64,000 nt of DNA from Escherichia phage FL18, in sequence record PP400780, one strand, 5' to 3'. This document shows, piece by piece, positions 1 through 64,000 of this stretch. How positions within the stretch are numbered: the stretch's first letter is position 1; each line of letters begins with the position of its first letter. The notes beneath the pieces are model-generated. The model did no database searches. It was given only the letters and a program-made list of their open reading frames with translations, and was not told the origin of the DNA. The position numbers were made by a program, and so were the translations under genes.

Positions 1-21
1 TCTTAACGAGAGGAAAATATT

Positions 22-975
22 ATGACACGTTCACATTACATTGATTATTTTGCAGGTCTTATCGCTAACGTTCATGCCCAACGTGCTTCTGGTTCATTAG
101 GATTTGATGTTCCACACCGAGTTGTAGTAAGTGGTATTCTTCGCGATTTTGGTACATACACAGGCCAAGAAAATCATATCTGTAAAGATACTCAGAATGC
201 GTATTCTCATTCATTAGGGACACTGCTTCAATGGTTCAAACGTTCTCGTTTATTATCTTCGACTGTAGCTCGCGATAACATTAAAAACTTTATGAAGCCG
301 AGCTTTATTAAATCTGCGACATCTAAAACCGATTTGGTTGAATTCACTATTGTTAATGATGTTAAAAAGACTCATTTGGCTGATTGGTTATCTACCATTC
401 CTGAAACTAAATTTGCTGATAAATTTGCTTGTGAATTCAATAACCAAGTGAATATGCTTTTTAAACATTCTCGTAAATTATTTACAGGTGGCGATGGTCG
501 TACAAATAAAGTTCATGCTAAAGATTGGGTTACTGCAGTATTCAAACCAACCGGTAATGGTAACGCATCATTGTCAATTGATATCCAGGTTCCTTATTAC
601 TACTCACGTAATCTCGGTACCATGAAAGCCGAAGAAATTAATAAGCGCAACAAAACCGTTCGTTCGCTGTCTTATAAACTTTGTACGATGTTACAGATTA
701 TGGATGTTGTTGAAATGTTCGACGAAACCGAAGATAACGGTTCAATGTTATTCAGTTCTAATATTCGAATTAAGCTGAAGAACCCTAATACATATAAACC
801 TAAGCCTATTAAAGAACCTAAAGTAGAAAAAGTTGATAACTTAAGAGAAGAACGCGAATATCTCAAATCTCGTCTGAAAGAAGTCGAAGCCCAGATTGCA
901 GAACAGACTAAATCGTTAAAAGCTCTGAATGCGAAAGCGGATGGTTTACGAAATGCCATTGAGGTATTGAAATGA
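22..975 (+). CDS. hypothetical protein upstream of nrdC (nrdC.x series), coiled-coil C-terminus
   Basis: 317-aa ORF, ATG start, stop overlaps next ORF start (ATGA); C-terminal heptad-like charged stretch. Confidence 0.6.
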   Translation: MTRSHYIDYFAGLIANVHAQRASGSLGFDVPHRVVVSGILRDFGTYTGQENHICKDTQNAYSHSLGTLLQWFKRSRLLSSTVARDNIKNFMKPSFIKSATSKTDLVEFTIVNDVKKTHLADWLSTIPETKFADKFACEFNNQVNMLFKHSRKLFTGGDGRTNKVHAKDWVTAVFKPTGNGNASLSIDIQVPYYYSRNLGTMKAEEINKRNKTVRSLSYKLCTMLQIMDVVEMFDETEDNGSMLFSSNIRIKLKNPNTYKPKPIKEPKVEKVDNLREEREYLKSRLKEVEAQIAEQTKSLKALNAKADGLRNAIEVLK

Positions 976-1286
976 AAAAGCGTCTATTAGAAGACATTGC
1001 AGCTTCAAGTAATTCCAGTTTAATTAAAATTATTATGGCCGGTGAAGAAGACGATCTGGAAATGCGCGGAAAGATTCATGGTTGTGATGATTATAGCAGC
1101 CCTATTAATTGGAATTCTGTAATGGTCATGGTTGAACGCCGCGAACGTGCTTCTAAAAACGTTCCTAATTGCCCTGAATGTGGAACTGAACAGGTGCAAT
1201 TGGTCCATTGGCAGACTAATAATCTTCGTTATAAATGTCGCCATTGTAAACACCGATTTGACCGAGAAGAAAATGACCAAGCGTAA
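972..1286 (+). CDS. zinc-ribbon protein
   Basis: 104-aa ORF with CPEC-x17-CRHC motif; translationally coupled to upstream ORF. Confidence 0.55.
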
Positions 1287-1431
1287 AGAATATATGGAGA
1301 CTGCTGAAAAGGCAGTCCGTGAATTAGCAATAGCTTATTATAATGAACATGGTAAATTTCCTGATAGATACAGCGTGCTTAAATCAGCTTTAACTCGTTC
1401 ATATAAAAAATATGCTATCAGAAGTAAGTGA
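1273..1431 (+). CDS. small hypothetical protein (52 aa)
   Basis: Internal ATG (MTKRKEY) of ORF 1132..1431; upstream part overlaps previous gene in another frame. Confidence 0.3.
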
Positions 1432-1517
1432 TATTATATACAAACATAAAGAACAAACGGGCCAAAGTCTTGATTACGACGAGACTTTTAAACAAGTACT
1501 AGGAATTAAGGAATAAT

Positions 1518-1781
1518 ATGTTTAAAGTATATGGTTATGATAGCAACATCCATAAATGTGTGTATTGCGATAATGCAAAACGTCTTTTGACCGTGAAGAA
1601 ACAGCCATTTGAATTTATCAATATTATGCCGGAAAAAGGTGTTTTTGATGATGAGAAAATTGCTGAGCTTCTGACTAAACTAGGTCGTGATACTCAAATC
1701 GGCTTGACAATGCCTCAGGTATTTGCTCCTGATGGAAGTCATATTGGTGGATTTGACCAACTGCGAGAATATTTTAAATGA
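1518..1781 (+). CDS. nrdC: glutaredoxin/thioredoxin NrdC
   Basis: 87 aa, CVYC active site, matches T4 thioredoxin as recalled; RBS AAGGA upstream. Confidence 0.95.
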   Translation: MFKVYGYDSNIHKCVYCDNAKRLLTVKKQPFEFINIMPEKGVFDDEKIAELLTKLGRDTQIGLTMPQVFAPDGSHIGGFDQLREYFK

Positions 1782-2113
1782 ACGATATTGATTTTGCCAA
1801 AGCATATAAATTTGTAGCAACTCTTCTCGGCCCTGACGCTCCTACTAAGCTTGAAGTTTTAAATTCGATTCCGACTTCATTGGTTCGAGATGCTGAAATA
1901 TGGACATGGGACGACCCAGCTGTTTGTGAAGACCTGTACATTCTGATGAATGACATGATGGTTAAAAAGCCTGAAACAATGGTTACTATTACTGTTGAAG
2001 AATATAATCGCCTACAAGCCATCGAAGAGCTTCTGTGGAATGTTGAATCTGATTTGCCATCTGGGCTAGAATCCTGGGTTGATTATGAAGAGCTCAATAA
2101 GCTCCGCGGTTAA
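1778..2113 (+). CDS. hypothetical protein (49.x-like)
   Basis: 111-aa ORF, ATGA overlap with nrdC stop. Confidence 0.6.
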   Translation: MNDIDFAKAYKFVATLLGPDAPTKLEVLNSIPTSLVRDAEIWTWDDPAVCEDLYILMNDMMVKKPETMVTITVEEYNRLQAIEELLWNVESDLPSGLESWVDYEELNKLRG

Positions 2114-2163
2114 ACCGTGGTATTCGGCTCGACTGTCTCCCATCGAGCCAGACGTCGAAACAG

Positions 2164-2192
2164 TTTACAACGACGAAGAAACATGTTATGAT
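2164..2192 (+). promoter_or_regulatory. T4-type early promoter (TTTACA -35, TGtTATGAT extended -10)
   Basis: GTTTACA followed about 17 nt later by TGnTATGAT; preceded by inverted repeat GGCTCGA..TCGAGCC. Confidence 0.4.
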
Positions 2193-2241
2193 GAGCCTTC
2201 AATAAATGAATTAATTGATATGGAAATGGGAAGAGATTATT

Positions 2242-2412
2242 ATGCAAGTTAAATTATTGTACCGTTTATTAAAAAATGGCAAGCATGATTGGTATTTGCT
2301 TATTAAAACCGATCAGAATTTTTTCTCCGGACACCCATTTACAGTTCGTCCTACTAAACGTCAGCTTCGCAAAGCTAAACGTTCTCATCGTAACTTTTAT
2401 AACGTTTACTAA
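2242..2412 (+). CDS. small basic protein with VRPTKRQLR tail motif
   Basis: First ATG of ORF 2215..2412 (track start is TTG); C-terminus shares motif with ORF 30152..30364. Confidence 0.4.
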   Translation: MQVKLLYRLLKNGKHDWYLLIKTDQNFFSGHPFTVRPTKRQLRKAKRSHRNFYNVY

Positions 2413-2414
2413 AT

Positions 2415-2422
2415 TATAAATA
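2415..2422 (+). promoter_or_regulatory. late promoter TATAAATA upstream of gene 49
   Basis: Exact TATAAATA about 30 nt upstream of the gene 49 ATG; T4 late promoters are defined by this gp55-recognised element. Confidence 0.55.
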
Positions 2423-2451
2423 CCCTTATCTATTTAAGGTAAGGGTTTATC

Positions 2452-2925
2452 ATGTTATTATCAGGCGCAAAATATAAAGAAGAAAAACAAAAATTTTATG
2501 ATGCACAGAATGGTAAGTGTCCTATTTGCCACCGTGAATTAGACCCTGATGTTCAAGGTAACCATCTTGACCACGACCACGAATTAAACGGGCCAAAAGC
2601 CGGTAGAGTTCGTGGATTACTCTGTAATCTGTGCAACGCAGCAGAAGGTCAAATGAAGCATAAGTTCAACCGTTCCGGTCTTAAAGGACGTGGTGTCGAC
2701 TACCTCGAATGGCTTGAAGCTCTTCTTGTTTATTTGAAACAAGATTATTCTGATAATAATATCCATCCTAATTTTGTTCCAGACAAAACTAAAGAGTTCT
2801 CAAGACTAGGTAAAGAGGAAATGATGGCTGAGATGCTTCAAAGAGGATTTGAATATAATGAATCTGACACCAAAACACAGTTAATAACTTCATTTAAGAA
2901 GCAGCTTAGAAAGAGTTTAAAATGA
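2452..2925 (+). CDS. 49: endonuclease VII (Holliday junction resolvase)
   Basis: 157 aa; CPICHRELDP..HLDHDHE..GLLCNLCNAAEG zinc/HNH-like core as in T4 endo VII. Confidence 0.95.
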   Translation: MLLSGAKYKEEKQKFYDAQNGKCPICHRELDPDVQGNHLDHDHELNGPKAGRVRGLLCNLCNAAEGQMKHKFNRSGLKGRGVDYLEWLEALLVYLKQDYSDNNIHPNFVPDKTKEFSRLGKEEMMAEMLQRGFEYNESDTKTQLITSFKKQLRKSLK

Positions 2926-3590
2926 ATGTAGTATATAAACTATCATTTATTAGTAGAATTAATGCTAAAACCCCGCCATATTATTATATTGGAAGTAAAA
3001 CCAATTGCACTTTTGACGGAACGAATATTATTGATAAAAATGGTAAATTTTATTATTCGTCTTCGTCATCTTCCGAATTTCAAAAAGCTTTGTTGAAAGA
3101 AACACCGAAAGTTGAAATATTATATTTTCAATTAGTCGGAGATGAACAAATAACTAGCATTGAAGCTGAATTTCAAAAGAATATAGAAAAAGATATATGG
3201 AATAAAGAGTATTTTAATTTAGCATATGCTAATGGTCAATTTACAACGTACGGTGTTTCTCCTTCTAAAGAAACTAGAGAAAAGCAATCAATAACCATGA
3301 TTAAAAGAAATCGTAATAAAGGTAAAAATCATGGATTTTATGGAAAGCATCATACTAATTTAGCCAGAAAGAAAATATCAGAAGCTTCTAAAAAATACTG
3401 GAAAGAAAATCCACATCATGGATTTTCGCACACAAAGGAAGCTAAAATTAAAATTGGAATTTCATCTTCTATCAGGCATAAAGGAAGTGGAAATCCGATG
3501 TACGGCGTAAAACCTTGGAAAACTCCTAGCGTTGTTCCATGGAATTTAGGTAAAATGAAAGAAATGGTAAAACGAGTAAAACATGCATAG
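2922..3590 (+). CDS. GIY-YIG-like homing endonuclease-like protein (degenerate motif)
   Basis: 222 aa; VYKLSF...YYIGSK resembles GIY-x(n)-YIG; NUMOD-like GSGNPMYG repeat; paralog of ORF 13128..13661. Confidence 0.55.
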   Translation: MNVVYKLSFISRINAKTPPYYYIGSKTNCTFDGTNIIDKNGKFYYSSSSSSEFQKALLKETPKVEILYFQLVGDEQITSIEAEFQKNIEKDIWNKEYFNLAYANGQFTTYGVSPSKETREKQSITMIKRNRNKGKNHGFYGKHHTNLARKKISEASKKYWKENPHHGFSHTKEAKIKIGISSSIRHKGSGNPMYGVKPWKTPSVVPWNLGKMKEMVKRVKHA

Positions 3591-4413
3591 GTATTATATA
3601 ATTTATAAAATAACAAATATAATTAATTCAAAGGAATATATCGGTGCGCATAGCACCGATAACATAAATGATGGTTATATGGGATCAGGAACATTGATTC
3701 GTGCCGCTTTATTAAAATATGGTAGAAAAAATTTTAATAAAGAAATTTTACATGTTTTTGATAATGAAAAACAAATGTATGATAAAGAAGCTGAACTCGT
3801 AACCGAAGAGTATTGTCTAAAAGAAAATACATATAATATTAAACCTGGTGGAAAAGGTGGAACTGCCTATGAACAGACACTTGAACATCGCCGCAAAAAT
3901 AGTTTAGCAAATAAAGGTAAAAAGAGAACAGAAGAAACTAAAATAGCTATTTCACGTGCTTTAAAGAAATATAAACGTACGCCAGAGCATCAAGCAAATT
4001 TAAATAAAGCCGTAAGCATAGCTATGAAGCGAAAAGATGTTAGAAGTAAATTAGCTGGAGAGCGGTCTGAGAAAGATAAATTACCTATATCAAACGGTGT
4101 TAAAAAATATTACAATTCTTTGAGTGAAGAAGAACGCGAACTTCATCGCAAGCGAATTATTGAAGGTAAAAAGAATTCTCCCATGTCATTGGAATCTAGA
4201 CAAAAGCTTTCAAAAGCTTTAAAAGGACTTCAAGTTGGTTCAAAAAATCCAATGTATGGAAAAATTTCTCCAACTAGCAAAACCGTTTCAGTTGACGGTA
4301 TTAAATATGATTCAATTAAAAAGTGCTCAAATGCCATAAAAGTTTCTAGACATCTTATACTAAAACGCTGTAATTCTACTGATGAAGCTTGGAAAAATTG
4401 GATATTATTATGA
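3583..4413 (+). CDS. GIY-YIG homing endonuclease (Seg/I-TevI-like)
   Basis: 276 aa; IYKITNIINSKEYIGAHS GIY-YIG motif, repeated KNSPMS/NPMYGK NUMOD3-like modules, basic C-terminal DNA-binding region. Confidence 0.75.
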   Translation: MHRYYIIYKITNIINSKEYIGAHSTDNINDGYMGSGTLIRAALLKYGRKNFNKEILHVFDNEKQMYDKEAELVTEEYCLKENTYNIKPGGKGGTAYEQTLEHRRKNSLANKGKKRTEETKIAISRALKKYKRTPEHQANLNKAVSIAMKRKDVRSKLAGERSEKDKLPISNGVKKYYNSLSEEERELHRKRIIEGKKNSPMSLESRQKLSKALKGLQVGSKNPMYGKISPTSKTVSVDGIKYDSIKKCSNAIKVSRHLILKRCNSTDEAWKNWILL

Positions 4414-4880
4414 ATTATGACAGAATATACCCGTGTTGCTTTGTGAATGGCCCTGGATGCAGGGTCGTTCTTTTCGTTACAGGTTGTTTGCATAAATGCG
4501 AAGGGTGTTATAATAAATCAACATGGAATGCTAGAAATGGTGTTCCATTCACTGGTGAAACACTAGAACAATTAATTGAATGTTTGAATAATGATTATAT
4601 AGAAGGATTGACTATAACCGGAGGTGACCCTCTTTATCCTGATAACAGAGACGTGATTCACTCTGTGGTTCAAACTATTAAAAATCTTTATCCCAATAAA
4701 AGCATTTGGTTGTGGACAGGATATAAGTTTGAAGATATTAAACAACTAGAAATGCTTAAATATGTTGATGTTATTATTGATGGGAAGTATGAGAAAAATC
4801 TTCCGACTAAAAAGCTGTGGCGAGGATCAGATAATCAGCGACTTTGGTCAAATACCGATGTGGTGTGGAAACATGATTAA
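4410..4880 (+). CDS. nrdG: anaerobic ribonucleotide reductase activating protein (radical SAM)
   Basis: 156 aa from internal ATG (MNYDRIYP); CLHKCEGC radical-SAM cluster motif; ATGA coupling to upstream gene. Confidence 0.9.
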   Translation: MNYDRIYPCCFVNGPGCRVVLFVTGCLHKCEGCYNKSTWNARNGVPFTGETLEQLIECLNNDYIEGLTITGGDPLYPDNRDVIHSVVQTIKNLYPNKSIWLWTGYKFEDIKQLEMLKYVDVIIDGKYEKNLPTKKLWRGSDNQRLWSNTDVVWKHD

Positions 4881-4995
4881 ATTGAATTATATTATGGATA
4901 CTATAAATGATATGATTTTTCATTTTGGTCCAGAATTTTATTCGCAGTATAGTTTAGTGCTTATCAATGCTTGGTTAATCAATTAAGGGTAAAAT

Positions 4996-5211
4996 ATGTA
5001 TAAATTTCGTAAAGGTTTAGCTGATTTTCTTACAACTGTAACATTCTTTCTGTTTATGGCAGTTGGAGCTATTTTCCTTATTCCTTTTATTGCTATATTT
5101 TTCGTGATTAGTTTGATTTCTCCAGAAAAAGGACTATCTTCTAGTGAGTTCAATGAGCGTCTGGATAAAATTACTAACAAGCTGAATGCGGTTCTTGATA
5201 AAAAGGATTAA
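4996..5211 (+). CDS. small membrane protein
   Basis: 71 aa with one long hydrophobic segment (LTTVTFFLFMAVGAIFLIPFIAIFFVISLI). Confidence 0.5.
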   Translation: MYKFRKGLADFLTTVTFFLFMAVGAIFLIPFIAIFFVISLISPEKGLSSSEFNERLDKITNKLNAVLDKKD

Positions 5212-5213
5212 TT

Positions 5214-5525
5214 ATGATTAGTTTTGAGCGGTATGTAGTAGAGAGTTGGAATGGTTTTGATATGTTCGGTAATGACTATTATTTCTATGAATGTAGTCTG
5301 AACCCAAGCTTCTGGGCTGGACGTGAACAAGACCTCGAAGAAATCAACGCTCGTGCCGATTTGTTAGGTGAACTGCCTACGGTTTATTTTACCTTTGATG
5401 AATCCGGCTTCGTTATCCAGGTTTATTTTCCTGAAGAAAACTCTGGTGAGGATTCTGTTAATCCTCCTTATTGGGCTTACCAAGGAATTATTTCTCGTGG
5501 AACAAAACTCGAACTTAAAGAATAA
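5214..5525 (+). CDS. hypothetical protein
   Basis: 103-aa ORF, ATG 2 nt after previous stop. Confidence 0.55.
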   Translation: MISFERYVVESWNGFDMFGNDYYFYECSLNPSFWAGREQDLEEINARADLLGELPTVYFTFDESGFVIQVYFPEENSGEDSVNPPYWAYQGIISRGTKLELKE

Positions 5526-5820
5526 GATTGAAGTCTATGGAATTCCAGATGAAGTAGGTCGTTGTCCTGGATGTCAATCAGTTACAAAACTTCTAAAGGA
5601 GCTCAATGCTCCTTTTACTTTCTATAAAGTTCTTACAAATAATGGTAAGATTGAGTATGATCGTCCACTGATTGTATCTCTTGCTAAACGCGCTGGATTC
5701 ACATCTCTTAACATTCGTTATCCAGTCATTTTCATTAATGATTCTAGACAAAAGAATATTAAACACTTCAAAGAAACTCTCATTTCACTTGGATATGATA
5801 GAGATATCATAGAAGATTAA
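5398..5820 (+). CDS. nrdH: glutaredoxin-like protein (NrdH-like); start uncertain
   Basis: C-terminal ~97 aa form a CPGC redoxin domain (from about 5530); only in-frame ATG/GTG lie 130-160 nt upstream, overlapping ORF 5214..5525. Confidence 0.5.
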   Translation: MNPASLSRFIFLKKTLVRILLILLIGLTKELFLVEQNSNLKNKIEVYGIPDEVGRCPGCQSVTKLLKELNAPFTFYKVLTNNGKIEYDRPLIVSLAKRAGFTSLNIRYPVIFINDSRQKNIKHFKETLISLGYDRDIIED

Positions 5821-5823
5821 GAC

Positions 5824-5846
5824 GGGCCCTCTGGGCCTTTCTTTCT
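5824..5846 (+). terminator. intrinsic terminator-like hairpin
   Basis: GGCCC-TCT-GGGCC stem-loop followed by T-rich tract just after nrdH-like stop. Confidence 0.45.
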
Positions 5847-5918
5847 CACATTCTGTATATTACCATTCTAAGCTATCGTTCCTTTCTTATCATTCCCTAA
5901 AATATTTTTCACAAAGTT

Positions 5919-5949
5919 GTTTACAACGAGCTCAAACCGTGGTATTATT
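5919..5949 (+). promoter_or_regulatory. T4-type early promoter
   Basis: GTTTACA then about 17 nt then TGGTATTAT. Confidence 0.45.
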
Positions 5950-5978
5950 AACATATGAATTGCCTTTGAGGATTTGAT

Positions 5979-6161
5979 ATGGTTGTGGTTGATAAAGAAA
6001 TTAAAAAGGGACAGTATTATCTTATTAATGGTAATGCTGTTCGCGTTACCTACGTAAATGGTTATGATGTTTATTATCTTATACTTAAGTTACATAAACA
6101 CATGATTTGTGACCGTGCTGTATTTAGTTCAGTTGCTAAGGAAATTAAACTCCATGGGTAA
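5979..6161 (+). CDS. hypothetical protein (55.x series)
   Basis: 60-aa ORF, ATG with GAGGA RBS. Confidence 0.45.
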   Translation: MVVVDKEIKKGQYYLINGNAVRVTYVNGYDVYYLILKLHKHMICDRAVFSSVAKEIKLHG

Positions 6162-6447
6162 AACGTATCGTCGTAAAGACTTAAAAGTGCGTGATTATGA
6201 CTATTTCGGAAAGCGTAAAGCTCCTGACGGTGTAAGTCATAAAGATATGGTTGAAAACATTTTTCGCTCAGATAAATGGCGTAGAATGAAAGGTATTGAT
6301 TCAGAAGTTAAAGATGAGTTAAATCGTCAATTACGCGGTGAAGTAAGAAAGTTGAAAAAATCAGTTTACATTGACGATGATTTTGATTATAATACTTCTC
6401 AACGAGTTGCTAAACGTAAATCAAACGAGTGTTATCGTTACAGCTGA
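6154..6447 (+). CDS. hypothetical basic protein (55.x series)
   Basis: 97 aa from internal ATG (MGKTYRRKD); Lys/Arg-rich. Confidence 0.5.
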   Translation: MGKTYRRKDLKVRDYDYFGKRKAPDGVSHKDMVENIFRSDKWRRMKGIDSEVKDELNRQLRGEVRKLKKSVYIDDDFDYNTSQRVAKRKSNECYRYS

Positions 6448-6454
6448 GGAAAAT

Positions 6455-6586
6455 ATGAATATCAAACGCATGCTTTTTAAGCAAGGGCTATATACTTTAA
6501 ATGTTACTCCAAAAGGCGATACAACTAAGTGGTCAGTAAATGACTGGATTAAATTTATTGATGAAAACGGTAATTGGGAAATTTAA
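6455..6586 (+). CDS. small hypothetical protein (43 aa)
   Basis: ATG preceded by GAGGA RBS. Confidence 0.3.
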   Translation: MNIKRMLFKQGLYTLNVTPKGDTTKWSVNDWIKFIDENGNWEI

Positions 6587-6787
6587 ATGAATCCTGAATC
6601 TAAATTATCGCAGCGAATTGCTGAAGAACGCGCCAAATTTTTCCAGAACATGAAACACAATGGTATTGAGGATGAAGTTTTTCTAAATTGGTTCTGGAAT
6701 AATAAGTATGCAGCATGTGAAGGAGCTTTGTCATTGTCAGTCGCAATGATGTACGAAGGCTGGAAGGGTGCCAAAAAGTTTAGCTAA
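6587..6787 (+). CDS. hypothetical protein (55.x series)
   Basis: 66-aa ORF, TAAATGA coupling. Confidence 0.5.
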   Translation: MNPESKLSQRIAEERAKFFQNMKHNGIEDEVFLNWFWNNKYAACEGALSLSVAMMYEGWKGAKKFS

Positions 6788-6805
6788 GGGCTTCGGCCCT
6801 TTTTG
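6786..6805 (+). terminator. intrinsic terminator (UUCG-loop hairpin + U-run)
   Basis: AGGGC-TTCG-GCCCT followed by TTTTT. Confidence 0.5.
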
Positions 6806-6840
6806 GATAATAAAATTTTTAACGTAATTGAGGATAATGT

Positions 6841-7167
6841 ATGACTATTCAAATTAAAAACGCCATCAATTCTTACGCATATGATAAAGTAGTTTCTTTG
6901 CTAGAAAAAGGCGATATTGTAACTCCTCAAATTTTGGATAAATGGGAAAAAGAGCTTCATCAAATGATGAAACAGAATGATCAGAAGATTGGACGCAACA
7001 CTGTACGTGAATTGTTGGTTCAATATATCTTGTCAGAATTTGATGTTAAAGCTTTTGGTGTAGAATCTAAAGCTTATCAAAAGCATGAAATTTCCGATAA
7101 AACTATTCGTCGCATGAAAAATCAACGCAAGAAAAAAATTGCAGACCTGAAAATTACTAAGGTATAA
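6841..7167 (+). CDS. hypothetical protein (55.x series)
   Basis: 108-aa ORF with ATG and GAGGA RBS. Confidence 0.55.
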   Translation: MTIQIKNAINSYAYDKVVSLLEKGDIVTPQILDKWEKELHQMMKQNDQKIGRNTVRELLVQYILSEFDVKAFGVESKAYQKHEISDKTIRRMKNQRKKKIADLKITKV

Positions 7168-7169
7168 TT

Positions 7170-7385
7170 ATGAACGAAGCTCTTATTAACGATTTGCGTC
7201 TTGCTGGATATGAAGTAAATACAAATGGCATTGGTTTAACTCAAATTGAAGGAAACGGATTCATCCTTGAGTATGAATTTAGCCAATGGTGGTTATATGC
7301 CAATTACGGCGAATTGATTGAATATGTTGACCAATTTGATTCACTAGATGCAGCTCTTGAAGCGGCTAAGTTGATGAATGTATGA
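7170..7385 (+). CDS. hypothetical protein
   Basis: 71-aa ORF tightly packed after previous gene. Confidence 0.5.
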   Translation: MNEALINDLRLAGYEVNTNGIGLTQIEGNGFILEYEFSQWWLYANYGELIEYVDQFDSLDAALEAAKLMNV

Positions 7386-7651
7386 AATTTATTAATATTT
7401 CTATTACTATTGAAAATTATGGCATTTTCTATGTTGACCAATACATGAAAATTTCATTTTTCCCAAATAAGACTGGTGTTGGATATTGGGAAAGTCATGT
7501 TTCTGAATTAAATGAAAGTGAATATGTTAGCACACATGAAAAGTTTTTAGACTTTTTATATCATGCAGATTTAACTAGTCATTATATAGATATTCATGAA
7601 TTTAAAAAGATGATGGAGAAAGTGTTCCAAGCATACTGTTTACTTAGATAA
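7382..7651 (+). CDS. hypothetical protein
   Basis: 89-aa ORF, ATGA overlap. Confidence 0.5.
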   Translation: MKFINISITIENYGIFYVDQYMKISFFPNKTGVGYWESHVSELNESEYVSTHEKFLDFLYHADLTSHYIDIHEFKKMMEKVFQAYCLLR

Positions 7652-7691
7652 CTGATATCCTCTATGCTTTAAGATAGATCTTCAAATATTA

Positions 7692-7700
7692 TGATATAAT
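7692..7700 (+). promoter_or_regulatory. extended -10 element (TGaTATAAT) upstream of gene 55
   Basis: TGATATAAT about 30 nt upstream of gene 55 ATG; TGCTTTA-like box lies further upstream at about 7665. Confidence 0.3.
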
Positions 7701-7729
7701 AGATCTATGAATTGAGCTAAGAGGTGAAA

Positions 7730-8287
7730 ATGTCAGAAACTAAGCCTAAATATAATTACGTAAACAATAAAGAGCTTTTACAAGCTATTATTGATTGGAA
7801 AACAGAATTAGCAAATAATAAAGACCCAAATAAAGTAGTTCGTCAGAATGATACTATCGGATTAGCCATTATGCTTATTGCAGAAGGCTTATCTAAACGT
7901 TTCAACTTTTCAGGATACACCCAGTCTTGGAAACAAGAGATGATTGCAGATGGGATTGAAGCCTCTATTAAGGGACTTCATAATTTCGACGAAACTAAGT
8001 ACAATAACCCGCATGCATACATAACTCGAGCTTGTTTTAATGCTTTTGTCCAACGTATCAAAAAAGAACGTAAGGAAGTTGCAAAGAAATATAGTTACTT
8101 CGTTCATAATGTCTACGACAGTCATGACGATGATATGGTAGCGTTGGTAGATGAAACGTTTATTCAAGACATCTACGATAAAATGACGCATTATGAAGAA
8201 TCCGCTTATAAAGCTCCTGGGGCTGAAAAGAAGGAAGTTGTTAGCGATTCGCCTAGTTTGGATTTTTTATATGAGGACGACAATTGA
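7730..8287 (+). CDS. 55: late-transcription sigma factor gp55
   Basis: 185 aa from ATG ([10 protein letters not shown]); matches T4 gp55 N-terminus and length; GAGGTG RBS. Confidence 0.9.
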
Positions 8288-8486
8288 CATCTCTAACTAC
8301 TTAGAAGAACCTTTTGACGAAGCAATCCCTTATTTGGTAAAACTGTTGGGTCGAGAATTTAAAATTAATTTTGACATCGACCCTTTGAACCCACATGACG
8401 TGTCATTTTCGATAAATGGGACTCCAGTTGAGTACGAGTTCCGTATTGAAGAGGACGGACGTTTTTATTTTAATTTAATGAGATAA
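8271..8486 (+). CDS. hypothetical protein (71 aa)
   Basis: Internal ATG of ORF 8193..8486 overlapping gp55 stop. Confidence 0.4.
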
Positions 8487-8487
8487 T

Positions 8488-8811
8488 ATGACTACCGAGA
8501 TTATTGAAAATAAAGAAGCAGAAGATGCAGTAGCTAAAATGCTACAAGAAATCCAAAAGAAAAATGAAGCTGAAGCACGTAAAAAATCCGAAAAGATTCT
8601 TAAAAAGAATCGTTTTGAACTAAACCGTCTTTATGCTCATGCTCAAGAAGCAGCAATTCAAAACAACTTCGAAGCTTACGAATATGCTATTAAGAAATCT
8701 CGGGATATTCTACGACAACCATATAATGACAAGTTAATTAAAATCCAGTGGGTTACTACTCGTCAGGCTATTGAGGACATCATTAATGGCGCTAGTTCAA
8801 ACAAAGTTTAA
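8488..8811 (+). CDS. hypothetical coiled-coil protein
   Basis: 107-aa ORF rich in E/K/A/Q. Confidence 0.55.
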   Translation: MTTEIIENKEAEDAVAKMLQEIQKKNEAEARKKSEKILKKNRFELNRLYAHAQEAAIQNNFEAYEYAIKKSRDILRQPYNDKLIKIQWVTTRQAIEDIINGASSNKV

Positions 8812-8992
8812 ACGTCTGAAGCTGAACGCAGGGTTCACCCTTAAATTGGGAGGTCCTCTTTGTGTTAAAATTTCTGAAAAGGAATATCACGACGGTTCTA
8901 TTACAGAAATTTGTCCGCCTATTGTAAAGGCACACCCAAAACAACTCGTGTGGGTTGATTCATTTCAAGTTAAGAAATGGTGGAAACGATGA
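8786..8992 (+). CDS. hypothetical protein (68 aa)
   Basis: ATG (MALVQTKFKR) overlapping end of upstream ORF. Confidence 0.35.
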   Translation: MALVQTKFKRLKLNAGFTLKLGGPLCVKISEKEYHDGSITEICPPIVKAHPKQLVWVDSFQVKKWWKR

Positions 8993-9031
8993 GAGAAATT
9001 GATTTAGGCATTTTCTGAGAGGTGCTTATGC

Positions 9032-9205
9032 ATGACGAACATCCCGACTTCTGAAAATTTCGATAAAATCCGTAAAGGCAAAGCAGAAAGAATGAGACGT
9101 TTTAAAGAGTCTTATGATAAAGCTAAAGCCGAAGGAACTATTACATACAAGCCCATTCGATTTAAAAGTTCAAATGAGCCTCTGTACGGTGTACTATGTG
9201 GATAG
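9032..9205 (+). CDS. small hypothetical protein (57 aa)
   Basis: ATG after GAGAGGTG RBS; below ORF-track length cut-off; ends at terminator hairpin. Confidence 0.35.
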   Translation: MTNIPTSENFDKIRKGKAERMRRFKESYDKAKAEGTITYKPIRFKSSNEPLYGVLCG

Positions 9206-9228
9206 GAACTCTTCGGAGTTCCTTTTTT
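9205..9228 (+). terminator. intrinsic terminator
   Basis: GGAACTC-TTCG-GAGTTCC perfect hairpin followed by TTTTTT. Confidence 0.6.
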
Positions 9229-9251
9229 GCTTTATAAACGGATGATAGAAT
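9228..9251 (+). promoter_or_regulatory. MotA-box middle promoter upstream of gene 47
   Basis: TGCTTTA box about 19 nt (centre to centre) upstream of TGATAGAAT extended -10. Confidence 0.45.
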
Positions 9252-9274
9252 GAATTAACTAATGAGGAAATAAT

Positions 9275-10294
9275 ATGAAAATTTTGCACTTAGGCGACTT
9301 CCATATCGGAGTCAAACAAGACGACCCATGGGTTCAAGATATTCAACGTGATGGTATTCGACAAGCAATTGAATACTCTAAGAAACACGGGATTAAAACT
9401 TGGATTCAGTACGGTGATTGGTTTGACGTCCGTAAAGCAATAACACATCGTACAATGGAATTCAATCGTGAAATCGTTGATATGATTTCTAAAGCAGGCA
9501 TTCACGTTCATGTCACGATAGGAAACCATGACATGGCGTTTAAGAATACAATAACACCTAACACTGTTTCTGAATTGTTAACTCAATTTGAAAACTTTAC
9601 TATTTACGAGCATCCGACTACTGTAGATTTTGACGGATGTCTGATTGATATCGTTCCATGGATGTGTGAAGAAAATACAGGTGAAATCTTAGAGCACATC
9701 AAGACTTCTTCTGCCGCATATTGTGTTGGGCACTGGGAACTGAATGGCTTTTATTTCTATAAAGGGATGAAGTCTCATGGGCTTGAACCTGATTTCTTAA
9801 AGACCTATAAACAAGTCTGGTCTGGCCACTTCCATACAATCTCTGAAGCTGCTAACGTCAAATATATTGGGACACCATGGACCCTTACTGCAGGTGATGA
9901 GAACGACCCTCGCGGATTCTGGGTATTTGACACTGATGTTGAACGTATGGAATTTATTCCTAATGAAACAACATGGCATCGACGAATCACTTATCCATTT
10001 AAAGGCAAAATCAATTATTCTGATTATACTAATCTAGCCGTACGTGTTATAGTATCAGAAATTGATTCAGAGTTGACTAAGTTTGAATCTGAACTTGAAA
10101 AAGTAGTTCACTCTCTTCGTATGGTTTCTAAAGTTGATAACAGTGTTGAATCTGATGACGACCAGGAAATCGAGATTAAATCACTTCAAGATATCATTAA
10201 AGAATATATTGACGCGATTCCAGATATCTCAGACGAAGACAGAGAAGCGCTGGTCAAATATTCCAACGAACTTTATATTGAGGCGACACAATGA
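9275..10294 (+). CDS. 47: recombination endonuclease subunit gp47 (Mre11/SbcD-like)
   Basis: 339 aa; phosphoesterase motifs LHLGDFH, GDWFD, GNHD, GHWE, GHFH. Confidence 0.9.
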   Translation: MKILHLGDFHIGVKQDDPWVQDIQRDGIRQAIEYSKKHGIKTWIQYGDWFDVRKAITHRTMEFNREIVDMISKAGIHVHVTIGNHDMAFKNTITPNTVSELLTQFENFTIYEHPTTVDFDGCLIDIVPWMCEENTGEILEHIKTSSAAYCVGHWELNGFYFYKGMKSHGLEPDFLKTYKQVWSGHFHTISEAANVKYIGTPWTLTAGDENDPRGFWVFDTDVERMEFIPNETTWHRRITYPFKGKINYSDYTNLAVRVIVSEIDSELTKFESELEKVVHSLRMVSKVDNSVESDDDQEIEIKSLQDIIKEYIDAIPDISDEDREALVKYSNELYIEATQ

Positions 10295-10548
10295 CTTTAG
10301 ATGAATTTAATAATGCTGGTCTTGGGCTTGAAGTTGAAATAGACGTTAAAGATGATGATGGATTCGAGAACACTATCAAGTATTGGATTGAACCATTACG
10401 TGTTGAAGGCAATGAAGTTAAAGCAGTTCATGTCTGCACCGACTGGGCTATTGAATTTAGCTTTAATATAATGGACAACGATACTCCCGGCTCTATTCTT
10501 AAAATGGCTGAAGCGTGTATTGAGGATGCGTATAATGACGAAGACTGA
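10291..10548 (+). CDS. hypothetical acidic protein (46.x series)
   Basis: 85-aa ORF, ATGA overlap with gp47. Confidence 0.55.
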   Translation: MTLDEFNNAGLGLEVEIDVKDDDGFENTIKYWIEPLRVEGNEVKAVHVCTDWAIEFSFNIMDNDTPGSILKMAEACIEDAYNDED

Positions 10549-10774
10549 TTATGAAATCCATCGTCATGAATTTAGTATTGGTGACGGTTATATTGGTATC
10601 GTTGAATGGACTGAGAATTACGAGGAATCAACTCCTCGTTTCTTTGGAACAATGTATGTTACCTGTGAGTACGCACCAGGTGTTGTTATGTATGCAGAAC
10701 TAGATGAATATTTTGCTGATAGGGATGACATGTTAAAATATGTAGAGGACTTCATTCGAAGAGAATACATATGA
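10535..10774 (+). CDS. hypothetical protein (46.x series)
   Basis: ATG with GAGGA RBS inside ORF 10520..10774 (track start is TTG). Confidence 0.5.
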   Translation: MTKTDYEIHRHEFSIGDGYIGIVEWTENYEESTPRFFGTMYVTCEYAPGVVMYAELDEYFADRDDMLKYVEDFIRREYI

Positions 10775-12459
10775 AATCATTTAAATTAAATCGTGTTCGT
10801 TATCAAAACATCATGTCGGTAGGTGGGAATCCTATTGATATCCAATTAGATAAAGTCCAAAAGACATTAATCACCGGTAAAAATGGCGGCGGTAAATCTA
10901 CGATGTTAGAAGCCGTTACTTTCGGACTTTTCGGTAAACCATTTCGTGATGTTAAGAAAGGACAAATCATTAATAGCACGAACAAGAAAGAGCTCTTAGT
11001 TGAGCTTTGGATGGAATTCGATGATAAAAAATACTTCATTAAACGTGGCCAAAAGCCCAATATTTTCGAAATCTCCGTTGACGGTGTTCGTCTCGATGAA
11101 TCTGCCAGCAGTCGTGACTTCCAAGAAGAATTTGAACGTAGCATCGGAATGTCATACGCGTCTTTTAAACAGATCGTTGTGCTTGGGACGGCAGGGTATA
11201 CCCCTTTCATGGCTCTTAGCACCCCTGCTCGTAGAAAACTTGTCGAAGACCTTTTAGAAGTCGGCACACTCGCTGAAATGGATAAAATCAATAAGTCTCA
11301 AGTTCGCGAACTTAATTCTCAGGGACAAGTTCTTGATGCCAAGAAAGATGGTGTTATCCAACAAATTAAGATTTATAACGAGAATATCGAACGTCAAAAG
11401 AAATTATCTGGTGATAATGTAGCGCGTCTACAGAATATGTATGACGACCTAGCCAAAGAAGCTCGTTCATTAAAAGCAGAAATCGAAGAAGCTAATGAGC
11501 GACTACTTAATATCGTTCTTGATGAAGACCCTACTGAGGCATTCAACAAGATAGGACAAGAAGCATTCTTGATTAAATCTAAAATCGACTCATACAACAA
11601 AGTTATTAAGATGTATCATGACGGTGGCACATGTCCTACTTGTGCATCACAATTGCACCAGGGTGACCCTATTGTCTCTAAGATTACCGATAAGCTTCAT
11701 GAATGTAATCACTCATTCGAGCAACTTACCTGTCACAGAGATAATCTGAGTGTCCTAGTTGATGAATATAGAGCTAATGTTAAGACTAAGCAGGACCTTG
11801 CATCTGATATTCGTACCAAGAAACAAGCAATGATTGCCACTATTGATAAAGCTAAGAAAGTTAAAGCTGCAATAGAACAAGCCTCGGCGGAATTTATCGA
11901 CCATGCTGATGAGGTAGCTTTGCTTCAAAAAGAACTTGATAAAATCATTAAAACAAAATCAGATATCGTTCTTGAAAAATATCATCGTGGTATTATCACA
12001 GATATGTTAAAAGATTCTGGTATTAAAGGTGCTATCATTAAAAAATATGTGCCTCTGTTTAATAAGCAGATTAACCATTATCTTAAAATCATGGAAGCCG
12101 ATTACGTGTTTTCTATTGACGAAGAATTCAATGAATCTATAAAATCACGTGGCCGTGAAGAGTTCAGTTATGCTTCATTTAGTCAAGGTGAAAAGGCACG
12201 TATCGATATCGCATTGTTGTTTACATGGCGAGATATTGCTGAAAAGGTTTCTGGTGTTAAAATCAACACTCTAATTCTTGATGAGGTTTTTGATGGTGCT
12301 GTCGATTCTGAGGCTGTTAAGGCTATAGATACCATCCTTGGTAGTTTACAAAATACTAACGTGTTCATTATCTCTCATCGAGACCATGACCCTCAACGTT
12401 ATGGACAACATCTTCAAATGAGCAAAGTTGGACGATTTACTGTGATGACTGTCTCATAA
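10771..12459 (+). CDS. 46: recombination endonuclease subunit gp46 (Rad50/SbcC-like ATPase)
   Basis: 562 aa; Walker A GKNGGGKST, central coiled coil with CPTC zinc hook, C-terminal LILDEVFDG Walker B/signature. Confidence 0.9.
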   Translation: MKSFKLNRVRYQNIMSVGGNPIDIQLDKVQKTLITGKNGGGKSTMLEAVTFGLFGKPFRDVKKGQIINSTNKKELLVELWMEFDDKKYFIKRGQKPNIFEISVDGVRLDESASSRDFQEEFERSIGMSYASFKQIVVLGTAGYTPFMALSTPARRKLVEDLLEVGTLAEMDKINKSQVRELNSQGQVLDAKKDGVIQQIKIYNENIERQKKLSGDNVARLQNMYDDLAKEARSLKAEIEEANERLLNIVLDEDPTEAFNKIGQEAFLIKSKIDSYNKVIKMYHDGGTCPTCASQLHQGDPIVSKITDKLHECNHSFEQLTCHRDNLSVLVDEYRANVKTKQDLASDIRTKKQAMIATIDKAKKVKAAIEQASAEFIDHADEVALLQKELDKIIKTKSDIVLEKYHRGIITDMLKDSGIKGAIIKKYVPLFNKQINHYLKIMEADYVFSIDEEFNESIKSRGREEFSYASFSQGEKARIDIALLFTWRDIAEKVSGVKINTLILDEVFDGAVDSEAVKAIDTILGSLQNTNVFIISHRDHDPQRYGQHLQMSKVGRFTVMTVS

Positions 12460-12513
12460 ACGCTTTAACATGATGTGGTTATAATGACCACATCAAATTA
12501 AATGGAGAACAAC

Positions 12514-12702
12514 ATGGAGTATTCAACCGGTCAACATCTTCTTGTTGTCCCTGAAATTAAAAAATATGTTTTGACCAATACGTTTTCAGGTGAAGAACAT
12601 ATTGTTACTGAACAAATGCTCAAATCTGCTTTTAAAGATGAGTATAATAAAATAATGTCTAATCGCAATTCCGCATGGACAGTTACCGACTTCTACGAAT
12701 AA
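12514..12702 (+). CDS. hypothetical protein (45.2-like position)
   Basis: 62 aa from second ATG with GGAG RBS. Confidence 0.45.
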   Translation: MEYSTGQHLLVVPEIKKYVLTNTFSGEEHIVTEQMLKSAFKDEYNKIMSNRNSAWTVTDFYE

Positions 12703-12714
12703 GAGAGAAATAAT

Positions 12715-13131
12715 ATGTTTACTACTGTTAAAGGTTTCACTGCTGCTGATCTGAAAGTTACTTCTATCCGTACTGACGCTAACCCACATAACCATAATCG
12801 TGTTCGTAAAGCATGGGTCCTGCATTGTGATGAAGCAAGTGCTAAAAAACTCCAATCTTTGCCACAAGAAACTCGTTTTATGATTTATGGTTTTATTGAT
12901 AACGATGTATCTGATATGTGGATTCATCTGATGCGTAAGCACTATAAAGATTCTATCGAAGCAGGTGCTAAAATCGTTCTTGATAAAGACGGTTCTGAGC
13001 GTCTGGAAGATTTCTACTGTGTTGATGCCGACGAACAACTAATTGCAGCTGGCGAAATTGTTGCTTCTAAAATTCCAGAATATATTGAATCACTGCCTGA
13101 AGCTATTAAAAAGCAGATGGTTGCTGCTTGA
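12715..13131 (+). CDS. hypothetical protein (position of T4 rpbA)
   Basis: 138-aa ORF between gene 46 and gene 45; assignment by synteny only. Confidence 0.55.
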   Translation: MFTTVKGFTAADLKVTSIRTDANPHNHNRVRKAWVLHCDEASAKKLQSLPQETRFMIYGFIDNDVSDMWIHLMRKHYKDSIEAGAKIVLDKDGSERLEDFYCVDADEQLIAAGEIVASKIPEYIESLPEAIKKQMVAA

Positions 13132-14028
13132 TAATTATGAATTTAATATATCTTATAACCTTTTATAATCGTGAGATTAAAAATGAATACCCGTGTTATT
13201 ATATAGGTTCTAAAGTTTCGTGTCATTTTAATGGAAAGGATATTATTGAAGATTCTACCGGTAAAATATATACCGGTAGTGTTAATTCCTCGTATTCTCC
13301 TTTATATAACAGATTAATAGACCAAGGCGAATATTCTGTAAAAATTTTAGGCGAAACCACATTAGACCCTAGAAGAATAGAAAGACTATTCCAACTCAAT
13401 GTTAAAGCCGTTTCAAATGAAAAATATTTTAATAAGGCTTATGCTAACGAGAAGTCTAGAATATCAGCTAAAGGATATGCACCGTATAAAAATTTAAAAA
13501 CAGGCAAAATAGTAAAACTTTCTAAAAACGAAATAAACGAAGATTACGTCGGTGTTAGAAAAAATTGCAAATTGTCGGAGAATCATTTAAACGCAATTAG
13601 AGAATTTCAAAAAAACATATTGGACCAAAGAACGAAGAGAGAAAGTTTCTATTCGTTCTAAAAAAATGTTTAACGATAGAGATTTTGCTTTAAAATTTAA
13701 AGATATAATGAATTCTCCTAATGTTAAAGATAAAATAAAAATATCTAAAACATTGTATTGGTCTAAACCTGAAAATAGAGCAAAGGCCTCTATCGCAGCT
13801 TCGAAAAGAAATGCAACCAAAGAATTTAAGGATAAATTCAGAAAATCTAAAGCTAGAGGTACATGGATATTTCATGAACAAAAATTAAAGGAATTGTGGA
13901 TTGCTTTAGGAAAACCAAGTTATATTACATTTAGAAAACATGCAATTCAGCATGGTTTTAATGATGAATCATACCAAGGTGCTATCCGGTCTTGGACAAA
14001 TTATTATGCTAATAGGAAACCTAAATGA
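13128..14028 (+). pseudogene. GIY-YIG-like homing endonuclease gene split in two frames (13128..13661 and 13666..14028)
   Basis: N-part has YYIGSK/KYFNKAYAN motifs paralogous to ORF 2922..3590; C-part is basic DNA-binding-like; frames differ by one at an A7 run (ctaaaaaaatg). Confidence 0.5.
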
Positions 14029-14711
14029 AACTTAGCCGTGAAACCGTAAATATTCTGAAAAACTTCGCTTCTATTAACTCTGGCATTCTGCTGAGTCAAG
14101 GTAAATTTATTATGACTCGTGCAGTTAATGGCACCACTTATGCGGAAGCAAATATCTCTGATGAAATTGATTTTGACGTAGCACTTTATGATTTGAATAG
14201 CTTCTTAAGCATTTTGAGTCTAGTGTCTGATGATGCTGAAATTTCAATGCACACTGATGGCAATATTAAAATTGCAGATACACGTTCCACAGTTTATTGG
14301 CCTGCCGCTGACAAGAGCACCATTGTTTTTCCTAATAAGCCAATTCAATTCCCAGTGGCTTCTGTGATTACTGAAATTAAAGCTGAAGACCTTCAACAAT
14401 TGCTTCGAGTTTCACGTGGACTTCAGATTGATACAATTGCTATTACAAATAAAGATGGTAAAATTGTTATCAATGGCTATAATAAAGTTGAAGATTCCGG
14501 ACTAACTCGTCCTAAGTATTCTTTGACTCTTACTGATTATGACGGTTCTAATAACTTTAACTTCGTAATCAATATGGCTAATATGAAAATCCAGCCAGGT
14601 AACTATAAAGTAATGTTGTGGGGAGCTGGTGATAAAGTTGCAGCTAAGTTTGAAAGCTCTCAAGTAAGTTATGTTATTGCGATGGAAGCCGATTCTACTC
14701 ACGACTTCTAA
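14025..14711 (+). CDS. 45: sliding clamp gp45
   Basis: 228 aa, near-identical to T4 gp45 as recalled. Confidence 0.95.
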   Translation: MKLSRETVNILKNFASINSGILLSQGKFIMTRAVNGTTYAEANISDEIDFDVALYDLNSFLSILSLVSDDAEISMHTDGNIKIADTRSTVYWPAADKSTIVFPNKPIQFPVASVITEIKAEDLQQLLRVSRGLQIDTIAITNKDGKIVINGYNKVEDSGLTRPKYSLTLTDYDGSNNFNFVINMANMKIQPGNYKVMLWGAGDKVAAKFESSQVSYVIAMEADSTHDF

Positions 14712-14752
14712 GTCAAAGCTTTACGTTTATTGTGATACGATTATGGAGGAGA

Positions 14753-14768
14753 AATCCTCCAGTTTAAT
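14753..14768 (+). other. GNRA-loop hairpin upstream of gene 44
   Basis: GGAGGA-GAAA-TCCTCC stem-loop 19 nt before the gene 44 RBS. Confidence 0.3.
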
Positions 14769-14786
14769 GATAATGAGGAAAATTAC

Positions 14787-15749
14787 ATGATTACTATCAA
14801 TTCCAAAGAACACATTCTAGAACAGAAATATCGTCCTTCTTCCATTGACGAATGTATTCTGCCTGCGTATGACCATGAAACATTCAAGTCTTTAGTATCT
14901 AAAGGAAAACTTCCTCATATTATTTTGCACTCTCCATCTCCTGGTACCGGTAAAACAACCGTAGCAAAAGCATTATGTAATGATATCAATGCCGAAATGA
15001 TGTTCGTCAACGGTTCTGATTGTAAGATTGATTTTGTGCGTGGTCCATTAACTGCATTCGCTCGTTCAGTCTCAATGGAAGGCAAGCCTAAAGTTATTGT
15101 TATTGATGAATTTGACCGTAGTGGCCTCGCCGAATCACAACGGCACCTTCGTACATTCATGGAAGAATTCTCTAGTAACTGTTCTATTATTATTACTGCC
15201 AACAACATCGATGGAATTATTGAACCATTACGTAGTCGTTGTCGAGTTATCGAATTCGGACGTCCAACCGAAGAAGATAAAATCTCAATGATGAAGAAAA
15301 TGATTCATCGTATGGTTGAAATCTGTAAGAACGAAAATATCGAAATCGCTGATATGAAAGTTGTTGCAGCTCTGGTTAAAAAGAACTTCCCAGACTTTCG
15401 TCGTACAATTGGTCAATTAGACCAGTACTCGTCTAAAGGTGTTCTTGATGCGGGTATTTTGTCTATCGTAACTAATGACCGTGGCACAGTCTCTGATGTT
15501 ATCGAAGCAATGAAGAACAAAGATATCAAACAGCTTCGTGCATTAGCTCCAAAATATGCCGCTGATTATTCATGGTTCATCGATAAATTAGTTTCAGAAT
15601 GTTATGACCAAGTTGCGCCTGGTAAAAGTATTATTTCGCTTTACGAAATTGCAGGTGAAAATAATAAGTTTCATGGACTAGCTAGTAATATTGAATTACA
15701 TGTTATGTATATGCTTCTTCAACTGACTTGTGAATTGACTTGGAAATAA
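14787..15749 (+). CDS. 44: clamp loader large subunit gp44 (AAA+)
   Basis: 320 aa; Walker [19 protein letters not shown] Walker B, SRC motif. Confidence 0.95.
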
Positions 15750-15750
15750 T

Positions 15751-16314
15751 ATGAACTTATTTGATGATGACGTCCAGCTTAACGAGCACCAAATTGCATG
15801 GAAGTCTAACGACGCTGATGCGATTCAAAAATGTGCTGACATGTTTAAAGAAAAACCTGAGAATGAATTCTTTAAAATCATTAATGCTATTAATGAAAAG
15901 AAATCTATGTCAATTGCTCAGGTCGACTACTCAAAATTTATGGTTGAGAACTCATTATCCCAGTTCCCAGAATGTATGCCAGCCGTTTACATGATGAACT
16001 TAGTCGGTTCTGAATTAAGTGATGAAGCGCACTTCAACTATATGATGGCGGCAATTCCACGTGGCCGACGATTCTCTAAATGGGCTAAACTAGTCGAAGA
16101 CACTTCAGAGTTACTAGTTATCAAACTGTTGATGAAACATTACACAATCAACATGAATGATGCTACCGAGTATAAGCGGCTCCTTGAAAAAAATAACAAG
16201 TTGCCAATAGTCCTTAAAGAACTGAAGGCCATGGTCACTGATGAGTTTCTCAAAGAAGTTACAAAAAATGTGAAAGAACAAAAACAATTTAAAAAATTAG
16301 CATTGGAATGGTAA
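15751..16314 (+). CDS. 62: clamp loader small subunit gp62
   Basis: 187-aa ORF immediately after gp44, followed by regA, as in T4. Confidence 0.9.
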
Positions 16315-16316
16315 AA

Positions 16317-16685
16317 ATGATCGAAATTAAATTGAAGAACCCCGAAGATTTTCTGAAAGTCAAAGAGACTCTGACCCGTATGGGCATCGCTAATAACAAG
16401 GATAAAGTTCTTTATCAGTCCTGTCATATCCTCCAAAAGCAAGGTAAATATTACATCGTCCACTTTAAAGAAATGCTGCGTATGGACGGACGTCAGGTTG
16501 ATATTGATGGTGAAGACTATCAGCGACGTGATTCGATTGCTCAGTTGCTTGAAGACTGGGGCTTGATTGTTATTGAAGACTCTGCTCGTGAAGATCTGTT
16601 TGGCCTGACTAATAACTTCCGTGTTATCTCTTTTAAACAGAAAGATGACTGGACTTTGAAAGCAAAATATACAATTGGTAATTAA
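16317..16685 (+). CDS. regA: translational repressor RegA
   Basis: 122 aa from internal ATG (MIEIKLKNPEDF), matches T4 RegA as recalled. Confidence 0.9.
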   Translation: MIEIKLKNPEDFLKVKETLTRMGIANNKDKVLYQSCHILQKQGKYYIVHFKEMLRMDGRQVDIDGEDYQRRDSIAQLLEDWGLIVIEDSAREDLFGLTNNFRVISFKQKDDWTLKAKYTIGN

Positions 16686-16689
16686 AGCA

Positions 16690-16710
16690 ATGGGACTTCG
16701 GTCCCATTTG
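16690..16710 (+). terminator. intrinsic terminator-like hairpin
   Basis: GGGAC-TTCG-GTCCC followed by ATTTGG; TATAAT at 16713-16718 follows. Confidence 0.45.
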
Positions 16711-16766
16711 GAGTATAATAAGTTCATCAACAAACAAAAGACAATAACTCGTCTAAAGGAAATTAA

Positions 16767-19478
16767 ATGAAAGAATTTTACTTAACGGTTGAACAGATTG
16801 GTGATTCAATTTTTGAACGTTACATCGATTCTAATGGCCGTGAACGTACTCGTGAAGTAGAATATAAACCATCACTGTTTGCTCATTGTCCAGAAAGTCA
16901 GGCTACGAAATATTTCGATATCTACGGTAAGCCGTGTACTCGTAAGTTGTTCGCTAATATGCGTGATGCCTCCCAATGGATTAAACGCATGGAAGATATC
17001 GGACTTGAAGCACTTGGCATGGACGATTTCAAATTGGCGTATTTGTCTGACACTTATAACTATGAAATCAAATACGACCATACAAAAATTCGTGTGGCTA
17101 ACTTCGACATCGAAGTAACATCTCCGGATGGGTTCCCTGAGCCATCACAAGCAAAACATCCGATTGATGCTATCACCCATTATGACTCAATTGACGACAG
17201 GTTCTACGTATTTGATCTATTGAATTCTCCATATGGTAATGTAGAAGAATGGTCTATTGAAATCGCTGCTAAGCTTCAAGAACAAGGCGGTGATGAAGTT
17301 CCATCTGAAATTATCGATAAAATCATTTATATGCCGTTCGATAACGAAAAAGAATTGTTGATGGAATATCTCAACTTCTGGCAACAGAAAACTCCTGTCA
17401 TTTTGACTGGATGGAACGTTGAGTCATTCGATATTCCATATGTGTATAACCGAATCAAGAATATTTTTGGCGAATCTACTGCGAAACGTTTATCACCGCA
17501 TCGTAAAACTCGTGTTAAAGTTATCGAAAACATGTATGGTTCTCGTGAAATCATTACATTGTTCGGTATCTCTGTTCTTGATTACATTGACCTTTACAAA
17601 AAATTCTCTTTTACCAATCAACCGTCGTATTCTCTGGATTACATTTCAGAATTTGAATTGAACGTTGGTAAACTGAAATATGATGGCCCTATTTCTAAGC
17701 TTCGTGAAAGCAATCACCAACGATATATAAGCTATAACATCATCGACGTGTATCGTGTATTGCAAATTGATGCTAAGCGTCAGTTCATCAACTTGAGTTT
17801 GGACATGGGTTATTATGCTAAGATACAGATTCAATCTGTGTTTAGCCCAATTAAAACATGGGATGCTATTATTTTTAATAGCCTTAAAGAGCAGAACAAG
17901 GTGATTCCACAAGGTCGTTCTCACCCGGTTCAACCTTATCCCGGCGCTTTTGTTAAGGAACCTATTCCAAATCGATACAAATATGTAATGAGTTTCGACC
18001 TTACATCTCTGTATCCAAGTATTATTCGCCAAGTGAATATTAGCCCGGAAACAATAGCAGGAACGTTTAAAGTAGCTCCATTGCATGATTATATTAACGC
18101 AATCGCTGAACGTCCTTCAGATGTGTACAGTTGCTCTCCTAACGGCATGATGTATTATAAAGACCGTGATGGTGTAGTTCCAACTGAAATCACTAAGGTC
18201 TTTAATCAACGTAAAGAACATAAAGGTTACATGCTTGCAGCTCAACGTAATGGTGAAATAATTAAAGAGGCATTGCATAATCCTAATCTTTCTGTTGACG
18301 AACCATTAGATGTTGATTATCGTTTCGACTTCAGCGATGAGATTAAAGAAAAGATTAAAAAGTTGTCTGCTAAATCTCTTAATGAAATGTTGTTTAGAGC
18401 TCAACGTACTGAAGTTGCAGGTATGACTGCACAAATTAACCGTAAATTGCTTATCAACTCGCTTTATGGTGCACTTGGAAACGTTTGGTTCCGTTATTAC
18501 GATTTGCGTAATGCAACTGCAATCACAACATTCGGGCAAATGGCTTTACAGTGGATTGAACGTAAAGTTAATGAATATCTGAATGAAGTTTGTGGTACAG
18601 AAGGTGAAGCTTTCGTTCTATATGGTGATACAGACTCCATTTATGTATCTGCAGATAAAATTATTGATAAGGTTGGTGAATCTAAATTCCGTGATACCAA
18701 CCATTGGGTAGACTTCTTAGATAAGTTTGCACGTGAACGTATGGAACCTGCTATTGATAGAGGTTTCCGTGAAATGTGCGAATACATGAACAATAAACAA
18801 CACTTAATGTTCATGGACCGAGAAGCTATCGCTGGGCCTCCGCTTGGTTCTAAAGGTATTGGCGGATTTTGGACTGGTAAGAAACGTTATGCATTAAACG
18901 TGTGGGATATGGAAGGTACTCGTTACGCTGAGCCTAAACTCAAAATCATGGGTCTAGAAACTCAGAAATCTTCGACCCCTAAAGCAGTACAGAAAGCTCT
19001 TAAAGAATGTATTCGTCGTATGCTTCAAGAAGGTGAAGAATCATTACAAGAATATTTTAAAGAGTTTGAAAAAGAATTCCGTCAATTGAATTATATTAGC
19101 ATCGCGTCGGTATCTTCTGCGAATAACATTGCTAAATATGACGTAGGTGGATTCCCTGGTCCTAAATGCCCGTTCCATATTCGTGGAATTCTGACATATA
19201 ACCGAGCTATCAAAGGTAATATCGATGCACCACAAGTTGTAGAAGGTGAAAAAGTATATGTTCTGCCTTTACGTGAAGGAAACCCATTCGGTGATAAATG
19301 TATCGCATGGCCTTCTGGTACTGAAATCACAGATTTAATTAAAGACGATGTACTTCATTGGATGGACTACACTGTTCTCCTTGAGAAGACATTTATTAAA
19401 CCACTTGAAGGATTCACATCAGCAGCGAAACTCGATTATGAGAAGAAAGCATCTCTGTTCGATATGTTCGATTTTTGA
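16767..19478 (+). CDS. 43: DNA polymerase gp43 (family B)
   Basis: 903 aa; exonuclease motif FDIE, polymerase motifs SLYPS, NSLYG, YGDTDS. Confidence 0.97.
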   Translation: MKEFYLTVEQIGDSIFERYIDSNGRERTREVEYKPSLFAHCPESQATKYFDIYGKPCTRKLFANMRDASQWIKRMEDIGLEALGMDDFKLAYLSDTYNYEIKYDHTKIRVANFDIEVTSPDGFPEPSQAKHPIDAITHYDSIDDRFYVFDLLNSPYGNVEEWSIEIAAKLQEQGGDEVPSEIIDKIIYMPFDNEKELLMEYLNFWQQKTPVILTGWNVESFDIPYVYNRIKNIFGESTAKRLSPHRKTRVKVIENMYGSREIITLFGISVLDYIDLYKKFSFTNQPSYSLDYISEFELNVGKLKYDGPISKLRESNHQRYISYNIIDVYRVLQIDAKRQFINLSLDMGYYAKIQIQSVFSPIKTWDAIIFNSLKEQNKVIPQGRSHPVQPYPGAFVKEPIPNRYKYVMSFDLTSLYPSIIRQVNISPETIAGTFKVAPLHDYINAIAERPSDVYSCSPNGMMYYKDRDGVVPTEITKVFNQRKEHKGYMLAAQRNGEIIKEALHNPNLSVDEPLDVDYRFDFSDEIKEKIKKLSAKSLNEMLFRAQRTEVAGMTAQINRKLLINSLYGALGNVWFRYYDLRNATAITTFGQMALQWIERKVNEYLNEVCGTEGEAFVLYGDTDSIYVSADKIIDKVGESKFRDTNHWVDFLDKFARERMEPAIDRGFREMCEYMNNKQHLMFMDREAIAGPPLGSKGIGGFWTGKKRYALNVWDMEGTRYAEPKLKIMGLETQKSSTPKAVQKALKECIRRMLQEGEESLQEYFKEFEKEFRQLNYISIASVSSANNIAKYDVGGFPGPKCPFHIRGILTYNRAIKGNIDAPQVVEGEKVYVLPLREGNPFGDKCIAWPSGTEITDLIKDDVLHWMDYTVLLEKTFIKPLEGFTSAAKLDYEKKASLFDMFDF

Positions 19479-19518
19479 TATAATGTCATGGACGGTAAAC
19501 TAATTAAATGAGAGAAAT

Positions 19519-20154
19519 ATGAAAACTACTCCTATTACTATCGCTATTGACGCAATCATAAAACAAGCTTCTTCTTTGGCCGCTATGGCCAAAGTAATTA
19601 GTCAAAACCCTGCTCGTTATAATGCTATTCTAGAAACTCTTCGACGCCCTGGACTTAGTAATTATGAAAGCCGGGTAATTATTACAGGTGTTGGTAAGAA
19701 TGCTAATATCGCAACTAAAGCTTCCGAGACATTTGCTTCACTAGGTATTCCTAGCATGTATTTGAACACTGGGCATTATTCTCACGGTGATGCAGGATTC
19801 ATTGCGCCTAATGATGTGTTGATTCATATTAGTCGTTCTGGTAAGACTGAAGAAATGATAGGTGTTGCTAAACATCTTCGTATGATTCGTCCTCAGGTTA
19901 AACAGATTCTGTTACATTGTAACCCAGACATTCCACAAGAATACGAAGCTCTTTTTGATTATACGTTCTGTACTGGCATCGCGGTAGAGGTTGATGAGAA
20001 TTCTCTGGCTCCGACTATGTCCACTACATTGTTGTTAGCGCTTATCGATACGTTTGCTATCAACCTTTCGTCTGAACGTGGATTTACCTCTAATGATTTC
20101 CTTAAGTTCCATCCAGGCGGTGCACTAGGTGCCATGTTACGAGGCGAACAATGA
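19519..20154 (+). CDS. SIS-domain sugar-phosphate isomerase, arabinose-5-phosphate isomerase-like (KdsD/KpsF N-domain)
   Basis: 211 aa; VIITGVGKNANIATK, HGDAG, HISRSGKTEE, FHPGGALG match the KdsD/GutQ SIS signature; no CBS domains. Confidence 0.8.
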   Translation: MKTTPITIAIDAIIKQASSLAAMAKVISQNPARYNAILETLRRPGLSNYESRVIITGVGKNANIATKASETFASLGIPSMYLNTGHYSHGDAGFIAPNDVLIHISRSGKTEEMIGVAKHLRMIRPQVKQILLHCNPDIPQEYEALFDYTFCTGIAVEVDENSLAPTMSTTLLLALIDTFAINLSSERGFTSNDFLKFHPGGALGAMLRGEQ

Positions 20155-20280
20155 AAGCAATAACAATAGGACTTTTACTATTGATGCTTGTCATGACTAT
20201 CTACTGGAGCTTAACGGCTCCGGTAATGATTCCAACACTTGTAATTGGATGGATTATGATTGGACTACAAGCAAAGTATG

Positions 20281-20307
20281 AATGCTTTAACTAGAATAGT
20301 GTACAAT
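20281..20307 (+). promoter_or_regulatory. MotA-box middle promoter upstream of nucleotidyltransferase-kinase gene
   Basis: AATGCTTTAA box about 19-20 nt upstream of TACAAT -10. Confidence 0.45.
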
Positions 20308-20335
20308 ACTCCTACTTACCAATGAGGACTTTAAC

Positions 20336-22021
20336 ATGAAAAAAGCTGTTATTCTTGGTGCTGGACTGGCAACTCGTTTGTATCCAATAACGCATCATAT
20401 TCCTAAGGTGCTTGTTAACTATAAACAAGATACTATTCTGAGCAATTTGTATACAATTTATTCTGACCTTGGCGCAGATGAAATTATTGTAGTAGTTCAT
20501 TCAAAATTTGCTGAAACTGTTCGAGCTTATTGTGAACAAGAAGGGTTCAATGTGACTATTCGTACAGTTGATGAAGCGTATGGTTCTGCTTATGCTCTTG
20601 CTAAATTACACAAAGATTTAGACGGCCATAATGTAATTGTTAACTGGTGTGATATTATTCCTGATTTTGGTTCATGGTCTTGGAATGTTAACGCAATCTA
20701 TGTTAAGGGTGACGAATGTCGATATAATTTCGACGGTGAAAATATCACTAACGTAGGTTCAACAGGTGGTAATGTTGTAGGAATTTATCAGTTCAAAGAC
20801 TGGGAATTCTATATGGGTTCTACTGATGAGGAAATTCATGAATACTGCAAAGGACGTGATTTCGTAGAATTCCTTTACGGCAGCGCATTCAATAAATCAG
20901 AGCTTATGAATCTAATTGATTTAGGTGATATGCCTAAACTTGAAAAAGCTCATGAAGTTCGTGAACTTAATCGTAGTTTTAATGCAGTTGAAATTGGTGA
21001 AGAAACTGTAACTAAATTCGCATTAACCGAACAGGGTCGAGCTCTTCAGAAAGATGAGATTTCGTGGTATCTTAAAGTGAAATCAGATTCAGTTCCTCAG
21101 TTAGTTTCTGTTAATGAAAATAACTTTGAAATGGAACGCATTAAAGGTAAGCCTGCATTTGAATATATTAAATCCAAATCAAGTCTTGCTCGTCCACAAA
21201 TTGTTGATGCAATTTTAGATGCACTGAAATTCAGCACAGACACTTATTTTGTAAGTCCTGAAACTGTTCGTCGTGATTTCACTAAAGAATTCTATACGAA
21301 AGTTATTGATCGTTGTGAAAGCATTCAACCATTGATTGATTCATTTGGTAAAATCACACATGTGAACTACACTAAGATTGGACGTCTGAAGCCAATGCTG
21401 AAACAAGCTTTAGAACACCTCATTCGTTATCATAACCGTTCTCAGGGACAGTACTCTGTTATTCACGGTGACCCGAACTTCAGTAATACTATGATTACTG
21501 ATAATGGCGAAGTCAAGTTTATCGACCCTCGTGGATATTTTGGTGAAACCAAGATTTACGGGCCAAAATTGTACGATGAAGCTAAAGTGCTTTATGCTGT
21601 TTCAGGTTATGATGAATTCAATGCTAATCCGACCTGGGGGCAGTTTACTATTGATGAAACAACTTGTAATGTGACTATTAACATCAATCCATTAGTTTAC
21701 AAATATAGAAAGATGAGTTCGTTTAACGAGTATCATCATTTGGCAGTGGCAATTATCTGGATTGCATTAGGCGGTTATTTCAAGAATAATCCACTTAAAG
21801 CGGTAGCCGCATATTATAAAGGTATGGAACTTCTGACTAAGCAATTACGTAACATGGGCCGTGTACTTCAGGACGGCTCTATTAGTTATGACGTAGCAGA
21901 ACCTGTAACGGCTACTCTGATTACAAAAAATCCTGGTAAATGGGTACTAACTGATAAAGAAACTGGTGTTTCCTATCGTCCAATCGGTGGCGATATCACT
22001 CATCAATGGGAACGAATCTAA
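20336..22021 (+). CDS. bifunctional sugar-1-phosphate nucleotidyltransferase / APH-fold sugar kinase
   Basis: 561 aa; N-terminal AVILGAGLATRLYPIT nucleotidyltransferase loop; C-terminal HGDPNFSN...FIDPRG phosphotransferase catalytic/Mg loops. Confidence 0.75.
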   Translation: MKKAVILGAGLATRLYPITHHIPKVLVNYKQDTILSNLYTIYSDLGADEIIVVVHSKFAETVRAYCEQEGFNVTIRTVDEAYGSAYALAKLHKDLDGHNVIVNWCDIIPDFGSWSWNVNAIYVKGDECRYNFDGENITNVGSTGGNVVGIYQFKDWEFYMGSTDEEIHEYCKGRDFVEFLYGSAFNKSELMNLIDLGDMPKLEKAHEVRELNRSFNAVEIGEETVTKFALTEQGRALQKDEISWYLKVKSDSVPQLVSVNENNFEMERIKGKPAFEYIKSKSSLARPQIVDAILDALKFSTDTYFVSPETVRRDFTKEFYTKVIDRCESIQPLIDSFGKITHVNYTKIGRLKPMLKQALEHLIRYHNRSQGQYSVIHGDPNFSNTMITDNGEVKFIDPRGYFGETKIYGPKLYDEAKVLYAVSGYDEFNANPTWGQFTIDETTCNVTININPLVYKYRKMSSFNEYHHLAVAIIWIALGGYFKNNPLKAVAAYYKGMELLTKQLRNMGRVLQDGSISYDVAEPVTATLITKNPGKWVLTDKETGVSYRPIGGDITHQWERI

Positions 22022-22407
22022 TGCACCGTGTAGAAAACATGCTTAATCTTTGTTTTGATGTCGATGATTGTATAACAGAGTGGAATAACAATCGTGATTA
22101 CGTGAACTTCAAACCTGACGTCGAAATGGTGTCTGCCATTAATGCCCTGTATGATGCAGGGCATACCATAACGCTTTACACTGCTCGCGGTATGAAGTCA
22201 GTAGGTCCTGGACGTATAGCAATTGACATTCTCCCAAGTCTGATTCAGAACTTGGAAAACATTGGTTTGAAGTACCATAATTTGCTAACACATAAACCAG
22301 TATATGATTGGATTATCGACGACAAAGCTATGCGTCCTGACGAATTCAAAGCTCTTATGAATAAAGGCGAATTCGAAACATTTAAATCGTATAAACCGAA
22401 TCTATAA
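22021..22407 (+). CDS. HAD-superfamily phosphatase (KdsC-like size)
   Basis: 128 aa from ATG overlapping upstream stop (TAATG); HAD motif I CFDVDDCIT. Confidence 0.65.
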   Translation: MHRVENMLNLCFDVDDCITEWNNNRDYVNFKPDVEMVSAINALYDAGHTITLYTARGMKSVGPGRIAIDILPSLIQNLENIGLKYHNLLTHKPVYDWIIDDKAMRPDEFKALMNKGEFETFKSYKPNL

Positions 22408-22463
22408 TAATTTAAGTAAGACCTGCAAAAACCATCGCGTCAATTAACGTGAGATGCAAAAAA

Positions 22464-23624
22464 ATGAATACTTTTAAAATTGGAACGAATTTTGATTTAG
22501 CTCTTCTTGATAAAATCGTAGAGCTCAATAAAACTTATCCTAATAGCTTGATAAACGAAGTATACGGCTCTACAAGAGAAATGGCTTTTGTAGCAGCCAG
22601 ACCTGATTTTAGGCTTCCTGACGTTGACAAAAAGATGTTAGAAGATTACGTTAAACGTTGTAACGAATTAGGTATTTGCTTTAACTATACACTCAACACG
22701 ATAAATCCTGGTTCAAAAAGAGAACTAGTTGAGTGGAAGAAGAAAGCTATTCAGGATTATGTTCAGTATCTTTGGTCAATAGGTGTATGGCGTATTACTA
22801 TCGCTAACCCTGTTGTTATGGAAATTGTTCGTGAAGTCAATAAAGACATTGAGATTGAAGTTTCAACAATTCTACATGTCGATGCTGTAACTCAAATCAA
22901 ATACTTGCATGACCAGTATAATATCAAAAAGGTCTGCTGTGGAATTCATAAGAACCGTTCAGTTTCTTTCCTGAAGCGTGCAGCAGAGTTTTGCAATAAG
23001 AACAATATAATATTTGAAGTTCTTGTAAATGAGTTCTGTTCTAATGCTGGTAAAGGGTATACAACACATTGTAGCTATCGTGACTCTTGCTATATTTTCC
23101 ATAGTACTGATGTTACAGCTGATGATGCTAAATCCTTAAACGGATATCCTATGCAGCACTGTATTAAAGCTCGTGATACAGACCCATTTAACTGGTTGAG
23201 AACTCGTTTTGTTCGTCCTCAAGATTTGAAACTTTATAATGATATTGGTATCACTCAATTCAAAGTTTCAGGACGTACAGGTAGCACAGACTACATTTTG
23301 AAAGTTCTTGAAGCATACGCTTCTGAAAAGTTTGAAGGTAATTTGTTAGAACTGTGGAAGCCTTTAGAGACTATTTTCACTCTTGAAAACGAAACTGAGT
23401 TTTCACATACAGTAAATATTGAAACCTCTTTGTTAGATGGCTTTTTAGAAAAAAGGTGGTTCAGACATCCAGATTTCGATTGTGCTAATGAAATCTGCGG
23501 GACGACGTGTACATATTGTGAAAGATATTATAAACGTCAATTATCTAAAAACGGGTTAGCAGAAAACTCTATATCTATTATTGATATAACTAACTCTGAT
23601 GACGCTTTGAGGTACCCGGAATGA
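22464..23624 (+). CDS. U32-peptidase-family-like protein (TIM-barrel, Cys-rich)
   Basis: 386 aa from first ATG; N-terminal VYGS..FVAAR..NYTLNT resembles U32 barrel; EFCSNAGKGYTTHCSYRDSC cysteine cluster; family assignment tentative. Confidence 0.45.
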   Translation: MNTFKIGTNFDLALLDKIVELNKTYPNSLINEVYGSTREMAFVAARPDFRLPDVDKKMLEDYVKRCNELGICFNYTLNTINPGSKRELVEWKKKAIQDYVQYLWSIGVWRITIANPVVMEIVREVNKDIEIEVSTILHVDAVTQIKYLHDQYNIKKVCCGIHKNRSVSFLKRAAEFCNKNNIIFEVLVNEFCSNAGKGYTTHCSYRDSCYIFHSTDVTADDAKSLNGYPMQHCIKARDTDPFNWLRTRFVRPQDLKLYNDIGITQFKVSGRTGSTDYILKVLEAYASEKFEGNLLELWKPLETIFTLENETEFSHTVNIETSLLDGFLEKRWFRHPDFDCANEICGTTCTYCERYYKRQLSKNGLAENSISIIDITNSDDALRYPE

Positions 23625-23860
23625 TTTCTAGAAAAACTTTTAATCACCAACTTAATGAAGAGATTTTGACTACGAAACTGAACACTAACGAACAAATTCT
23701 TAAAAAGGCCCTTATGGGCCTGTTTGAAACCAAAGCGGCTAAAGTGATTAAAGGACCTGTTCAATTAGAATATTACGCTGATACATTTCTTCATAGTGTT
23801 CTTGGAAGTATCGATGCTGAAGCTTTACGTTATATCAACATTGCCAAGAAATTCAAATAA
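23621..23860 (+). CDS. hypothetical protein (79 aa)
   Basis: ATGA-coupled ORF inside the cassette. Confidence 0.5.
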   Translation: MISRKTFNHQLNEEILTTKLNTNEQILKKALMGLFETKAAKVIKGPVQLEYYADTFLHSVLGSIDAEALRYINIAKKFK

Positions 23861-23883
23861 GCTTTACGAATTGAGTATATAAT
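23859..23883 (+). promoter_or_regulatory. MotA-box middle promoter upstream of hydroxymethylase gene
   Basis: AAGCTTTAC box about 18 nt upstream of TATATAAT. Confidence 0.4.
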
Positions 23884-23902
23884 AAATTGTATTGAGGTAA
23901 AC

Positions 23903-24619
23903 ATGGGGAAACATAACACAATGAAATATATCAAAGCCGCAGATTTTCAAACCGCATTTAAAGCAGTCAATCGTGAAATTTTAGAAAACCCGGAATTCGT
24001 AACTGATTCTCGTATTGGACGTTGTAATGAAATTGGGTCTATGACAGTAGTTGTTGACACTCCATCATCATTCAAAATGACTGACCCACGTATTAACCGC
24101 ATCTCTTATGAATATGCCGAAGACTTCTGGAAGTTTATGATTTCTGGTGGTACCAACGCAGAAGAAGCGTTTAAGGCATATCCTAATGTCGCTAAATTTA
24201 TTTCTAAACCAAAATCAGATGTTTTGCCGGCGAACTTCAATACTTTCTATGGTCCTCGCATTGCGGCCCAATTACCAGCTCTTCTAAAAGAACTTAAAGA
24301 GAAGCCTAACTCTCGAAGAGTTGTGTTCCAAATTCTAGAAAGTTCTGATCAGGCTTTGCTTGATTCGGATGAAACGCTTGAATATCCATGTACTGACTCA
24401 GTGACTTATTATATTCGTGATGGTAAGCTTTATACCCACTGTCATATGCGTTCTCAGAACTGTGCTGTTGTTATGCAGTTGGATTTTTATCTCCAAGGAA
24501 AATTACTTCATTATATCGCTAACGAATGCGGTGTAGAAGTTGGTGATTATACTCATACCATGGTAAGTGCCCATGTGTTTGAACGTGATTTTGATTATGT
24601 TAAAGGATTCCTTGACTAA
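23903..24619 (+). CDS. thymidylate-synthase-fold pyrimidine hydroxymethylase, divergent (gene 42 position; likely dCMP hydroxymethylase)
   Basis: 238 aa; PNSRRVVFQIL, catalytic-Cys context YPCTDSVTYYIRDGKL, MRSQN, HTMVSAHVFERDF align with T4 gp42/TS motifs but overall divergent. Confidence 0.65.
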   Translation: MGKHNTMKYIKAADFQTAFKAVNREILENPEFVTDSRIGRCNEIGSMTVVVDTPSSFKMTDPRINRISYEYAEDFWKFMISGGTNAEEAFKAYPNVAKFISKPKSDVLPANFNTFYGPRIAAQLPALLKELKEKPNSRRVVFQILESSDQALLDSDETLEYPCTDSVTYYIRDGKLYTHCHMRSQNCAVVMQLDFYLQGKLLHYIANECGVEVGDYTHTMVSAHVFERDFDYVKGFLD

Positions 24620-25518
24620 TGGCTATTTTCCGCGTACCAATCTTGAGTATGCGGTCTTATGAAACTGGACAGTATGCTATCCTTAAGGATGGCAACTTCC
24701 AACTTCATTTGCACCGTGCTAATCCGGGTGATGTGATTACATATCCACGTAATGCATCTGATATTAAAGAATGCGAACGTCTTTTCCCAGAATTTAAGTT
24801 TGTTCCATTATGGTATAAAGATAACGCTTATAACACTCGTAAATATTTCTGGTCTGAAAATGAATTTGTGGTTGATTCATTAATTGCTTATTATGATTGC
24901 GATTTTCTAATCACAGATATAACTGGATATGACGGCGCTTTTGATGTAGAATTCAATTTCAATATCACTGCAGACCCTAATAAACCACGTTTTTATATTG
25001 ACGAATTCTTAAAAACCGACATGTTGTCGGTTAATCGTTCAATCCAAACAACTGTGTTGAATGAACGTCAAAAAGAAGTGCTGGTTAACGCAGGTGCAGA
25101 TGGTAATAAGATTATCGTAACGCAGAAAGTTATACGTCCTTCCATCATGCAGCGTCTTGTAGGTGATTTGGCTCCTATTTATCTAGATGGTATTTTTCAT
25201 CCATTTCGAATTAGTGACCCGTGCTATCGTTTTGAACAAGTGGTTGAATGTGCAATTCAATTAGGTCAACCGCTTTATATAACCGATCCAAATAATAGCT
25301 TTGACAGAAATAAGTATCCTGAAGAAGCGTTGATTCGAATTTTTAAACCAACTAAAACTGAGTACTATCAAATTCTTAAAGGACGTCCGAAGATTCAATA
25401 TTTCGAAAATCCTGAAGAGGTATTTCATCCAGGTCTTGGTGAGTTCATCTACTTTAATGCTTTAATTTCTTCACCGTATAATATACCTAAATATGAAGAT
25501 GTCGTAATCGAGGAATAA
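24619..25518 (+). CDS. hypothetical protein at beta-glucosyltransferase locus (candidate DNA sugar transferase)
   Basis: 299 aa; no similarity to T4 beta-gt noticed; function by position only. Confidence 0.5.
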   Translation: MAIFRVPILSMRSYETGQYAILKDGNFQLHLHRANPGDVITYPRNASDIKECERLFPEFKFVPLWYKDNAYNTRKYFWSENEFVVDSLIAYYDCDFLITDITGYDGAFDVEFNFNITADPNKPRFYIDEFLKTDMLSVNRSIQTTVLNERQKEVLVNAGADGNKIIVTQKVIRPSIMQRLVGDLAPIYLDGIFHPFRISDPCYRFEQVVECAIQLGQPLYITDPNNSFDRNKYPEEALIRIFKPTKTEYYQILKGRPKIQYFENPEEVFHPGLGEFIYFNALISSPYNIPKYEDVVIEE

Positions 25519-25519
25519 A

Positions 25520-26068
25520 ATGGCTAAAATTATTTTAGTAGATGGCCCGGATAATGCTGGTAAAACAACTTTCATTAATGACATAATGGAAATTAGTGAA
25601 AGATATGTAAAAATTGATTTCCCTAAACGAACAGTTGATGGACGTTTCGATGTTAAGTCTCGAAATGAAGTTGGCTGTTTTGAAACGATGTTGAATTATT
25701 TAGACCCTACTAAGATTTATCTGTTAGACCGTGGATATATTAGTAACTGGGTTTACGGACGTATTCGACAAGATGCGGACTCGGTTCTTGACGTTTATGA
25801 ACAGGATTATATTCGTCTTTGCCAAAACCATGATGTGTTCACAATTATTTTAACACGTAACGAAATGACTGAAAGTTTTGAAGACGACCTTATTACTTTG
25901 TCTTCATTCGGTTTTAATACAGTCATTTCACATTTTGAAGAGTTTGCAATTCATAACAAAATCCAAACGTATCAATTACTTAATCATGATGGTGCTAACA
26001 AAGTTATAGGATTTAATGCAAGCGAACGTAATGGTTTGATTACAGAAATCATCAAATGGGCTCGTTAA
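25520..26068 (+). CDS. P-loop nucleotide kinase, thymidylate-kinase-like
   Basis: 182 aa; Walker A VDGPDNAGKTT, LLDRGY (DRY/H-like) motif. Confidence 0.65.
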   Translation: MAKIILVDGPDNAGKTTFINDIMEISERYVKIDFPKRTVDGRFDVKSRNEVGCFETMLNYLDPTKIYLLDRGYISNWVYGRIRQDADSVLDVYEQDYIRLCQNHDVFTIILTRNEMTESFEDDLITLSSFGFNTVISHFEEFAIHNKIQTYQLLNHDGANKVIGFNASERNGLITEIIKWAR

Positions 26069-26085
26069 GAGCCATTTAAAGTTTT

Positions 26086-26113
26086 AAATGCTGTATAACC
26101 CTTAGTATATAAT
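26086..26113 (+). promoter_or_regulatory. MotA-box middle promoter upstream of uvsX
   Basis: AATGCTGTA box about 20 nt upstream of TATATAAT. Confidence 0.45.
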
Positions 26114-26167
26114 CATCTTATCTTTTAAACATGAGTAAAATATAATGATGCCTATGGAAAAAATACA

Positions 26168-27340
26168 ATGTCTGATTTAAAATCTCGTCTGATTAAAGCT
26201 TCTACTTCTAAAATGACTGCAGACTTGACTAAGTCTAAGCTGTTTAATAATCGTGATGAAGTCCCTACTCGTATTCCGATGTTGAATATTGCACTAGGTG
26301 GTGCTCTGAATGCAGGATTGCAATCAGGCTTGACTATTTTTGCTGCACCTTCTAAACACTTTAAAACGTTGTTTGGACTGACCATGGTTGCAGCATATAT
26401 GAAGAAATATAAAGATGCAATCTGTTTGTTTTATGACTCAGAATTCGGTGCTTCAGAATCTTATTTTCGTTCAATGGGTGTTGATTTAGACCGTGTAGTT
26501 CATACACCAATTCAGTCAGTCGAACAACTTAAAGTTGATATGACTAATCAGCTTGACGCTATTGAACGCGGTGATAAAGTTATTATCTTTATCGATTCAA
26601 TCGGTAATACTGCATCTAAGAAAGAAACCGAAGATGCATTGAACGAGAAAGTTGTAGGTGATATGTCTCGTGCTAAGGCACTTAAATCTCTTTTCCGTAT
26701 TGTGACTCCTTATCTGACTATTAAAGATATTCCATGTGTTGCAATCAACCATACCGCAATGGAAATTGGTGGATTGTACCCTAAAGAGATTATGGGCGGC
26801 GGTACAGGTATTCTTTACTCGGCTAACACTGTATTCTTTATCTCTAAACGTCAGGTTAAGGATGGCACTGAATTGACCGGTTATGACTTCACGTTGAAAG
26901 CAGAAAAATCTCGTACAGTTAAAGAGAAATCTACTTTCCCAATCACAGTTAATTTTGATGGTGGTATCGACCCATTCAGTGGCTTGTTAGAAATGGCAAC
27001 TGAAATCGGTTTTGTAGTTAAGCCTAAAGCTGGTTGGTATGCTCGTGAATTCCTTGACGAAGAAACAGGTGAAATGATTCGTGAAGAGAAATCATGGCGT
27101 GCTAAAGCTACTGATTGTGTAGAATTCTGGGGTCCTTTGTTTAAACACAAACCTTTCCGAGATGCAATTGAAACTAAATATAAACTAGGTGCTATCTCTT
27201 CTATTAAAGAAGTTGATGACGCTGTTAATGACCTTATTAATTGCAAAGCAACAACTAAAGTTCCGGTTAAAACTTCTGATGCTCCGTCTGCAGCAGATAT
27301 AGAAAACGACCTTGACGAAATGGAAGATTTCGATGAATAA
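26168..27340 (+). CDS. uvsX: RecA-like recombinase UvsX
   Basis: 390 aa, close match to T4 UvsX as recalled (MSDLKSRLIKASTSK..., acidic C-terminus). Confidence 0.95.
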   Translation: MSDLKSRLIKASTSKMTADLTKSKLFNNRDEVPTRIPMLNIALGGALNAGLQSGLTIFAAPSKHFKTLFGLTMVAAYMKKYKDAICLFYDSEFGASESYFRSMGVDLDRVVHTPIQSVEQLKVDMTNQLDAIERGDKVIIFIDSIGNTASKKETEDALNEKVVGDMSRAKALKSLFRIVTPYLTIKDIPCVAINHTAMEIGGLYPKEIMGGGTGILYSANTVFFISKRQVKDGTELTGYDFTLKAEKSRTVKEKSTFPITVNFDGGIDPFSGLLEMATEIGFVVKPKAGWYAREFLDEETGEMIREEKSWRAKATDCVEFWGPLFKHKPFRDAIETKYKLGAISSIKEVDDAVNDLINCKATTKVPVKTSDAPSAADIENDLDEMEDFDE

Positions 27341-27674
27341 TCTCGATGATTTAAATCTAGAAATCATTGATGAATCCCCTTCTTCGGAAGGGGAGGACAT
27401 TCGCAAAGAACGAGTGTTTAATGAATCTCTTAAAATTATCCGTTCAGCAATGGAAAATGTCATTCAAGAGATTCTGATTACACTTGAAGACGGTTCCCAT
27501 CATATAGTCTATATTACAAAACTAGACTGGGTTGATGGTAAAATCGTAATGGACTTTGCAGTTCTTGACCAGGACAGAAAAGCAGAACTTGCACCACATG
27601 TTGAAAAATGTGTTACAATGCAAGTACAACAAGCTTTTAATGAACGAACCAAGAAAAAATTTAAATTCTTTTAA
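27333..27674 (+). CDS. 40: gp40-like protein (head vertex assembly chaperone)
   Basis: 113 aa from ATG overlapping uvsX stop; position between uvsX and 41 as in T4. Confidence 0.6.
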   Translation: MNNLDDLNLEIIDESPSSEGEDIRKERVFNESLKIIRSAMENVIQEILITLEDGSHHIVYITKLDWVDGKIVMDFAVLDQDRKAELAPHVEKCVTMQVQQAFNERTKKKFKFF

Positions 27675-27683
27675 GGAGTTATC

Positions 27684-29126
27684 GTGGTAGAAATTATTTT
27701 GTCTCATCTCGTATATGACCAGGCTTATTTTTCTAAGGTCTGGCCTTATATGGATTCTGAGTATTTTGAGCGTGGACCAGCAAAAAATGTCTTTAAAATT
27801 ATAAAGAGCCACGTTAACGAATATAATGCAATGCCATCTATCAATGCGTTAAAGGTGGCTTTAGATAACAGTTCTTTAACTGAAGCCGAATATAAAGGAA
27901 CTTCAGACCTAATTGAAAAATTGGCTGATACTCCTGAAGACCATGAATGGTTGGTTAAAGAAACTGAGAAATATGTCCAGCAAAAAGCGATGTATAATGC
28001 TACATCCAAAATCATTGAGATTCAGTCTAATGCTGAACTACCTCCAGAACAACGTAACAAGAAAATGCCTGACGTAGGAGCTATTCCTGATATTATGCGT
28101 CAAGCACTTTCAATTTCGTTCGATAGTTATGTTGGACATGACTGGATGGAAGACTACGAAGCACGCTGGCTTTCTTATCTAAATAAAGCGCGTAAGGTCC
28201 CGTTCAAATTAAACATTTTGAATAAAATCACTAAAGGTGGTGCTGAAACAGGTACACTAAACGTTTTAATGGCCGGTGTTAACGTTGGTAAATCTTTAGG
28301 CCTTTGTTCACTTGCTGCAGATTATCTTCAAACAGGTCATAATGTTCTTTATATTTCCATGGAAATGGCTGAAGAAGTTTGTGCTAAGCGTATAGATGCA
28401 AACATGCTTGACGTATCACTCGATGATATCGATGATGGTAACGTATCTTATGCTGAATATAAAGCCAAGATGGAAAAATGGCGTTCAAAAACAACATTAG
28501 GACGTTTAGTAGTTAAACAGTATCCTACTGGCGGAGCTAATGCTAATACATTCCGTGCATTGCTTAATGAGTTAAAACTTAAGAAGAACTTTGTGCCATC
28601 TGTAATCATGGTTGATTACTTAGGTATTTGTGGGTCTTGTCGTATCAGAGTTTACACTGAAAATAGCTACACATTAGTTAAAGCTATCGCAGAAGAACTT
28701 CGTGCATTAGCAGTAGAATCTGAAACAGTTCTATGGACTGCAGCTCAAGTAGGACGTGCAGCATGGGATGCTTCAGACATGAACATGAGTGATATCGCAG
28801 AATCAGCAGGTTTACCAGCAACGGCAGATTTCATGTTGGCTGTAATTGAAACCGAAGAACTTGCACAAGCCGAACAACAACTTATCAAACAAATCAAATC
28901 ACGATATGGTGATAAGAATAAGTGGAATAAATTCCTGATGGGTGTACGTAAAGGCAATCAGAAATGGGTTGAGATTGAGCAAGAAGGCATGAACACACCT
29001 AACACAGTAAATGAAAACGCAGGTGCTCAGATGCGTCAGGCAGAGGTGAATCGTACGGAACGCGTAGGTAAAGCCAAAGCAACACGTGCTGACCTAGATA
29101 GCTTAGCCAATGAGTTAAAATTTTAA
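27684..29126 (+). CDS. 41: replicative DNA helicase gp41 (DnaB-like)
   Basis: 480 aa, GTG start with AAGGAG RBS; Walker A MAGVNVGKS; close to T4 gp41. Confidence 0.95.
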   Translation: MVEIILSHLVYDQAYFSKVWPYMDSEYFERGPAKNVFKIIKSHVNEYNAMPSINALKVALDNSSLTEAEYKGTSDLIEKLADTPEDHEWLVKETEKYVQQKAMYNATSKIIEIQSNAELPPEQRNKKMPDVGAIPDIMRQALSISFDSYVGHDWMEDYEARWLSYLNKARKVPFKLNILNKITKGGAETGTLNVLMAGVNVGKSLGLCSLAADYLQTGHNVLYISMEMAEEVCAKRIDANMLDVSLDDIDDGNVSYAEYKAKMEKWRSKTTLGRLVVKQYPTGGANANTFRALLNELKLKKNFVPSVIMVDYLGICGSCRIRVYTENSYTLVKAIAEELRALAVESETVLWTAAQVGRAAWDASDMNMSDIAESAGLPATADFMLAVIETEELAQAEQQLIKQIKSRYGDKNKWNKFLMGVRKGNQKWVEIEQEGMNTPNTVNENAGAQMRQAEVNRTERVGKAKATRADLDSLANELKF

Positions 29127-29131
29127 TAAAA

Positions 29132-29155
29132 AGGAGACTTCGGTCTCCTTTCGGG
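29132..29155 (+). terminator. intrinsic terminator-like hairpin
   Basis: GGAGAC-TTCG-GTCTCC followed by TTTCGGGGTTT. Confidence 0.5.
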
Positions 29156-29156
29156 G

Positions 29157-29185
29157 TTTACATCTTCCTCTAGGCATGATATGAT
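29157..29185 (+). promoter_or_regulatory. T4-type early promoter
   Basis: TTTACA then 17 nt then TGATATGAT. Confidence 0.5.
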
Positions 29186-29214
29186 GTACTTACACAAACC
29201 AAGAGGAAAACATT

Positions 29215-29589
29215 ATGAATATGTCTCAAGCAATTTTTACTGCAATCACCGAAAACACAACTGTTGAAGTAGTTTCTCCGCTGGCAACCTACGTTATTCT
29301 TGCTCCTAAAACTATTGTATCTCGTATGGAAAACATGGGCAAACGTATCGTACAAATTGTTGGAGCTGGAAATCAAAAACTTGATTATCTACGAACCATC
29401 AAAGCTTATGAACATTTCCAACTCGAAAAAGGTTCTCCTATCCAGGTAGAACTCGTAAATGGTGATATCGTTCGAGCAATGTTCCATCATTTCTATGCAT
29501 TGAATGACCCATCTAAAGCGGTTCGTTTAATTGCATATGACGCAAACCAAAACGAAATCAACGCAGATGTATCTAAATTACGTTTTTAA
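29215..29589 (+). CDS. hypothetical protein (124 aa)
   Basis: ORF with AAGAGGAAAA RBS downstream of early promoter. Confidence 0.55.
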   Translation: MNMSQAIFTAITENTTVEVVSPLATYVILAPKTIVSRMENMGKRIVQIVGAGNQKLDYLRTIKAYEHFQLEKGSPIQVELVNGDIVRAMFHHFYALNDPSKAVRLIAYDANQNEINADVSKLRF

Positions 29590-29590
29590 G

Positions 29591-29619
29591 TTTACTTCTC
29601 CGGTAGTTGTGTTATTATA
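29591..29619 (+). promoter_or_regulatory. T4-type early promoter
   Basis: TTTACT then about 17 nt then TGTTATTAT. Confidence 0.45.
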
Positions 29620-29644
29620 GATCTATCAACTACTGGAGAACAAA

Positions 29645-29962
29645 ATGAAAACCATCGATTGTAAAGCAGAATTTAAGATTTTTTATCATGGTTCAAGTAG
29701 TTCAGCTAACATCGAAAACATGCTTTGTCCTCCTGAAGAAACAGGAGTTCTGTCTGAAACTGGACGTAAGAAAAACTTGGATCGTGTATTCTTTACTGAA
29801 GATATCGGTTTAGCAAAGATTTATGCAGGACGAGCAGCACGCTCTTATGGAGGTGAACCACGTCTCTATCGAGTAATTTCTCCGGTAGATGTAGTTCAAA
29901 TGAATGATACTAAAGGTGCTACAGTTTATCACGCTGAATGGGCATTTTGCGAGGAAATATGA
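29645..29962 (+). CDS. small protein with H-Y-E ADP-ribosyltransferase-like motifs (tentative)
   Basis: 105 aa; FYHGSSSSANIENM (H-G-S), VFFTEDIGLAKIYAG, YHAEWAF order resembles minimal PARP/DT-type ART core. Confidence 0.5.
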   Translation: MKTIDCKAEFKIFYHGSSSSANIENMLCPPEETGVLSETGRKKNLDRVFFTEDIGLAKIYAGRAARSYGGEPRLYRVISPVDVVQMNDTKGATVYHAEWAFCEEI

Positions 29963-30150
29963 GCAAATTAACTAAAGTTACTTTTATCGGTTGGTTTAAA
30001 AGCGGTGAGATGTTCACTAAAGATATCATGTTATCAGGTGATCGCGAAGAAATCGAGTGGGTTACGGTACAACTTGCTGAAGTGAACAATGCATTAGTTA
30101 AAGCATTTATTAATGACGAGAAAGTTTTTGAAGCTGATTTCAGAGGATAA
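29959..30150 (+). CDS. dmd: Dmd-like antitoxin (inhibitor of RnlA/LsoA)
   Basis: 63 aa; VTFIGWFKSGEMFTKDI...LAEVNNALVKAFINDEKV resembles T4 Dmd (61.5) as recalled. Confidence 0.65.
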   Translation: MSKLTKVTFIGWFKSGEMFTKDIMLSGDREEIEWVTVQLAEVNNALVKAFINDEKVFEADFRG

Positions 30151-30151
30151 T

Positions 30152-30364
30152 ATGTATTCAACTGTGTTTAAACCATCAGCATACGAATTTGCATCAACTA
30201 CACAATGGAAAGCTCTTATTCTGGAAGGATGGGAACTAATGATGGACTGTGAAGCATCTGAAAAGTTTCCACACGGCAAAGTGGACTTCGTTAAATTTGC
30301 TGTGCGTCCGACTAAACGACAGATTCGTCAAGAAAAACGCAAATTTCGAAAAAGTTTAAAATAG
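30152..30364 (+). CDS. small basic protein with VRPTKRQIR...RKSLK tail (61.4-like position)
   Basis: 70 aa; C-terminal motif shared with ORF 2242..2412 and with gp49 C-terminus (RKSLK). Confidence 0.5.
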   Translation: MYSTVFKPSAYEFASTTQWKALILEGWELMMDCEASEKFPHGKVDFVKFAVRPTKRQIRQEKRKFRKSLK

Positions 30365-30366
30365 CT

Positions 30367-30395
30367 GTTTACAAGCACCACATACTGTGTTACTA
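30367..30395 (+). promoter_or_regulatory. T4-type early promoter
   Basis: TTTACA then 17 nt then TGTTACTAT. Confidence 0.45.
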
Positions 30396-30424
30396 TATTT
30401 CTATCAACTACAGAGGAAATTGAA

Positions 30425-30793
30425 ATGAAAAAATTAATCGCTTTAGCAATGGTGTTCGGATTAACTGGATGTGGTGCTCATGGCTTTATCCCTAATAACG
30501 TTGGCCAACTGATTTACAATCCGAATGTTAAACAGTACAACCAACCTAAAGTTGAAGTGGAAGACCCGGTTACTGTAGGTAATCGAATGATTCAAGCTGA
30601 TGCCCATGCTCAACGTTATCGTGATTCTGATACCGTAGCGTTGTCAAAAGAACAACGCGTTAAAGAACATTGCTTACAGGCTACTGAAATCGCATTCATT
30701 CGCTATGTTGAAACAACTGGTAAAGAGCCTACCCAGAAACAAATCGCGAATAACTACGTCCAGTGTATTGAACGTTTAAACAAATTTAATTAA
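30425..30793 (+). CDS. lipoprotein
   Basis: 122 aa; signal peptide with lipobox LTGC. Confidence 0.65.
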   Translation: MKKLIALAMVFGLTGCGAHGFIPNNVGQLIYNPNVKQYNQPKVEVEDPVTVGNRMIQADAHAQRYRDSDTVALSKEQRVKEHCLQATEIAFIRYVETTGKEPTQKQIANNYVQCIERLNKFN

Positions 30794-30797
30794 TTGG

Positions 30798-30826
30798 TTT
30801 ACGCAAAAGTTAAAACAAGATACTAT
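30798..30826 (+). promoter_or_regulatory. T4-type early promoter
   Basis: TTTACG then 17 nt then GATACTAT. Confidence 0.45.
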
Positions 30827-30854
30827 AAACATAACAAATCAAGAGGAAATTAAC

Positions 30855-31103
30855 ATGGAATTATTCGTAGCTAGTTCAGTAGCAGTTTTAATCGCAGGTA
30901 TTGGTTCAATCATCATTTACATGTTGCCTTGGGTAATCGCACTTATTCGTGGCACAAAAAGCACAACAGCAATCTTCTTTGTATCTTTACTCTTTAACTG
31001 GACGATGATTGGTTGGATTGGAACTTTAATTTGGTCTATCGTTGCCGAAAAGAAATCTGCTCAGCAGCCTCAACAAGTAATTATTATTCGCGAAAAAGAA
31101 TAA
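30855..31103 (+). CDS. imm: superinfection immunity protein Imm-family membrane protein
   Basis: 82 aa, two TM helices; YMLPWVIALIRG...NWTMIGWIGTLIWSI fits the Imm family signature as I recall it. Confidence 0.55.
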   Translation: MELFVASSVAVLIAGIGSIIIYMLPWVIALIRGTKSTTAIFFVSLLFNWTMIGWIGTLIWSIVAEKKSAQQPQQVIIIREKE

Positions 31104-31108
31104 ACTTG

Positions 31109-31137
31109 TTTACATTATAGATGGACTATGGTATAGT
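31109..31137 (+). promoter_or_regulatory. T4-type early promoter
   Basis: TTTACA then 17 nt then TGGTATAGT within GGACTA...TAGTCC inverted repeat. Confidence 0.45.
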
Positions 31138-31166
31138 AGTCCTATCAAATCAACTAAGGAGTTAAA

Positions 31167-31460
31167 ATGAAAAAGTTATCATTGGCAGCAATCTTACTTG
31201 CAGTATCATGTGCACCGGCTCCAGTTACGGCAGGTTATGATAAAGACCTCTGTGAGTGGTCAATGACTGCAAATCAAGAAGATGTTGAACAACAAATCTT
31301 CTCTGATATCATGAACATCACTAAACGAGACCGTCCTAATATGGTTAATAAAGTTGTTGAACAACTTAAGTCTGGCGGTATCATGCAGTACAACTATGTT
31401 TTGTATTGTGACCCTAATTTCGATAACAAAGATATCGTAACCGAAATCACAGGTGAATAA
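31167..31460 (+). CDS. sp: spackle periplasmic protein Sp
   Basis: 97 aa; signal peptide then GYDKDLCEWSMTA...GGIMQYNYVLYCD closely resembles T4 Sp (61.3) as recalled. Confidence 0.8.
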   Translation: MKKLSLAAILLAVSCAPAPVTAGYDKDLCEWSMTANQEDVEQQIFSDIMNITKRDRPNMVNKVVEQLKSGGIMQYNYVLYCDPNFDNKDIVTEITGE

Positions 31461-31461
31461 T

Positions 31462-32112
31462 ATGATTTATTACATGCACAAAAACGCACCATTTAAATAT
31501 GGTAAATTTCCTAATGCACAATGTTATAATATAACGCCGAATGAAAATAATAACGGATACCATATTGGTGTAATTTTTGTAATTGTTAAAGATAACGAAA
31601 TCGTTGCCTGGGCAGATTTTAAAGGTACAACATATGATGTTAATCCTGTGCCTTTCACATATTACAATATAATGGATTTGGCATATGATTATAATTGGTT
31701 TACTCATGACACGTTGGCTCATATTGAAGGTGTAGGATTTGACATCTCTTATTCTAGCTATTCATTATGTCCTATGAGCCGAGCTCACGGTAAAGATGTA
31801 TCATATCTTTCAATTCGGAAACGTGTAAACTTCAAACGTAGTACAGAGTATGTTGGTGGACTCTTTGTTAAAGATAATAAAATAACCCGTATTAGTTATC
31901 CTTTAAGTGTAGGTCAAAAAGATGTTGATGTTGATTTAGACTTAACTGAAAGTAACATTAATCGTATTGCTTCTGTATATTTTGATATCGATGAAAAAAT
32001 TGTAGTGTGTGGATACGAATTACCACCTGAAGAAAAGGCTGAAACAATTGAAGTCGAATTAGAAATTTCTGTTGATGACCAAATATTTAACGCATTTATG
32101 AATCGAGGTTAA
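31462..32112 (+). CDS. hypothetical protein (61.2-like position)
   Basis: 216 aa from ATG overlapping sp stop. Confidence 0.6.
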   Translation: MIYYMHKNAPFKYGKFPNAQCYNITPNENNNGYHIGVIFVIVKDNEIVAWADFKGTTYDVNPVPFTYYNIMDLAYDYNWFTHDTLAHIEGVGFDISYSSYSLCPMSRAHGKDVSYLSIRKRVNFKRSTEYVGGLFVKDNKITRISYPLSVGQKDVDVDLDLTESNINRIASVYFDIDEKIVVCGYELPPEEKAETIEVELEISVDDQIFNAFMNRG

Positions 32113-32113
32113 A

Positions 32114-32311
32114 ATGACTACTGCAATTTGCACTGGTTCTAAAATTAGTGTTTTTACAAGTTTTGAAGATTATGAAGTTGTTTCAAAACACCAATGCCAT
32201 ATTAGCGTAAAAGCTAATGATGGTGTAATTTGGAATATTCCACACTATGAAGACACTACATATGAAGTCACAGATGCGAACGGTGATAAAGCGATCTTTG
32301 TGATTGATTAA
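32114..32311 (+). CDS. hypothetical protein (65 aa)
   Basis: ATG 1 nt after previous stop. Confidence 0.5.
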   Translation: MTTAICTGSKISVFTSFEDYEVVSKHQCHISVKANDGVIWNIPHYEDTTYEVTDANGDKAIFVID

Positions 32312-32330
32312 ATATACTCAGGAGGTACCT

Positions 32331-32798
32331 ATGGGTATTATTAACACTGCAATAGATTCTGTTTATGCATATAAGTTTATTCGACTAATGCAAAAACCTT
32401 TTACTGAATGGAAAGCATACGAAGCCAAAATCATCGATGAACGTGGAAGTGTTCTTAAACGTCCTTCTACTCCAGAAGAGAAAGCGGCTTATACACCTTT
32501 TCATGCTTCAGTTCGTTCAATGAAGCGAATGATGAGCACTGTTCCAGGTCTTAATGGAATGGCCTCAATGATGTCTGCCTGGAGTGCTGTAGCTTCACGC
32601 TATAACATTACAGAAGAACAACAGAAAGAAATATTTAAAGAACTCCCTTTATTTGAGGATATGGTTGCTGGTGATTCAGGTGGCAGCCCTCAAGCTATTG
32701 CATCAGGAACAACTACAGGTGCAGTCGTAAATAAAGGCCCCGAACAAATTCCTTCCAAGAAAAGAAAGCGAATTAAAGTAAATATTAATAAGTTGTGA
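32331..32798 (+). CDS. hypothetical protein (61.1-like position)
   Basis: 155 aa from ATG with perfect AGGAGG RBS (track start is TTG). Confidence 0.55.
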   Translation: MGIINTAIDSVYAYKFIRLMQKPFTEWKAYEAKIIDERGSVLKRPSTPEEKAAYTPFHASVRSMKRMMSTVPGLNGMASMMSAWSAVASRYNITEEQQKEIFKELPLFEDMVAGDSGGSPQAIASGTTTGAVVNKGPEQIPSKKRKRIKVNINKL

Positions 32799-32837
32799 TA
32801 AGATGGCCTTATTAATTTAAGGCCTCTGGAGAATACT

Positions 32838-33860
32838 ATGGCTGAATGGATAGATAATGAATTTGCTTATCGTGCGTTTTCTCACCTACCTCGTTTTAGA
32901 CAAATCAATAATTCAAGCACATTTAAATTAACATTTCGATGTCCAGTTTGTGGCGACTCCCAGACAGATGCAATGAAAGCTCGCGGATGGTATTACGGTG
33001 GTACTCCTGGTAATGTACATTGCTATAACTGTCAATACCACAATACAATTTCCGGATACTTAAAAGAGTACGATGAAGAGCTTTATCGCGAATATCTAAT
33101 GGAAGTTCGTAAAGAAAAAGCTAGAATGGAACCAAAGATTGAAAAGGTTCCTGAAGCTAAGCCGGAGCCAGAGAAAAAGACTATAAATTCTTTGCCGTCT
33201 TGTTCTCGTCTGGACAAGTTGCCTGAAGAGCATCCTATTGTGAAATATGTTAAGTCTCGGTGTATTCCTAAAGAATCATGGAACAGATTATGGTTCACAT
33301 TAGAATGGCCCAAATTGGTCAACAAGATTCAACCTGGTACGTATAAGAAAGAGATTCCCGAACCACGTTTAGTGATTCCTATTTTTAATAAAGACGGGAA
33401 GGCCGAGTCATTCCAAGGACGTGCACTTCGTAAAGATGCTCCTCAGAAATATATCACTATTAAAGCATTTGAGTCTGCAACAAAAATTTATGGTGTTGAA
33501 CGTGTTAAGGAAGGAGACGTCTGGGTAATGGAAGGCCCTATTGATAGTTTATTCATACCCAATGCAATCGCTATTACAGGCGGCTCAATAGATTTAGATG
33601 TGGTACCATTTAAAGAACGTCGGGTATGGGTAATGGATAATGAACCTAGGCATCCGGATACTATAGCTCGCATGAAGCGATTAGTTGATGCAGGCGAACG
33701 TGTCATGTTCTGGGACCGAGCTCCATGGAGTTCAAAGGATGTGAATGATATGGTAATGAAAGAAAATGCAACACCACAAGAAATTTTAGAATATATGAAA
33801 CAGAATATTTCAAGTGGGTTGCATGCTAAAATGAGATTATCTCGTTATTCGAAGATTTAA
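32838..33860 (+). CDS. 61: DNA primase gp61
   Basis: 340 aa; N-terminal zinc ribbon CPVCGDS...CYNC, TOPRIM-like core. Confidence 0.92.
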   Translation: MAEWIDNEFAYRAFSHLPRFRQINNSSTFKLTFRCPVCGDSQTDAMKARGWYYGGTPGNVHCYNCQYHNTISGYLKEYDEELYREYLMEVRKEKARMEPKIEKVPEAKPEPEKKTINSLPSCSRLDKLPEEHPIVKYVKSRCIPKESWNRLWFTLEWPKLVNKIQPGTYKKEIPEPRLVIPIFNKDGKAESFQGRALRKDAPQKYITIKAFESATKIYGVERVKEGDVWVMEGPIDSLFIPNAIAITGGSIDLDVVPFKERRVWVMDNEPRHPDTIARMKRLVDAGERVMFWDRAPWSSKDVNDMVMKENATPQEILEYMKQNISSGLHAKMRLSRYSKI

Positions 33861-34054
33861 ACCAGACCTATAATAGCAAAGGCCAAATCAACTACAGTAT
33901 CCAATGGAACAGAAGGAACTATAATACCATGGGCAACTAACAATGGTGCAATCCCGAAGTTCCATGAAATAATGCCACCTACAACTATTGCAGCGATAGC
34001 AGTTTTCTTTTTATTGCCTTTAATAGCGTTGATTAACGATGGAAGTTTAAACAT
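33857..34054 (-). CDS. small membrane protein on opposite strand
   Basis: 65 aa, two hydrophobic segments; ATG preceded by AAGGAG at 5-nt spacing; in 61-56 intergenic space. Confidence 0.5.
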   Translation of the reverse strand: MFKLPSLINAIKGNKKKTAIAAIVVGGIISWNFGIAPLLVAHGIIVPSVPLDTVVDLAFAIIGLV

Positions 34055-34085
34055 AATATCTCCTTAGTTACCTTATTATTTATTA

Positions 34086-34110
34086 CGCTTTATAAAATTA
34101 ATGTTAGAAT
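34086..34110 (+). promoter_or_regulatory. MotA-box-like middle promoter upstream of gene 56
   Basis: CGCTTTA (one mismatch to TGCTTTA) about 20 nt upstream of TGTTAGAAT. Confidence 0.35.
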
Positions 34111-34143
34111 TAACTCTCTTATACTGAATTGAAAGGAAAAATA

Positions 34144-34665
34144 ATGGCACACTTTAACGAATGTTCACAACTTATTTCTGGTGTTGATAAAGCAGAAGAA
34201 GCTTATTTTAATGCTCTGATTCACGAAGATAAAGACCCACTGCAGGTAATGCTTGATATGCAGAAATCTTTACAGGTTCTTCTGGCAAATGACAAGCCTG
34301 AACATAACAAACATCCTGATGAATTGGCTACTGCTGGTGATGTTGTTGATTGGCTGCGTAATCAGAAAGATTATATTGATGATGAATTTCGTGAACTGCT
34401 GACTTCACTTGGCGGTATGAGCAATGGTGAAAAAGCTGCCAGCAGTGTATGGAAGCCGTGGAAGGCACAACACGCTGAATATCGAAATCGTCGTATCGAT
34501 GAACTGTCTCCTGAAGACCAGCTTGAAATTAAATTTGAAATGATTGATATTCTGCATTTCGTTCTAAATATGTTCCAAGGTCTAGGACTTTCTGCTGAAG
34601 AAATCTTCAAACTGTATTATCTGAAAAACCAACACAACTTTGAACGTCAGGATAATGGTTACTAA
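34144..34665 (+). CDS. 56: dCTP pyrophosphatase gp56 (MazG-like)
   Basis: 173 aa from ATG (MAHFNEC); close to T4 gp56 as recalled. Confidence 0.92.
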   Translation: MAHFNECSQLISGVDKAEEAYFNALIHEDKDPLQVMLDMQKSLQVLLANDKPEHNKHPDELATAGDVVDWLRNQKDYIDDEFRELLTSLGGMSNGEKAASSVWKPWKAQHAEYRNRRIDELSPEDQLEIKFEMIDILHFVLNMFQGLGLSAEEIFKLYYLKNQHNFERQDNGY

Positions 34666-34670
34666 TTAAG

Positions 34671-34678
34671 TTATAAAT
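34671..34678 (+). promoter_or_regulatory. late promoter TATAAATA upstream of soc
   Basis: Exact TATAAATA about 30 nt before soc ATG. Confidence 0.6.
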
Positions 34679-34710
34679 ACACCTGTAATTAAACAACAAA
34701 GGAGTTAATT

Positions 34711-34947
34711 ATGGGTGGTTATGTAAACATCAAAACCTTTACGCATCCTGCTGGTGAAGGTAAAGAAGTTAAAGGTATGGAAGTTTCTGTACCGTTTGAG
34801 ATTTATTCAAACGAACATCGGATTGCAGATTCTCATTACCAAATCTTTCCATCAGAAAAGGCAGCTTATTCTACTGTAGTTTCTGATGCAGCTGACTGGA
34901 AAACTAAGAACGCTGCAATGTTTACCCCTACACCAGTAAGCGGTTAA
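34711..34947 (+). CDS. soc: small outer capsid protein Soc
   Basis: 78 aa; GYVNIKTF...HYQIFPSEKAAYSTV resembles T4 Soc. Confidence 0.85.
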   Translation: MGGYVNIKTFTHPAGEGKEVKGMEVSVPFEIYSNEHRIADSHYQIFPSEKAAYSTVVSDAADWKTKNAAMFTPTPVSG

Positions 34948-34956
34948 ATAATTTAA

Positions 34957-34986
34957 GGAATCCTTCGGGATTCCTTTTTTTTTTTG
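34957..34986 (+). terminator. intrinsic terminator
   Basis: GGAATCC-TTCG-GGATTCC hairpin followed by T11. Confidence 0.65.
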
Positions 34987-34995
34987 TTTCTACAG

Positions 34996-35024
34996 TTTAC
35001 AACCACTAAAAACTGTGTTAAGAT
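34996..35024 (+). promoter_or_regulatory. T4-type early promoter
   Basis: TTTACA then 17 nt then TGTTAAGAT. Confidence 0.45.
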
Positions 35025-35052
35025 ATTTTTACTTACTCAAGAGGAGAACAAT

Positions 35053-35280
35053 ATGTTAAATCGTTGGATTAAACCTAATAACACATTAGGTGCTTTGATT
35101 GCTCAAGAAGTTTCGTTGAAATACGGTCTTGGATATTACGATGATGTGGTCGTACACTCATTCATGATGGATGGTGAAGACGTCAAATTTAATGCCGAAA
35201 TCCGTTGGGATGATGGTGGTGTTCGTTTTGTTCGAGGAACAATTAATGCTTACGATACTGAAGAAGTTGTTTGCTGTTAA
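35053..35280 (+). CDS. hypothetical protein (75 aa)
   Basis: ATG with GAGGAG RBS inside ORF 34984..35280. Confidence 0.5.
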   Translation: MLNRWIKPNNTLGALIAQEVSLKYGLGYYDDVVVHSFMMDGEDVKFNAEIRWDDGGVRFVRGTINAYDTEEVVCC

Positions 35281-35293
35281 ACCAGGCGAAGGT

Positions 35294-35482
35294 ATGATGC
35301 CTATTCCTGATACACACGAAAAAAGTTGTGAATATATCGGTGACGGAATGATGGAAGAAGTTGTTCGTCCTAAGTCTGCTTCAAGCTCTTCAAGTTATAA
35401 TCATTCATACGTATCGTCTTGGCCTGGTGATTCTGGGTCAAGTTATTCTGATTGTGGTTCAAGCTCAGGGAGCTGCGAATGA
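35294..35482 (+). CDS. small Ser-rich protein (62 aa)
   Basis: ATG pair MMPIPD; low-complexity Ser/Gly-rich C-terminal half. Confidence 0.3.
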   Translation: MMPIPDTHEKSCEYIGDGMMEEVVRPKSASSSSSYNHSYVSSWPGDSGSSYSDCGSSSGSCE

Positions 35483-35658
35483 ACAAGATAGTTAAATGGT
35501 TTAAAAGCTGGGACGATGGTGTCGGTCCAGAAGATTGGCTGGATGTTCTTGAAGAGAATATGGTTAAAGAATTCCAGAAACACGAAGAGAAGATCATCGA
35601 AGATGAAGGCGAACGTATTGTAAAACTTTATATGGGTGAACCATCGAGGAAATTATAA
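35479..35658 (+). CDS. small hypothetical protein (59 aa)
   Basis: ATGA-coupled ORF with AGGGAG RBS. Confidence 0.4.
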   Translation: MNKIVKWFKSWDDGVGPEDWLDVLEENMVKEFQKHEEKIIEDEGERIVKLYMGEPSRKL

Positions 35659-36122
35659 TGGATGCTATGTTATTTAAAATGTATTTGCTTGAAGCCAAGT
35701 CGTTTAAACATATACCAGTAGAAGATAAGACTCCACTAGAAATAGCTATTCTCATTAACAAAAGTCTAAATAATCCGCAATATATCGTAGAAGAATTCTG
35801 CAAATTGCAGATTCCTAAAGGTTACAAAATTCGTGTAGATCGAGTTGGAGCTATTACTCATTCTAAAAATTCTCCGTTTAGTCTTGAAGAAGGCATAAAG
35901 GACTTAGGTTATGAATCTACGGAAAATGCCGTTTATGTGAATCCTGAAAAGCGTTTAGACTTGTTTGAAAAGCGAGACCATAAGTATTTTGCCAAAAAAT
36001 ACTTTATTACATCATTAGCAGATTTAATCCATTTGCAACGAGCTATTTGGAAATTTTTTAAGACAAAAGGTGTAGCACTAGAAACATTCTCTGAACCTGC
36101 TAGTTTTTATTTAGGTGAATAA
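35658..36122 (+). CDS. hypothetical protein (154 aa)
   Basis: ORF tightly coupled to neighbours. Confidence 0.6.
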   Translation: MDAMLFKMYLLEAKSFKHIPVEDKTPLEIAILINKSLNNPQYIVEEFCKLQIPKGYKIRVDRVGAITHSKNSPFSLEEGIKDLGYESTENAVYVNPEKRLDLFEKRDHKYFAKKYFITSLADLIHLQRAIWKFFKTKGVALETFSEPASFYLGE

Positions 36123-36123
36123 T

Positions 36124-36312
36124 ATGGACTTGATGAGTATGTTTGATGAGCCTGAAGTTGAGTCTCCTAAAGTGCATCGTAGTGAACTTGTTGATGAACT
36201 AGATAGTATTATACAACGTCATGGCTTTAGTTTACCTGTTGAAGCCCTGAAAGACCTTGCCTCTTATTATGACGACCCTCCACCATGGAGTCCTTGGAGT
36301 CCTTGGAAATGA
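36124..36312 (+). CDS. small acidic protein ending PPWSPWSPWK
   Basis: 62 aa from ATG 1 nt after upstream stop. Confidence 0.4.
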   Translation: MDLMSMFDEPEVESPKVHRSELVDELDSIIQRHGFSLPVEALKDLASYYDDPPPWSPWSPWK

Positions 36313-36473
36313 AAGAGAAATTGAAAGAGAAATTCTTACTAGAAATCAAGGAAAAAGACTTTGAGACATGGTATCGAATGGTGAAAGGGTTGACATTGCT
36401 TTTTAAAACATCCTTATTCATGTTAGAACAACCTGGCCCTGATGGACCTTTAGTAGGAAAGCTTAAAAAGTAG
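36309..36473 (+). CDS. small hypothetical protein (54 aa)
   Basis: ATGA-coupled ORF. Confidence 0.3.
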   Translation: MKEKLKEKFLLEIKEKDFETWYRMVKGLTLLFKTSLFMLEQPGPDGPLVGKLKK

Positions 36474-36502
36474 TTTACATTCCCTCCTCTCGTGTTATGA
36501 TA
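36474..36502 (+). promoter_or_regulatory. T4-type early promoter
   Basis: TTTACA then 17 nt then TGTTATGAT. Confidence 0.45.
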
Positions 36503-36528
36503 GGCTTATCTTTAAATGGAGGACTATC

Positions 36529-37110
36529 ATGACATGTCAATCTGAACTTCAAGAACGCGAATACCTAACAAATCTGATTGATAGCAAATTCACCCGCCAA
36601 GAACAAAACATTCTCTGGGCTTGCACCGATTCTAAGGAAGACCCGGATTTCCACTATGAATTAGACCATCTTGTTCGTAAGCATATGACTTCTACAGTAC
36701 CAATAGAACTCTACCGTGGTGTAACTCCTGAAGAAGTAGAACGTCTTTCCCTTCTTTCTGTTGGATGTCATTGGTCTCCTGGACGAGTAACATCGTTCAC
36801 AACTGATTTCAGTACAGCTCGTCAATTCTCTGGGAGTTGGGAATATCAGACGTACACTATTCTTAGTCTCAGGAATGCTCCATTCATTTTTGATTACTAC
36901 CAAAACATGATTAACATTGTACTTGCCGGAAAGAACCCTAAGCATGTTATGGAAGAAAAGCGTGTTGACGTCCTAGATATGATTGAATCTGAACAAGAGT
37001 ATATGGTCTCAGGTATCTCTAGATTTGAGATTGTGGAAATTGAAGACTTAGAATATGACCCTTTATCTCGATTATACAAAATCATTCATTTGAAAATGTT
37101 GAATTTTTAG
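36529..37110 (+). CDS. modB: ADP-ribosyltransferase, ModB-like (R-S-E class)
   Basis: 193 aa; LYRGV (Arg), FTTDFSTA (STS-like), EQEYMV (ExE); paralog of next gene; position as in T4. Confidence 0.65.
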   Translation: MTCQSELQEREYLTNLIDSKFTRQEQNILWACTDSKEDPDFHYELDHLVRKHMTSTVPIELYRGVTPEEVERLSLLSVGCHWSPGRVTSFTTDFSTARQFSGSWEYQTYTILSLRNAPFIFDYYQNMINIVLAGKNPKHVMEEKRVDVLDMIESEQEYMVSGISRFEIVEIEDLEYDPLSRLYKIIHLKMLNF

Positions 37111-37140
37111 TGTACAAACTCTACCGACGATGATACTATA
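37110..37140 (+). promoter_or_regulatory. T4-type early promoter
   Basis: TGTACA then about 18 nt then TGATACTAT. Confidence 0.4.
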
Positions 37141-37167
37141 CTTTTATCAACCAGAGGAGAAACCTAA

Positions 37168-37776
37168 ATGTTTATGCCATATAACGAGTGTGAAATTGAA
37201 GAAATGGTTCGTCGTGCTCAAAACCCCGAATATCAAGATGTATTGCAGTACGAAATTGATAGTCAATTCAGCGACATTGAACAAAGTGTACTGTGGCAGT
37301 GTATGGAAAACAAGCCAGACAGCATCCAACAAGATTTAAGTGCAATTGTTCGTAGAAATTGGTCGTCTTCTGTTCCTGAGACAATGTATCGTGGAATCTC
37401 TAAGAAAACTATGGCCACACTCGATGATAAAGGCATTGGTAGTATTATTAAATTTGACAGAGTAATGAGCTTCAGCCCAGTGTTCGGTGTAGCACGTAAC
37501 TTTGCTTCGTATAATTTTTACGGAACATTTAATATGTTCTGCATCAAAGATGCACCATTTGCTTTCAACTTCCGTGAACATATGCTTAACATGATTCTGG
37601 CTGCGCCATCTTGTGAGTTCAATGGAGCTTTCCCTGAAGCGACAAGACGGTCTAATGCTAGACTTATATCTGACGAATGTGAATTTATGCTCCCTATAGG
37701 GACTACACTGCGTGTAGATTCTATTATTCAAGATGGACGTTATACAATCTGGAATCTGTCTATTGTCAGTTACTGA
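37168..37776 (+). CDS. modA: ADP-ribosyltransferase, ModA-like (R-S-E class)
   Basis: 202 aa; MYRGI, MSFSPVFG, DECEFML motifs; paralog of previous gene. Confidence 0.65.
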   Translation: MFMPYNECEIEEMVRRAQNPEYQDVLQYEIDSQFSDIEQSVLWQCMENKPDSIQQDLSAIVRRNWSSSVPETMYRGISKKTMATLDDKGIGSIIKFDRVMSFSPVFGVARNFASYNFYGTFNMFCIKDAPFAFNFREHMLNMILAAPSCEFNGAFPEATRRSNARLISDECEFMLPIGTTLRVDSIIQDGRYTIWNLSIVSY

Positions 37777-37851
37777 CTGAATTGGAATAACCGGATGGAA
37801 CTCAGAACCATTATAACACATAAAAAATTAAAGCATTTTATGAAAAAAGAG

Positions 37852-37879
37852 TGTACACTACCTGAGGGCATGATATTAT
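37852..37879 (+). promoter_or_regulatory. T4-type early promoter
   Basis: TGTACA then about 16 nt then TGATATTAT. Confidence 0.4.
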
Positions 37880-37929
37880 AAAGCTTATCAGCTAAATGAC
37901 CTAACGTCCGTAAGACAGAGGAAAATATT

Positions 37930-38676
37930 ATGTTATCAAATAATAAAATTAACAAAATCAATCGTCGTCTTGACCACACCAGAGCTTCTGCGAAGAGACG
38001 CTCTAAGGATTTTAACTTAGACTTTAATTACCTTAAAAACATTCTTGATCAAAAGGTCTGCGCTTACTCAGGTGAATCTTTTAATAACTCTGTTGAAGGT
38101 GAGAAATTATCCTTAGAACGTTTTAATAATGATATAGGCTACATTAAAGGTAATGTTATTCCGGTTAAGAAAAAATATAACACGGCTCGTTCTGATTTAA
38201 CATTAGAAGAACTTATTGAGAAACGTGATGCCATTGCAAGACGTATCGCTAATCCTTCTGTCCGTAAAGTAGAGAAACTTAATCTCGACGAGAAGAAATG
38301 GGCCCAAATTAAAAAGGTTTATGATACTATTTTAAAAATCCGGGCAAAACGTGAAAATCGTGTTAAGCATATGGCGAACATGATGAAAAATCAACCTTTA
38401 TCTAACGAATCTAAACTTAGAATTGTTGCTTTGAAAGCACGCATTAATGGCTCACATCAAGCAGAAGGCCATGAACTTACTAAACTCAACGTTCTTCTTA
38501 AAGGCTCTGACTGGAAAACTAAAACTAAATTAACTGACGCTGAATCGCTTTTCGATACATATGATAAAGTTATCCAAGGTCTGCAACGTTTTGAAAAGAT
38601 TAGTTTCATTGGTAAATTAAAATTGAAACGTGGCTTACCACTTAGCGCATCATTATTCCAACTGATTAAAGGTTAA
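37930..38676 (+). CDS. Srd-like protein (by synteny); N-terminal HNH_3-like motif
   Basis: 248 aa between modA and dda; CAYSGESF...SLERFNNDIGYIKGNV resembles HNH_3 signature. Confidence 0.45.
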   Translation: MLSNNKINKINRRLDHTRASAKRRSKDFNLDFNYLKNILDQKVCAYSGESFNNSVEGEKLSLERFNNDIGYIKGNVIPVKKKYNTARSDLTLEELIEKRDAIARRIANPSVRKVEKLNLDEKKWAQIKKVYDTILKIRAKRENRVKHMANMMKNQPLSNESKLRIVALKARINGSHQAEGHELTKLNVLLKGSDWKTKTKLTDAESLFDTYDKVIQGLQRFEKISFIGKLKLKRGLPLSASLFQLIKG

Positions 38677-38678
38677 TT

Positions 38679-38990
38679 ATGGTTTATGTATATGCAATAG
38701 TTTATCGAGATATGGAAGGATTTACTGTCCCGGTTCCACTTGATGAGCATCGTCCTGCAGTATTTTTTAGAAAGGATATTGCAGATAAAGTTTTCGATAC
38801 TTTGAAAACACAGTATAAAACAGATTTAAAAATGGGAGTTCTAAGAATGGTCGAAACTCCGCGTAAGTTCTGGTTTAATAAGCTTGAAATGAAACACGTT
38901 AAACTAGATGCGGAGACGCAAAGATTGTATCAACGAATCCTGGACACAGGCCGTATTGTTAGTATTCCAATTGCAGGGACTTTACGATGA
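38679..38990 (+). CDS. hypothetical protein (dda.1-like position)
   Basis: 103-aa ORF. Confidence 0.55.
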   Translation: MVYVYAIVYRDMEGFTVPVPLDEHRPAVFFRKDIADKVFDTLKTQYKTDLKMGVLRMVETPRKFWFNKLEMKHVKLDAETQRLYQRILDTGRIVSIPIAGTLR

Positions 38991-40300
38991 CATTTGATGA
39001 TTTGACTGAAGGCCAGAAAAACGCCTTCAACGTTGTTATGAACGCTATTAAAGAAAAGAAACATCACGTAACTATTAATGGGCCTGCTGGTACAGGTAAA
39101 ACAACCCTTACTAGATTCATCGTTGAAGCCCTTATTTCTTCTGGAGAATCAGGTATTATTTTAGCGGCCCCTACACATGCTGCTAAAAAGGTTCTAAGCA
39201 AACTTGCTGGTCAAGAAGCATCGACTATTCATAGCATTCTTAAAATCAACCCAACTACATACGAAGAAAATGTATTGTTTGAACAGAAAAAGGTTCCCGA
39301 CTTAGCCTTGTGTCGTGTACTGTTATTTGATGAAGCGTCAATGTGCGACCGTTCTCTGTTTAAAATAATGTTAGCTAGTATCCCTAAATGGTGCACAGTA
39401 ATTGGAATCGGCGACCGATGCCAGATTCGTCCGGTAGACCCAGGCGAATCAACTGCGTATCTAAGTCCTTTCTTCACTCACAAAGACTTCGTGCAATGCA
39501 ACCTTACAGAAGTTAAACGTAGCAATGCACCAATTATTGATGTTGCGACTGACATTCGTAATGGCAAATGGATTTACGATAAAGTAGTTGACGGGCATGG
39601 TGTTCATGGATATACAGACCTTAAATCGTATATGACGAACTATTTTAACGTCGTTAAAACTCCTGAAGACCTTTTTGAAAATCGAATGATGGCATTCACA
39701 AATAAGTCGGTGGACAAGTTAAATTCAATTATTCGCCGAAAACTTCTTGAAACAGAAAAACCATTTATTAAAGACGAAGTCATTGTTCTACAAGAGCCAT
39801 TTACTAAGACATATAAGCTAGATGGTAAAAATATGACCGAAATGCTTTTCAATAACGGGCAATTCGTTCGTATTCGAGATGCTGTAGAAACGTCTACATT
39901 CGTTAAAGCACGTGGTGTTTCAGGCGAATATATGATACGATACTGGAATCTTACAGTAGAAACATATGGGGATGATGAAGAATACATCCGCGAAGATATA
40001 AAGGTTATTTCTTCTGAAGAAGAGCTTTATAAATTCAATTTGTTTTTGGCTAAGACCGCAGAAACATACAAATTTTGGAATAAAGGTGGTAAAGCTCCGT
40101 GGAGCGAATTCTGGGATGCTAAACGTATGTTCACTAAGGTGAAGGCACTACCGGTATCAACCTTCCATAAGGCCCAGGGTATGTCTGTTGACACGGCCTT
40201 TGTTTATACACCGTGTATCCATTATGCTGATTCAGAATTAGCTAAACAGTTATTGTATGTCGGCACAACTCGTGGTCGTTTTGACGTCCATTTTATTTGA
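38987..40300 (+). CDS. dda: SF1 DNA helicase Dda
   Basis: 437 aa; Walker A GPAGTGKTT, LLFDEASM Walker B; size and position as T4 Dda. Confidence 0.92.
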   Translation: MTFDDLTEGQKNAFNVVMNAIKEKKHHVTINGPAGTGKTTLTRFIVEALISSGESGIILAAPTHAAKKVLSKLAGQEASTIHSILKINPTTYEENVLFEQKKVPDLALCRVLLFDEASMCDRSLFKIMLASIPKWCTVIGIGDRCQIRPVDPGESTAYLSPFFTHKDFVQCNLTEVKRSNAPIIDVATDIRNGKWIYDKVVDGHGVHGYTDLKSYMTNYFNVVKTPEDLFENRMMAFTNKSVDKLNSIIRRKLLETEKPFIKDEVIVLQEPFTKTYKLDGKNMTEMLFNNGQFVRIRDAVETSTFVKARGVSGEYMIRYWNLTVETYGDDEEYIREDIKVISSEEELYKFNLFLAKTAETYKFWNKGGKAPWSEFWDAKRMFTKVKALPVSTFHKAQGMSVDTAFVYTPCIHYADSELAKQLLYVGTTRGRFDVHFI

Positions 40301-40309
40301 GAGAAAATT

Positions 40310-40987
40310 ATGAGCACTGATGTTATTATAGATTTTGAAACATTCGGCAATACATCAAAAGCGGCTGTTATTGACCTTGCGGTTATTGCATATAATTCAG
40401 ACCCTGAAGTTGTTGAATCATTTGAAGAACTTGTTCAACGAGGTAAGCGAATTAAATTTAATTTAGCTTCTCAAAAAGGGAAGCGAGTTTTCGCTAAATC
40501 CACTATGAAATGGTGGAAAGAACAATCAGCAGAAGCACGTAAAAACCTGGCCCCGTCTGAAGACGATGTCACTACGCTTGAAGGCATTAAAATCTTTTTA
40601 GACTATTGCCGAGCTAATAAAGTTGACCAATGGAAATCACAGATGTGGTGCCGTGGTATGAGCTTTGACTTCCCGATCTTGGTCGATTTGATTCGTGACC
40701 TCTATCGTGATGAAGGTGTTCTTGAACCAGATATTGATACTGATAAATTAGAACCTGTTAAATTCTGGGCTCAACGTGATATTCGTACGGCAATCGAAGC
40801 TTACTCGTTGACACGAGGAGTAAGTATGTGTCCATTACCGATGGGTACGCTAAAAGGATTCGTTGCCCATGATAGTATTCATGATTGTGCTAAAGATATT
40901 TTGATGTTAAAATATGCTCAGCGTTATGCGCTTGGCCTTGAAGATGTCCCTGAGAATCCTGACCCGTTAAGTGTAAAACAGCGATAA
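40310..40987 (+). CDS. dexA: 3'-5' exonuclease DexA (DEDD family)
   Basis: 225 aa; N-terminal IIDFETFG exonuclease motif; position after dda. Confidence 0.85.
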   Translation: MSTDVIIDFETFGNTSKAAVIDLAVIAYNSDPEVVESFEELVQRGKRIKFNLASQKGKRVFAKSTMKWWKEQSAEARKNLAPSEDDVTTLEGIKIFLDYCRANKVDQWKSQMWCRGMSFDFPILVDLIRDLYRDEGVLEPDIDTDKLEPVKFWAQRDIRTAIEAYSLTRGVSMCPLPMGTLKGFVAHDSIHDCAKDILMLKYAQRYALGLEDVPENPDPLSVKQR

Positions 40988-40993
40988 AATCAG

Positions 40994-41022
40994 TTTACAA
41001 CCAAGGACGGTTGGAGTATAAT
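40994..41022 (+). promoter_or_regulatory. T4-type early promoter
   Basis: TTTACA then 17 nt then TATAAT. Confidence 0.45.
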
Positions 41023-41053
41023 CTTTCTATCTTAACCAAACAGGAAAAACATT

Positions 41054-41548
41054 ATGAATATCAATACTACGGCTACTTACATCCTGAAAGACGAAAAACA
41101 AATTAACTGGTATGGTGCTTCAGTGCGAGCTTATGAAAAGTTTTGTGAAATTTTAGGTGCCACTCAAGGTAATAGTTTCACTATTGTTAACTTCATCAAA
41201 CAAGCTGAAGGCCCTTGGTTATTCTTAGAAATTAAAAATTCATATGGTACAATTTCTACTACCGCCCTTCCAAGCACCGACTTTGAACTGTTGATTGAAG
41301 AAGTAGAACCCGTTAAAGATATCTGTATTGATATGGATATCGCTTGTATGTACGGTACTCTGATTAAGCCTATTGAGCCTACTGATTTGTTGTGTAAAGC
41401 TGTTTCAATTCGACGTCCGTTCGCAGGTCCAGTAAATGGATGGGTGACTGATCAGTGGATTGAAGACGGTGTTGAACTTCTGAACGTTGTTCATGCAGGT
41501 GATTTTAGTGTAGTTCCACGTAGTGCTGTGGTTAATATCCTTAATTAA
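41054..41548 (+). CDS. hypothetical protein, member of three-gene paralog family
   Basis: 164 aa; C-terminal WIEDGVELLNVVHAGDFSVVP shared with next two ORFs. Confidence 0.6.
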   Translation: MNINTTATYILKDEKQINWYGASVRAYEKFCEILGATQGNSFTIVNFIKQAEGPWLFLEIKNSYGTISTTALPSTDFELLIEEVEPVKDICIDMDIACMYGTLIKPIEPTDLLCKAVSIRRPFAGPVNGWVTDQWIEDGVELLNVVHAGDFSVVPRSAVVNILN

Positions 41549-41550
41549 TG

Positions 41551-41580
41551 TTGTACATCCAAGGATGGATGGAGTATAAT
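41551..41580 (+). promoter_or_regulatory. T4-type early promoter
   Basis: TTGTAC then about 18 nt then TATAAT. Confidence 0.4.
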
Positions 41581-41610
41581 GAATTCAACTTAAACAAAGA
41601 GAGAAAAATT

Positions 41611-42075
41611 ATGATTACTATTGGTGAAATTAAGCGTGTATCAACTGCATCCCGTTCTAAAGCCGCAGGTCGTCTGGTTGAAGTTGTCGGACTTCGCACA
41701 AATGGCATGGGACGTATTAAAGAAGTTAAAGTTCGAATCATTCCTAGTTTTGGACGTCAGGATACTCAGTACGCTTACGTAAGTCCTAAATTCTTGGAAA
41801 CTCGTGTAAGTGCCCACTTTGCTTCAAGCGATATCGTTGAGCCTACTACACAGTTCAAATGGGCCCTTTGCAAAGGTGTTGAATTCCAGACTGATAAAGA
41901 ATTTGACTTCATCGATGAATACGGTTATCCAAGCAAAACTGATACTATGTGTGGCTTTATTAGTGACCAATGGGTTGAAGATGGTGAAAAGTTATACAAT
42001 ATCGTATTCTTAGGTGACTTCCGAGTTGTTAAAGAATCTGAAATCACTCGCTATGTGTCTCCTCGTAAAGCTTAA
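41611..42075 (+). CDS. hypothetical protein, paralog family member
   Basis: 154 aa from internal ATG; SRSKAAGRLVEV and WVEDGEKLYNIVFLGDF motifs. Confidence 0.6.
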   Translation: MITIGEIKRVSTASRSKAAGRLVEVVGLRTNGMGRIKEVKVRIIPSFGRQDTQYAYVSPKFLETRVSAHFASSDIVEPTTQFKWALCKGVEFQTDKEFDFIDEYGYPSKTDTMCGFISDQWVEDGEKLYNIVFLGDFRVVKESEITRYVSPRKA

Positions 42076-42084
42076 GGAATTATT

Positions 42085-42504
42085 ATGAATATTGTAAATC
42101 TCTCTACAGGTGATTACGTATATGTATCTGTTGCTTCTCGCTCTAAAGTTGCCGGGAAGTTGGTTGAAGTTCTTTCTGTGAGTGATCCGGTTTTTGGACG
42201 TAACGAAGTTAAAGTTCGTGATGCTGATGGTAACATTGGTTACGTTAAAAGCCAATTCATTGAACCAGAAGAAAAAGCGTTCAAATGGGGACTATGCAGA
42301 TCAGTTTCTGTTGAAAAAGACCATGAATTCACTATTGCTGCGGCAACTGATGGAACACCGTGGAAAACTAAGCAAATCGCCGGATTTATTAGCGACCGTT
42401 GGGTAGAAGATGGTGTTAAGCTTTATAACATCGTTTTCGCTGGTCAGTTCATGGTAGTTCCTGAATTCCAAATTAAAAAATATAGCCCAGCTGCTTTCGC
42501 ATAA
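42085..42504 (+). CDS. hypothetical protein, paralog family member
   Basis: 139 aa; SRSKVAGKLVEV and WVEDGVKLYNIVFAGQF motifs. Confidence 0.6.
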   Translation: MNIVNLSTGDYVYVSVASRSKVAGKLVEVLSVSDPVFGRNEVKVRDADGNIGYVKSQFIEPEEKAFKWGLCRSVSVEKDHEFTIAAATDGTPWKTKQIAGFISDRWVEDGVKLYNIVFAGQFMVVPEFQIKKYSPAAFA

Positions 42505-42509
42505 AATTG

Positions 42510-42538
42510 TTTACTTCTCCTCTGGTTTTGATATTATA
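42510..42538 (+). promoter_or_regulatory. T4-type early promoter
   Basis: TTTACT then about 16 nt then TGATATTAT. Confidence 0.45.
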
Positions 42539-42563
42539 ACCATATCAACCAGAGGAGAATAAT

Positions 42564-43088
42564 ATGTTAGTTTACCGCGTAGAACGTAGTTTTTGTACTC
42601 AACGTGAATCATTACCAGGAATTGCTATCGAAGACGGTAAAGCCGTCAGAATTTGGGAAACCTCTTGGAATAAAGAACCTCGCTCGCCATACGGTTGGTC
42701 GGGTGCCGACAACTCTGAAGAAACATGGGAGTTCCTTGATAAACATGGAATAATCTCAGGTAACTTCTACCATCACGGCGACAACTATAATGTCCCTAAT
42801 CGTCCTACAGTAAATGAAGACAAACTCCTTGAACAAAATATCTTAAGATACTATAGAATTGAGCACGCATTTGAATTGAGTGAAGATTGGGCTCAAGGGT
42901 TCTATTTTGGATTTGAAAGTGTTGACGCGGTTTATGCATGGTTTGATGACCAGGTGGATGTTGAACTCTTGAAAGCTAAAGGATACTACATCGCGGTCTA
43001 TGAAGCACCTGATTTCATCCTCGGAAGTTGTCAATTAATGTTTAGACGTTCATTGGCAGAACAAGTTGATTTTATTTTGCTAAAATGA
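42564..43088 (+). CDS. hypothetical protein (174 aa)
   Basis: ORF with GAGGAGAA RBS. Confidence 0.6.
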   Translation: MLVYRVERSFCTQRESLPGIAIEDGKAVRIWETSWNKEPRSPYGWSGADNSEETWEFLDKHGIISGNFYHHGDNYNVPNRPTVNEDKLLEQNILRYYRIEHAFELSEDWAQGFYFGFESVDAVYAWFDDQVDVELLKAKGYYIAVYEAPDFILGSCQLMFRRSLAEQVDFILLK

Positions 43089-43118
43089 TGTACAACAACT
43101 ATGGTCTATGATACTATA
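43089..43118 (+). promoter_or_regulatory. T4-type early promoter
   Basis: TGTACA then about 18 nt then TGATACTAT within GTCTAT..ATAGAC inverted repeat. Confidence 0.45.
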
Positions 43119-43145
43119 GACCTATCAAAACAAGAGGAGAATATT

Positions 43146-43373
43146 ATGAAACGTCAAATCATTAAAAACGTAACTACTGATTCAAACATCGATGAGTTTG
43201 AAGATGTTCTGTTTAATCCTGATTTAGTTGTTGTACAGAAAAACTGGACCGAATTTTTATGCTACACCGAAGTGGTTTACGTTTACGAAAAACTCGGCGA
43301 TGAAATGCCTATCTATGGTATCTTCCGTGAAATCACTGAAAATGGTACAACTTATTGGAAGGAAACTTACTAA
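43146..43373 (+). CDS. hypothetical protein (75 aa)
   Basis: ATG with GAGGAG RBS. Confidence 0.5.
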
Positions 43374-43783
43374 TGGCTAATAAATTCCGCGTTAACTCAT
43401 GGTACCAATTTATAGATAAACGTGCCCAAGAAGAGTTTATTAAAGACCACACTGATAATGGGATTTATTCACGACGTCTTGGCATGGAACCATTTAAAGT
43501 ATTAGATGTTGACCATCTTGGACGTCCTACTAAAATTGTGACATCTACTGGCACGGTTGGATATGCATCAGGCGGTGATATCCTTGATGAAAACTTTATC
43601 TGGCTTTCCACGAATGAAGCAGAGTTCTTTGACGAAGTTGAAAATCCGTATCAAGCGTCCGAAGAGCAAGATTCTGGTGAACTTGATGAATTGTCTGAAT
43701 TTCCGGCGATGACGATTACTATCGAAAATAACGACCAGGCATGGTCTTTGTATCAAATGTTGAAAGCACATTTTAAGGAATAA
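43373..43783 (+). CDS. hypothetical acidic protein (136 aa)
   Basis: ATG overlapping upstream stop. Confidence 0.55.
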
Positions 43784-43785
43784 TA

Positions 43786-43965
43786 ATGCCGTTATACGAC
43801 TATAAATGCCAATCTGAAGATTGTGGACATGAATATGAAAAAATTAAAAGGATTTCTGAACGAGAAAACGATGTTTGCCCTGAATGTCATCGTCTGTCTA
43901 CTCGTCGGGTTTCTGCTCCTAAACATGTGAACGGTGGTTTTTACGACTTACTTAAGAAGGGTTAA
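43786..43965 (+). CDS. zinc-ribbon protein (FmdB-like, 59 aa)
   Basis: MPLYDYKCQSEDCGHEY...CPECH; two CxxC pairs; below ORF-track cut-off. Confidence 0.5.
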   Translation: MPLYDYKCQSEDCGHEYEKIKRISERENDVCPECHRLSTRRVSAPKHVNGGFYDLLKKG

Positions 43966-43967
43966 TT

Positions 43968-44393
43968 ATGGCTTTTAAAGGTTTTGAAGTTGGTAAGAAA
44001 TATCGTATTATCAAAGGACAGGAAGATAATTTCTTGAGAATTCTTAATACGACTGGTAAACGTCTTAATACTAATCTGCATACTACTTTATTGTCCAAAG
44101 ATTTTATTGTGGAAGAGATGATTGGTTACGGTGTTTCGGTTATTGCTGTAGAAGCCGTAGGCGATTATGGCCGAACTATTCATAGTATGCAAGGTGATAT
44201 TCTGCTTTATGGTGCAGAATTTAAATTCTTTGAAGAAGTTCCGGAACCAGATACAGCTGTCGATTTCAAAAAAGGCTCTATAGAATTTGTTGATGGTTCG
44301 GTGATCGTATCAGGCGATGTGGTCATTACAGTTAAAAGTGAACAAGGGCGTTTGGCTGCAATCGATACACTTCAGAAAATTAAATTTAAATAA
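43968..44393 (+). CDS. hypothetical protein (39.x-like position)
   Basis: 141-aa ORF ending at terminator hairpin. Confidence 0.6.
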   Translation: MAFKGFEVGKKYRIIKGQEDNFLRILNTTGKRLNTNLHTTLLSKDFIVEEMIGYGVSVIAVEAVGDYGRTIHSMQGDILLYGAEFKFFEEVPEPDTAVDFKKGSIEFVDGSVIVSGDVVITVKSEQGRLAAIDTLQKIKFK

Positions 44394-44411
44394 GGGCTTC
44401 GGCCCTTTTTG
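44393..44411 (+). terminator. intrinsic terminator
   Basis: AGGGC-TTCG-GCCCT followed by TTTTT. Confidence 0.55.
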
Positions 44412-44434
44412 CTTTAGATTTCGGATGATAGAAT
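44410..44434 (+). promoter_or_regulatory. MotA-box middle promoter upstream of gene 39
   Basis: TGCTTTA box about 19.5 nt upstream of TGATAGAAT. Confidence 0.45.
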
Positions 44435-44456
44435 ACCTTCATAACGAGGAGACAAC

Positions 44457-46274
44457 ATGATTAAAAATGAAATTAAGGTATTGACAGATGTAGAACATAT
44501 TAAGAAACGTAGTGGTATGTATATTGGTTCTTCGGCTAAAGAAGCACATGAGCGTTTTTTGTTTGGTAAATATCAACAAGTTGAATATGTTCCTGGTCTG
44601 GTTAAATTAATCGATGAGATTATTGACAACTCGGTTGATGAAGCTATTCGTACATCATTTAAGTTTGCAAATAAAATTGATGTGCAAATTAAAAATAATC
44701 AAGTTTCGGTGGAAGATAACGGACGTGGTATTCCTCAAGGTTTAGTTACTGACCAAACAGGTGAACAAATTCCTGGTCCTGTAGCGGCCTGGACTATTCC
44801 AAAGGCTGGTGGTAACTTTGGTGATGATTCTGAACGCAAGACTGGTGGTATGAACGGCGTCGGGAGTAGTTTAACTAATATCTTCTCTACGTTGTTTACA
44901 GGCATCACGTCAGATGGCGAAAACGAAATCACTGTTAACTGTTCAAACGGAATGGAAAACAAATCATGGTCTTCTAAGAAATCTAAAGGTAAAGGCACTA
45001 AAGTAATCTTCACTCCTGATTTCTCTTCATTTGAAGAACATAATTTATCTCAAATTTATTTAGATATTACTTTAGACCGACTTCAAACATTGGCAGTCGT
45101 TTATCCTGATATCAAGTTCACATTTAATGGTAAAAAGGTTGATGGTAATTTTAAACGATTTGCTAAACAATTTGGTGAAGATAACATCATTCAAGAAAAT
45201 GATAAAGTCTCTATAGCATTCACAACATCACCAGATGGCTTCCGTCATTTAACTTATGTGAATAACATCCATACTAAAAATGGTGGCCATCATGTTGAAT
45301 GCGTAATGGATGATATCTGCGAACATCTTTTGCCGGGTATTAAAAAGAAATATAAGGGTATTGAAGTCACTAAAGCTCGTGTTAAAGAATGCCTCACAAT
45401 GTTGATGTTTATTAGAGACATGAGCAACATGCGTTTTGATTCTCAGACTAAAGAACGTTTAACGTCAACGTATGGTGATATTCGTAATCATATCCAATTA
45501 GATGCTAAGAAAATTGCTCAGGCACTTCTTAAAAACGAAGCCTTGATTATGCCTATTGTTGAAGCAGCATTAGCTCGTAAATTGGCAGCAGAAAAGGCTG
45601 CAGAAACTAAAGCAGCTAAAAAGGCAACTAAAGCTAAGGTTCATAAGCATATTAAAGCTAACCAATGTGGTAAAGATGCAGATACGACATTGTTTTTAAC
45701 AGAAGGTGATTCGGCAATTGGTTATCTCATTGATGTTCGTGACCGTGAACTACACGGCGGATTCCCATTACGTGGTAAGGTGATGAATAGCTGGGGTATG
45801 TCATATGCTGATATGATGAAGAACAAAGAGCTCTTTGATATCTGTGCTATCACAGGTCTTATTCTTGGTGAAAAGGCAGAGAATACGAACTATCGTAATA
45901 TTGCAATTATGACCGATGCCGATCACGACGGTCTTGGAAGTATTTATCCTGCTTTGCTTGCTTTCTTTAGTAATTGGCCCGAATTGTTTGAACAAGGACG
46001 TATTCGCTTTGTTAAAACACCTGTAATTATTGCACAAATTGGCAAAACTCAAAAATGGTTTTATACTGTAGCTGAGTATGAAGAAGTTAAAGATACACTG
46101 CCTAAGCATAGTATTCGATACATCAAGGGATTAGGCTCCCTTGAAAAGTCAGAGTATCGTGAAATGATTCAGAACCCTGTGTACGACGTAGTTAAACTTC
46201 CTGAAAATTGGAAAGAACTCTTTGAAATGTTGTTGGGTGATGATTCAGAACTTCGTAAAGAATGGATGTCCTAA
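44457..46274 (+). CDS. 39: type II DNA topoisomerase large (ATPase/GyrB-like) subunit gp39, unsplit
   Basis: 605 aa continuous; GHKL motif IDEIIDNSVDEA, TOPRIM-like region; no separate gene 60 follows. Confidence 0.92.
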   Translation: MIKNEIKVLTDVEHIKKRSGMYIGSSAKEAHERFLFGKYQQVEYVPGLVKLIDEIIDNSVDEAIRTSFKFANKIDVQIKNNQVSVEDNGRGIPQGLVTDQTGEQIPGPVAAWTIPKAGGNFGDDSERKTGGMNGVGSSLTNIFSTLFTGITSDGENEITVNCSNGMENKSWSSKKSKGKGTKVIFTPDFSSFEEHNLSQIYLDITLDRLQTLAVVYPDIKFTFNGKKVDGNFKRFAKQFGEDNIIQENDKVSIAFTTSPDGFRHLTYVNNIHTKNGGHHVECVMDDICEHLLPGIKKKYKGIEVTKARVKECLTMLMFIRDMSNMRFDSQTKERLTSTYGDIRNHIQLDAKKIAQALLKNEALIMPIVEAALARKLAAEKAAETKAAKKATKAKVHKHIKANQCGKDADTTLFLTEGDSAIGYLIDVRDRELHGGFPLRGKVMNSWGMSYADMMKNKELFDICAITGLILGEKAENTNYRNIAIMTDADHDGLGSIYPALLAFFSNWPELFEQGRIRFVKTPVIIAQIGKTQKWFYTVAEYEEVKDTLPKHSIRYIKGLGSLEKSEYREMIQNPVYDVVKLPENWKELFEMLLGDDSELRKEWMS

Positions 46275-46299
46275 GCTCCTTCGGGAGCTTCATTTTAAT
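46274..46299 (+). terminator. intrinsic terminator-like hairpin
   Basis: AGCTCC-TTCG-GGAGCT followed by T-rich tract. Confidence 0.5.
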
Positions 46300-46316
46300 T
46301 TTAATAAGGCTTAATT

Positions 46317-47417
46317 ATGAAAGTTATGTTTATCCCATCTCGCGCAGTCCCATTTAACCCAGAACGTGTACAAGGTGGTCTTGAAGCAGTACATTTAAAT
46401 GTGTTGAAATATCTTGTGTCCATCGGTGCTGATATTGATTATATCGGCTTTGATAATGACACGTTTGGTGACTGGAAGGTTAATCATCATCCTGTTGGTC
46501 ATCTGACTAAATTCAGTCTAGGTATGAGTTATACTATGGCTCGTAAGATTGTTGAACTAGCCGGCATTAATGAGTACGATTTCGTTGTTACAATGGAACC
46601 GACCAAACTAACCGTTCAGGCAATTAAAGACGCAGGTCTCTCTAAAGTTCATAAGAATTTTATGGCAACACCATTTGAACCAGTATCTCGTGGCATTGTT
46701 CAAATTTGGGACCAGACTATTCAAATTCATAAGAACGGTGGTAAGAGTTATGCTCCTACTAAAGCCTTCCGTGAATTTGAACGCAAATATTGTTATATGA
46801 CTTCAGGTCTGACTGACAAAATTGATTATGATTATTGGCGAGCAAATCCGTTGTTTGAAGCCGAAGATTATCCGGTTATTTGTTTGAATGATAAACCTGA
46901 AGTTCTTCCGGCGACGGATCTGATTATTAGTGCACAACGTTATGACACTAAAATGCGTCGTACTGATGTTGCTCTTGAAGCGATTAAAGCACTAGGCGAA
47001 AATGGTGCAGGATACTGTCCAAGCAAATGGGCGCCACCGGCTAAATATCCTGTTATTATTGATGCTCCACACAGTGAAATTATGGAACGTCTTAAAACAG
47101 CTAAAGCACTTATTAATACGTGTCCTGACACAGGTACGGTAGAGAATAGTTCTATTGAAGCCATCTCTAAAGGTGTCCCTGTAATCCAGTTAGTTTTTAA
47201 GGATTATCCTCATGCGACATTTGAATACGACCCAGATACTGTGCGTGTAGAAATTGATTCCTCTACTCCTAAGAAAGAAGTAGTTGCGCTTTACACAAAA
47301 GCTGTATTAGAATTCACTGACACATACGAAGCTCGAGTTAAACGTGCTGAAGCTGTATGGAAGAAGTATAACCGAGATGCAGTTGTTGCGATGTGGGATA
47401 AAATCTTCACAGCGTAA
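46317..47417 (+). CDS. GT-B fold glycosyltransferase (candidate DNA sugar transferase)
   Basis: 366 aa; N-terminal MKVMFIP..GGLEAVH Rossmann start; C-terminal TGTVENSSIEAISKGVPVI resembles the GT4 E-x7-E donor-binding motif. Confidence 0.6.
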   Translation: MKVMFIPSRAVPFNPERVQGGLEAVHLNVLKYLVSIGADIDYIGFDNDTFGDWKVNHHPVGHLTKFSLGMSYTMARKIVELAGINEYDFVVTMEPTKLTVQAIKDAGLSKVHKNFMATPFEPVSRGIVQIWDQTIQIHKNGGKSYAPTKAFREFERKYCYMTSGLTDKIDYDYWRANPLFEAEDYPVICLNDKPEVLPATDLIISAQRYDTKMRRTDVALEAIKALGENGAGYCPSKWAPPAKYPVIIDAPHSEIMERLKTAKALINTCPDTGTVENSSIEAISKGVPVIQLVFKDYPHATFEYDPDTVRVEIDSSTPKKEVVALYTKAVLEFTDTYEARVKRAEAVWKKYNRDAVVAMWDKIFTA

Positions 47418-47509
47418 ATCCTGAATAGCCTGAGGCACTATTACACATAAGATGATAGATTATATGGTCTTTAGTAATAGTGCCCTAGGAATCTACTGAA
47501 GAGAATATT

Positions 47510-47710
47510 ATGAGAACATATAACGTGGACTTGGAACTTTTTGATAAAGCAGTGCTCCGGGAATTCCGGCTTATCCAAAGATTTTTTGATATCGAGTCAG
47601 CAGAGTCCTTTAAAGAACGCTTTAAAGAAATTCGATATAAAATACAAACCGATACAGCTACTAAAGAAGAACTTCTCGAAGTGGCAGAAATTTTTAAACG
47701 TAACTTGTGA
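47510..47710 (+). CDS. hypothetical protein (66 aa)
   Basis: ORF between glycosyltransferase and rIIA. Confidence 0.45.
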   Translation: MRTYNVDLELFDKAVLREFRLIQRFFDIESAESFKERFKEIRYKIQTDTATKEELLEVAEIFKRNL

Positions 47711-47722
47711 TGAGAGAAAAAT

Positions 47723-48677
47723 ATGATTATTGAAACGGCTAAAGAAACGATTATTGGTTCTGGTGGTAAAAGCACAGCATTTACTATTCAAGGCAATAGC
47801 AAAGTTTATAAGATTTTGTCTAATGACCTTTATACAAACAAAGAATTGGCTTGTGTACGTGAATTAATCACAAACTGTATCGATGGACAAATTCTTAATG
47901 GTTGCACTGATAAGTTTATTGTTCAGGCTCCAGGTCGTTTAGACCCACGTTTTGTAGTTCGAGACTTTGGTCCTGGTATGAGTGATTTCACCATTCGAGG
48001 TAATGACGAAGAGCCAGGAATCTATAACTCATATTTTGCTTCAACTAAAACATCGAGTAACGATTTCATTGGTGGATTCGGACTCGGCTCTAAAGCTCCA
48101 CTAGCATATACCGATACGTTTAACATTACTTCTTATCATAATGGTGAAGTTCGTGGTTATGTAATTTATCAAGATGACAGTGGTCCACAGATTAAGCCAA
48201 CCTTCGTAGATAAGATGGGTCCTGATGACCGGACCGGCGTTGAAGTAGTTGTGCCTGTTAACCCAGAAGATTTTGAAAAGTTCGCATCCGAAATTGCATA
48301 TGTTATGCGTCCTCTAGGTGATATTGCAGAAGTTCGCGGTGTTAAAGATATCAAATACTTTCCTGAATTCGATGATGTTTATTTAGCCAAGGAAGCTCCA
48401 TGGGGTGAACGTGGTAATATCATGGCTGTTTATGGTGGTATTGTATATCCAATCGGAAGTGTTATTAAAGAACAAACCTGGATGATGACGCGATGCACAC
48501 TACGGCTGGTTAGAATGCAACGAAGTTGTTATTGAAATCCCACCGGTAGATGCAGAATATCTTGAAGAAGGAGACCGCATTTATTTTGGCGAACTACACA
48601 TCAGAGGTATCTATGGTAAAGACGAACTTGGGGCTGTTGAGGCTGAAGAGTCTTCCGACATTTATCCTGTCGAATGA
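47723..48677 (+). pseudogene. rIIA: rII-locus remnant: rIIA N-terminal portion (270 codons) followed by a frame-shifted protein-like segment
   Basis: N-terminus close to T4 rIIA as recalled; frame stops at 48535; another frame stays open 48489..48677 with protein-like sequence. Confidence 0.55.
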
Positions 48678-48693
48678 GTTTTTGACTAGCGAA

Positions 48694-49170
48694 ATGAAGG
48701 TTAAGATCGCTGATACTGCTCGGTACTCGTTGAAACAAGATCCAGACCAAAACAAAGAAGATGTAGTTCGACGTTGTAAGGTTGCGGTCTTTGCAGAGTA
48801 TGTAGTAGCAAATTGGCTAGACGGATATGTTAATAAAGGTATTGAAGACGTAGAAGACCCGTACACGTATGCATGGGACGTGTTAGCCCATCCCAAGTAT
48901 TGTGGAATTCGTGTAGAAGTCAAGACACACCAGATAGATTCTAAATGGATTTCGGTTACCACAGGATACAGTGGTGATTATCCGGGTGGTAATGGAATCA
49001 ATATAGGGCCCTTCCTTAATCATCGAGTCGCAGATTGCATTATTATATTAGATGTCAAAGAAACCTCACCTGACGTCTTCTCTTATTCTATAAAGTTCGT
49101 GGGAGACCATGAAGACCTAAAGAAAATCGTCCGTAAGAGCAACTACAACGGGTGGTATCTTCATCTTTAA
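48694..49170 (+). CDS. hypothetical protein, possible PD-(D/E)xK nuclease (denB candidate by position)
   Basis: 158 aa from ATG in ORF 48550..49170; D...EVK motif (WDVLAHPKYCGIRVEVKTHQ); upstream of ndd as denB is in T4. Confidence 0.4.
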   Translation: MKVKIADTARYSLKQDPDQNKEDVVRRCKVAVFAEYVVANWLDGYVNKGIEDVEDPYTYAWDVLAHPKYCGIRVEVKTHQIDSKWISVTTGYSGDYPGGNGINIGPFLNHRVADCIIILDVKETSPDVFSYSIKFVGDHEDLKKIVRKSNYNGWYLHL

Positions 49171-49183
49171 TTTCATAAAAATG

Positions 49184-49212
49184 TTTACAACTAAGTAGGA
49201 CTATGATATAGT
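49184..49212 (+). promoter_or_regulatory. T4-type early promoter
   Basis: TTTACA then 17 nt then TGATATAGT within GGACTA..TAGTCC inverted repeat. Confidence 0.45.
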
Positions 49213-49238
49213 AGTCCTATCTAAAAGAGGATAACATC

Positions 49239-49502
49239 ATGAAATTTAAATTTTTCTACGCAAAACATAAAGTGACCGGTGAGTTTGTTTCAATGTACAA
49301 CACTGTAGATGACGAAGGGATGATTTATACTCATTTAAGTCTATCTCATTGGGACTCAGACGTGCCTTATATGTCATCTGAAGCCGAAATAACTCGTTTA
49401 GTTAATGGACATATGAACGACCATTTTGGTGTTATTCTTTCTAAAGACCTTAAAGAGGTTATCAACAAAGGATATATGGAACTCGCGGAAGTTGAGATAT
49501 GA
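49239..49502 (+). CDS. hypothetical protein (87 aa)
   Basis: ORF with AAGAGGA RBS. Confidence 0.55.
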   Translation: MKFKFFYAKHKVTGEFVSMYNTVDDEGMIYTHLSLSHWDSDVPYMSSEAEITRLVNGHMNDHFGVILSKDLKEVINKGYMELAEVEI

Positions 49503-49695
49503 GCTCTAAAATGTGGATAGGAATATGGTTGCTTAGTATCCCAATGATTTGTATAATATTTTCAATTGTGTTGAGGTACTTATGAAAAATGCACTTCTTA
49601 TTGTACTAAGAACAATTTGTGATGCGTGGTTTTACATTGCATGTTCGTTCACTGGAACATGGTTGGCTTTAACATATTTTAATGTAATTTAATTG

Positions 49696-49725
49696 TTTAC
49701 ATCAAGGTAGGATTATGGTATAGTA
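49696..49725 (+). promoter_or_regulatory. T4-type early promoter
   Basis: TTTACA then about 18 nt then TGGTATAGT. Confidence 0.45.
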
Positions 49726-49752
49726 GTCCTATCAAATCAAGAGGAAAACAAA

Positions 49753-49953
49753 ATGGCTAAGCTTTTTAAAGATGTTGAAATTGGTGAAAAATTTGTCCTG
49801 AATAATGGTCAGCAGCTTATTCGTGTAGCTTCTATAGCCGGACAAACTCATAACTGTATCGCCCCAACGTGTTGGGCCCGATTCTTTATTGAGGATGACA
49901 CCGAATGTTTAACTGTTGAAGAGCTTTTTGAACGTTCTGATATGGCCGAATAA
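49753..49953 (+). CDS. hypothetical protein (66 aa)
   Basis: ORF with AAGAGGAAAA RBS. Confidence 0.5.
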   Translation: MAKLFKDVEIGEKFVLNNGQQLIRVASIAGQTHNCIAPTCWARFFIEDDTECLTVEELFERSDMAE

Positions 49954-49955
49954 AA

Positions 49956-49985
49956 TTGTACAAACTCTTGAGAGCAGAGTATAAT
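49956..49985 (+). promoter_or_regulatory. T4-type early promoter
   Basis: TTGTAC then about 18 nt then TATAAT. Confidence 0.45.
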
Positions 49986-50029
49986 GCTCTCATGGATTAC
50001 AAAAACATTAATCAATTGAGGAAATTAGC

Positions 50030-50476
50030 ATGACCAAATATTTAACTCGTAAAGACCTTCTGGCAGTTGGCGGTGAAGTTGTTGCAGTAGTTCGTAATGG
50101 CGAATACGGTTCTGAAGTTTCTAAAGAGTTTCGTTCTCGTGAAGGTTTTTACTTCTTCGTTAAAGGTTCATCTGATTGGCGACAAGTAGCAGCACGATTC
50201 TTTGTAGGACGTCAACGTTCTAAACAAGGGTTGGATGCAATTCTTTCTCATATTCGTCAAGGCCGTTCGCAACTAGCCCGTACCATGGGCACTAACAATA
50301 TTGAATATGATGTAATCTTTGTTTCAGCTAAGAACATGAAACCTCTGACTACTGGTTATGGTAAAGGTCAATTGGCTCTGGCGTTCACTCGCAATCATTC
50401 ATCAGAATATCAAACACTCACTGAAATGAACCGTCTTCTGGCAGATAATTTCAAATTCATTCTGCAGAGTTACTAA
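50030..50476 (+). CDS. ndd: nucleoid disruption protein Ndd
   Basis: 148 aa; [31 protein letters not shown]...[22 protein letters not shown] matches T4 Ndd as recalled. Confidence 0.85.
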
Positions 50477-50528
50477 TTTATATAGGCCTATTAAGTTGGG
50501 CCTTTAATTTATTTTTGAGGTAATTAAA

Positions 50529-50675
50529 ATGATAGCATGGATTATTGCATTGCTGTGTTGGTCGTTTTTATTCGTTAACACTTTAGTTACAGGCGAAACA
50601 ACAGTATTTCAACAGGCGGTATCACAAGGTACCTTAGCGGTCTTAGCTCTTCTTAACGTATTAAAAGGCGAGTAA
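50529..50675 (+). CDS. small hydrophobic peptide (48 aa; ac/52.1-like region)
   Basis: ATG with GAGGT RBS; single TM segment; below ORF-track cut-off. Confidence 0.4.
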   Translation: MIAWIIALLCWSFLFVNTLVTGETTVFQQAVSQGTLAVLALLNVLKGE

Positions 50676-50815
50676 TGATTAAGAAAATCTTAGCAGGAGC
50701 CTTCGGGCTCTTGTTGTTGCTTACGGTTCTGTACTACGGTGTGATGTTTGGGCTAATCCAAGTAGTGCTTTTCATTTCAGATGTTATAATGGTTATTCGT
50801 TCATTAATATGGTGA
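50675..50815 (+). CDS. small hydrophobic peptide (46 aa)
   Basis: ATG overlapping previous stop; hydrophobic throughout. Confidence 0.4.
   Translation: MIKKILAGAFGLLLLLTVLYYGVMFGLIQVVLFISDVIMVIRSLIW
50765..50790 (+). promoter_or_regulatory. MotA-box middle promoter upstream of gene 52
   Basis: TGCTTTT box about 19.5 nt upstream of TGTTATAAT. Confidence 0.4.
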
Positions 50816-50819
50816 AAAT

Positions 50820-52145
50820 ATGCAATTGAATTCTCGTAATCTAAAAAGTATTATTGATAACGAAGCCTTAGCATATGCGATGTACACCGTTGAAAACCGT
50901 GCAATCCCAAACATGATTGATGGATTTAAGCCGGTTCAACGTTTTGTGGTTCATCGTGCGTTAGATTTGGCTCGTGGTAATAAAGAAAAATTTCATAAAC
51001 TTGCGTCAATTGCAGGCGGTGTTGCAGATTTAGGTTATCACCATGGTGAATCTTCTGCACAAGATGCAGGTGCATTGATGGCTAACACATGGAACAACAA
51101 CTATCCACTGTTAGATGGCCAAGGCAACTTTGGTTCTCGAACAGTCCAAAAAGCTGCAGCATCTCGTTATATTTTTGCTCGTGTAAGTAAAAATTTCTAT
51201 AACGTATATAAAGATACTGAATATGCTCCAGCTCATGAAGATAAAGAACACATTCCACCAAAATTCTATCTTCCTATTATTCCGACAGTTCTTTTGAATG
51301 GTGTCTCTGGTATTGCAACCGGTTACGCAACAAATATTCTGCCTCATAGTTTTAAATCAGTCAAAAAGGCTGTATTACAAGCTCTTCAAGGTAAAAATGT
51401 CACTAAGCCAAAAGTTGAATTCCCGGAATTCCGTGGTGAAGTACATGAAGTTGATGGGCGTTATGAGATTCACGGAACATATAAGTTCACATCTCGCACT
51501 CAAATGCAGATAACTGAAATCCCATATAAATTCGACCGTGAAACGTATGTGAGTAAGGTTCTTGACCCGTTGGAAGACAAAGGTCTAATCTCATGGGAAG
51601 ATGATTGTGGTGAACACGGCTTTGGGTTTAAGGTGAAGTTCCGTAAAGAGTACTCGCTTCCTGATGATGAAGAGCTACGTCATGAAAAAATCATGAAAGA
51701 TTTTAGTCTCATCGAACGTCGTTCACAAAACATCACAGTGATTAATGAAAAGGGTAAATTAGCTGTCTACGATAACGTAGTGGACTTAATCAAAGATTTT
51801 GTTGAAGTCCGTAAGACTTACGTTCAGAAACGTATTGACAACAAAATCCTTGAATCTGAAAAAGCATTTAAACTGGCTTTTGCTAAGGCACACTTCATCA
51901 AAAAAGTTATCAACGGTGAAATTGTGATTCAGGGCAAGACTCGTAAAGCTTTGACTGAAGAGCTAGCACAAATCGAAATGTATAAAGAACATGTCGATAA
52001 ACTGGTAGGTCTTAACATCTTCCATATCACTTCTGACGAAGCACGTAAACTAGCAGAAGAAGCTAAAGCTAAGAAAGAAGAAAATGAGTATTGGAAGTCT
52101 ACTGATGTTGTGACAGAGTATACTAAAGACTTGGAGGCACTTTGA
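50820..52145 (+). CDS. 52: type II DNA topoisomerase medium (GyrA-like) subunit gp52
   Basis: 441 aa; N-terminal NMIDGFKPVQRFVVH, catalytic-Tyr region; size as T4 gp52. Confidence 0.92.
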   Translation: MQLNSRNLKSIIDNEALAYAMYTVENRAIPNMIDGFKPVQRFVVHRALDLARGNKEKFHKLASIAGGVADLGYHHGESSAQDAGALMANTWNNNYPLLDGQGNFGSRTVQKAAASRYIFARVSKNFYNVYKDTEYAPAHEDKEHIPPKFYLPIIPTVLLNGVSGIATGYATNILPHSFKSVKKAVLQALQGKNVTKPKVEFPEFRGEVHEVDGRYEIHGTYKFTSRTQMQITEIPYKFDRETYVSKVLDPLEDKGLISWEDDCGEHGFGFKVKFRKEYSLPDDEELRHEKIMKDFSLIERRSQNITVINEKGKLAVYDNVVDLIKDFVEVRKTYVQKRIDNKILESEKAFKLAFAKAHFIKKVINGEIVIQGKTRKALTEELAQIEMYKEHVDKLVGLNIFHITSDEARKLAEEAKAKKEENEYWKSTDVVTEYTKDLEAL

Positions 52146-52221
52146 GTGCCCTAGCCTTAGGATTTCTCAGTGCAATAGCTGCACTAGTGATTTGGCTATA
52201 TTGGTTGGACAAACATGATTA

Positions 52222-52245
52222 GGGAGCTTCGGCTCCCTTTGTGCA
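52222..52245 (+). terminator. intrinsic terminator
   Basis: GGGAGC-TTCG-GCTCCC followed by T-rich tract. Confidence 0.55.
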
Positions 52246-52262
52246 TTTTCCTCACAAAACAG

Positions 52263-52290
52263 TTTACACGTGCTTCAAACATGATATTAT
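52263..52290 (+). promoter_or_regulatory. T4-type early promoter upstream of motA
   Basis: TTTACA then about 16 nt then TGATATTAT. Confidence 0.5.
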
Positions 52291-52329
52291 AGACCTATCA
52301 AAACAAAACAACCAAATTGGAGAAATAAA

Positions 52330-52962
52330 ATGTCTAAAGTTACTTACATCATCAAAGCTTCTGAAAACGTTCTGAATGAAAAAACTGCTGCAATAATGGT
52401 TTATATCATTAAGAACAACTTCACAACTGCTGCCAATGTCCGTGAAGCTCTGGAAGCAGAATACAATGCATCAGTTGTTAACTCTAACATTGGTGTATTG
52501 ATTAAGAAAGGTTTAGTCGAAAAATCTGGTGATGGACTTGTAGCAACAGGCGAAGCAATGGATATTATCCAAAAAGCTGCAGACCTATTTGCTCAAGAAA
52601 ATGCTCCAGAACTTCTTCAGAAACGTAACACCAGAAAAGCACGTGGAGTTACTCCTGAAATGCATGAACTAGCAAACTTTGTTTTTGAAAATATTAAAGA
52701 TAAAGTTGAAGTTAAAGAAATTGGTGAAAACCGTAGTAACTTGGAAGTTCGATTTGCAAAACGAGTTCTAGGTATTCGTCAGATCGAAATTCGTCGAGAT
52801 GGCGCTCTTAGAATCTTTGCATACAACATGTCAGAAACTGAATCAAAGCTGTTTACTTCTCTTGAAAATGATGTTAAGATTAAGATCGGTGGTAAATATA
52901 CCTACATTGACTTCCCTAATGTGTCCAAAGAAATCATTACCCTTGTAACTAACGTACTGTGA
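52330..52962 (+). CDS. motA: middle-transcription activator MotA
   Basis: 210 aa; N-terminal MSKVTYIIKAS and NSNIGVLIKKGLVEKSGDGL match T4 MotA as recalled; C-half more divergent. Confidence 0.85.
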   Translation: MSKVTYIIKASENVLNEKTAAIMVYIIKNNFTTAANVREALEAEYNASVVNSNIGVLIKKGLVEKSGDGLVATGEAMDIIQKAADLFAQENAPELLQKRNTRKARGVTPEMHELANFVFENIKDKVEVKEIGENRSNLEVRFAKRVLGIRQIEIRRDGALRIFAYNMSETESKLFTSLENDVKIKIGGKYTYIDFPNVSKEIITLVTNVL

Positions 52963-52972
52963 GGAATACATA

Positions 52973-53302
52973 ATGAATAAGCTGAATATTATTAACGAAC
53001 TTCGTAAATGTGCAGAACCTACTCAGGAAGGATGGGATATTTGGTACCACGGGGCTTATTTAGGGACAATTGTAAAGATTAAAGCAGGCCAATATACGGT
53101 TATTCGTGAAAATAATGACGCGCCATTTGGCCTTCGTAAAAACTACATGGCAGCGATCAGTTCATTTGTTGATGCAGCTTACGAAATCTATAAAGAAGAT
53201 TATAAAGAATATCAGCAGTCACAACCGGTTATTCGTTCGATTGGTGTAAATAAACAAGCACAAAAATCTATTTGGCAACGTATTAAGGAATGGTTTAAAT
53301 GA
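52973..53302 (+). CDS. hypothetical protein (109 aa)
   Basis: ORF between motA and asiA. Confidence 0.55.
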
Positions 53303-53760
53303 AAACTTTTAAAGAACGTTTAGCTCTGTTAGATAAAGCTTTGTCGCGTGAGACTCCGGAAAGTCTGGCTGCTAAATTAGCTTCTTACGGTGGTGAATAT
53401 ACAGAACAAAATGTTTTAGACGAAGTTCCTGAAATCTGTTGGCAGACTGTGTATTGGGATGAAAACCAAAAGTATCAACGACGAATTGTCTGTGCAGCCA
53501 ACCGTTTTAAATTAAAAGATGGACGAACTCTTGTTATTCCAGGTGCTCGTCATTATTCTAAAGATATGGCAGAAGTTTTAGATGTAGTTAAACCTCAATT
53601 AGTTACTCAGCAAGTTTGTGATGATGACCAAGGGTTTATTGATCAATATAGTAATTATTGGACACGTGAAGAAGCAATGATTATTGCAACTTACGCTGGA
53701 CAAGTACGTATTGAACGTGGTGGTAATGAAAAAGAACTTTACTCTGAGGACCTTTACTAA
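53299..53760 (+). CDS. hypothetical protein (153 aa)
   Basis: ATGA-coupled ORF. Confidence 0.6.
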
Positions 53761-54056
53761 TGAATATTAAAAAGTTTCAAATTGATGGAATTACGAATCA
53801 AATTAAGGCATTGGAATATGCTAACAAAATGATGTCAACTAATTGGGGAATTTATACCAATGAGCCGGGATTTAAGTTCTGCGATATGGAATTCGCCAAA
53901 AAGCTTGTAGGAAAAGATTATGTATGTCCATTTAGTTCTCCAGTAAATGGAATGCTAAAACCTGCTTTACGCGATCTTTATATTGCGATGAACGAAGAAA
54001 TGATAAAAGAGTTAAAACGTCAACTGAAGGTGATTCAATTTGGCCAGGGAAATTAA
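53760..54056 (+). CDS. hypothetical protein (98 aa)
   Basis: ORF overlapping previous stop. Confidence 0.55.
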   Translation: MNIKKFQIDGITNQIKALEYANKMMSTNWGIYTNEPGFKFCDMEFAKKLVGKDYVCPFSSPVNGMLKPALRDLYIAMNEEMIKELKRQLKVIQFGQGN

Positions 54057-54258
54057 TTCAAAATCTGATTATTTTAATTCTCTCAATGATAAAGATAAAA
54101 ATCTAATAAGGCATTTTATTGTTGAGATGGGATATACGGATACACACGATTTAAGAGAACATATATTTGAATGTGGTGTAGCTAAAAAGTTTTCATTCAC
54201 ATGCAAATGTTTGAGAGAGGTAATTCAGCACTATGAACAATTTAGTCGCAAAACATAA
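54040..54258 (+). CDS. hypothetical protein; start uncertain
   Basis: Track start is TTG; first in-frame ATG would give only 43 aa. Confidence 0.3.
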   Translation: MAREINSKSDYFNSLNDKDKNLIRHFIVEMGYTDTHDLREHIFECGVAKKFSFTCKCLREVIQHYEQFSRKT

Positions 54259-54341
54259 TTTTAATAAAGCTTCTGTTCATAAAGATAAGAAGAAAGCGTT
54301 TAAAGAATCTAATCGCAAACAGAAACATAAGGGGAAGGTCT

Positions 54342-54620
54342 ATGATTATTGATTCTCAGTCCGTGGTTCAATACACAATCAAAATTGATATTCTAGAAAA
54401 GCTATATAAGTTTCTACCAAATTTATACCACTCAATTGTCAGTGAATTAGTTGAAGAACTGCATCTTGAGAATAATGATTTCTTGATTGGAACTTATAAA
54501 GACCTCTCAAAAGCAGGATATTTTTACGTAATTCCAGCTCCAGGAAAAAGTATCGATGATGTATTAAAAACTATAATGATTTATGTCCATGATTACGAAA
54601 TTGAAGATTATTTCGAATGA
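54342..54620 (+). CDS. hypothetical protein (92 aa)
   Basis: ATG with AAGGGGAAGG RBS. Confidence 0.55.
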   Translation: MIIDSQSVVQYTIKIDILEKLYKFLPNLYHSIVSELVEELHLENNDFLIGTYKDLSKAGYFYVIPAPGKSIDDVLKTIMIYVHDYEIEDYFE

Positions 54621-54721
54621 GTCATAATCTTGAAAAGGTAATCGAGCATAATGTAGCTCAGGAACGTGAGTCGTTCAAAGAATTCGTAGAAAAAATTTTT
54701 GAAGAAAATAACACAGACCAG

Positions 54722-54750
54722 TTTACAAATCAAGCGTCTGATGATATTAT
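54722..54750 (+). promoter_or_regulatory. T4-type early promoter upstream of asiA
   Basis: TTTACA then 17 nt then TGATATTAT; second TGGTATAGT at about 54771. Confidence 0.45.
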
Positions 54751-54781
54751 AACAAAGTCAACTAATTGAGTGGTATAGTTA

Positions 54782-55054
54782 ATGAATAAAAATATTGATA
54801 CAGTTCGTGAAATTATTACTGTTGCGTCTATTTTGATTAAATTTTCCAGAGAAGATATTGTTGAAAATCGTGCTAATTTTATTGCATTTCTGAATGAGAT
54901 TGGAGTAACGCATGAAGGTAGAAAATTAAATCAGAATTCATTCCGTAAAATTGTTTCTGAATTAACTCAAGAAGATAAGAAAACCCTCATCGACGAATTC
55001 AACGAGGGTTTTGAGGGTGTATATCGATATCTAGAGATGTATACGAACAAATAA
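54782..55054 (+). CDS. asiA: anti-sigma70 protein AsiA
   Basis: 90 aa, identical to T4 AsiA as recalled. Confidence 0.95.
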   Translation: MNKNIDTVREIITVASILIKFSREDIVENRANFIAFLNEIGVTHEGRKLNQNSFRKIVSELTQEDKKTLIDEFNEGFEGVYRYLEMYTNK

Positions 55055-55711
55055 TTATTTAGCCCTTCCTAATATTCTGGCCGCCTGAGCACATATTGAT
55101 TCAAGGCGGTCATTACTTATATGATCATTTCTATACCAGTACATGGTTATCGTTCCAGCATAGATATTATCCAAATTAAAATATGGACAACTGTACATGT
55201 AGTTTATTTCGGGAGTAGGCTTTTTAGTTGGTAAAAAAGCAAATTTTGAGTTGGAATAATAATGACGTCCATTTAAATGAACTGTATATTCATCCATAGT
55301 TTTATCAACAGGATATCCTCCAAGTGATTTTTCACTTATTGTTGAAGGTAATTTTCCTTCGTATGCTATAATATCAACAAAATAGTTTAAGTTTTTAGGG
55401 CGGAAAGAATACACCGCACTAAAGTCTGCCTCAGATGATATATGAACTATCTGGAGTTGTTCCAGGGCGACAGATTCAAAGCGTGCAGTTCTTTCCTTTT
55501 CAATAATTTCACGGTATGTTTCATACTTTGATTGCTTATAGTACTCAAAGAAACTATCTCCCCTATACCAAACAATCGCCATTATAAACAAAAGAATTAC
55601 GACAGCTACCCGGGAAGCAAGAACTTTCCCGGTAGCGTTATCTTTGAACAAGCGATCTAGAACACCAAATAGAATATCAGAGGGCGAAAATGATATTCTA
55701 GGTGCTGCCAT
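55055..55711 (-). CDS. t: holin T
   Basis: 218 aa, matches T4 holin; single N-terminal TM and large periplasmic domain; convergent with asiA. Confidence 0.95.
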   Translation of the reverse strand: MAAPRISFSPSDILFGVLDRLFKDNATGKVLASRVAVVILLFIMAIVWYRGDSFFEYYKQSKYETYREIIEKERTARFESVALEQLQIVHISSEADFSAVYSFRPKNLNYFVDIIAYEGKLPSTISEKSLGGYPVDKTMDEYTVHLNGRHYYSNSKFAFLPTKKPTPEINYMYSCPYFNLDNIYAGTITMYWYRNDHISNDRLESICAQAARILGRAK

Positions 55712-55742
55712 AGACCCTCCTTTTAAGGATATTTATTCAAAA

Positions 55743-56516
55743 TTATACTCTTGAACCGTATATTGTACCAACCTTAGTCCATGTTGGGGCATTTCCGGTA
55801 ACAGCTTTACCTGCTGCGCCGCCGTTATATTCTGTACCGTTACCTTGAGTATTACATCTTCCTCCAGCAGCACCAACGTTACCGCCCGCACCGCCTGTAT
55901 ATGCACTAAGAGACCCCTCACCAACAGATCCTTTACCAGGAGCGGAAATAGTACCAGCAGTTGCACCGGAACTCATATGAGAGGAAGACCCACCAGCACC
56001 GAATGGGCACCCACCGCCACCGCCAAATATTAGTTTACCCCTGTTACCGCCGCCACCGCCGCCGCCGCCGCCTGCAATAGCTCCGCCATTATTAATTCTT
56101 AGTCTCCCACCAATATCGTTTTGAATACAATGACCCCCAGCTGAGCCAGGACTATTGCTACCACCATTACCTCCACGACCATACATTGTTACGCCATGTA
56201 TATTTAACTGAACATATTCATTTGGTGTATCTCCGTACATGAAGAATAAAGGAACATCTTTAGAATATGATACTAAATCTCCAGTGATATTAAACACTAT
56301 AGGTGCACTACCTGCCTCAAAACATCTATCTCGGAACCATTGACCATTGAAGTTATGGTCTGCTCCAAGTGTGTGAATTACTTCAACAGATCGACCTATC
56401 ATATTACTCATCCAAAACGGAATTCCCATTCTCAATCTCTGTGCGGCACCACCCATCCAAGGATCTCCAGTCTGTACCCTCGCAGACCATCCTACCCACG
56501 GTCCTTCAACTGCCAT
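55743..56516 (-). CDS. 38: long tail fibre tip adhesin gp38 (T2/T6-type, glycine-rich motifs)
   Basis: 257 aa from ATG (track start is GTG); conserved N-terminus [10 protein letters not shown]; poly-Gly blocks [20 protein letters not shown]. Confidence 0.85.
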
Positions 56517-56526
56517 ATACACCTCC

Positions 56527-56543
56527 GAGGGGCTGAAGCCCCT
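56527..56543 (-). other. hairpin between gene 37 stop and gene 38 RBS
   Basis: GAGGGGC-TTCA-GCCCCTC on the transcribed strand, immediately upstream of GGAGGTG RBS. Confidence 0.3.
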
Positions 56544-56547
56544 CTTA

Positions 56548-59500
56548 TTATTTTAACAATGATTTAACTAATTTTTTAAGCTCTTCAATCTCTGACTTAA
56601 GTTCTGCAATTTCTGCAGTATGTTCATTGATTGCAGCTGTATTTAAACCAATTACACCGTTATAGTTCAAACGAAGTAAAGCTTCGCCATCAGGGTCACC
56701 TTCAACTAATTCAGGCAAAATAGCTTGAACTTCTTGAGCTATCAAACCGGCGTTTGGTTCCCATTTCTGATTACCATCTTCGTCAGTTCCACGTTTCTGC
56801 ATATATGTGTAACCATTAATTTTGGAAAGCTTCTCAGAAGCATTTTCAAATTTAATTAAATCCTTTTTAACACGAATATCAGAACGAACATAAACATCGC
56901 GGACATATGTAGAATAGGCATCGCTCTGTTGGACTAAATGACCATGAGAAACGATAGCTCTTCCGGTTTCTGTCCAAAAAGCACCAGTTGTATCCCAAAG
57001 CCCAGGATGAGATTGATAGCCTGCTCCCCAGTTTGCAATATGTATACCATTGGCAACCATATTGATTCGGCCGTCACCACCATGAACTAATCCTGTATCA
57101 TTATCACCAATAACAAGACATGGTCCAGTCCACACTGGGTCGCCACCGCCAGCCGATAATCTTGCTCCGGTTTTAACCATGTTAGGAACATACATAACTC
57201 CATTGTGGTGAAATTCATAGATGGCTTGTGGGCCGGAACCATTTTCCTGATTACCTACACGAATAATACCTTGTGCCCATATATTAGGGGCACGGCGCAT
57301 ACCAAAATCTACGCCGGAAAAATATCCTTCATTCGTAATACCAGATCTTCCTTTAATAATAGGATAATAACAGTCATTACTGACACTACCAAAATCCACA
57401 AATACAGGAGCTTCTAAGCCCCATTGGTCACCCCATGCACCGGATTGATGGGCCGACCATTGTGCAGCCTTTATATAAAGGCGGTCCCTATTAAAATAAA
57501 AAGTATCCGACCCTTGAGGAGCTAAACTAATTTCCCCGCTATTATGAATATTAACACCCGAATTAGTTTGGAAACTATAAAACGATAGGGCGTTATGAGC
57601 GCCGCCATTGCCCACATACCAGTTATTAACGCCTGCTTTTTGTCCTTTCACATAACCAGATTCAGTTGCCGCACTGTTAATAACAATAGCATCCGAGTTT
57701 GTATTCAGAGTTAAACGGCCGGTCATCGTGTCGCCTTCTTTAGAAACACGGGTAGCAATAGCGTCACGGATATTTGTAGTGTCTCCTGCTGAAGTAAACG
57801 ATTTCCAAATATCCGAGAAAATATTACCATTTCTAGCAATAGTAGCTTCACCGCCGCCGACCTGAACGTTATCTGGGAAGTTAACAGTACCGTCTTGATT
57901 AAAACGAGACGTATGGCCTTGTGATCCATCTTCTTTGATATGGTGTAAAACAAATGTACCCGAATTAATTTCAGTACCTAAAGACCAAACGCATTTACCG
58001 TTTAAAAACTTCTGTTTAACAATAGGATAATATTTGCTTACAGCATCATCGATTTCCTGGAAAATAGGAGCCGCTTGAGCATATTGAATGTCATAACCGC
58101 CAGCTCCCGCACCGTGACCAGTAAATTTAATATAGCCGTTTGCTGCGAACGTATTGTAACTTGATTGTAAATCTGGAATAGTAACTTTACCAGTATCTAA
58201 AGCCATACTAAACGGGCGAAGTGGACCGATATCGCCGTGTTTACCTTCACCGTAAGCAGTTGGAATAATATGAAGACTTCCTTCTGAACGTCTAAAAATA
58301 GCTCCATAATCTGCGTTCCAAATACGAAGCGCATTCACAGCCCCAGATGAAATTTCGCCTGTTGTGTGAACTCCCCTATCTCCAGCAGTAACGCCAGATG
58401 ATTCAAATGAACCGTTAACGTTCATTTCTACTTCACCTGTTGTAAGTCTTTGAATATAGCTCATCCAACTAGTTGCATCAGAAATTTCCATGACGTTTTT
58501 ACGATTACCTACACTAGGATTAGTAAACGTATTGCCCCAAACGGAAATTGTCATATTATCAACTGAACTACTACCAGTTGTGTTACCTCTAAACATCAGT
58601 GTAGAAGCATTATTTCTACCATCGATATTAACAGAACCGCCGACCACATCTACATCACCGGGAGTAACTAACAAACCGCCATGGGTATTAATGTTTGTAG
58701 TACCTTTACCGCGGAAATAGTGATGATAATTACCGCCTTGATAATATCCTAAAAGAGTCTGACCATCTCCAACCGCGTTATTATCGTGATATGTCACAAC
58801 AGTAGCAAGAGCATAATTTTCAGTTGGAGGAGTAGTTAAATCGGTTCCGTTAGTAGAATATCCAGCTACAAATTTTCTTAGGCTAGTTGTTTCGCTAGGA
58901 CTAAATAAAAACGTTTTTGTTCCATTATTAACGCTGAAATAATATCCGTCCTGATGCCATTTTAGCCCGGTATCATTATCGCCAAGAGAAATTGAAGCAG
59001 TCCCTAATTCAGAGTATCCTTTATTGCCACCAGGAGTACCAACAGAAATAGAATGGCCTGCTTTCAATCCACCGGACCAGGTAAACGACCAAAGATAAGT
59101 GTCTAAGCCATCTCCAGTATACCAAGTTATTCCATCATTATCTTTAACTTCATGGAATACGCCAGCGCCTACAGCATTGCGCATAACACGGAGATGATTA
59201 ATAGCCGTAGTGCTTTCAGCCAATGGAACGTTGTCTGCCATAGAATAAATGTCATAATCGCTCGTAGATTTATTATTAGTAATAACTCTATTTGTCAAAA
59301 TCTGAGGAGTTGACATAGATTTCCATGCTGATACTTCAGGTGAAGTAAATAGGCCACTGCCTGAAAATGCATAAGTGCTTTCGCTACCGGCGGCGTAGTC
59401 TTGAACCCTGATATTAAGTACTTGTGTAGTTAAACCATCATTAGCCGGGGCATAAATGATTCCACGTTCACGATCAGCCGAATCATTAAAACGAACATGT

Positions 59501-59856
59501 GCTGTACCTGAACTTTTTGTAACAAGTTCACCGCCTTCGGTCATAATCTGCCCAGCGGCAATAATATCACGAGTTACTCGAGCAATACCGGTTAAATTAA
59601 AATTACCTGTCTGAGTGAAGGTGCCATTTAAAGTATAATCGCCAGTTTGGTTATAATTGCCAGTATGAATAACATTCCCGTCAATACTACCACCTTTAGC
59701 AAAACCCAGATCAATAATATTTCCTTGGTCATCTTTAGTAAAAAGTACACGGTCTTTTAAGTTTATAGCCAATTCACCTTCGGCTAATACTGAAGCGGCA
59801 GGACGTGCTCCTGCAGTTTTGCTTCTTTTAAATTGTATTTGTTTTAAAGTAGCCAT
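56548..59856 (-). CDS. 37: long tail fibre distal subunit gp37
   Basis: 1102 aa; N-terminus [13 protein letters not shown] as T4 gp37; C-terminal [15 protein letters not shown] intramolecular-chaperone-like domain. Confidence 0.92.
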
Positions 59857-59864
59857 AAGTCCTC

Positions 59865-60527
59865 TTAATAATAGCCGAAATCTTGAACAGAATCTTTAAT
59901 TACAATCTGGTCGAAACGAGGAACATGATTAGCCTTGGAGGCCGGATTCTGTGAGAAAAAGTTTGGTGCTGTTAAAGTACCCGTCATGGTATCGCCTTTA
60001 CGCAATACACGGGAATTTGCGTTATCCGTAACAATATTTATTCGTCCATCAACATAATCTTTACGAGTAAGGTCATTTGCTGCTATAGGAGCAGCCGCAT
60101 CACTTCTTACTTGACCTGATGCTGATACAACACCTTTTGTGTTAATATCACCATTACGTGTATTAATTACAATAGTTCGGGCTGCTGAACCTTGTGATGA
60201 TTTAAAACCAATACCATTCCATGAAACGATGTCAATATTTGCCATAGCAAAAGTAGCTGCATCACCGTTACCTGGATAAACACCACACTGTTGACTACTA
60301 CCTACAGTAGGAACATGTACGCCTCCATTAAATCGAACAGTTGCAGCGTAAGTACCACCATTAGCTTTAGAAACGAAATCGTTATCAGCAGCTTGTGGTT
60401 TATTATATTCTGAATAGAGTTTAAACGTTTTATACAGGACGTCATCACCTGCTGGCATTAAAGGGAAATTACCTTGATGCCATATAACGGCACCGCCAGT
60501 TGTACTACCAGCTTTTAAATCGGCCAT
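59865..60527 (-). CDS. 36: long tail fibre hinge protein gp36
   Basis: 220 aa, near-identical to T4 gp36 as recalled. Confidence 0.92.
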   Translation of the reverse strand: MADLKAGSTTGGAVIWHQGNFPLMPAGDDVLYKTFKLYSEYNKPQAADNDFVSKANGGTYAATVRFNGGVHVPTVGSSQQCGVYPGNGDAATFAMANIDIVSWNGIGFKSSQGSAARTIVINTRNGDINTKGVVSASGQVRSDAAAPIAANDLTRKDYVDGRINIVTDNANSRVLRKGDTMTGTLTAPNFFSQNPASKANHVPRFDQIVIKDSVQDFGYY

Positions 60528-60551
60528 AGTTGTCTCCTTATATGTATACCA

Positions 60552-60559
60552 TATTTATA
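60552..60559 (-). promoter_or_regulatory. late promoter TATAAATA upstream of gene 36
   Basis: TATTTATA on + strand, i.e. TATAAATA on the coding strand, about 25 nt before gene 36 ATG. Confidence 0.55.
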
Positions 60560-60566
60560 CAAAAAT

Positions 60567-60584
60567 GGGAGACCGAAGTCTCCC
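60567..60584 (-). terminator. terminator-like hairpin after gene 35
   Basis: GGGAGAC-TTCG-GTCTCCC on coding strand followed by ATTTTTG. Confidence 0.45.
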
Positions 60585-60589
60585 TAAAT

Positions 60590-61717
60590 TTATTCTGATG
60601 CTTCTTTAAATTCTTGTCCAAATACCTTACCAGTATCAGTTGAAGATTGAGTAGGTAATGTCATTATGTCTGGGGCACTTAAAGATTCTGAAACATAATT
60701 TACACGAATACCATTTATACCAAACTCAGCAGGTTTTGAAACGCTTCCATTACATGATACTTCAGTGAATATAACGTTTCTTAATCCACCTTGCCCGACT
60801 GGAGCTGTACGATAACAATAAATCGTGAACCCGTCAGCACCAGCAGGAATTTCTATGTAGTCTTCATATATCTTCCATTCACCTGCGTCCCCATCAAAGT
60901 TTATATCCTTAAATGAAATAGGTGAAGTAGAAGGAGATTTAAAGAAACGAATAGAAAGTCGTGTCGTCCCTTGTGCTAACAAATCGGCATCGGCCATTAG
61001 TTGGAATTTCATATAAAGGAAATCTCCAGGCTTCAATTTATACCCAGCGAGAGGTGTAATAATGGACGTTGTAGGCATCCTTTTAATTTCATTATTAGTA
61101 CCTCCAACAGCAGATAAAAATGTGTCTGTCGATTCGTACGTACGACTAGGGAAGCCGGTAGCACCAATATCATCGATCGTGTCGTACACAACATCAAGTG
61201 GTGTACTATAGTCGGTTGAAGTTTTCTTATTACTATACTTAATATGTTCTAGTGCTATAGCATTCTTACCAGAAATATAAAATGCAGAATAAGAAATGTC
61301 CACTATATTTAAAACTTGTTGAGCTAATGGAATAGCAGAACTCCCAGCTTTGGTAAACCATGCGAGAACTTCAGGAGGAAAGTTTGTTTTAGCGTTAGTA
61401 ACAAGAGCAAATATAAAATTTGAAGCATATGTGTCCATGTAAGTAACAAATGCACTTGACGTGGCGTCGTTTTCAGTAGAGAAATTATATGACTTAGATT
61501 CAACTACTGCACCTGTTGTAGGATTTATTACACGAACGTTTAATCCAACGTAAAAAACCTGGGAACCAAGTGGATTATCCTGGAACTTAATATAAGCAGG
61601 AGATGTTGATAGCGGGCAAGAGCCCGCTATGCTTAATTTAAATCGTACTGAATTGCTTTCCGATAAAAATGGCGTTTGGACGTATCCTTGTCCAAACTTA
61701 GCCATAAATTTTTCCAT
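60590..61717 (-). CDS. 35: long tail fibre proximal connector gp35
   Basis: 375 aa, close to T4 gp35 as recalled. Confidence 0.92.
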   Translation of the reverse strand: MEKFMAKFGQGYVQTPFLSESNSVRFKLSIAGSCPLSTSPAYIKFQDNPLGSQVFYVGLNVRVINPTTGAVVESKSYNFSTENDATSSAFVTYMDTYASNFIFALVTNAKTNFPPEVLAWFTKAGSSAIPLAQQVLNIVDISYSAFYISGKNAIALEHIKYSNKKTSTDYSTPLDVVYDTIDDIGATGFPSRTYESTDTFLSAVGGTNNEIKRMPTTSIITPLAGYKLKPGDFLYMKFQLMADADLLAQGTTRLSIRFFKSPSTSPISFKDINFDGDAGEWKIYEDYIEIPAGADGFTIYCYRTAPVGQGGLRNVIFTEVSCNGSVSKPAEFGINGIRVNYVSESLSAPDIMTLPTQSSTDTGKVFGQEFKEASE

Positions 61718-61725
61718 AATACCTC

Positions 61726-64000
61726 TTATTCAATCCACTCGAATTTAACAGATTTATTCACAGGGTCCGGAATAATGCGGACATTACCAATCCTTAAGAA
61801 ATCCCTTATTGTCAAGTTTCCGATTGTTGCATTATCAGAAGGTAAAGCACCAATATCAGAAGGTTGAGGAGGGTTTCCACCATCAAATACCTGAACAAAA
61901 CTTGACCAAGAATTTTTGGTTTTCTGCCATGTACGTGTCCAACGGGTTGTACGTGCTTCTGGAGTTGTTGGATAAGTAATCCAATCTTGGTAAAGTGAAT
62001 CAAGTGTGTTACCAAACTGAGTCAGTGTACCAGGAGATTTAACTTCTTCGCCACGTTCTAAGTATGGAAGCCCAGTCACTTCATTAGTTTTTTCAACCAT
62101 TTTAAAATAACCTGGGAACTGGTTATAAGTGGCTGAATCGTTAATATCGATTGACCAGAATCCTACAGTATCAGATGTTGGCGAACGGGTATATAAATCA
62201 GATGTTTTAGTACCCTGAGAACGAATGCTCGAGTAAACAGATAAACCACCTGAATTTATAGTAACACCTTTAGCAATGATTAAGCCTTCACCAATTGTAA
62301 TCTGGCCGGATTGATTATTAATTGATAATGGGCGTAATCCATTAAATCCACCAGTCTGATCACCTGATGCAGTAAGCATAAAATATGTGCTGCCTCCATC
62401 ATTGCGAATAAAGAATCCGTAATCACCACTAATTGCTCTGAAAGCATTTGCAGACTTGCTAATGAATTCACCATTGGCTGTAACTGAACGACCAAATGTT
62501 GCAACACCATTCGCATTTAACGTGCCTGAAGCGTTAACATTTATTGGCATCACAGTACCATTAATGCTAAACGTTATATTCCCAGCTTTATTACGTTGAG
62601 AATAAAAGTGATTAGATGTTTCATCACCAACTTCAAATACAGTAGAACGTGTTGTATCTGAACCACCACCAAATTCATTTCCCCAAACTCTGATAGTCAT
62701 CGTCTGTGCTGGGTTAGTTCCAGTCTGAGGTCCTTTCTCAAAAATCAGACGAGTTGCCGTTCCAGTATTAGAAATAGTTAATGTACTATTTGCCGAAACT
62801 GAACCACCAAACGTAGCAGTACTAGATGATACAAGAGGGGCACTCAGATTCGTTTGTTGTGTTAAGGTTAGTGAACCATTAACCGTCTGTGCAATGTCCC
62901 TACGAATGAACTGAGATGAATCTAGGCCATCTAATAAATTTGCATCAGCAGCTTTAGCTTTCAATGGCAAATAGTTAGCAAGTACACGGTTTAATTCATA
63001 TGGAGATATAGCATAGCTATTTTTTTCATACGATTCTAAAGGTTGTGTTGAACCAACTGTATCATTACCAACAAATGTAATAGAACCAGATGAAGTTTTA
63101 ACGAATCCGCGAATTGTTGTAGTAGCAGCCCATGTTGGTTCATTCTGGACAATCCATTTTAAATTCTTAGGAGATACAGCAGTATTAGCAGAAGTTCCTG
63201 TTACAGTTTCAGCCTGAGTAGCAACCTTAATTACGCCTTCAGACGTTTCAGTGGACTTAGTCCCTAAAAGCTTTTTAGGAGTAATAAGAACATCATCTAA
63301 AGTTCCTGCATTAGATTCTGCCTGGGTCGCTACTCGAAGTGTACCACGTTGTGTTTCATTTGCTTTAGAAATATCAAGAGTATAATGGTTCCACAAGGTT
63401 CCTTCTTCAATAAGTCCGGAATCAGAATTAACACTGGTACGGTCAGAAGAATCAAAATGAGTTTTAATTTTCAGTGGAGTCGAGATACGAGTATCATCAG
63501 TTCCAGTATCAAATTCAACTTGCGTAGCAAGTTCGGCTATGCCGGATAATCCTTCCGTCGCTCTCCTATCATTTAACGTCTTAGGCGTTACTGCACGTGT
63601 ATAATCAGTCCCAGCATTAGTTTCTGCTTGCGTAGCAATTTCAATTAAACCAATACGTCCATCAGTAGAAGTTTTCTTATGTAGTGTTTCAGGAGTTACT
63701 ACAGCGTGAGAATAACCTGCTTGGGATTGACCAGCAATTACTTCACTTTCAAGAGCCAGAATAGTAGCACCCTGTTGAGTAGAAGTCGCTTTATACTGAT
63801 CGAGAGCTTTAGGCGAAATAGTTAACGTAGTTGTGTCTTTATTATAAACGTTAGTGCCTGCAGTTCCACGAGTTTCAGCAGGAGTAGCAGAAGCAGTTGA
63901 TACATATTTAACTATACCCGATAGTGTTTCGGAACCCTGACGTGCCTGTAATTTCTTAGGCGTAATAATCGTTGTGTCATCAATTCAGCCTGAGTAGCAA
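61726..64000 (-). CDS. 34: long tail fibre proximal subunit gp34 (C-terminal part; gene continues beyond window)
   Basis: Open frame from window edge region to stop at 61726; repeated VATQAE-type motifs; C-terminus IGNVRIIPDPVNKSVKFEWIE as T4 gp34. Confidence 0.85.

What the first reader, a model, noticed from the sequence alone, without database searches (positions are those of the whole stretch)
20336..22021. Single polypeptide fusing a sugar-phosphate nucleotidyltransferase to an APH-fold kinase
The N-terminal ~230 aa carry the GxGTRL-type loop (AVILGAGLATRLYPIT) of sugar-1-phosphate nucleotidyltransferases. The C-terminal ~230 aa carry HGDPNFSN and FIDPRG, typical of the catalytic and Mg-binding loops of aminoglycoside/choline/anomeric-sugar kinases. 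Fusion of an anomeric kinase with a pyrophosphorylase is the logic of salvage routes (AmgK/MurU, fucokinase/GDP-fucose pyrophosphorylase). It would turn a free sugar directly into an NDP-sugar, and the next gene (HAD phosphatase, start overlaps TAATG) could supply that free sugar from a sugar phosphate. Which nucleotide and which sugar are used cannot be read from sequence.
Basis: partly seen in the sequence, partly recalled or inferred. Interest (0 to 1): 0.7.

Follow-up and report, generated by a model that had tools for sequence, protein, structure and literature searches.

The report
Phage UDP-arabinose synthase, kinase–pyrophosphorylase fusion
This gene of an RB69-like coliphage really does fuse a sugar kinase to a sugar-nucleotide pyrophosphorylase, but it is the already published enzyme that makes the activated arabinose these phages attach to their DNA cytosines.

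Summary
Window 20336-22021 (+) is one 561-aa ORF. It has an N-terminal sugar-1-phosphate nucleotidyltransferase domain (aa 1-205), an APH/choline-kinase-fold kinase domain (aa 209-507) and a 54-aa C-terminal tail. All catalytic residues are invariant across 50 homologues. The structure models are confident (pLDDT 94).

The window is a Mosigvirus (RB69-like T4-type coliphage). The protein is 99.5% identical to RB69 gp52:53. NAR 2026 (PMC13326640) equates that protein with AfhE of phage HY126. It reports AfhE, citing He et al. (Nat Chem Biol 2026), as a bifunctional D-arabinose-5-phosphate kinase / UDP-D-arabinose pyrophosphorylase for arabinosylating 5-hydroxycytosine in phage DNA.

The enzyme classes, the NDP-sugar product and arabinose are all correct. 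The pathway order is not. The kinase takes arabinose-5-phosphate, not a free sugar. The downstream HAD phosphatase acts between the two fused activities, removing the 5-phosphate from arabinose-1,5-bisphosphate. The logic is that of the ADP-/GDP-heptose pathways, not salvage.

Novelty: already known. Interest: low.

The most interesting side observation is the neighbouring U32-family gene. In 54 related phage records a chorismate mutase gene lies in the same cluster, directly downstream of U32 in the two loci I inspected. This suggests an unreported, oxygen-independent, prephenate-dependent route to 5-hydroxycytosine.

The parts
20336..22021 (+). Bifunctional arabinose-5-phosphate 1-kinase / arabinose-1-phosphate uridylyltransferase. 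It is the AfhE-type protein and the orthologue of RB69 gp52:53. 561 aa plus stop.
   Evidence: ORF. 99.5% aa identity to RB69 ORF053c+052c and 99.1% to Bas46 'putative enzyme involved in UDP-arabinose biosynthesis'. PHROG 4098 matches full length at E 3e-295. AF2 pLDDT 94.1.
20336..20950 (+). N-terminal sugar-1-phosphate nucleotidyltransferase domain, aa 1-205. Key elements are the loop GAGLATRL (aa 8-15), K24, D106 and D195-x-G-D198/K201.
   Evidence: Pfam NTP_transferase E 8.5e-10. Profile search against the PDB gives HddC at 1.6e-13 and LicC at 1e-11. Foldseek matches RmlA/MurU/LicC/HddC. G10, R14, K24, D106, D195, G197, D198 and K201 are invariant in 50 homologues.
20960..21856 (+). APH/choline-kinase-fold (eukaryotic-like) kinase domain, aa 209-507. 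It has the beta3 Lys K227, the alphaC Glu E241, the catalytic loop HGDPNFSN (D379, N384) and the Mg-binding FIDPRG (D397).
21857..22018 (+). C-terminal 54-aa tail, aa 508-561. It is mostly coil with short strands. T530, K535, W536, Y547 and W558 are conserved. Function unknown; it may be a docking element for the small phosphatase.
   Evidence: Present in 32 of 50 aligned homologues and absent in 18. pLDDT 80-90. In the loci examined, its presence goes with a small cap-less HAD next door.
22021..22407 (+). Small cap-less HAD phosphatase of the AfhF type, orthologue of RB69 gp51. It removes the 5-phosphate of arabinose-1,5-bisphosphate. Its start overlaps the stop of the fusion gene (TAATG).
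   Evidence: NCBIfam TIGR01689 EcbF/BcbF capsule phosphatase at 1.9e-13. PHROG 1238. PDB 9iqw is 127/128 identical from MHRVENM, and 1xpj matches at 1.4e-10. Role taken from PMC13326640.
19519..20154 (+). Arabinose-5-phosphate isomerase (KdsD/GutQ-like SIS domain), orthologue of RB69 gp55. It converts ribulose-5-P to arabinose-5-P, the substrate of the kinase domain.
   Evidence: Pfam SIS. NCBIfam KpsF/GutQ at 5e-32 and KdsD at 2e-30. PHROG 5670. PDB 3etn, 5uqi and 2xhz.
23903..24619 (+). Thymidylate-synthase homologue, the flavin/O2-dependent 5-hydroxy-dCMP synthase (orthologue of RB69 gp48). It makes the base that receives the arabinose.
   Evidence: Pfam Thymidylat_synt. PDB 9iqc/9ir2/9iqu are near-identical (E 8e-161). 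The sequence 'RSQN' at aa 183-186 carries the D169N signature given in PMC13326640.
24619..25518 (+). Putative DNA arabinosyltransferase 1 (orthologue of RB69 gp46:47), the consumer of the NDP-arabinose.
   Evidence: PHROG 3891 at 1e-155. Same position as RB69 ORF047c+046c. Role predicted in PMC13326640 Table 1. No Pfam or PDB sequence hit.
25520..26068 (+). Thymidylate-kinase-like nucleotide kinase (orthologue of RB69 gp45). It is a conserved member of the module.
   Evidence: PHROG 761. Synteny in RB69, Bas46, LC53, IME08, DLP1, Klebsiella phage and metagenomic T4-like phages.
22449..23624 (+). U32-family protein (orthologue of RB69 gp50), with no role assigned in the literature I could read. 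My hypothesis is an O2-independent, prephenate-dependent hydroxylase.
   Evidence: Pfam Peptidase_U32 at 7.5e-11. Weak UbiU hit. At least 80% identity in all 221 phage records that carry it. Followed by a chorismate mutase gene in LC53 and in a Klebsiella phage; homologues of that chorismate mutase occur in 54 phage records.

Best explanation
The gene encodes the AfhE-type bifunctional enzyme of the phage pathway that makes UDP-D-arabinofuranose for glycosylating 5-hydroxycytosine in virion DNA.

Proposed steps:
1. The isomerase (19519-20154), or the host enzyme KdsD, converts ribulose-5-P to D-arabinose-5-P.
2. The C-terminal APH-fold kinase domain of this protein uses ATP to phosphorylate the anomeric C1-OH, giving arabinofuranose-1,5-bisphosphate.
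3. The small HAD phosphatase encoded immediately downstream (22021-22407) removes the 5-phosphate.
4. The N-terminal nucleotidyltransferase domain condenses arabinofuranose-1-P with UTP, giving UDP-Araf plus PPi.
5. The glycosyltransferase at 24619-25518, and a second one elsewhere in the genome, transfer arabinose to 5-hydroxycytosine. That base was made as 5ho-dCMP by the ThyA homologue at 23903-24619.

What is shown here: both folds, intact catalytic residues, near-identity to RB69 gp52:53, and the conserved gene module.

What is taken from the literature at second hand: the substrates (Ara5P, UTP) and the order of steps.

What is inferred: phosphorylating the 5-phosphate ester keeps the sugar locked as a furanose, so no mutase is needed.
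For: Identity:
- The window is a Mosigvirus. Its DNA is 97.8-99.3% identical to RB69, JM17 and APCEc01 across the cluster.
- The protein is 99.5% identical to RB69 ORF053c+052c.
- Gene order is the same as in RB69 and Bas46.

Literature:
- The same paper equates gp51 with AfhF, an Mg-dependent phosphatase acting on Araf-1,5-P2.
- It shows that RB69 DNA carries arabinosylated 5-hydroxycytosine.
- PDB entries 9iqw and 9iqc/9ir2/9iqu are near-identical to the window's phosphatase and ThyA homologue. The very cluster in this window has therefore been studied structurally.

Folds and catalytic residues.

Functional coupling:
- The fusion gene is followed directly by a HAD phosphatase and a ThyA homologue even at 35% identity, in marine and jumbo T4-like phages. 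The phosphatase type is sometimes replaced.
- Giant-virus-like contigs encode HAD-SIS-NTase-kinase as one polypeptide.

Correlation with chemistry: homologues occur in phages reported to carry arabinosyl or pentosyl cytosine. These are Bas46, LC53, 92A1, the DLP group and Thanatos.

Analogy: the best profile hit of the NTase domain in the PDB is HddC. HddC is the heptose-1-P guanylyltransferase that follows the GmhB phosphatase in the isomerase-kinase-phosphatase-NTase heptose pathway.
Against: - I could not read the primary biochemical paper (He et al. 2026). I do not have the HY126 AfhE sequence, so the equation with AfhE goes through RB69 and through the near-identical PDB entries, whose phage of origin I infer.
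- Table 1 of PMC13326640 lists the alternative free-sugar order as the putative function.
- The window protein itself does not reach any Pfam kinase threshold.
- No structural neighbour is a pentose-phosphate kinase, so substrate specificity is not supported by homology.
- The choice of UTP cannot be read from the sequence.
Confidence: 0.85

Rival explanations
1. Free-sugar (salvage-type) order. The HAD phosphatase first hydrolyses arabinose-5-P to free D-arabinose. The kinase domain then phosphorylates its anomeric OH. The NTase domain then makes NDP-arabinose.
For: - The same folds are used in true anomeric-kinase/pyrophosphorylase salvage pairs such as AmgK/MurU. MurU is among the Foldseek hits.
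- PMC13326640 Table 1 lists exactly this order as the putative function of RB69 gp51 and gp52:53.
Against: - The text of the same paper reports the measured activities of the HY126 enzymes as Ara5P kinase and bisphosphate phosphatase.
- Free D-arabinose would equilibrate largely to the pyranose form, whereas the DNA adduct and the proposed donor are furanose (chemical reasoning is mine).
- The phosphatase is a cap-less HAD whose structural neighbours include the heptose-1,7-bisphosphate phosphatase GmhB, according to PMC13326640.
Confidence: 0.1
2. The architecture and pathway are the same but the product differs. The enzyme activates arabinose with another nucleotide (GTP, CTP or dTTP), or activates a different pentose.
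For: - The nucleotide cannot be read from the sequence.
- The nearest sequence relatives of the NTase domain use CTP (LicC), GTP (HddC, GMPP), dTTP (RmlA) and UTP (MurU, GalU).
- PMC13326640 writes 'NDP-arabinose, potentially UDP-arabinose' for RB69.
Against: - He et al. are reported to have shown UDP-D-arabinose formation by HY126 AfhE.
- Arabinose is the sugar found on RB69 DNA.
- The arabinose-5-P isomerase lies two genes upstream.
Confidence: 0.04
3. The protein is a LicC-LicA-like fusion that activates a small alcohol such as choline (kinase, then CTP:phospho-alcohol cytidylyltransferase) and has nothing to do with sugars.
For: - The best single-sequence PDB hit of the N-domain is LicC, the CTP:phosphocholine cytidylyltransferase (E 2e-5).
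Against: - Identities are only 10-20%.
- The gene sits in a conserved module with a pentose-phosphate isomerase, a sugar-phosphate-type phosphatase, a glycosyltransferase and the cytosine hydroxylase.
- The four activities are fused with a SIS isomerase in other viruses.
- Published biochemistry points to arabinose.
Confidence: 0.01

Closest known systems
AfhE of Escherichia phage HY126 (He et al., Nat Chem Biol 2026), RB69 gp52:53 and Acinetobacter phage DLP3 gp82 (Lee et al., NAR 2026, PMC13326640)
   Same: - Same two-domain architecture.
- Same neighbours: isomerase, HAD phosphatase, ThyA-type cytosine hydroxylase, glycosyltransferase and TMK-like kinase.
- 99.5% identical to RB69 gp52:53 and about 57% to proteins of the DLP group.
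   Different: Nothing of substance. The window's ORF is intact. The RB69 GenBank record has an extra C at codon 218 that splits the gene exactly at the domain boundary.
ADP-heptose and GDP-heptose pathways: GmhA (SIS isomerase), then HldE kinase domain or HddA, then GmhB (HAD phosphatase), then HldE adenylyltransferase domain or HddC
   Same: - Identical logic: ketose-phosphate isomerase, anomeric kinase acting on the sugar phosphate, removal of the distal phosphate from the bisphosphate, then nucleotidyl transfer.
- In HldE, steps 2 and 4 are also fused while the phosphatase is separate.
- The isomerase (SIS), the phosphatase (HAD) and the NTase (HddC is the top profile hit) belong to the same superfamilies.
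   Different: - The kinase is an APH/protein-kinase-like fold here, not a ribokinase (HldE) or GHMP (HddA) fold.
- The HldE transferase is a cytidylyltransferase-fold domain and its domain order is reversed.
- The substrate is a pentose, and the product serves DNA rather than LPS.
AmgK/MurU (MurNAc/GlcNAc anomeric kinase plus MurNAc-1-P uridylyltransferase) and NahK-type anomeric kinases
   Same: Both halves have the same folds, an APH-like anomeric kinase and a minimal sugar-1-P uridylyltransferase. MurU and NahK are among the structural hits.
   Different: - They are separate genes and form a true salvage route from a free sugar.
- No phosphatase step is involved.
- Sequence identity is about 15%.
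Bifunctional fucokinase/GDP-fucose pyrophosphorylase (FKP) and the trypanosomatid arabino/fucokinase-pyrophosphorylases
   Same: A kinase and a pyrophosphorylase in one chain that produce an NDP-sugar.
   Different: The kinase is a GHMP fold. The routes are free-sugar salvage and the products are GDP-sugars. They are not homologous in the kinase half (established knowledge; not tested here).
5-methylthioribose kinase (MtnK)
   Different: Stand-alone enzyme with a different 5-substituent and a different pathway (methionine salvage).

Membership tests
AfhE-type bifunctional Ara5P kinase / UDP-Ara pyrophosphorylase (phage 5-arabinosyl-hydroxycytosine pathway) | N-terminal sugar-1-P nucleotidyltransferase domain with an intact catalytic loop and acidic residues | tested here: met
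   Pfam NTP_transferase E 8.5e-10. Foldseek to RmlA/MurU/LicC/HddC. G10, R14, K24, D106, D195 and D198 invariant.
AfhE-type bifunctional Ara5P kinase / UDP-Ara pyrophosphorylase (phage 5-arabinosyl-hydroxycytosine pathway) | C-terminal APH/ELK-fold kinase domain with catalytic Lys/Glu, HxDxxxxN and a DFG-equivalent Asp | tested here: met
AfhE-type bifunctional Ara5P kinase / UDP-Ara pyrophosphorylase (phage 5-arabinosyl-hydroxycytosine pathway) | Close sequence relationship to a described member | tested here: met
   99.5% to RB69 gp52:53 and 99.1% to Bas46_0146. The neighbouring phosphatase and hydroxylase are near-identical to PDB 9iqw and 9iqc.
AfhE-type bifunctional Ara5P kinase / UDP-Ara pyrophosphorylase (phage 5-arabinosyl-hydroxycytosine pathway) | Genomic module with an AfhF-type HAD phosphatase, a ThyA-type 5ho-dCMP synthase and a DNA arabinosyltransferase | tested here: met
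   Window genes at 22021-22407, 23903-24619 (RSQN signature) and 24619-25518. Same order as RB69/Bas46.
AfhE-type bifunctional Ara5P kinase / UDP-Ara pyrophosphorylase (phage 5-arabinosyl-hydroxycytosine pathway) | Enzymatic activities: ATP-dependent 1-phosphorylation of Ara5P, and UTP plus Ara-1-P giving UDP-Ara | not testable with these tools
   Reported for HY126 AfhE by He et al. 2026, as cited in PMC13326640. The primary paper is not held.
Free-sugar anomeric kinase / pyrophosphorylase salvage systems (AmgK/MurU, FKP) | The kinase substrate is an unphosphorylated sugar and no phosphatase is needed | tested here: not met
   A phosphatase gene is invariably adjacent or fused. The reported substrate is Ara5P.
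HldE (bifunctional heptose-7-P kinase / heptose-1-P adenylyltransferase) | Ribokinase-fold kinase domain and cytidylyltransferase-fold (HIGH-motif) transferase domain | tested here: not met
   The kinase is APH/choline-kinase fold. The transferase is RmlA/MurU-like. It works like HldE but is not a member.

The most novel reading that the evidence does not exclude
The cluster that contains this gene may encode a second, oxygen-independent way of making 5-hydroxycytosine.

- The neighbouring U32-family protein (22449-23624) belongs to the family of RlhA (23S rRNA ho5C2501), TrhP (tRNA ho5U34) and UbiU/UbiV. These are prephenate-dependent, O2-independent hydroxylases.
- In 54 related phage records a chorismate mutase gene, which makes prephenate, lies in this cluster. 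It sits directly after the U32 gene in the two loci I inspected.
- The U32 protein would let gut phages hydroxylate cytosine under anoxia, when the published flavin/O2-dependent ThyA homologue cannot work.

For the fusion protein itself, the least conventional reading not excluded concerns its 54-aa C-terminal tail. The tail may dock the small cap-less phosphatase, so that the three steps run in one channelling complex.
Probability: 0.35. Interest if true: 0.7.

Novelty: already known. Interest (0 to 1): 0.22.

Why it matters
The enzyme supplies the activated sugar for a DNA hypermodification, mono- to tri-arabinosylated 5-hydroxycytosine. This modification protects a large group of T4-like phages, including therapeutic candidates against E. 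coli, Klebsiella, Acinetobacter and Serratia, from restriction enzymes and other defences.

Because the function was published in 2025-2026, the finding itself adds no new biology. It does show that the first-stage reader can recognise a real bifunctional enzyme from raw sequence.

What remains of value:
- The correction of the pathway logic: a bisphosphate intermediate, as in the heptose pathways.
- The side observations listed below, above all the U32 plus chorismate mutase pair.

Tried and rejected
Searches that led nowhere:
- The primary paper of He et al. 2026 is not in the library.
- Text searches for AfhE/AfhF, HY126, 'ara-hC' and arabinofuranosylation returned only secondary citations.
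- I therefore could not obtain the HY126 AfhE sequence or the kinetic data.
- Sequence search of the fusion protein against the PDB found no close entry, only distant NTases.
- The U32 protein and the glycosyltransferase have no PDB sequence relatives.

Kinase domain: Pfam on the window protein alone gives only sub-threshold kinase hits. I did not accept these until family-wide scans and structure comparison agreed.

Test of the window's 79-aa ORF (23621-23860) as a chorismate mutase:
- It sits where other phages have a chorismate mutase.
- It has no Pfam hit even at E 10.
- BLASTP gives no significant similarity, and it does not align convincingly.
- I rejected it as a recognisable chorismate mutase.

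Rejected readings:
- A LicC/LicA-type choline-activating fusion, and a GlmU annotation as carried by several GenBank records. There is no acetyltransferase domain, and the context is pentose metabolism.
- The 'phosphoheptose isomerase' label on the downstream gene (PHROG 1238 and several RefSeq records). It is a HAD phosphatase.
Full report
**What is at the coordinates.**
- Window 20336-22021 (+) is a single ORF of 561 codons with an ATG start.
- A GAGGA ribosome-binding site lies 8 nt upstream.
- The stop codon overlaps the start of the next gene in TAATG at 22019-22023.
- All genes in this part of the window lie on the + strand, tightly packed, at about 37% G+C.

**Where the window comes from.**
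- The 4.3 kb around the gene is 98-99.3% identical to about 150 Escherichia and Shigella phage genomes of the genus Mosigvirus, including JM17, APCEc01, PhAPEC2 and RB69.
- An 11.7-kb stretch aligns to RB69 at 97.8% identity.
- Gene order in the window, from upstream to downstream: gp43 DNA polymerase, arabinose-5-phosphate isomerase, a 47-aa hydrophobic ORF, the fusion gene, a small HAD phosphatase, a U32-family protein, a 79-aa ORF, a thymidylate-synthase homologue, a 299-aa protein, a thymidylate-kinase-like protein, then UvsX.
- This order is the same as in RB69 and in BASEL phage Bas46.

**The two domains are real.**

N-terminal domain:
- It passes Pfam's threshold for NTP_transferase (E 8.5e-10, aa 3-99).
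- A profile of 50 homologues finds HddC, LicC, GDP-mannose pyrophosphorylases and RmlA in the PDB.

Kinase domain:
- The window protein alone gives only sub-threshold hits to fructosamine kinase, EcKL and RIO.
- 21 of the 50 family members reach Pfam APH.

Structure models:
- AlphaFold models built on the family alignment are confident: full length pLDDT 94.1 and pTM 0.91, C-terminal part pLDDT 94.2.
- Foldseek aligns the N-domain with RmlA, MurU, LicC and HddC.
- Foldseek aligns the C-domain with APH(2'') and with choline and ethanolamine kinases.

Catalytic residues invariant in all 50 sequences:
- N-domain: G10, R14, K24, D106, D195 and D198.
- Kinase domain: K227, E241, D379, N384 and D397. 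H377 is conserved in 49 of 50.

**Selection.**
- Against RB69 the gene differs at 29 synonymous and 3 non-synonymous codons.
- The gene is found in 373 phage records from hosts including Escherichia, Acinetobacter, Klebsiella, Vibrio, Serratia, Proteus, Yersinia and Shewanella.
- The RB69 GenBank record has one extra C at codon 218, which splits the gene into ORF053c and ORF052c at the domain boundary. PMC13326640 treats this as a sequencing error.

**What it does.**
- Lee et al. (NAR 2026, PMC13326640) show that RB69 and Acinetobacter phage DLP3 replace cytosine by mono- to tri-arabinosylated 5-hydroxycytosine. They also show that the thymidylate-synthase homologue makes 5-hydroxy-dCMP.
- They model RB69 gp52:53 as an NTase-kinase fusion and equate it with AfhE of phage HY126. 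According to their account of He et al. [quoted passage not shown]
- AfhF, the equivalent of RB69 gp51 and of the window's 22021-22407 gene, is an Mg-dependent phosphatase that converts arabinofuranose-1,5-bisphosphate to arabinofuranose-1-phosphate.
- The window protein is 99.5% identical to RB69 gp52:53.
- The PDB holds entries near-identical to two neighbouring genes. 9iqw, 'Capsule biosynthesis protein', is 127/128 identical to the phosphatase and starts at the TAATG start codon. 9iqc/9ir2/9iqu, 'Thymidylate synthase', match the ThyA homologue. I infer from their names and accession numbers that they come from the HY126 work.
- In 2021 the Bas46 record already called this gene a 'putative enzyme involved in UDP-arabinose biosynthesis'.

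- The enzyme classes, the NDP-sugar product and the involvement of the phosphatase are right.
- The order of steps is not. The reported route runs ribulose-5-P, arabinose-5-P, arabinose-1,5-bisphosphate, arabinose-1-P, UDP-arabinofuranose. The phosphatase therefore acts between the two fused activities, and there is no free sugar.
- I add one chemical argument, which is inference. A 5-phosphorylated pentose can only be a furanose, and once C1 is phosphorylated the ring stays locked. This order delivers a furanose donor without a mutase. Free arabinose would be mostly pyranose.
- The logic matches the ADP-heptose and GDP-heptose pathways (GmhA; HldE or HddA; GmhB; HldE or HddC). The isomerase, phosphatase and NTase there share superfamilies with the enzymes here. 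HddC is the best profile hit of the N-domain.
- The kinase, however, is of a different fold from HldE or HddA.
- Caveat: I could not read He et al., and Table 1 of PMC13326640 still lists the free-sugar order. I give the bisphosphate order about 0.85.

**Independent support for functional coupling.**
- At 34-37% identity the fusion gene is still followed directly by a HAD phosphatase and a thymidylate-synthase homologue. This holds in uncultured marine T4-like phages and in a 350-kb phage contig.
- In some of these the phosphatase is of another HAD type (Hydrolase_3, about 180 aa). That is a replacement in place and argues for a required phosphatase step.
- In Dhakavirus IME08 and in the Klebsiella phage examined, no isomerase is annotated in the cluster. 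This is consistent with arabinose-5-P being available from the host's KDO pathway (established knowledge).
- About a dozen distant homologues of 890-955 aa combine the domains in one chain. P0084 and P0091, which I scanned, read HAD, then SIS isomerase, then the region homologous to the window's NTase-kinase fusion; Pfam picks up only the NTase part in P0084 and only a sub-cutoff APH hit in P0091.
- One of these, P0084, lies between MutS7-HNH and RNA polymerase genes, which is a giant-virus context.

**Novelty and score.**
- The gene, its architecture, its pathway and, for a near-identical protein, its activities are published. I rate it 'already known' and of low interest as a finding.

**Side observations that may be new.**

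(a) The U32-family protein next door (22449-23624).
- It has no assigned role in PMC13326640, where it is listed as 'sugar or heterocycle reductase'. The paper contains no mention of prephenate or chorismate.
- It is at least 80% identical in all 221 phage records that carry it. This is far more conserved than the fusion protein, which falls to 43-54% in the same phages.
- Among the ten host genera the tool lists by name it occurs in phages of Enterobacterales, plus Shewanella. It is not among those for Acinetobacter, which has 57 records with the fusion gene, and the one Acinetobacter locus I inspected has no U32 gene. It is also absent from the Dhakavirus IME08 cluster.
- In Serratia phage LC53 the gene immediately after it is a bona fide type II chorismate mutase (Pfam CM_2, E 1.7e-11). 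The Klebsiella phage I inspected has a homologous small ORF in the same position.
- Homologues of that chorismate mutase occur in 54 phage records, where the annotated features under the match are typically a U32 'peptidase' and/or a thymidylate-synthase homologue.
- From established knowledge, U32 proteins such as RlhA, TrhP and UbiU/UbiV are O2-independent, prephenate-dependent hydroxylases. RlhA makes 5-hydroxycytidine in rRNA.
- I therefore suggest an anaerobic route to 5-hydroxycytosine. No paper in the searchable library makes this link. He et al. and Mahler et al. could not be checked.
- In the window itself, the ORF after U32 shows no chorismate mutase similarity.

(b) The C-terminal tail of the fusion protein.
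- It is present in 32 of 50 homologues.
- In every locus examined, tail-bearing proteins are followed by a small 111-133-aa phosphatase-position ORF without a cap domain. Tail-less ones sit next to, or are fused to, larger capped HADs.
- This suggests a docking role. The number of loci examined is small.

Noticed in passing
window 22449-23624 (+); L006:5992-7502; L009:6001-7403: The U32-family gene in the arabinosylation cluster is at least 80% identical across all 221 phage records that carry it. Among the host genera listed by name these are Enterobacterales plus Shewanella; Acinetobacter is not among them and the one Acinetobacter locus inspected lacks it. In LC53 and in a Klebsiella phage a chorismate mutase gene lies directly after it, and homologues of that gene occur in 54 phage records. 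U32 relatives (RlhA, TrhP, UbiU/V) are prephenate-dependent, O2-independent hydroxylases, so this may be an anaerobic route to 5-hydroxycytosine. No role is assigned in the literature I could read.
   Followed up: partly
window 23621-23860 (+): This 79-aa ORF (RB69ORF049c) occupies the position where other genera have the chorismate mutase. It shows no detectable similarity to it or to any Pfam family. It is either a replacement or diverged beyond recognition.
   Followed up: partly
window 21857-22018 (+), aa 508-561 of the fusion protein: The C-terminal tail has conserved T530, K535, W536, Y547 and W558. It is present in 32/50 homologues. In the loci examined it co-occurs with a small cap-less HAD next door, while tail-less homologues go with larger capped or fused HADs. 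It may be a docking element.
   Followed up: partly
P0084/L001:8001-10781; also P0088, P0089, P0091, P0092, P0095, P0109: These are single polypeptides of 890-955 aa. P0084 and P0091, scanned here, read HAD, then SIS isomerase, then the region homologous to the NTase-kinase fusion. P0084 lies in a giant-virus-like context, next to MutS7-HNH and RNA polymerase subunits. P0091 comes from a eukaryotic transcriptome. Other variants carry a cupin/mannose-6-P-isomerase-like C-terminus (P0107, P0112).
   Followed up: partly
window 20151-20294 (+): A 47-aa strongly hydrophobic ORF lies between the isomerase and the fusion gene, and its start overlaps the isomerase stop (ATGA). An equivalent small ORF is annotated in Bas46 and in LC53 ('transmembrane segment'). 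RB69 annotates a shorter ORF054c there. Function unknown.
   Followed up: no
L004:5001-6687 (RB69, AY303349) versus window 20336-22021: The RB69 reference record has one extra C at codon 218, exactly at the domain boundary. This splits the gene into ORF053c and ORF052c. The window and almost all other records (363 of 373 cover at least 80% of the protein in one place) have the intact ORF.
   Followed up: yes
window 23903-24619 (+): The thymidylate-synthase homologue carries 'RSQN' (aa 183-186), which is the D169N signature proposed for 5-hydroxy-dCMP synthases. By my own by-eye alignment to E. coli ThyA, an Asp sits at the position of ThyA N177. PDB 9iqc/9ir2/9iqu are near-identical. GenBank records mostly still call it dCMP hydroxymethylase or thymidylate synthase.
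   Followed up: partly
L010:4368-4892 and L012:4037-4588: In distant jumbo or T4-like phage contigs that carry the same fusion-HAD-ThyA-homologue module, a Flavodoxin_2/FMN-reductase-like gene lies a few genes upstream, next to the SIS isomerase. It may be a flavin-reducing partner for the flavin-dependent cytosine hydroxylase.
   Followed up: no
L007 (IME08), L009 (Klebsiella phage), L008 (DLP1): The module varies between phages. No isomerase is annotated in the Dhakavirus and Klebsiella phage clusters. U32 is absent from Dhakavirus and from the Acinetobacter phage. The fusion, HAD, ThyA homologue, glycosyltransferase and TMK-like kinase are always present.
   Followed up: partly
L015:5001-6578 (P0115): A tail-less homologue sits on a 133-kb metagenomic contig with no thymidylate-synthase homologue nearby. 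Its neighbours are a HAD_2 phosphatase, a sulfotransferase and capsule-type glycosyltransferases. The family is therefore probably also used for glycans other than DNA.
   Followed up: no

Follow-up and report, generated by a model that had tools for sequence, protein, structure and literature searches.

A U32-family protein in the 5-hydroxycytosine DNA cassette of a Mosigvirus is a candidate oxygen-independent pyrimidine hydroxylase

The characterised enzymes of the U32 family produce 5-hydroxycytidine (ho5C), ho5U or hydroxylated quinones without O2 and require prephenate (PMC5727448, PMC6599085, PMC10990095). These studies bear out the premise of a preliminary description of the gene analysed here, namely that characterised U32 members are O2-independent hydroxylases and not proteases. 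In the U32 Fe-S hydroxylases a four-Cys motif, CX6CX15CX3C, binds a [4Fe-4S] cluster (PMC11574389), and RlhA needs both C169 and C176 to make 5-hydroxycytidine (PMC5727448). RlhA (YdcP), the E. coli 23S rRNA 5-hydroxycytidine-2501 synthase, acts on pre-50S rRNA, depends on prephenate and Fe-S biogenesis, and also needs further Cys in its C-terminal region. TrhP (YegQ) acts on tRNA U34, and UbiU/UbiV, which work as a heterodimer with UbiT, act on polyprenyl-phenols; each is an anaerobic Fe-S/prephenate enzyme that doubles an O2-dependent activity (TrhO and UbiI/H/F, respectively), and their activity is restored by expressing a chorismate mutase domain. TrhP and UbiU/UbiV are cellular, not viral. 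In vitro reconstitution has so far been achieved for none of the U32 hydroxylases, and how prephenate-dependent oxygen transfer works is still an open question (PMC10990095).

Hydroxylation of a pyrimidine nucleotide is known from phage RB69, whose DNA has 5-hydroxycytosine (5hoC) derivatives in place of C: RB69 gp48 is a flavin/O2-dependent dCMP 5-hydroxylase, and the origin of the oxygen from O2 was shown experimentally (PMC13326640). The glycosyltransferase gp46:47 is thought to add the first arabinose to the 5-OH, a role that has been proposed (PMC13326640). D-arabinofuranosyl-5hoC is common to RB69, which has a U32 gene, and DLP3, which has none (PMC13326640), implying that a distinct sugar chemistry does not require U32. 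RB69 gene 50 was flagged as 'Peptidase family U32' already in 2006 (PMC1524935), and Table 1 of Lee et al. 2026 offers for it the tentative guess 'sugar or heterocycle reductase', derived from a match to PDB entry 5D88. The accessible literature assigns no function to RB69 gp50, and full-text searches returned no paper linking U32, chorismate mutase or prephenate with phage or 5hoC.

The window analysed here is a stretch of 64,000 nt from Escherichia phage FL18 (PP400780). Within it an open reading frame spans 22449..23624 on the + strand; its ATG at 22464, which yields a 386-aa product, is the likely start because homologs all begin at the equivalent MNTFK. The product is identical to RB69p050 (RB69 gp50) at 384 of 386 residues and matches Pfam PF01136 (E=7.3e-11; 42.2 bits, above the curated gathering score of 22.4) over residues 94-286, corresponding to profile positions 2-192 of 233. 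Most members of the phage U32 clade carry a precomputed PF01136 match as well. Structural comparison returned as best match 5D88, which is Mk0906 of Methanopyrus kandleri, a U32 'peptidase' domain (11-14% identity, 247 residues); this domain lacks the C-terminal Cys-rich extension of the phage protein. TIM-barrel sugar enzymes are numerous among the lesser fold matches, and a PDB sequence search gave no meaningful match. The family assignment, put forward tentatively in the preliminary description together with the Pfam profile search as a check, is thus borne out by a match that is not due to chance and by the top structural hit. The motifs quoted there (EVYGS, FVAAR, GICFNYTLNT and EFCSNAGKGYTTHCSYRDSC, residues 190-209) are all found in the translation and, as also surmised there, the gene is absent from T4-type phages. 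Judged by its sequence, the product belongs to a divergent clade within the U32 Fe-S TIM-barrel family, carried for the most part by phages.

According to its database labels, among them 'peptidase' and 'collagenase-like protease', the product would be a genuine peptidase or collagenase. We regard this as scarcely credible, since the name is historical, U32 'peptidases' have no known catalytic mechanism, and the invariant Cys clusters together with the nucleotide-metabolism context speak against proteolysis.

Table 1. Positions of the U32 gene, its motifs and the surrounding cassette genes in the window
Feature	Coordinates	Strand	Basis or remark
SIS-domain arabinose-5-phosphate isomerase (RB69 gp55)	19519..20154	+	Pfam SIS, phrog_5670, PMC13326640
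Bifunctional sugar kinase / nucleotidyltransferase, AfhE-like (RB69 gp52:53), makes UDP-arabinose	20336..22021	+	Pfam NTP_transferase, kinase-like matches, PMC13326640, PMC6024577
HAD-type phosphatase, AfhF-like (RB69 gp51)	22006..22407	+	phrog_1238, PMC13326640
U32-family Fe-S-type TIM-barrel protein, RB69 gp50 ortholog, 386 aa	22464..23624	+	Proposed O2-independent prephenate-dependent pyrimidine C5 hydroxylase
Core Cys region C192-x10-C203-x5-C209-x23-C233	23037..23162	+	Candidate [4Fe-4S] site at U32 motif position
KVSGRTG motif, counterpart of U32 'KIEGR'	23262..23282	+	Aligns to FKIEGR of RlhA, TrhP, UbiU
C-terminal Cys cluster C340-x4-C345-x3-C349-x2-C352 (CANEICGTTCTYC)	23481..23519	+	Translation
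79-aa ORF, RB69ORF049c family	23621..23860	+	phrog_8601
Thymidylate-synthase homolog, flavin/O2-dependent 5-hydroxy-dCMP synthase	23903..24619	+	236/238 identical to RB69 gp48
Glycosyltransferase (RB69 gp46:47, proposed 'arabinosyltransferase 1')	24619..25518	+	phrog_3891
Thymidylate-kinase-like nucleotide kinase (RB69 gp45), presumed modified-dNMP kinase	25520..26068	+	phrog_761; Table 1 of PMC13326640

Among 36 relatives with identities as low as 46%, ten Cys (C158, C177, C192, C203, C209, C233, C340, C345, C349 and C352) are invariant. In 129 representatives that are further removed, C192 is present in 98%, C233 in 100% and the four C-terminal Cys in 78-88%, and K267 and R271 of the KxxGR motif are present in all 129. 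Correspondences to the known U32 enzymes come from a plain HMM alignment. In the profile alignment DSC209YIFH falls on GQC176YISH of RlhA and KVSGR on its KIEGR; NEFC192, aligned by eye, matches GALC169/170 of RlhA/TrhP/UbiU, which places C192 and C209 opposite the two essential RlhA Cys, the first two Cys of the canonical motif. Similarity to RlhA is marginal (HMM match of ~9 bits), and hhalign of the clade profile against the single E. coli UbiU and TrhP sequences gave uninformative probabilities of 5-8%.

The canonical U32 spacing CX6CX15CX3C is not kept in the phage protein with its C-x10-C-x5-C-x23-C arrangement and compact CX4CX3CX2C tail; UbiU and UbiV likewise depart from it. As four invariant Cys lie in the region of the canonical motif, an Fe-S cluster is plausible despite the missing spacing. 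Of the four-Cys cluster noted in the preliminary description, the conservation of Cys near the U32 signature stands, but the count of invariant Cys is ten, the spacing is non-canonical, and a second four-Cys cluster is found at the C-terminus. This second cluster is probably another metal or Fe-S site, and it may point to a mechanism with two clusters, unlike that of RlhA, TrhP or UbiUV. Its C345-x3-C349-x2-C352 portion has the radical-SAM-like spacing CX3CXYC, with Tyr before the last Cys. The protein nevertheless falls outside the radical SAM enzymes, as the cluster sits in the tail after the barrel, a fourth Cys precedes it, and the Pfam search gave no Radical_SAM (PF04055) match.

RlhA and the phage protein have the U32 TIM-barrel core in common, and RlhA carries out the same ho5C base chemistry as proposed here; RlhA is a 653-aa protein with DUF3656, whereas the phage protein, with its 386 aa, consists of one domain and a Cys tail. 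An RNA hydroxylase of the TrhP/RlhA kind, which would modify tRNA or rRNA of the phage or its host and so tune translation during infection, would agree with the observation that the characterised nucleic-acid U32 enzymes modify only RNA, and also with the tRNAs encoded by T4-like phages. Orthology, however, is not seen: the NCBIfam UbiU model NF047963, whose cut-off is 440 bits, gives 18.5 bits, and the TrhP model, also far below its cut-off, gives no significant match. Moreover, the C-terminal domains of TrhP and RlhA are missing, and in unrelated phages the U32 gene lies among DNA-modification genes and is inherited together with them. An RNA substrate thus appears very unlikely.

The cassette containing the U32 gene comprises the genes for arabinosylated 5hoC DNA. 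The neighbour that the preliminary description took for a pyrimidine hydroxymethylase is a hydroxylase, identical to RB69 gp48 at 236 of 238 residues (PMC13326640); this product of 23903-24619, and not the U32 protein, is the thymidylate synthase (TS)-like 5-hydroxy-dCMP synthase of the window. Its motif HMRSQNCAVVMQLD carries the D169N and N177D signature, which was read ungapped from R166-S167 of E. coli ThyA instead of from the automatic MAFFT alignment, which is offset in this segment. The enzymes of this type (RB69 gp48, DLP3 gp80 and the HY126 enzyme) belong to the same gene cluster as U32 and by our hypothesis yield the same product. They have the unrelated thymidylate synthase fold, use flavin and O2, contain no Cys clusters and are experimentally proven; the glycosyltransferase that is believed to use the 5-OH has this type, U32 or both in its neighbourhood.

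The ATG of the 79-aa ORF overlaps the stop codon of the U32 gene (ATGA), and in Mosigviruses this ORF fills the slot held by chorismate mutase in other genera. Its identification as a diverged chorismate mutase was rejected: BLASTP revealed no similarity, Pfam and NCBIfam gave no match, and hhalign against chorismate mutase reached a probability of 0.3%, with poor template alignment. Besides, TG1, PM2 and other phages carry a homolog of the ORF alongside a genuine chorismate mutase.

In most non-Mosigvirus relatives chorismate mutase directly follows U32. An AroQ chorismate mutase gene is located 3' of the U32 gene in Entb_45, TG1, Thanatos, P545 and LC53, directly adjoining it in four of these five phages and placed after a small homolog of the 79-aa ORF in TG1; in Thanatos both genes are relocated together, as a pair. 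Altogether, 56 phage records carry this chorismate mutase, and the residues corresponding to R11, R28, K39, S84 and Q88 of EcCM are invariant in the phage enzymes. At TS-anchored loci chorismate mutase occurs in 13 of 15 with U32 compared to 0 of 35 without; in none of the cases seen did it occur apart from U32. The same connection was found in unrelated phage contigs, where 13 of 40 loci have chorismate mutase or DAHP synthase, or both fused in one protein, next to U32, several of the DAHP synthase copies being fused to a chorismate mutase domain. Identification of the DAHP_synth_1 neighbour with KDO-8-P synthase, and with it a connection to arabinose-5-P, was rejected, with 216-237 bits for DAHP synthase models versus 63 for KDO8PS. 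By tblastn no chorismate mutase was detected in the window. The Mosigvirus lineage, to which the window belongs, is without this gene, and the U32 route would there depend on host PheA/TyrA.

Chorismate or prephenate might be used in another way, for a cofactor or small molecule serving infection or for another base modification. Prephenate also feeds carboxy-SAM synthesis, and a phage is reported to use this for carboxymethylcytosine (PMC12783734); in addition, the radical-SAM-like spacing of the second Cys cluster hints at chemistry beyond that of known U32 enzymes. Such a use is improbable, given that no CmoA-like or methyltransferase partner is conserved, that the most tightly conserved partner, the glycosyltransferase, is proposed to require a 5-OH acceptor, and that U32 and the TS-like hydroxylase stand in for each other. 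Radical SAM/SPASM genes were found near clade members in only 3 of 40 loci and are therefore no conserved partner of U32.

The substitution of U32 for the TS-like hydroxylase is seen at loci anchored on the glycosyltransferase. Among 36 such loci 15 have both TS and U32, 15 TS only and 5 U32 only; the one with neither is a truncated fragment. Absence of the TS-like gene was judged within ~10 kb and by peptide-pattern scans. The contigs with U32 only and those with the TS-like gene form sets without overlap, and none of the 40 non-Straboviridae U32 loci has a TS of the 5hodCMP-synthase type within 10 kb. At 28 of these 40 loci a glycosyltransferase is present and at 17 an AfhE-like enzyme; distant homologs of the glycosyltransferase directly adjoin U32 genes in unrelated phages, and kinase homologs also occur at U32-only loci. 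The suggestion in the preliminary description, that an Fe-S-dependent, O2-independent hydroxylase could act on a base or nucleotide of phage DNA, gains support from this gene context, with chorismate mutase and DAHP synthase as neighbours and U32 replacing the TS-like hydroxylase in phages of anaerobes.

The same loci bear on the published guess of a 'sugar or heterocycle reductase', that is, a sugar-pathway enzyme or one that reduces the arabinose donor or the base without hydroxylation. The gene is indeed placed between the UDP-arabinose genes and the base-modifying genes, the label of Lee et al. 2026 goes back to the 5D88 match, and many weaker fold matches are TIM-barrel sugar enzymes. However, no reductase activity is known for 5D88, the identical D-arabinofuranosyl-5hoC is made by phages with and without U32, the linkage to chorismate mutase/DAHP synthase has no rationale in sugar reduction, and five loci pair U32 with the glycosyltransferase and have no sugar-activation genes close by. 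We consider a reductase a doubtful candidate with little chance of being correct.

The same hydroxylation chemistry could be directed at another substrate, namely dCTP, C in newly made DNA, or dUMP/uracil instead of dCMP, which we judge unlikely. RlhA and TrhP work on polynucleotides; some clade members directly follow dCMP deaminase, which makes dUMP, with no glycosyltransferase nearby, and the base at these loci could therefore be U. At one U32 locus (L036) a canonical ThyA-like gene, a TS homolog of the dUMP type, lies beside the glycosyltransferase. On the other hand, the U32 protein has no extra nucleic-acid-binding domain of the RlhA/TrhP kind, U32 loci regularly contain Tmk-like kinases and dUTPase/MazG-type enzymes, as is usual where nucleotides are the level of modification, and the 5hoC derivatives of RB69 DNA replace C.

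The hosts were compared with regard to oxygen. Matches were obtained in 221 phage records, all at least 80% identical, from RB69-like and other enterobacterial or Shewanella Straboviridae; among isolated phages, U32 is confined to those of facultative anaerobes (Enterobacterales, Shewanella). The genome and MAG carriers of the clade are anaerobes such as Phocaeicola, Tannerella, Romboutsia, Oscillospiraceae, Erysipelotrichales and Gastranaerophilaceae. Acinetobacter is not among the listed U32 hosts, and in those Acinetobacter phage loci that were inspected the sugar pathway is present and U32 is missing. This distribution over anaerobes and facultative anaerobes, apparently without Acinetobacter phages, is consistent with an O2-independent function. 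Dhakaviruses, with E. coli as host, have the same pathway and manage without U32, implying that U32 is not obligatory in facultative hosts.

Taken together, we think it rather probable that the U32 protein is an O2-independent, prephenate-dependent pyrimidine C5 hydroxylase, probably converting dCMP to 5-hydroxy-dCMP. In this mechanism the enzyme would hydroxylate C5 of a pyrimidine deoxynucleotide without O2, prephenate donating the oxygen atom by analogy to RlhA, TrhP and UbiU/V; the resulting 5-hydroxycytosine would then be phosphorylated, built into DNA and arabinosylated. The route would run in parallel to the adjacent flavin/O2-dependent TS-like 5hodCMP synthase, redundant with gp48 and serving as its anaerobic back-up, a pairing that would mirror bacterial TrhO/TrhP and UbiI,H,F/UbiU,V. 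We see about even odds that this clade is the first U32 hydroxylase encoded by a virus and the first U32 enzyme whose substrate is a free nucleotide (dCMP, turned into 5-hydroxy-dCMP with oxygen from prephenate). It would then be the sole source of 5-hydroxypyrimidine for glycosylated DNA in phages of obligate anaerobes and the anaerobic twin of the flavin/O2 enzyme in enterobacterial phages.

Phages with 5hoC-DNA destroy or exclude normal dCTP and hence need 5-hydroxy-dCMP wherever they replicate. The sole known 5-hydroxy-dCMP synthase needs O2, yet the hosts of these phages are gut Enterobacterales, and the cluster has relatives in phages that infect strict anaerobes. If the proposed hydroxylation is correct, the U32 route would explain the synthesis of hypermodified DNA in anoxic habitats and carry the principle of paired aerobic and anaerobic hydroxylases, known from the RNA and quinone metabolism of bacteria, over to the DNA of viruses. 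As the substrates would be small and soluble, a first in vitro reconstitution of prephenate-dependent hydroxylation would become possible. For phage therapy and the engineering of RB69-like phages, DNA protection may hinge on oxygen and on host aromatic amino-acid metabolism. Furthermore, a function would be gained for a U32 clade of sizeable extent, about 1,100-1,700 clusters at 50% identity. A search of 1.84 billion proteins with the clade profile retrieved only 1667 clusters, which suggests that this profile does not reach into the mainstream U32 proteins.

The window phage is an RB69-like T4-type phage of the genus Mosigvirus, and its 6.8 kb from gene 43 to uvsX share 99.5% identity with Escherichia phage JM17 and about 98% with many Mosigviruses. 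JM17 (PP400779.1) aligns to this region as two pieces, with 7501 bp there versus 6801 bp here. Since the JM17 span is longer and a GIY-YIG homing endonuclease is annotated within it, the window appears to be without an insertion of about 700 bp. From DNA polymerase to UvsX, the cassette encodes a SIS arabinose-5-P isomerase, a bifunctional kinase/nucleotidyltransferase, a HAD phosphatase, the U32 protein, a 79-aa ORF, a thymidylate synthase (TS) homolog, a glycosyltransferase and a Tmk-like kinase. The RB69 cassette was first tied to arabinosylated DNA (PMC6024577) and its product is now known to be 5-hydroxycytosine (5hoC) with one or two arabinoses; the TS homolog gp48 is the flavoenzyme that hydroxylates dCMP at C5, drawing its oxygen from O2 (PMC13326640). 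Because the TS homolog of the window is identical to gp48 in 236 of 238 residues, this neighbour, previously taken for a pyrimidine hydroxymethylase, is actually a hydroxylase. The RB69 reference record splits the sugar-activating enzyme into ORF052/053 and the glycosyltransferase into ORF046/047, which are sequencing errors according to the literature; both are intact single ORFs in the window.

The U32 protein is identical to RB69p050 in 384 of 386 residues. This RB69 product (RB69ORF050c) has been labelled U32 since 2006 (PMC1524935); gene and label were thus already known, and the observation holds true but had been made before. In Lee et al. 2026 RB69p050 appears only in a table, without discussion, as a 'sugar or heterocycle reductase' based on a match to the U32-domain structure 5D88, and RNA hydroxylation pathways are mentioned separately, unconnected to gp50 (PMC13326640). 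The U32 ortholog goes undiscussed in the paper on phage Thanatos, and the accessible full-text literature holds no paper tying a phage U32 protein, chorismate mutase or prephenate to 5hoC.

The family assignment, tentative in the preliminary description, was borne out by a match to PF01136 (42.2 bits, gathering score 22.4), and all motifs quoted there were found in the translation. An AlphaFold2 model built with 36 relatives as input (pLDDT 90.4) comprises a beta/alpha barrel followed by a Cys-rich helical tail. The protein scored 18.5 bits with the UbiU model (cut-off 440) and had no significant match to the TrhP model; by these comparisons it is an ortholog of no characterised U32 enzyme. 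Searching 1.84 billion representatives with the clade profile yielded 1667 clusters, 465 of them at E<=1e-30, and suggests that, the identity of weak matches left aside, the profile stops short of mainstream U32 proteins.

At the motif level, correspondence of the predicted protein with known U32 enzymes is nevertheless clear. GALC169/170 of RlhA, TrhP and UbiU was aligned by eye to NEFC192, profile alignment matched GQC176YISH of RlhA to DSC209YIFH, and FKIEGRxK of characterised members corresponds to FKVSGRTG. C169 and C176 of RlhA are essential for 5-hydroxycytidine formation (PMC5727448). Not only the four Cys singled out earlier but ten are invariant in close relatives. Across 129 distant representatives K267 and R271 never vary and nearly all retain C192 and C233; the C-terminal CX4CX3CX2C cluster is conserved in about 80-88% of this family, which numbers more than 1000 clusters. 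However, the canonical U32 spacing CX6CX15CX3C is absent, which weighs against reading the protein as a U32 hydroxylase. The C-terminal cluster, which might bind SAM or a second [4Fe-4S] cluster, follows the barrel, whereas that of radical SAM enzymes follows strand 1.

Features of the window and of loci fetched around U32-clade relatives (L numbers)
Feature	Location	Strand	Remark
Region aligned with JM17	19400-26200		
Sugar-activating enzyme	20336-22021		561 aa
TATAAT-like element	~22403		upstream of U32 gene
U32 protein	22464-23624	+	386 aa
C-terminal Cys cluster	23481-23519	+	CANEICGTTCTYC; radical-SAM spacing CX3CX(aromatic)C, fourth Cys ahead of it
79-aa ORF	23621-23860	+	RB69ORF049c family, phrog_8601; ATG overlaps U32 stop codon (ATGA)
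42-bp spacer, 79-aa ORF to TS homolog	23862-23902		TATATAATAAAT, T4-late-promoter-like; GAGG ribosome-binding site
Glycosyltransferase	24619-25518		299 aa
DAHP synthase with C-terminal AroQ chorismate mutase, adjoining U32	L045:8399-9430; L048:7290-8354; L049:8323-9384; L059:11076-12194; L158:6922-7956		phage or MAG contigs
dCMP deaminase directly upstream of U32	L001:9447-11086; L014:7504-9083		megaphage-like contigs, one 466 kb; overlapping in L001
Two U32-clade paralogs	L002:10001-16360		also L003, L156
ThyA-like gene just upstream of glycosyltransferase	L036:5491-6357		230-kb jumbo-phage contig

About half of the metagenomic relatives (~50% identical) sit in phage replication or nucleotide modules with DnaE-type polymerase, dUTPase/MazG, Tmk-like kinase, dCMP deaminase and UDG-like genes. 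In many of these loci U32 is overlapped by a full-length homolog (E 1e-8 to 1e-15) of the window glycosyltransferase, the enzyme proposed to add the first sugar to the 5-OH group (PMC13326640), and one locus (L012) contains contiguous genes for glycosyltransferase, SIS, the AfhE-like sugar-activating enzyme, U32 and DAHP synthase. When the fetched loci were searched locally with HMMs, 15/15 Straboviridae loci anchored on U32 had the glycosyltransferase as well as the TS-like gene. Within 10 kb of U32 in 40 non-Straboviridae loci, a TS of the 5-hydroxy-dCMP (5hodCMP) synthase type occurred in 0/40, using a model that picks up E. coli ThyA, the glycosyltransferase in 28 and the AfhE-like enzyme in 17. 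When the glycosyltransferase served as anchor (n=36), 15 loci had TS and U32, 15 TS only, 5 U32 only, and one, a 4.4-kb fragment, neither. The contig sets retrieved with the U32 and TS-like patterns were shared only in enterobacterial Straboviridae. The simplest reading is that both enzymes supply a 5-hydroxylated pyrimidine to the glycosyltransferase. The sole TS-family gene among the 40 loci, located on a contig with U32, the AfhE-like enzyme and glycosyltransferase (L036), is of the canonical dUMP type with D169 and N177 kept and C168 changed to G; its product may be an ordinary thymidylate synthase or else hydroxymethylate dUMP.

Hosts of isolated phages carrying U32 (221 records) were all Enterobacterales or Shewanella. 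The sugar-activating enzyme was present in 368 records, 57 of them from Acinetobacter phages, and in the Acinetobacter phage loci examined the phosphatase gene is directly followed by the TS-like gene, U32 and chorismate mutase being absent. A scan with one genome per species located the clade in MAGs or isolates of Phocaeicola faecalis, Tannerella, Romboutsia, Oscillospiraceae, Erysipelotrichales, Gastranaerophilaceae and of a small number of uncultured lineages; the TS-like gene was missing from all of these U32 loci, several of which included chorismate mutase and glycosyltransferase. Dhakaviruses are an exception, having only the TS-like route in E. coli and Salmonella hosts.

A link to prephenate emerged from the U32 neighbourhood. 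In Enterobacter phage Entb_45 an AroQ chorismate mutase gene (CM_2 40.9 bits, cut-off 27) overlaps the U32 stop codon. Chorismate mutase also lies 3' of U32 in Marfavirus P545, Winklervirus LC53, Thanatos, where the pair is relocated within the cluster, and others, and in Tegunavirus TG1 with a small homolog of the 79-aa ORF in between; the gene is present in 56 phage records. Of 50 loci with the TS-like hydroxylase as anchor, 13/15 with U32 had chorismate mutase versus 0/35 without; it therefore tracks U32 and not the sugar pathway. Stand-alone chorismate mutase, DAHP synthase or a fusion of both adjoins U32 in 13/40 non-Straboviridae loci; the loci analysed are phylogenetically non-independent, though their chorismate mutase and DAHP synthase genes represent at least four distinct architectures. 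Both Pfam domains exceeded cut-offs in the fusions of L049 and L158, while those of L045, L048 and L059 were called with custom HMMs; DAHP synthase stands alone in L012 and L034. The DAHP synthase neighbours scored 216-237 bits with DAHP synthase models versus 63 with KDO8P synthase. Shikimate-pathway entry and branch-point enzymes seem unusual auxiliary genes for viruses. R11, R28, K39, S84 and Q88, active-site residues of the E. coli enzyme, are invariant in the aligned phage chorismate mutases. Prephenate is the product of chorismate mutase. RlhA and TrhP need prephenate, UbiU/V use it as demonstrated oxygen donor, and expression of a chorismate mutase domain alone restores these activities (PMC5727448, PMC10990095). 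The Mosigvirus lineage has no chorismate mutase, and its U32 protein would depend on host PheA/TyrA for prephenate.

The prephenate link, complementarity with TS and oxygen lifestyle support the earlier tentative proposal of a hydroxylase acting on a base or nucleotide of phage DNA. We consider it reasonably probable, from genomic context and motifs, that the U32 protein is a viral hydroxylase of DNA precursors that depends on prephenate but not on O2. C192, C209, C233 and probably C203 would bind a [4Fe-4S] cluster in the barrel, and the four C-terminal Cys may hold a second cluster or a metal. The C4 oxygen of prephenate, supplied by host PheA/TyrA or phage chorismate mutase, would be transferred to C5 of dCMP; 5hodCMP would be converted to the triphosphate by the dedicated kinase and host enzymes, and the modified base incorporated into DNA and then arabinosylated. 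In air, the flavin enzyme gp48 would do the same job. Such a redundant, condition-specific role fits the occurrence of the same arabinofuranosyl-5hoC in phages with and without U32 (PMC13326640), which also argues against a role of U32 in sugar chemistry. To our knowledge this function is undescribed in the accessible literature, and it would extend the known kinds of U32 hydroxylase. The base acted on could be C or U, and the substrate level may be another than dCMP; some loci pair U32 with dCMP deaminase and are devoid of the glycosyltransferase. Two of this kind, L001 and L014, have a conserved protein of about 250 aa after U32 and no glycosyltransferase nearby; there the enzyme might yield a 5-hydroxyuracil nucleotide in place of 5hoC.

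The 79-aa ORF contains no Cys and gave no family matches, and its family occurs in Mosigvirus, Tegunavirus, PM2 and a few others. It is not homologous to chorismate mutase, though it occupies in Mosigvirus the slot where other genera carry one. Its overlap with U32 suggests translational coupling, and given the promoter-like sequence and GAGG preceding the TS homolog, the TS-like hydroxylase may be transcribed apart from this pair. The paralogs of L002 share about 22% identity and neighbour genes for a radical SAM/SPASM protein, 5'-nucleotidase (NT5C), deoxynucleoside kinase, a PnuC-like transporter and nucleoside deoxyribosyltransferase. This contig, which also bears dockerin and GH43 genes, is probably from an anaerobic Clostridia genome or prophage, and the setting looks like nucleoside salvage rather than a phage replication module.

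Follow-up and report, generated by a model that had tools for sequence, protein, structure and literature searches.

The open reading frame at positions 23903-24619 on the plus strand of the window (the whole 64,000-nucleotide stretch of Escherichia phage FL18 DNA analysed here, record PP400780) occupies a slot between gene 43 and uvsX that matches the position of gene 42 in T4. The question raised by this locus is whether its product is a dCMP hydroxymethylase, as the initial annotation proposed, an ordinary thymidylate synthase, or an enzyme of another kind. The window belongs to an RB69-like T4-type phage (Mosigvirus). The gene encodes 238 amino acids from an ATG start codon, with a GAGG ribosome-binding site 6 nt 5' of it, and the TAA that ends it shares bases with the ATG of the following gene (TAATG). 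A MotA-box promoter of its own had also been claimed, and such a middle promoter is indeed predicted at 23861-23883 on the plus strand, reading GCTTTA-N11-TATAAT and lying 20 nt before the ATG. MotA-like patterns are enriched in the window (33 sites vs 5.6 +/- 2.5 in shuffles), 8 of the 20 plus-strand sites fall at most 60 nt upstream of an ORF where 1.9 would be expected, and the middle-promoter activator MotA is itself encoded at 52330-52962 on the plus strand (Pfam MotA_activ, E=4e-40; MotCF, E=2e-8).

All of the motifs previously quoted from this protein are present: PNSRRVVFQIL (residues 135-145), YPCTDSVTYYIRDGKL (residues 161-176), MRSQN (residues 182-186) and HTMVSAHVFERDF (residues 218-230). 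The P-C motif containing Cys163, which is the catalytic cysteine anticipated by the initial annotation, and the S137-R138-R139 and R183-S184 motifs, which correspond to the phosphate-binding SRR and RS of the thymidylate synthase fold, are invariant columns. A match to PF00303 (Thymidylat_synt; E=2.3e-15, 56.9 bits), above the gathering cut-off of 24.3, places the protein in the thymidylate synthase/dCMP hydroxymethylase superfamily, and Foldseek aligns its model with thymidylate synthase and MilA structures at TM 0.75-0.85; together these support the proposed fold.

The PF00303 match, the name of the matched family phrog_160 ('thymidylate synthase') and the commonest database annotation would all be compatible with an ordinary thymidylate synthase that produces dTMP. 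However, the uracil-specifying Asn177 of such enzymes is replaced by Asp, and the Asn177 and Asp169 pair that marks ThyA and td is represented by Asp194 and Asn186. Assignment to thymidylate synthase proper (EC 2.1.1.45) was tried and rejected, with NCBIfam equivalog scores far under the cut-offs: 68.1 vs 174.55 for TIGR03283, 50.1 vs 108.35 for TIGR03284, and 17-50 vs 325-427 for the other thymidylate synthase equivalogs. RB69, whose gp48 is the orthologue of this protein, already has a separate, true td beside frd (45% identity with E. coli ThyA), and the product found experimentally for RB69 gp48 is 5hodC (PMC13326640). We consider the prospect of a dTMP-forming enzyme negligible.

A divergent dCMP hydroxymethylase equivalent to T4 gp42, which would use methylene-THF to make 5-hydroxymethyl-dCMP, accords with the gene 42 slot, the fold and the cysteine, and several GenBank records carry 'dCMP hydroxymethylase' as an older database annotation. 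The Asp noted earlier 11 positions after the RS motif is confirmed by alignment with ThyA and T4 gp42: Asp194, 11 residues past Arg183, aligns with ThyA Asn177 and T4 gp42 Asp179, and its replacement of Asn177 supports the suggested cytosine specificity. The Leu143 position is also acidic (Glu160), again as in T4 gp42. However, the gp42-type residues at the folate site are not found. Asn186 stands where ThyA has the folate-binding Asp169 and where T4 gp42 also has Asp, and Val190 stands where T4 gp42 has Gly (ThyA Gly173). Both substitutions occur in 120 of 120 homologues, and Cys163, Glu160 and Asp194 are equally invariant in this set, which extends down to 53% identity. The MRSQN motif, offered initially as a hallmark of the family, is present but holds Asn186, a diagnostic departure from that family. 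D169N has been described as the diagnostic signature of 5-hydroxy-dCMP synthases (PMC13326640), and the combination of D169N, N177D and a catalytic Cys is found here as Asn186, Asp194 and Cys163.

Overall similarity also argues against a gp42 equivalent. The protein is 24.8% identical to T4 gp42, and its bit score against gp42 (53) is no greater than that against E. coli ThyA (57), so that it is not closer to gp42 than to other branches of the thymidylate synthase family; among the best 60 PDB sequence matches, MilA and many ThyA chains are present and T4 hydroxymethylase chains are absent. The neighboring genes are much better preserved relative to their T4 counterparts (gp43 61.7%, uvsX 67.9%, gp41 85.6%, gp40 82%, regA 79%, gp62 74%, gp44 77.5%), and the earlier observation that this gene has diverged from T4 far more than its flanking genes (about 25% vs 62-86%) is upheld. 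The accompanying suggestion, that it was acquired with a cassette rather than by vertical drift, stands in part: membership of the cassette is supported, and acquisition with it is plausible but not demonstrable. GC content stays between 0.34 and 0.39 throughout the cassette and on either side of it, a flat profile that offers no usable compositional trace of recent acquisition. A canonical gp42 elsewhere would have made this copy redundant; tblastn searches of the window and of the entire RB69 genome with T4 gp42, E. coli ThyA and the ORF itself recovered this gene and td and no other gene of the gp42 type.

The strongest similarity of the protein is to enzymes that have been characterised directly. 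It is identical to RB69 gp48 at 236 of 238 positions (99%), the only substitutions being N85D and V107A, and differs from HY126 AfhB at 5 positions; in both comparisons, all differences lie outside the active-site signature. PDB entries 9iqc, 9ir2 and 9iqu are approximately 98% identical to it over the full length (E=8e-161), and an AlphaFold model (pLDDT 87.7) superposes on 9iqc and 9iqu with TM 0.94-0.97. The titles of these entries are 'Monooxygenase dependent on riboflavin with dCMP and FAD' (9iqc) and 'phage HY126 dCMP hydroxylase-AfhB with substrate dCMP' (9iqu). The protein is thus an orthologue within the characterised 5-hydroxy-dCMP synthase group (RB69 gp48, DLP3 gp80, HY126 AfhB), and the arabinosylation cassettes of RB69 and of the window are syntenic, with 97.7% nucleotide identity.

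The published activity of this group differs from that of gp42. When RB69 gp48 is expressed with a dNMP kinase, 5hodC appears in E. coli DNA; the product co-elutes with a 5hodC standard and is labelled by 18O2, so that its oxygen derives from O2 (PMC13326640). In the same assay T4 gp42 yields 5hmdC, which differs from 5hodC in both retention time and mass (PMC13326640). The enzyme is yellow and releases FMN, an FMN-like flavin having co-purified with it (PMC13326640), although PDB titles name the flavin as FAD or riboflavin. Thomas et al. 2018 had read the modified base of RB69 DNA as arabinosyl-hmC (PMC6024577), which would favor a hydroxymethylase; the more recent work identifies it as arabosylated 5-hydroxycytosine and not hydroxymethylcytosine (PMC13326640). 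With 5-hydroxy-dCMP as the product of the 99%-identical RB69 gp48 and the 98%-identical HY126 AfhB, and with flavin in the crystal structures of the latter type of enzyme, the 'hydroxymethylase' call fails, and a gp42-like activity is very improbable. Instead, we assign the ORF with high confidence as a flavin- and O2-dependent dCMP C5-hydroxylase, i.e. a 5-hydroxy-dCMP synthase equivalent to RB69 gp48 and HY126 AfhB. The near-identity and the intact signature are the grounds for giving it the same function as its orthologues; for proteins 98-99% identical to it, the product, the derivation of its oxygen from O2 and the binding of both flavin and dCMP are all established. A hydroxylase with a thymidylate synthase fold is therefore a real finding, but one already explained in the 2025-2026 literature.

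In the proposed reaction, flavin and O2 would take the place of methylene-tetrahydrofolate within a thymidylate synthase fold. The gp56 dCTPase would supply dCMP, the cytosine base would be selected by Asp194, and Cys163 would add to C6, as it does across thymidylate synthase-family enzymes, thereby activating C5. C5 would then receive an O2-derived oxygen by way of the reduced flavin, rather than attacking a folate methylene, and elimination of the cysteine would release 5-hydroxy-dCMP. This step-by-step chemistry at C6 and C5 is inferred from the chemistry of thymidylate synthases and flavin monooxygenases. Subsequently, the dNMP kinase of the phage (gp1), perhaps together with the cassette kinase, would phosphorylate 5-hydroxy-dCMP to the triphosphate, which gp43 would insert instead of C. 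Arabinosyltransferases would finally place arabinose on the 5-OH, using UDP-arabinose from the upstream cassette genes, to give arabinosyl-5-hydroxycytosine DNA, which resists restriction enzymes.

The gene context is that of a 5-hydroxy-dCMP synthase, with UDP-arabinose synthesis genes and DNA arabinosyltransferases accompanying the dCMP 5-hydroxylase (5hodCMP synthase), whose function is taken from PMC13326640. The cassette extends from 19519 to 26068, with a second arabinosyltransferase apart from it, and all of the genes described here are on the plus strand. The first is an arabinose-5-phosphate isomerase (19519-20154; RB69 gp55) with a SIS domain and 98% identity to RB69p055 (PMC13326640). 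It is followed by a bifunctional sugar kinase/UDP-arabinose pyrophosphorylase (20336-22021; RB69 gp52:53), 99% identical to RB69 ORF052/053, where the RB69 record carries a frameshift (PMC13326640); its product has an N-terminal NTP_transferase domain and a C-terminal kinase-like domain, and is analogous to HY126 AfhE. A HAD-type sugar-bisphosphate phosphatase (22006-22407; RB69 gp51, analogous to HY126 AfhF) matches the capsule biosynthesis phosphatase model TIGR01689 (E=2e-13) and is 98% identical to RB69p051 (PMC13326640). Downstream of the hydroxylase, in the slot of T4 beta-gt, is DNA arabinosyltransferase 1 (24619-25518; RB69 gp46:47), whose start codon is the one overlapping the hydroxylase stop; it belongs to phrog_3891 and is 98-99% identical to RB69 ORF046 and ORF047, which a frameshift splits in the RB69 record (PMC13326640, Table 1). 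T4 beta-gt itself has no match in the window. A thymidylate-kinase-like nucleotide kinase follows (25520-26068; RB69 gp45; phrog_761, E=7e-45; 98% to RB69p045; PMC13326640, Table 1). Elsewhere in the window are the gp56 dCTPase (34144-34665; 97% to RB69 gp56), which supplies dCMP and removes dCTP, and DNA arabinosyltransferase 2 (46317-47417; RB69 gp3), identical to RB69p003 at 362 of 366 positions (both PMC13326640, Table 1).

Between the phosphatase and the hydroxylase lies a gene for a U32-family, candidate Fe-S-type protein (22449-23624; RB69 gp50), the true start of which is probably the ATG at 22464. The U32 domain is detected by PF01136 (E=7.5e-11), and among PDB folds the U32 TIM barrel 5d88 matches best; a sequence search of the protein against the PDB gave no match. 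Characterised U32 members have been linked to prephenate-dependent, O2-independent hydroxylation, including formation of ho5C in rRNA and ho5U in tRNA (PMC5727448, PMC6599085, PMC10990095). It is possible, if on balance somewhat doubtful, that this protein is an O2-independent, prephenate-dependent hydroxylase that makes the 5-hydroxycytosine precursor anaerobically, with the thymidylate synthase-fold hydroxylase serving as the aerobic, O2-dependent half of a two-route system. Such a system would extend the assignment of the hydroxylase without contradicting it, and would parallel NrdAB/NrdDG, TrhO/TrhP and UbiIHF/UbiUV. A need for it can be seen in the O2 requirement of AfhB, set against the anaerobic nrdD/nrdG carried by RB69.

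Several features of the U32 protein and its relatives are consistent with this tentative role. Among 73 U32 relatives, the only named NCBIfam matches are to TrhP (8 members, best E=5e-10), a model named 'prephenate-dependent tRNA uridine(34) hydroxylase TrhP', and to UbiU (5 members). Across 122 relatives, C197, C208 and C238 never vary, Cys is found at position 214 in 62%, and a C-terminal C345-x4-C-x3-C-x2-C motif is kept in 93-94%. In comparison with the four-Cys motif that would bind a 4Fe-4S cluster, C197 and C214 align with Cys residues of UbiU, TrhP and RlhA, with the second Cys displaced. However, pairwise phmmer comparisons with E. coli TrhP, RlhA, UbiU and UbiV are not significant. 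Identity of the protein between genera is 80% or more, and distant relatives occur amid genes of deoxynucleotide metabolism (dNK, NT5C, dUTPase/DCD, ThyX, dCMP deaminase and glycosyltransferases). The gene product has been guessed to be a 'sugar or heterocycle reductase' (PMC13326640), and its substrate could alternatively be a sugar or host RNA.

Indirect evidence for a link to prephenate comes from gene order in other phage genera. In Winklervirus, Kanagawavirus, Marfavirus, Gualtarvirus and others, a chorismate mutase gene (CM_2, E=1e-9 to 1e-12) is found between the U32 and hydroxylase genes; it occurs in 54 phage records of other genera, and in four of the five loci inspected the U32 stop and the mutase start overlap. 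A search of IMG/VR for loci related to the mutase yielded just 2, both near-identical. Against this, tblastn with five phage chorismate mutases detected no recognisable homologue in the window or in RB69. The corresponding slot in the window holds a 79-aa ORF (23621-23860), which resembles the CM_2 genes of Kanagawavirus Entb_45 and PEi26 in position, length and 4-nt overlap but not detectably in sequence, and has homologues confined to Mosigvirus-like contigs. As a chorismate mutase it was rejected: it has no Pfam match, its BLASTP similarity to the LC53 chorismate mutase is not significant, and hhalign of its family alignment with that of the chorismate mutase gives a probability of 0.1%.

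The distribution of the U32 gene is likewise suggestive, with exceptions. It is present in 221 of 342 hydroxylase-carrying phages, and the listed hosts are all facultative anaerobes. No more than 3 of the 57 hydroxylase-carrying Acinetobacter records can have it, given that Acinetobacter is missing from the listed organism names, although this absence may trace to one or two clades and not to repeated, separate losses. About 40 Dhakavirus-type E. coli phages, however, have the hydroxylase without U32. The literature searched contains no proposal of an anaerobic U32 route, which He et al. 2026 and Mahler et al. 2025 may already address.

The assignment of the hydroxylase amounts to an annotation correction, given that most database records call this protein a thymidylate synthase or a dCMP hydroxymethylase and its orthologues hydroxylate dCMP directly. 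Flavin-based direct hydroxylation of dCMP is unexpected chemistry for the thymidylate synthase fold. The resulting arabinosyl-5-hydroxycytosine differs from the hydroxymethylcytosine of T-even phages, and this difference bears on predictions of the restriction and other defences that such phages, in wide use as therapeutic candidates, evade or trigger. If the U32 route exists, it would explain how modified DNA is made without oxygen, under anaerobic gut conditions. The protein would then be the first U32 hydroxylase with DNA, or a precursor of it, as its target. The route would also complete a third, phage-encoded pair of aerobic and anaerobic hydroxylation systems after TrhO/TrhP and UbiIHF/UbiUV, and would provide the U32 hydroxylase field with a simple, tractable substrate.

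Comparison with known systems places both proteins among their relatives. The U32 protein resembles TrhP, RlhA, UbiU and UbiV in its TIM barrel, its conserved K-x-x-G-R motif and the location of its Cys cluster, and differs from them in its shifted second Cys and its extra C-terminal four-Cys motif. The hydroxylase shares its superfamily, the chemistry of Cys addition at C6 and the SRR and RS phosphate-binding motifs with ThyA and T4 td, but the C-terminal segment of ThyA (approximately residues 215-264) is missing from it. Beyond the AfhB group, the closest solved structure is that of the CMP 5-hydroxymethylase MilA (5b6d, 5jnh), which is similarly specific for a cytosine nucleotide (TM 0.83-0.85, 23% identity, full-length sequence match with E=4e-11); MilA, however, is a folate-dependent hydroxymethylase of antibiotic biosynthesis, with the ribonucleotide CMP as its substrate. 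T4 gene 42 is alike in its slot between 43 and uvsX, its likely middle promoter and the DNA glycosyltransferase gene next downstream, but gp42 uses methylene-THF to produce a 5-CH2OH group whereas the hydroxylase uses flavin and O2 to produce a 5-OH group, and T4 places glucose on the hydroxymethyl where RB69-type phages place arabinose on the ether oxygen. With RB69 gp48 and HY126 AfhB, finally, the protein shares the signature of Cys, L143E, D169N and N177D, the cassette and the gene order.

The ORF at 23903-24619 (+) encodes a 238-residue dCMP 5-hydroxylase, an orthologue of gp48 from RB69 (236 of 238 residues identical) and AfhB from phage HY126. It begins with ATG, 6 nt downstream of a GAGG ribosome-binding site, and its TAA shares bases with the ATG of the following gene. 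The sole Pfam match is PF00303 (Thymidylat_synt, E=2.3e-15), in the C-terminal half, and all four motifs by which the initial annotation placed the protein in the thymidylate synthase (TS) fold are present. A PDB sequence search returns 9iqc/9ir2 and 9iqu (E=1e-157 to 1e-161, with five positions differing), and a Foldseek search with the AlphaFold model (pLDDT 87.7) returns the same entries (9iqc, 9iqu) at TM 0.94-0.97. These are titled "Monooxygenase dependent on riboflavin with dCMP and FAD" and "phage HY126 dCMP hydroxylase-AfhB with substrate dCMP". The window belongs to a Mosigvirus, a T4-type phage resembling RB69; the DNA of the ORF is 99-99.9% identical to that of dozens of Mosigvirus genomes, and the surrounding gene order (44, 62, regA, 43, cassette, uvsX, 40, 41) is that of Shigella phage JK36 and RB69. 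In public records the gene goes by several names (thymidylate synthase, dCMP hydroxymethylase, deoxycytidylate 5-hydroxymethyltransferase, hypothetical protein), and none of the database records found by similarity search carries the name that experiment supports.

The active site was compared with those of T4 gp42 and E. coli ThyA; for the ThyA sequence used, the length and the residues at 143, 146, 169 and 177 were checked. Cys163 aligns with ThyA Cys146 and gp42 Cys148, and Asp194 aligns with ThyA Asn177 and gp42 Asp179, which bears out the earlier proposal of an aspartate at the cytosine-reading position. Glu160, Asn186 and Val190 occupy the positions of ThyA Leu143, Asp169 and Gly173, respectively. 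The hydroxylase signature is complete, and all of its positions are invariant across the 120 top-ranking homologues, the most distant of which share 53% identity. The MRSQN motif, previously taken as a family hallmark, is present, but it contains a departure from the family, since Asn186, at the ThyA Asp169 position, belongs to the hydroxylase signature.

This substitution (D169N) is considered diagnostic for these hydroxylases by Lee et al. (NAR 2026, PMC13326640), who describe arabinosylated 5-hydroxycytosine in the DNA of RB69 and Acinetobacter phage DLP3. In that work, 5-hydroxy-dC enters E. coli DNA when gp48 and a phage dNMP kinase are supplied, 18O2 is the source of the product's oxygen atom, and purification gives a yellow gp48-type enzyme from which an FMN-like flavin is released; He et al. 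2026 are cited there for the HY126 crystal structure and in vitro reconstitution. Under the same assay conditions the product of T4 gp42 is a different one. Given this difference, the near-identity to gp48 and the D169N signature, the hydroxymethylase assignment of the initial annotation is not supported; its observation is confirmed and its interpretation is partly supported. The ORF also scores far below the cut-offs of all NCBIfam thymidylate synthase equivalog models. A canonical gp42, which would make this copy redundant, is absent from the complete RB69 genome, whose only TS-fold genes are gp48 and a true td, the latter 45% identical to E. coli ThyA. The chemistry is real and remarkable, though already published (Cell Host & Microbe 2025, Nature Chemical Biology 2026, NAR 2026; PDB entries released July 2025).

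The orthologues convert dCMP to 5-hydroxy-dCMP with oxygen from O2 and a bound flavin. As in every enzyme of the TS fold, Cys163 would add to C6 of dCMP; the activated C5 would take oxygen from reduced flavin and O2 in place of a folate methylene, and elimination of the cysteine would free 5-hydroxy-dCMP. The dCMP would be supplied by the gp56 dCTPase (34144-34665), and the product phosphorylated by dNMP kinase, perhaps also by the cassette kinase (25520-26068), before its incorporation into DNA by gp43. Decoration of the base would then fall to two arabinosyltransferases (24619-25518 and 46317-47417) using UDP-arabinose, which would come from an isomerase at 19519-20154, a bifunctional sugar kinase/pyrophosphorylase at 20336-22021 and a HAD phosphatase at 22006-22407. 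The bifunctional enzyme and the first arabinosyltransferase are each one intact ORF in the window, whereas in the RB69 reference record both are split by a frame change (ORF052/053, L003:8095-9781, and ORF046/047, L003:4598-5498), in line with a published attribution of the RB69 splits to sequencing errors.

The promoter assigned to this gene is retained as a consensus-based prediction. The sequence GCTTTA-N11-TATAAT at 23861-23883, upstream of the ORF, resembles a MotA box, and motA itself is in the window (52330-52962). The search pattern (GCTTYA, N11-13, TAnnnT) occurs at 33 sites in the window versus 5.6 in shuffles, a six-fold enrichment, and 8 of 20 plus-strand sites are no more than 60 nt 5' of an ORF (1.9 expected). 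Further sites include 20284-20307, 25459-25482, 14718-14741 and 44411-44434. Among the genes with such a site just upstream are the cassette kinase (25520) and the sugar-activation gene (20336), so transcription of the cassette may start from several middle promoters.

Upstream of the hydroxylase is a gene with a Pfam U32 domain (22449-23624, +), whose true start is likely the ATG at 22464 rather than the GTG at 22449. Its RB69 counterpart, gp50, is labelled only "sugar or heterocycle reductase" in PMC13326640, which mentions neither U32, prephenate nor chorismate. The model (pLDDT 93) best matches the U32 protein 5d88 in the PDB. Searching 1.84 billion representative proteins yielded 1185 relatives; C197, C208 and C238 are invariant in 122 full-length relatives, and the C-terminal C345-x4-C-x3-C-x2-C is 93-94% conserved in the same set. 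Among 73 relatives, the only named NCBIfam matches are the prephenate-dependent tRNA hydroxylase TrhP and UbiU. The gene occurs in 221 of 342 hydroxylase-bearing phage records, always at 80% identity or more, and the hosts, among those listed, are all Enterobacterales or Shewanella. At most three of the 57 hydroxylase-bearing Acinetobacter phage records could carry it; Acinetobacter is absent among the organism names listed, and the gene is absent from the inspected Acinetobacter (Lazarus) and E. coli Dhakavirus Bp7 loci.

More distant relatives (33-50% identity) have varied neighbour sets in metagenomic contigs (L019-L025, L029, L031-L032). In phage-like contigs they lie beside deoxynucleotide-metabolism genes (dNK, NT5C, dUTPase/DCD, ThyX, dCMP deaminase or deaminase-like), with methyltransferases, guanylate-kinase/methyltransferase fusions and glycosyltransferases as other neighbours; such groupings could be additional clusters for pyrimidine modification, with 5-methoxy or glycosylated bases among the possible products. 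Two contigs, with adjoining CYTH, Nuc_deoxyrib_tr and Eco57I-type genes, look like defence islands.

Prephenate is made by chorismate mutase. A small gene that genuinely encodes this enzyme (Pfam CM_2 above cut-off, E=1e-9 to 1e-12) separates U32 from the hydroxylase in other genera, among them Winklervirus, Kanagawavirus, Marfavirus and Gualtarvirus. In the five inspected loci from other 5-hydroxycytosine T4-like genera (L009:5658-6002, L012:2471-2848, L013:2492-2731, L014:2492-2731 and L015:2486-2731) it is always within the U32-hydroxylase cluster, and in four of them its start and the stop of U32 overlap. By tblastn it is found in 54 phage records, the listed matches all being T4-like genomes of roughly 156-178 kb. 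The same slot in the window holds a 79-residue ORF (23621-23860, +), equal to the Kanagawavirus chorismate mutase in length, position and 4-nt overlap. Its family is restricted to Mosigvirus-like contigs, with some database entries of 47-58 residues. Either gene replacement or gene decay has given rise to the ORF.

Characterised U32 members are tied to O2-independent, prephenate-dependent hydroxylation, with products including 5-hydroxycytidine in rRNA and 5-hydroxyuridine in tRNA (PMC5727448, PMC6599085, PMC10990095). The flavin hydroxylase requires O2, and RB69, which has the anaerobic ribonucleotide reductase genes nrdD/nrdG, is thus equipped for replication without it. The phage U32 protein is a candidate for the same type of hydroxylase. 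An anaerobic 5-hydroxylation role is a tentative suggestion and rather less likely than not: chorismate mutase homology is not detectable in the 79-residue ORF, the phage protein is only weakly similar to the E. coli enzymes, and the correlation with host may rest on a few clades.

The hydroxylase and glycosyltransferase of the window occupy exactly the positions of gene 42 and beta-gt in T4. As the initial annotation had noted, the ORF is far more diverged from T4 gp42 (24.8% identity) than the flanking genes are from their T4 counterparts (62-86%). GC content gives no signal of acquisition. Since the hydroxylase, in the same slot, is no more similar to gp42 than to ThyA, and its nearest structure outside its own group is MilA, replacement or very old divergence fits better than recent drift. 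An imm homologue (30855-31100, +; 65% identical to T4 Imm) is found 3' of gene 41, whereas T4 imm lies between genes 43 and 42, and the interval from 43 to uvsX has accordingly been rebuilt around the modification cassette.
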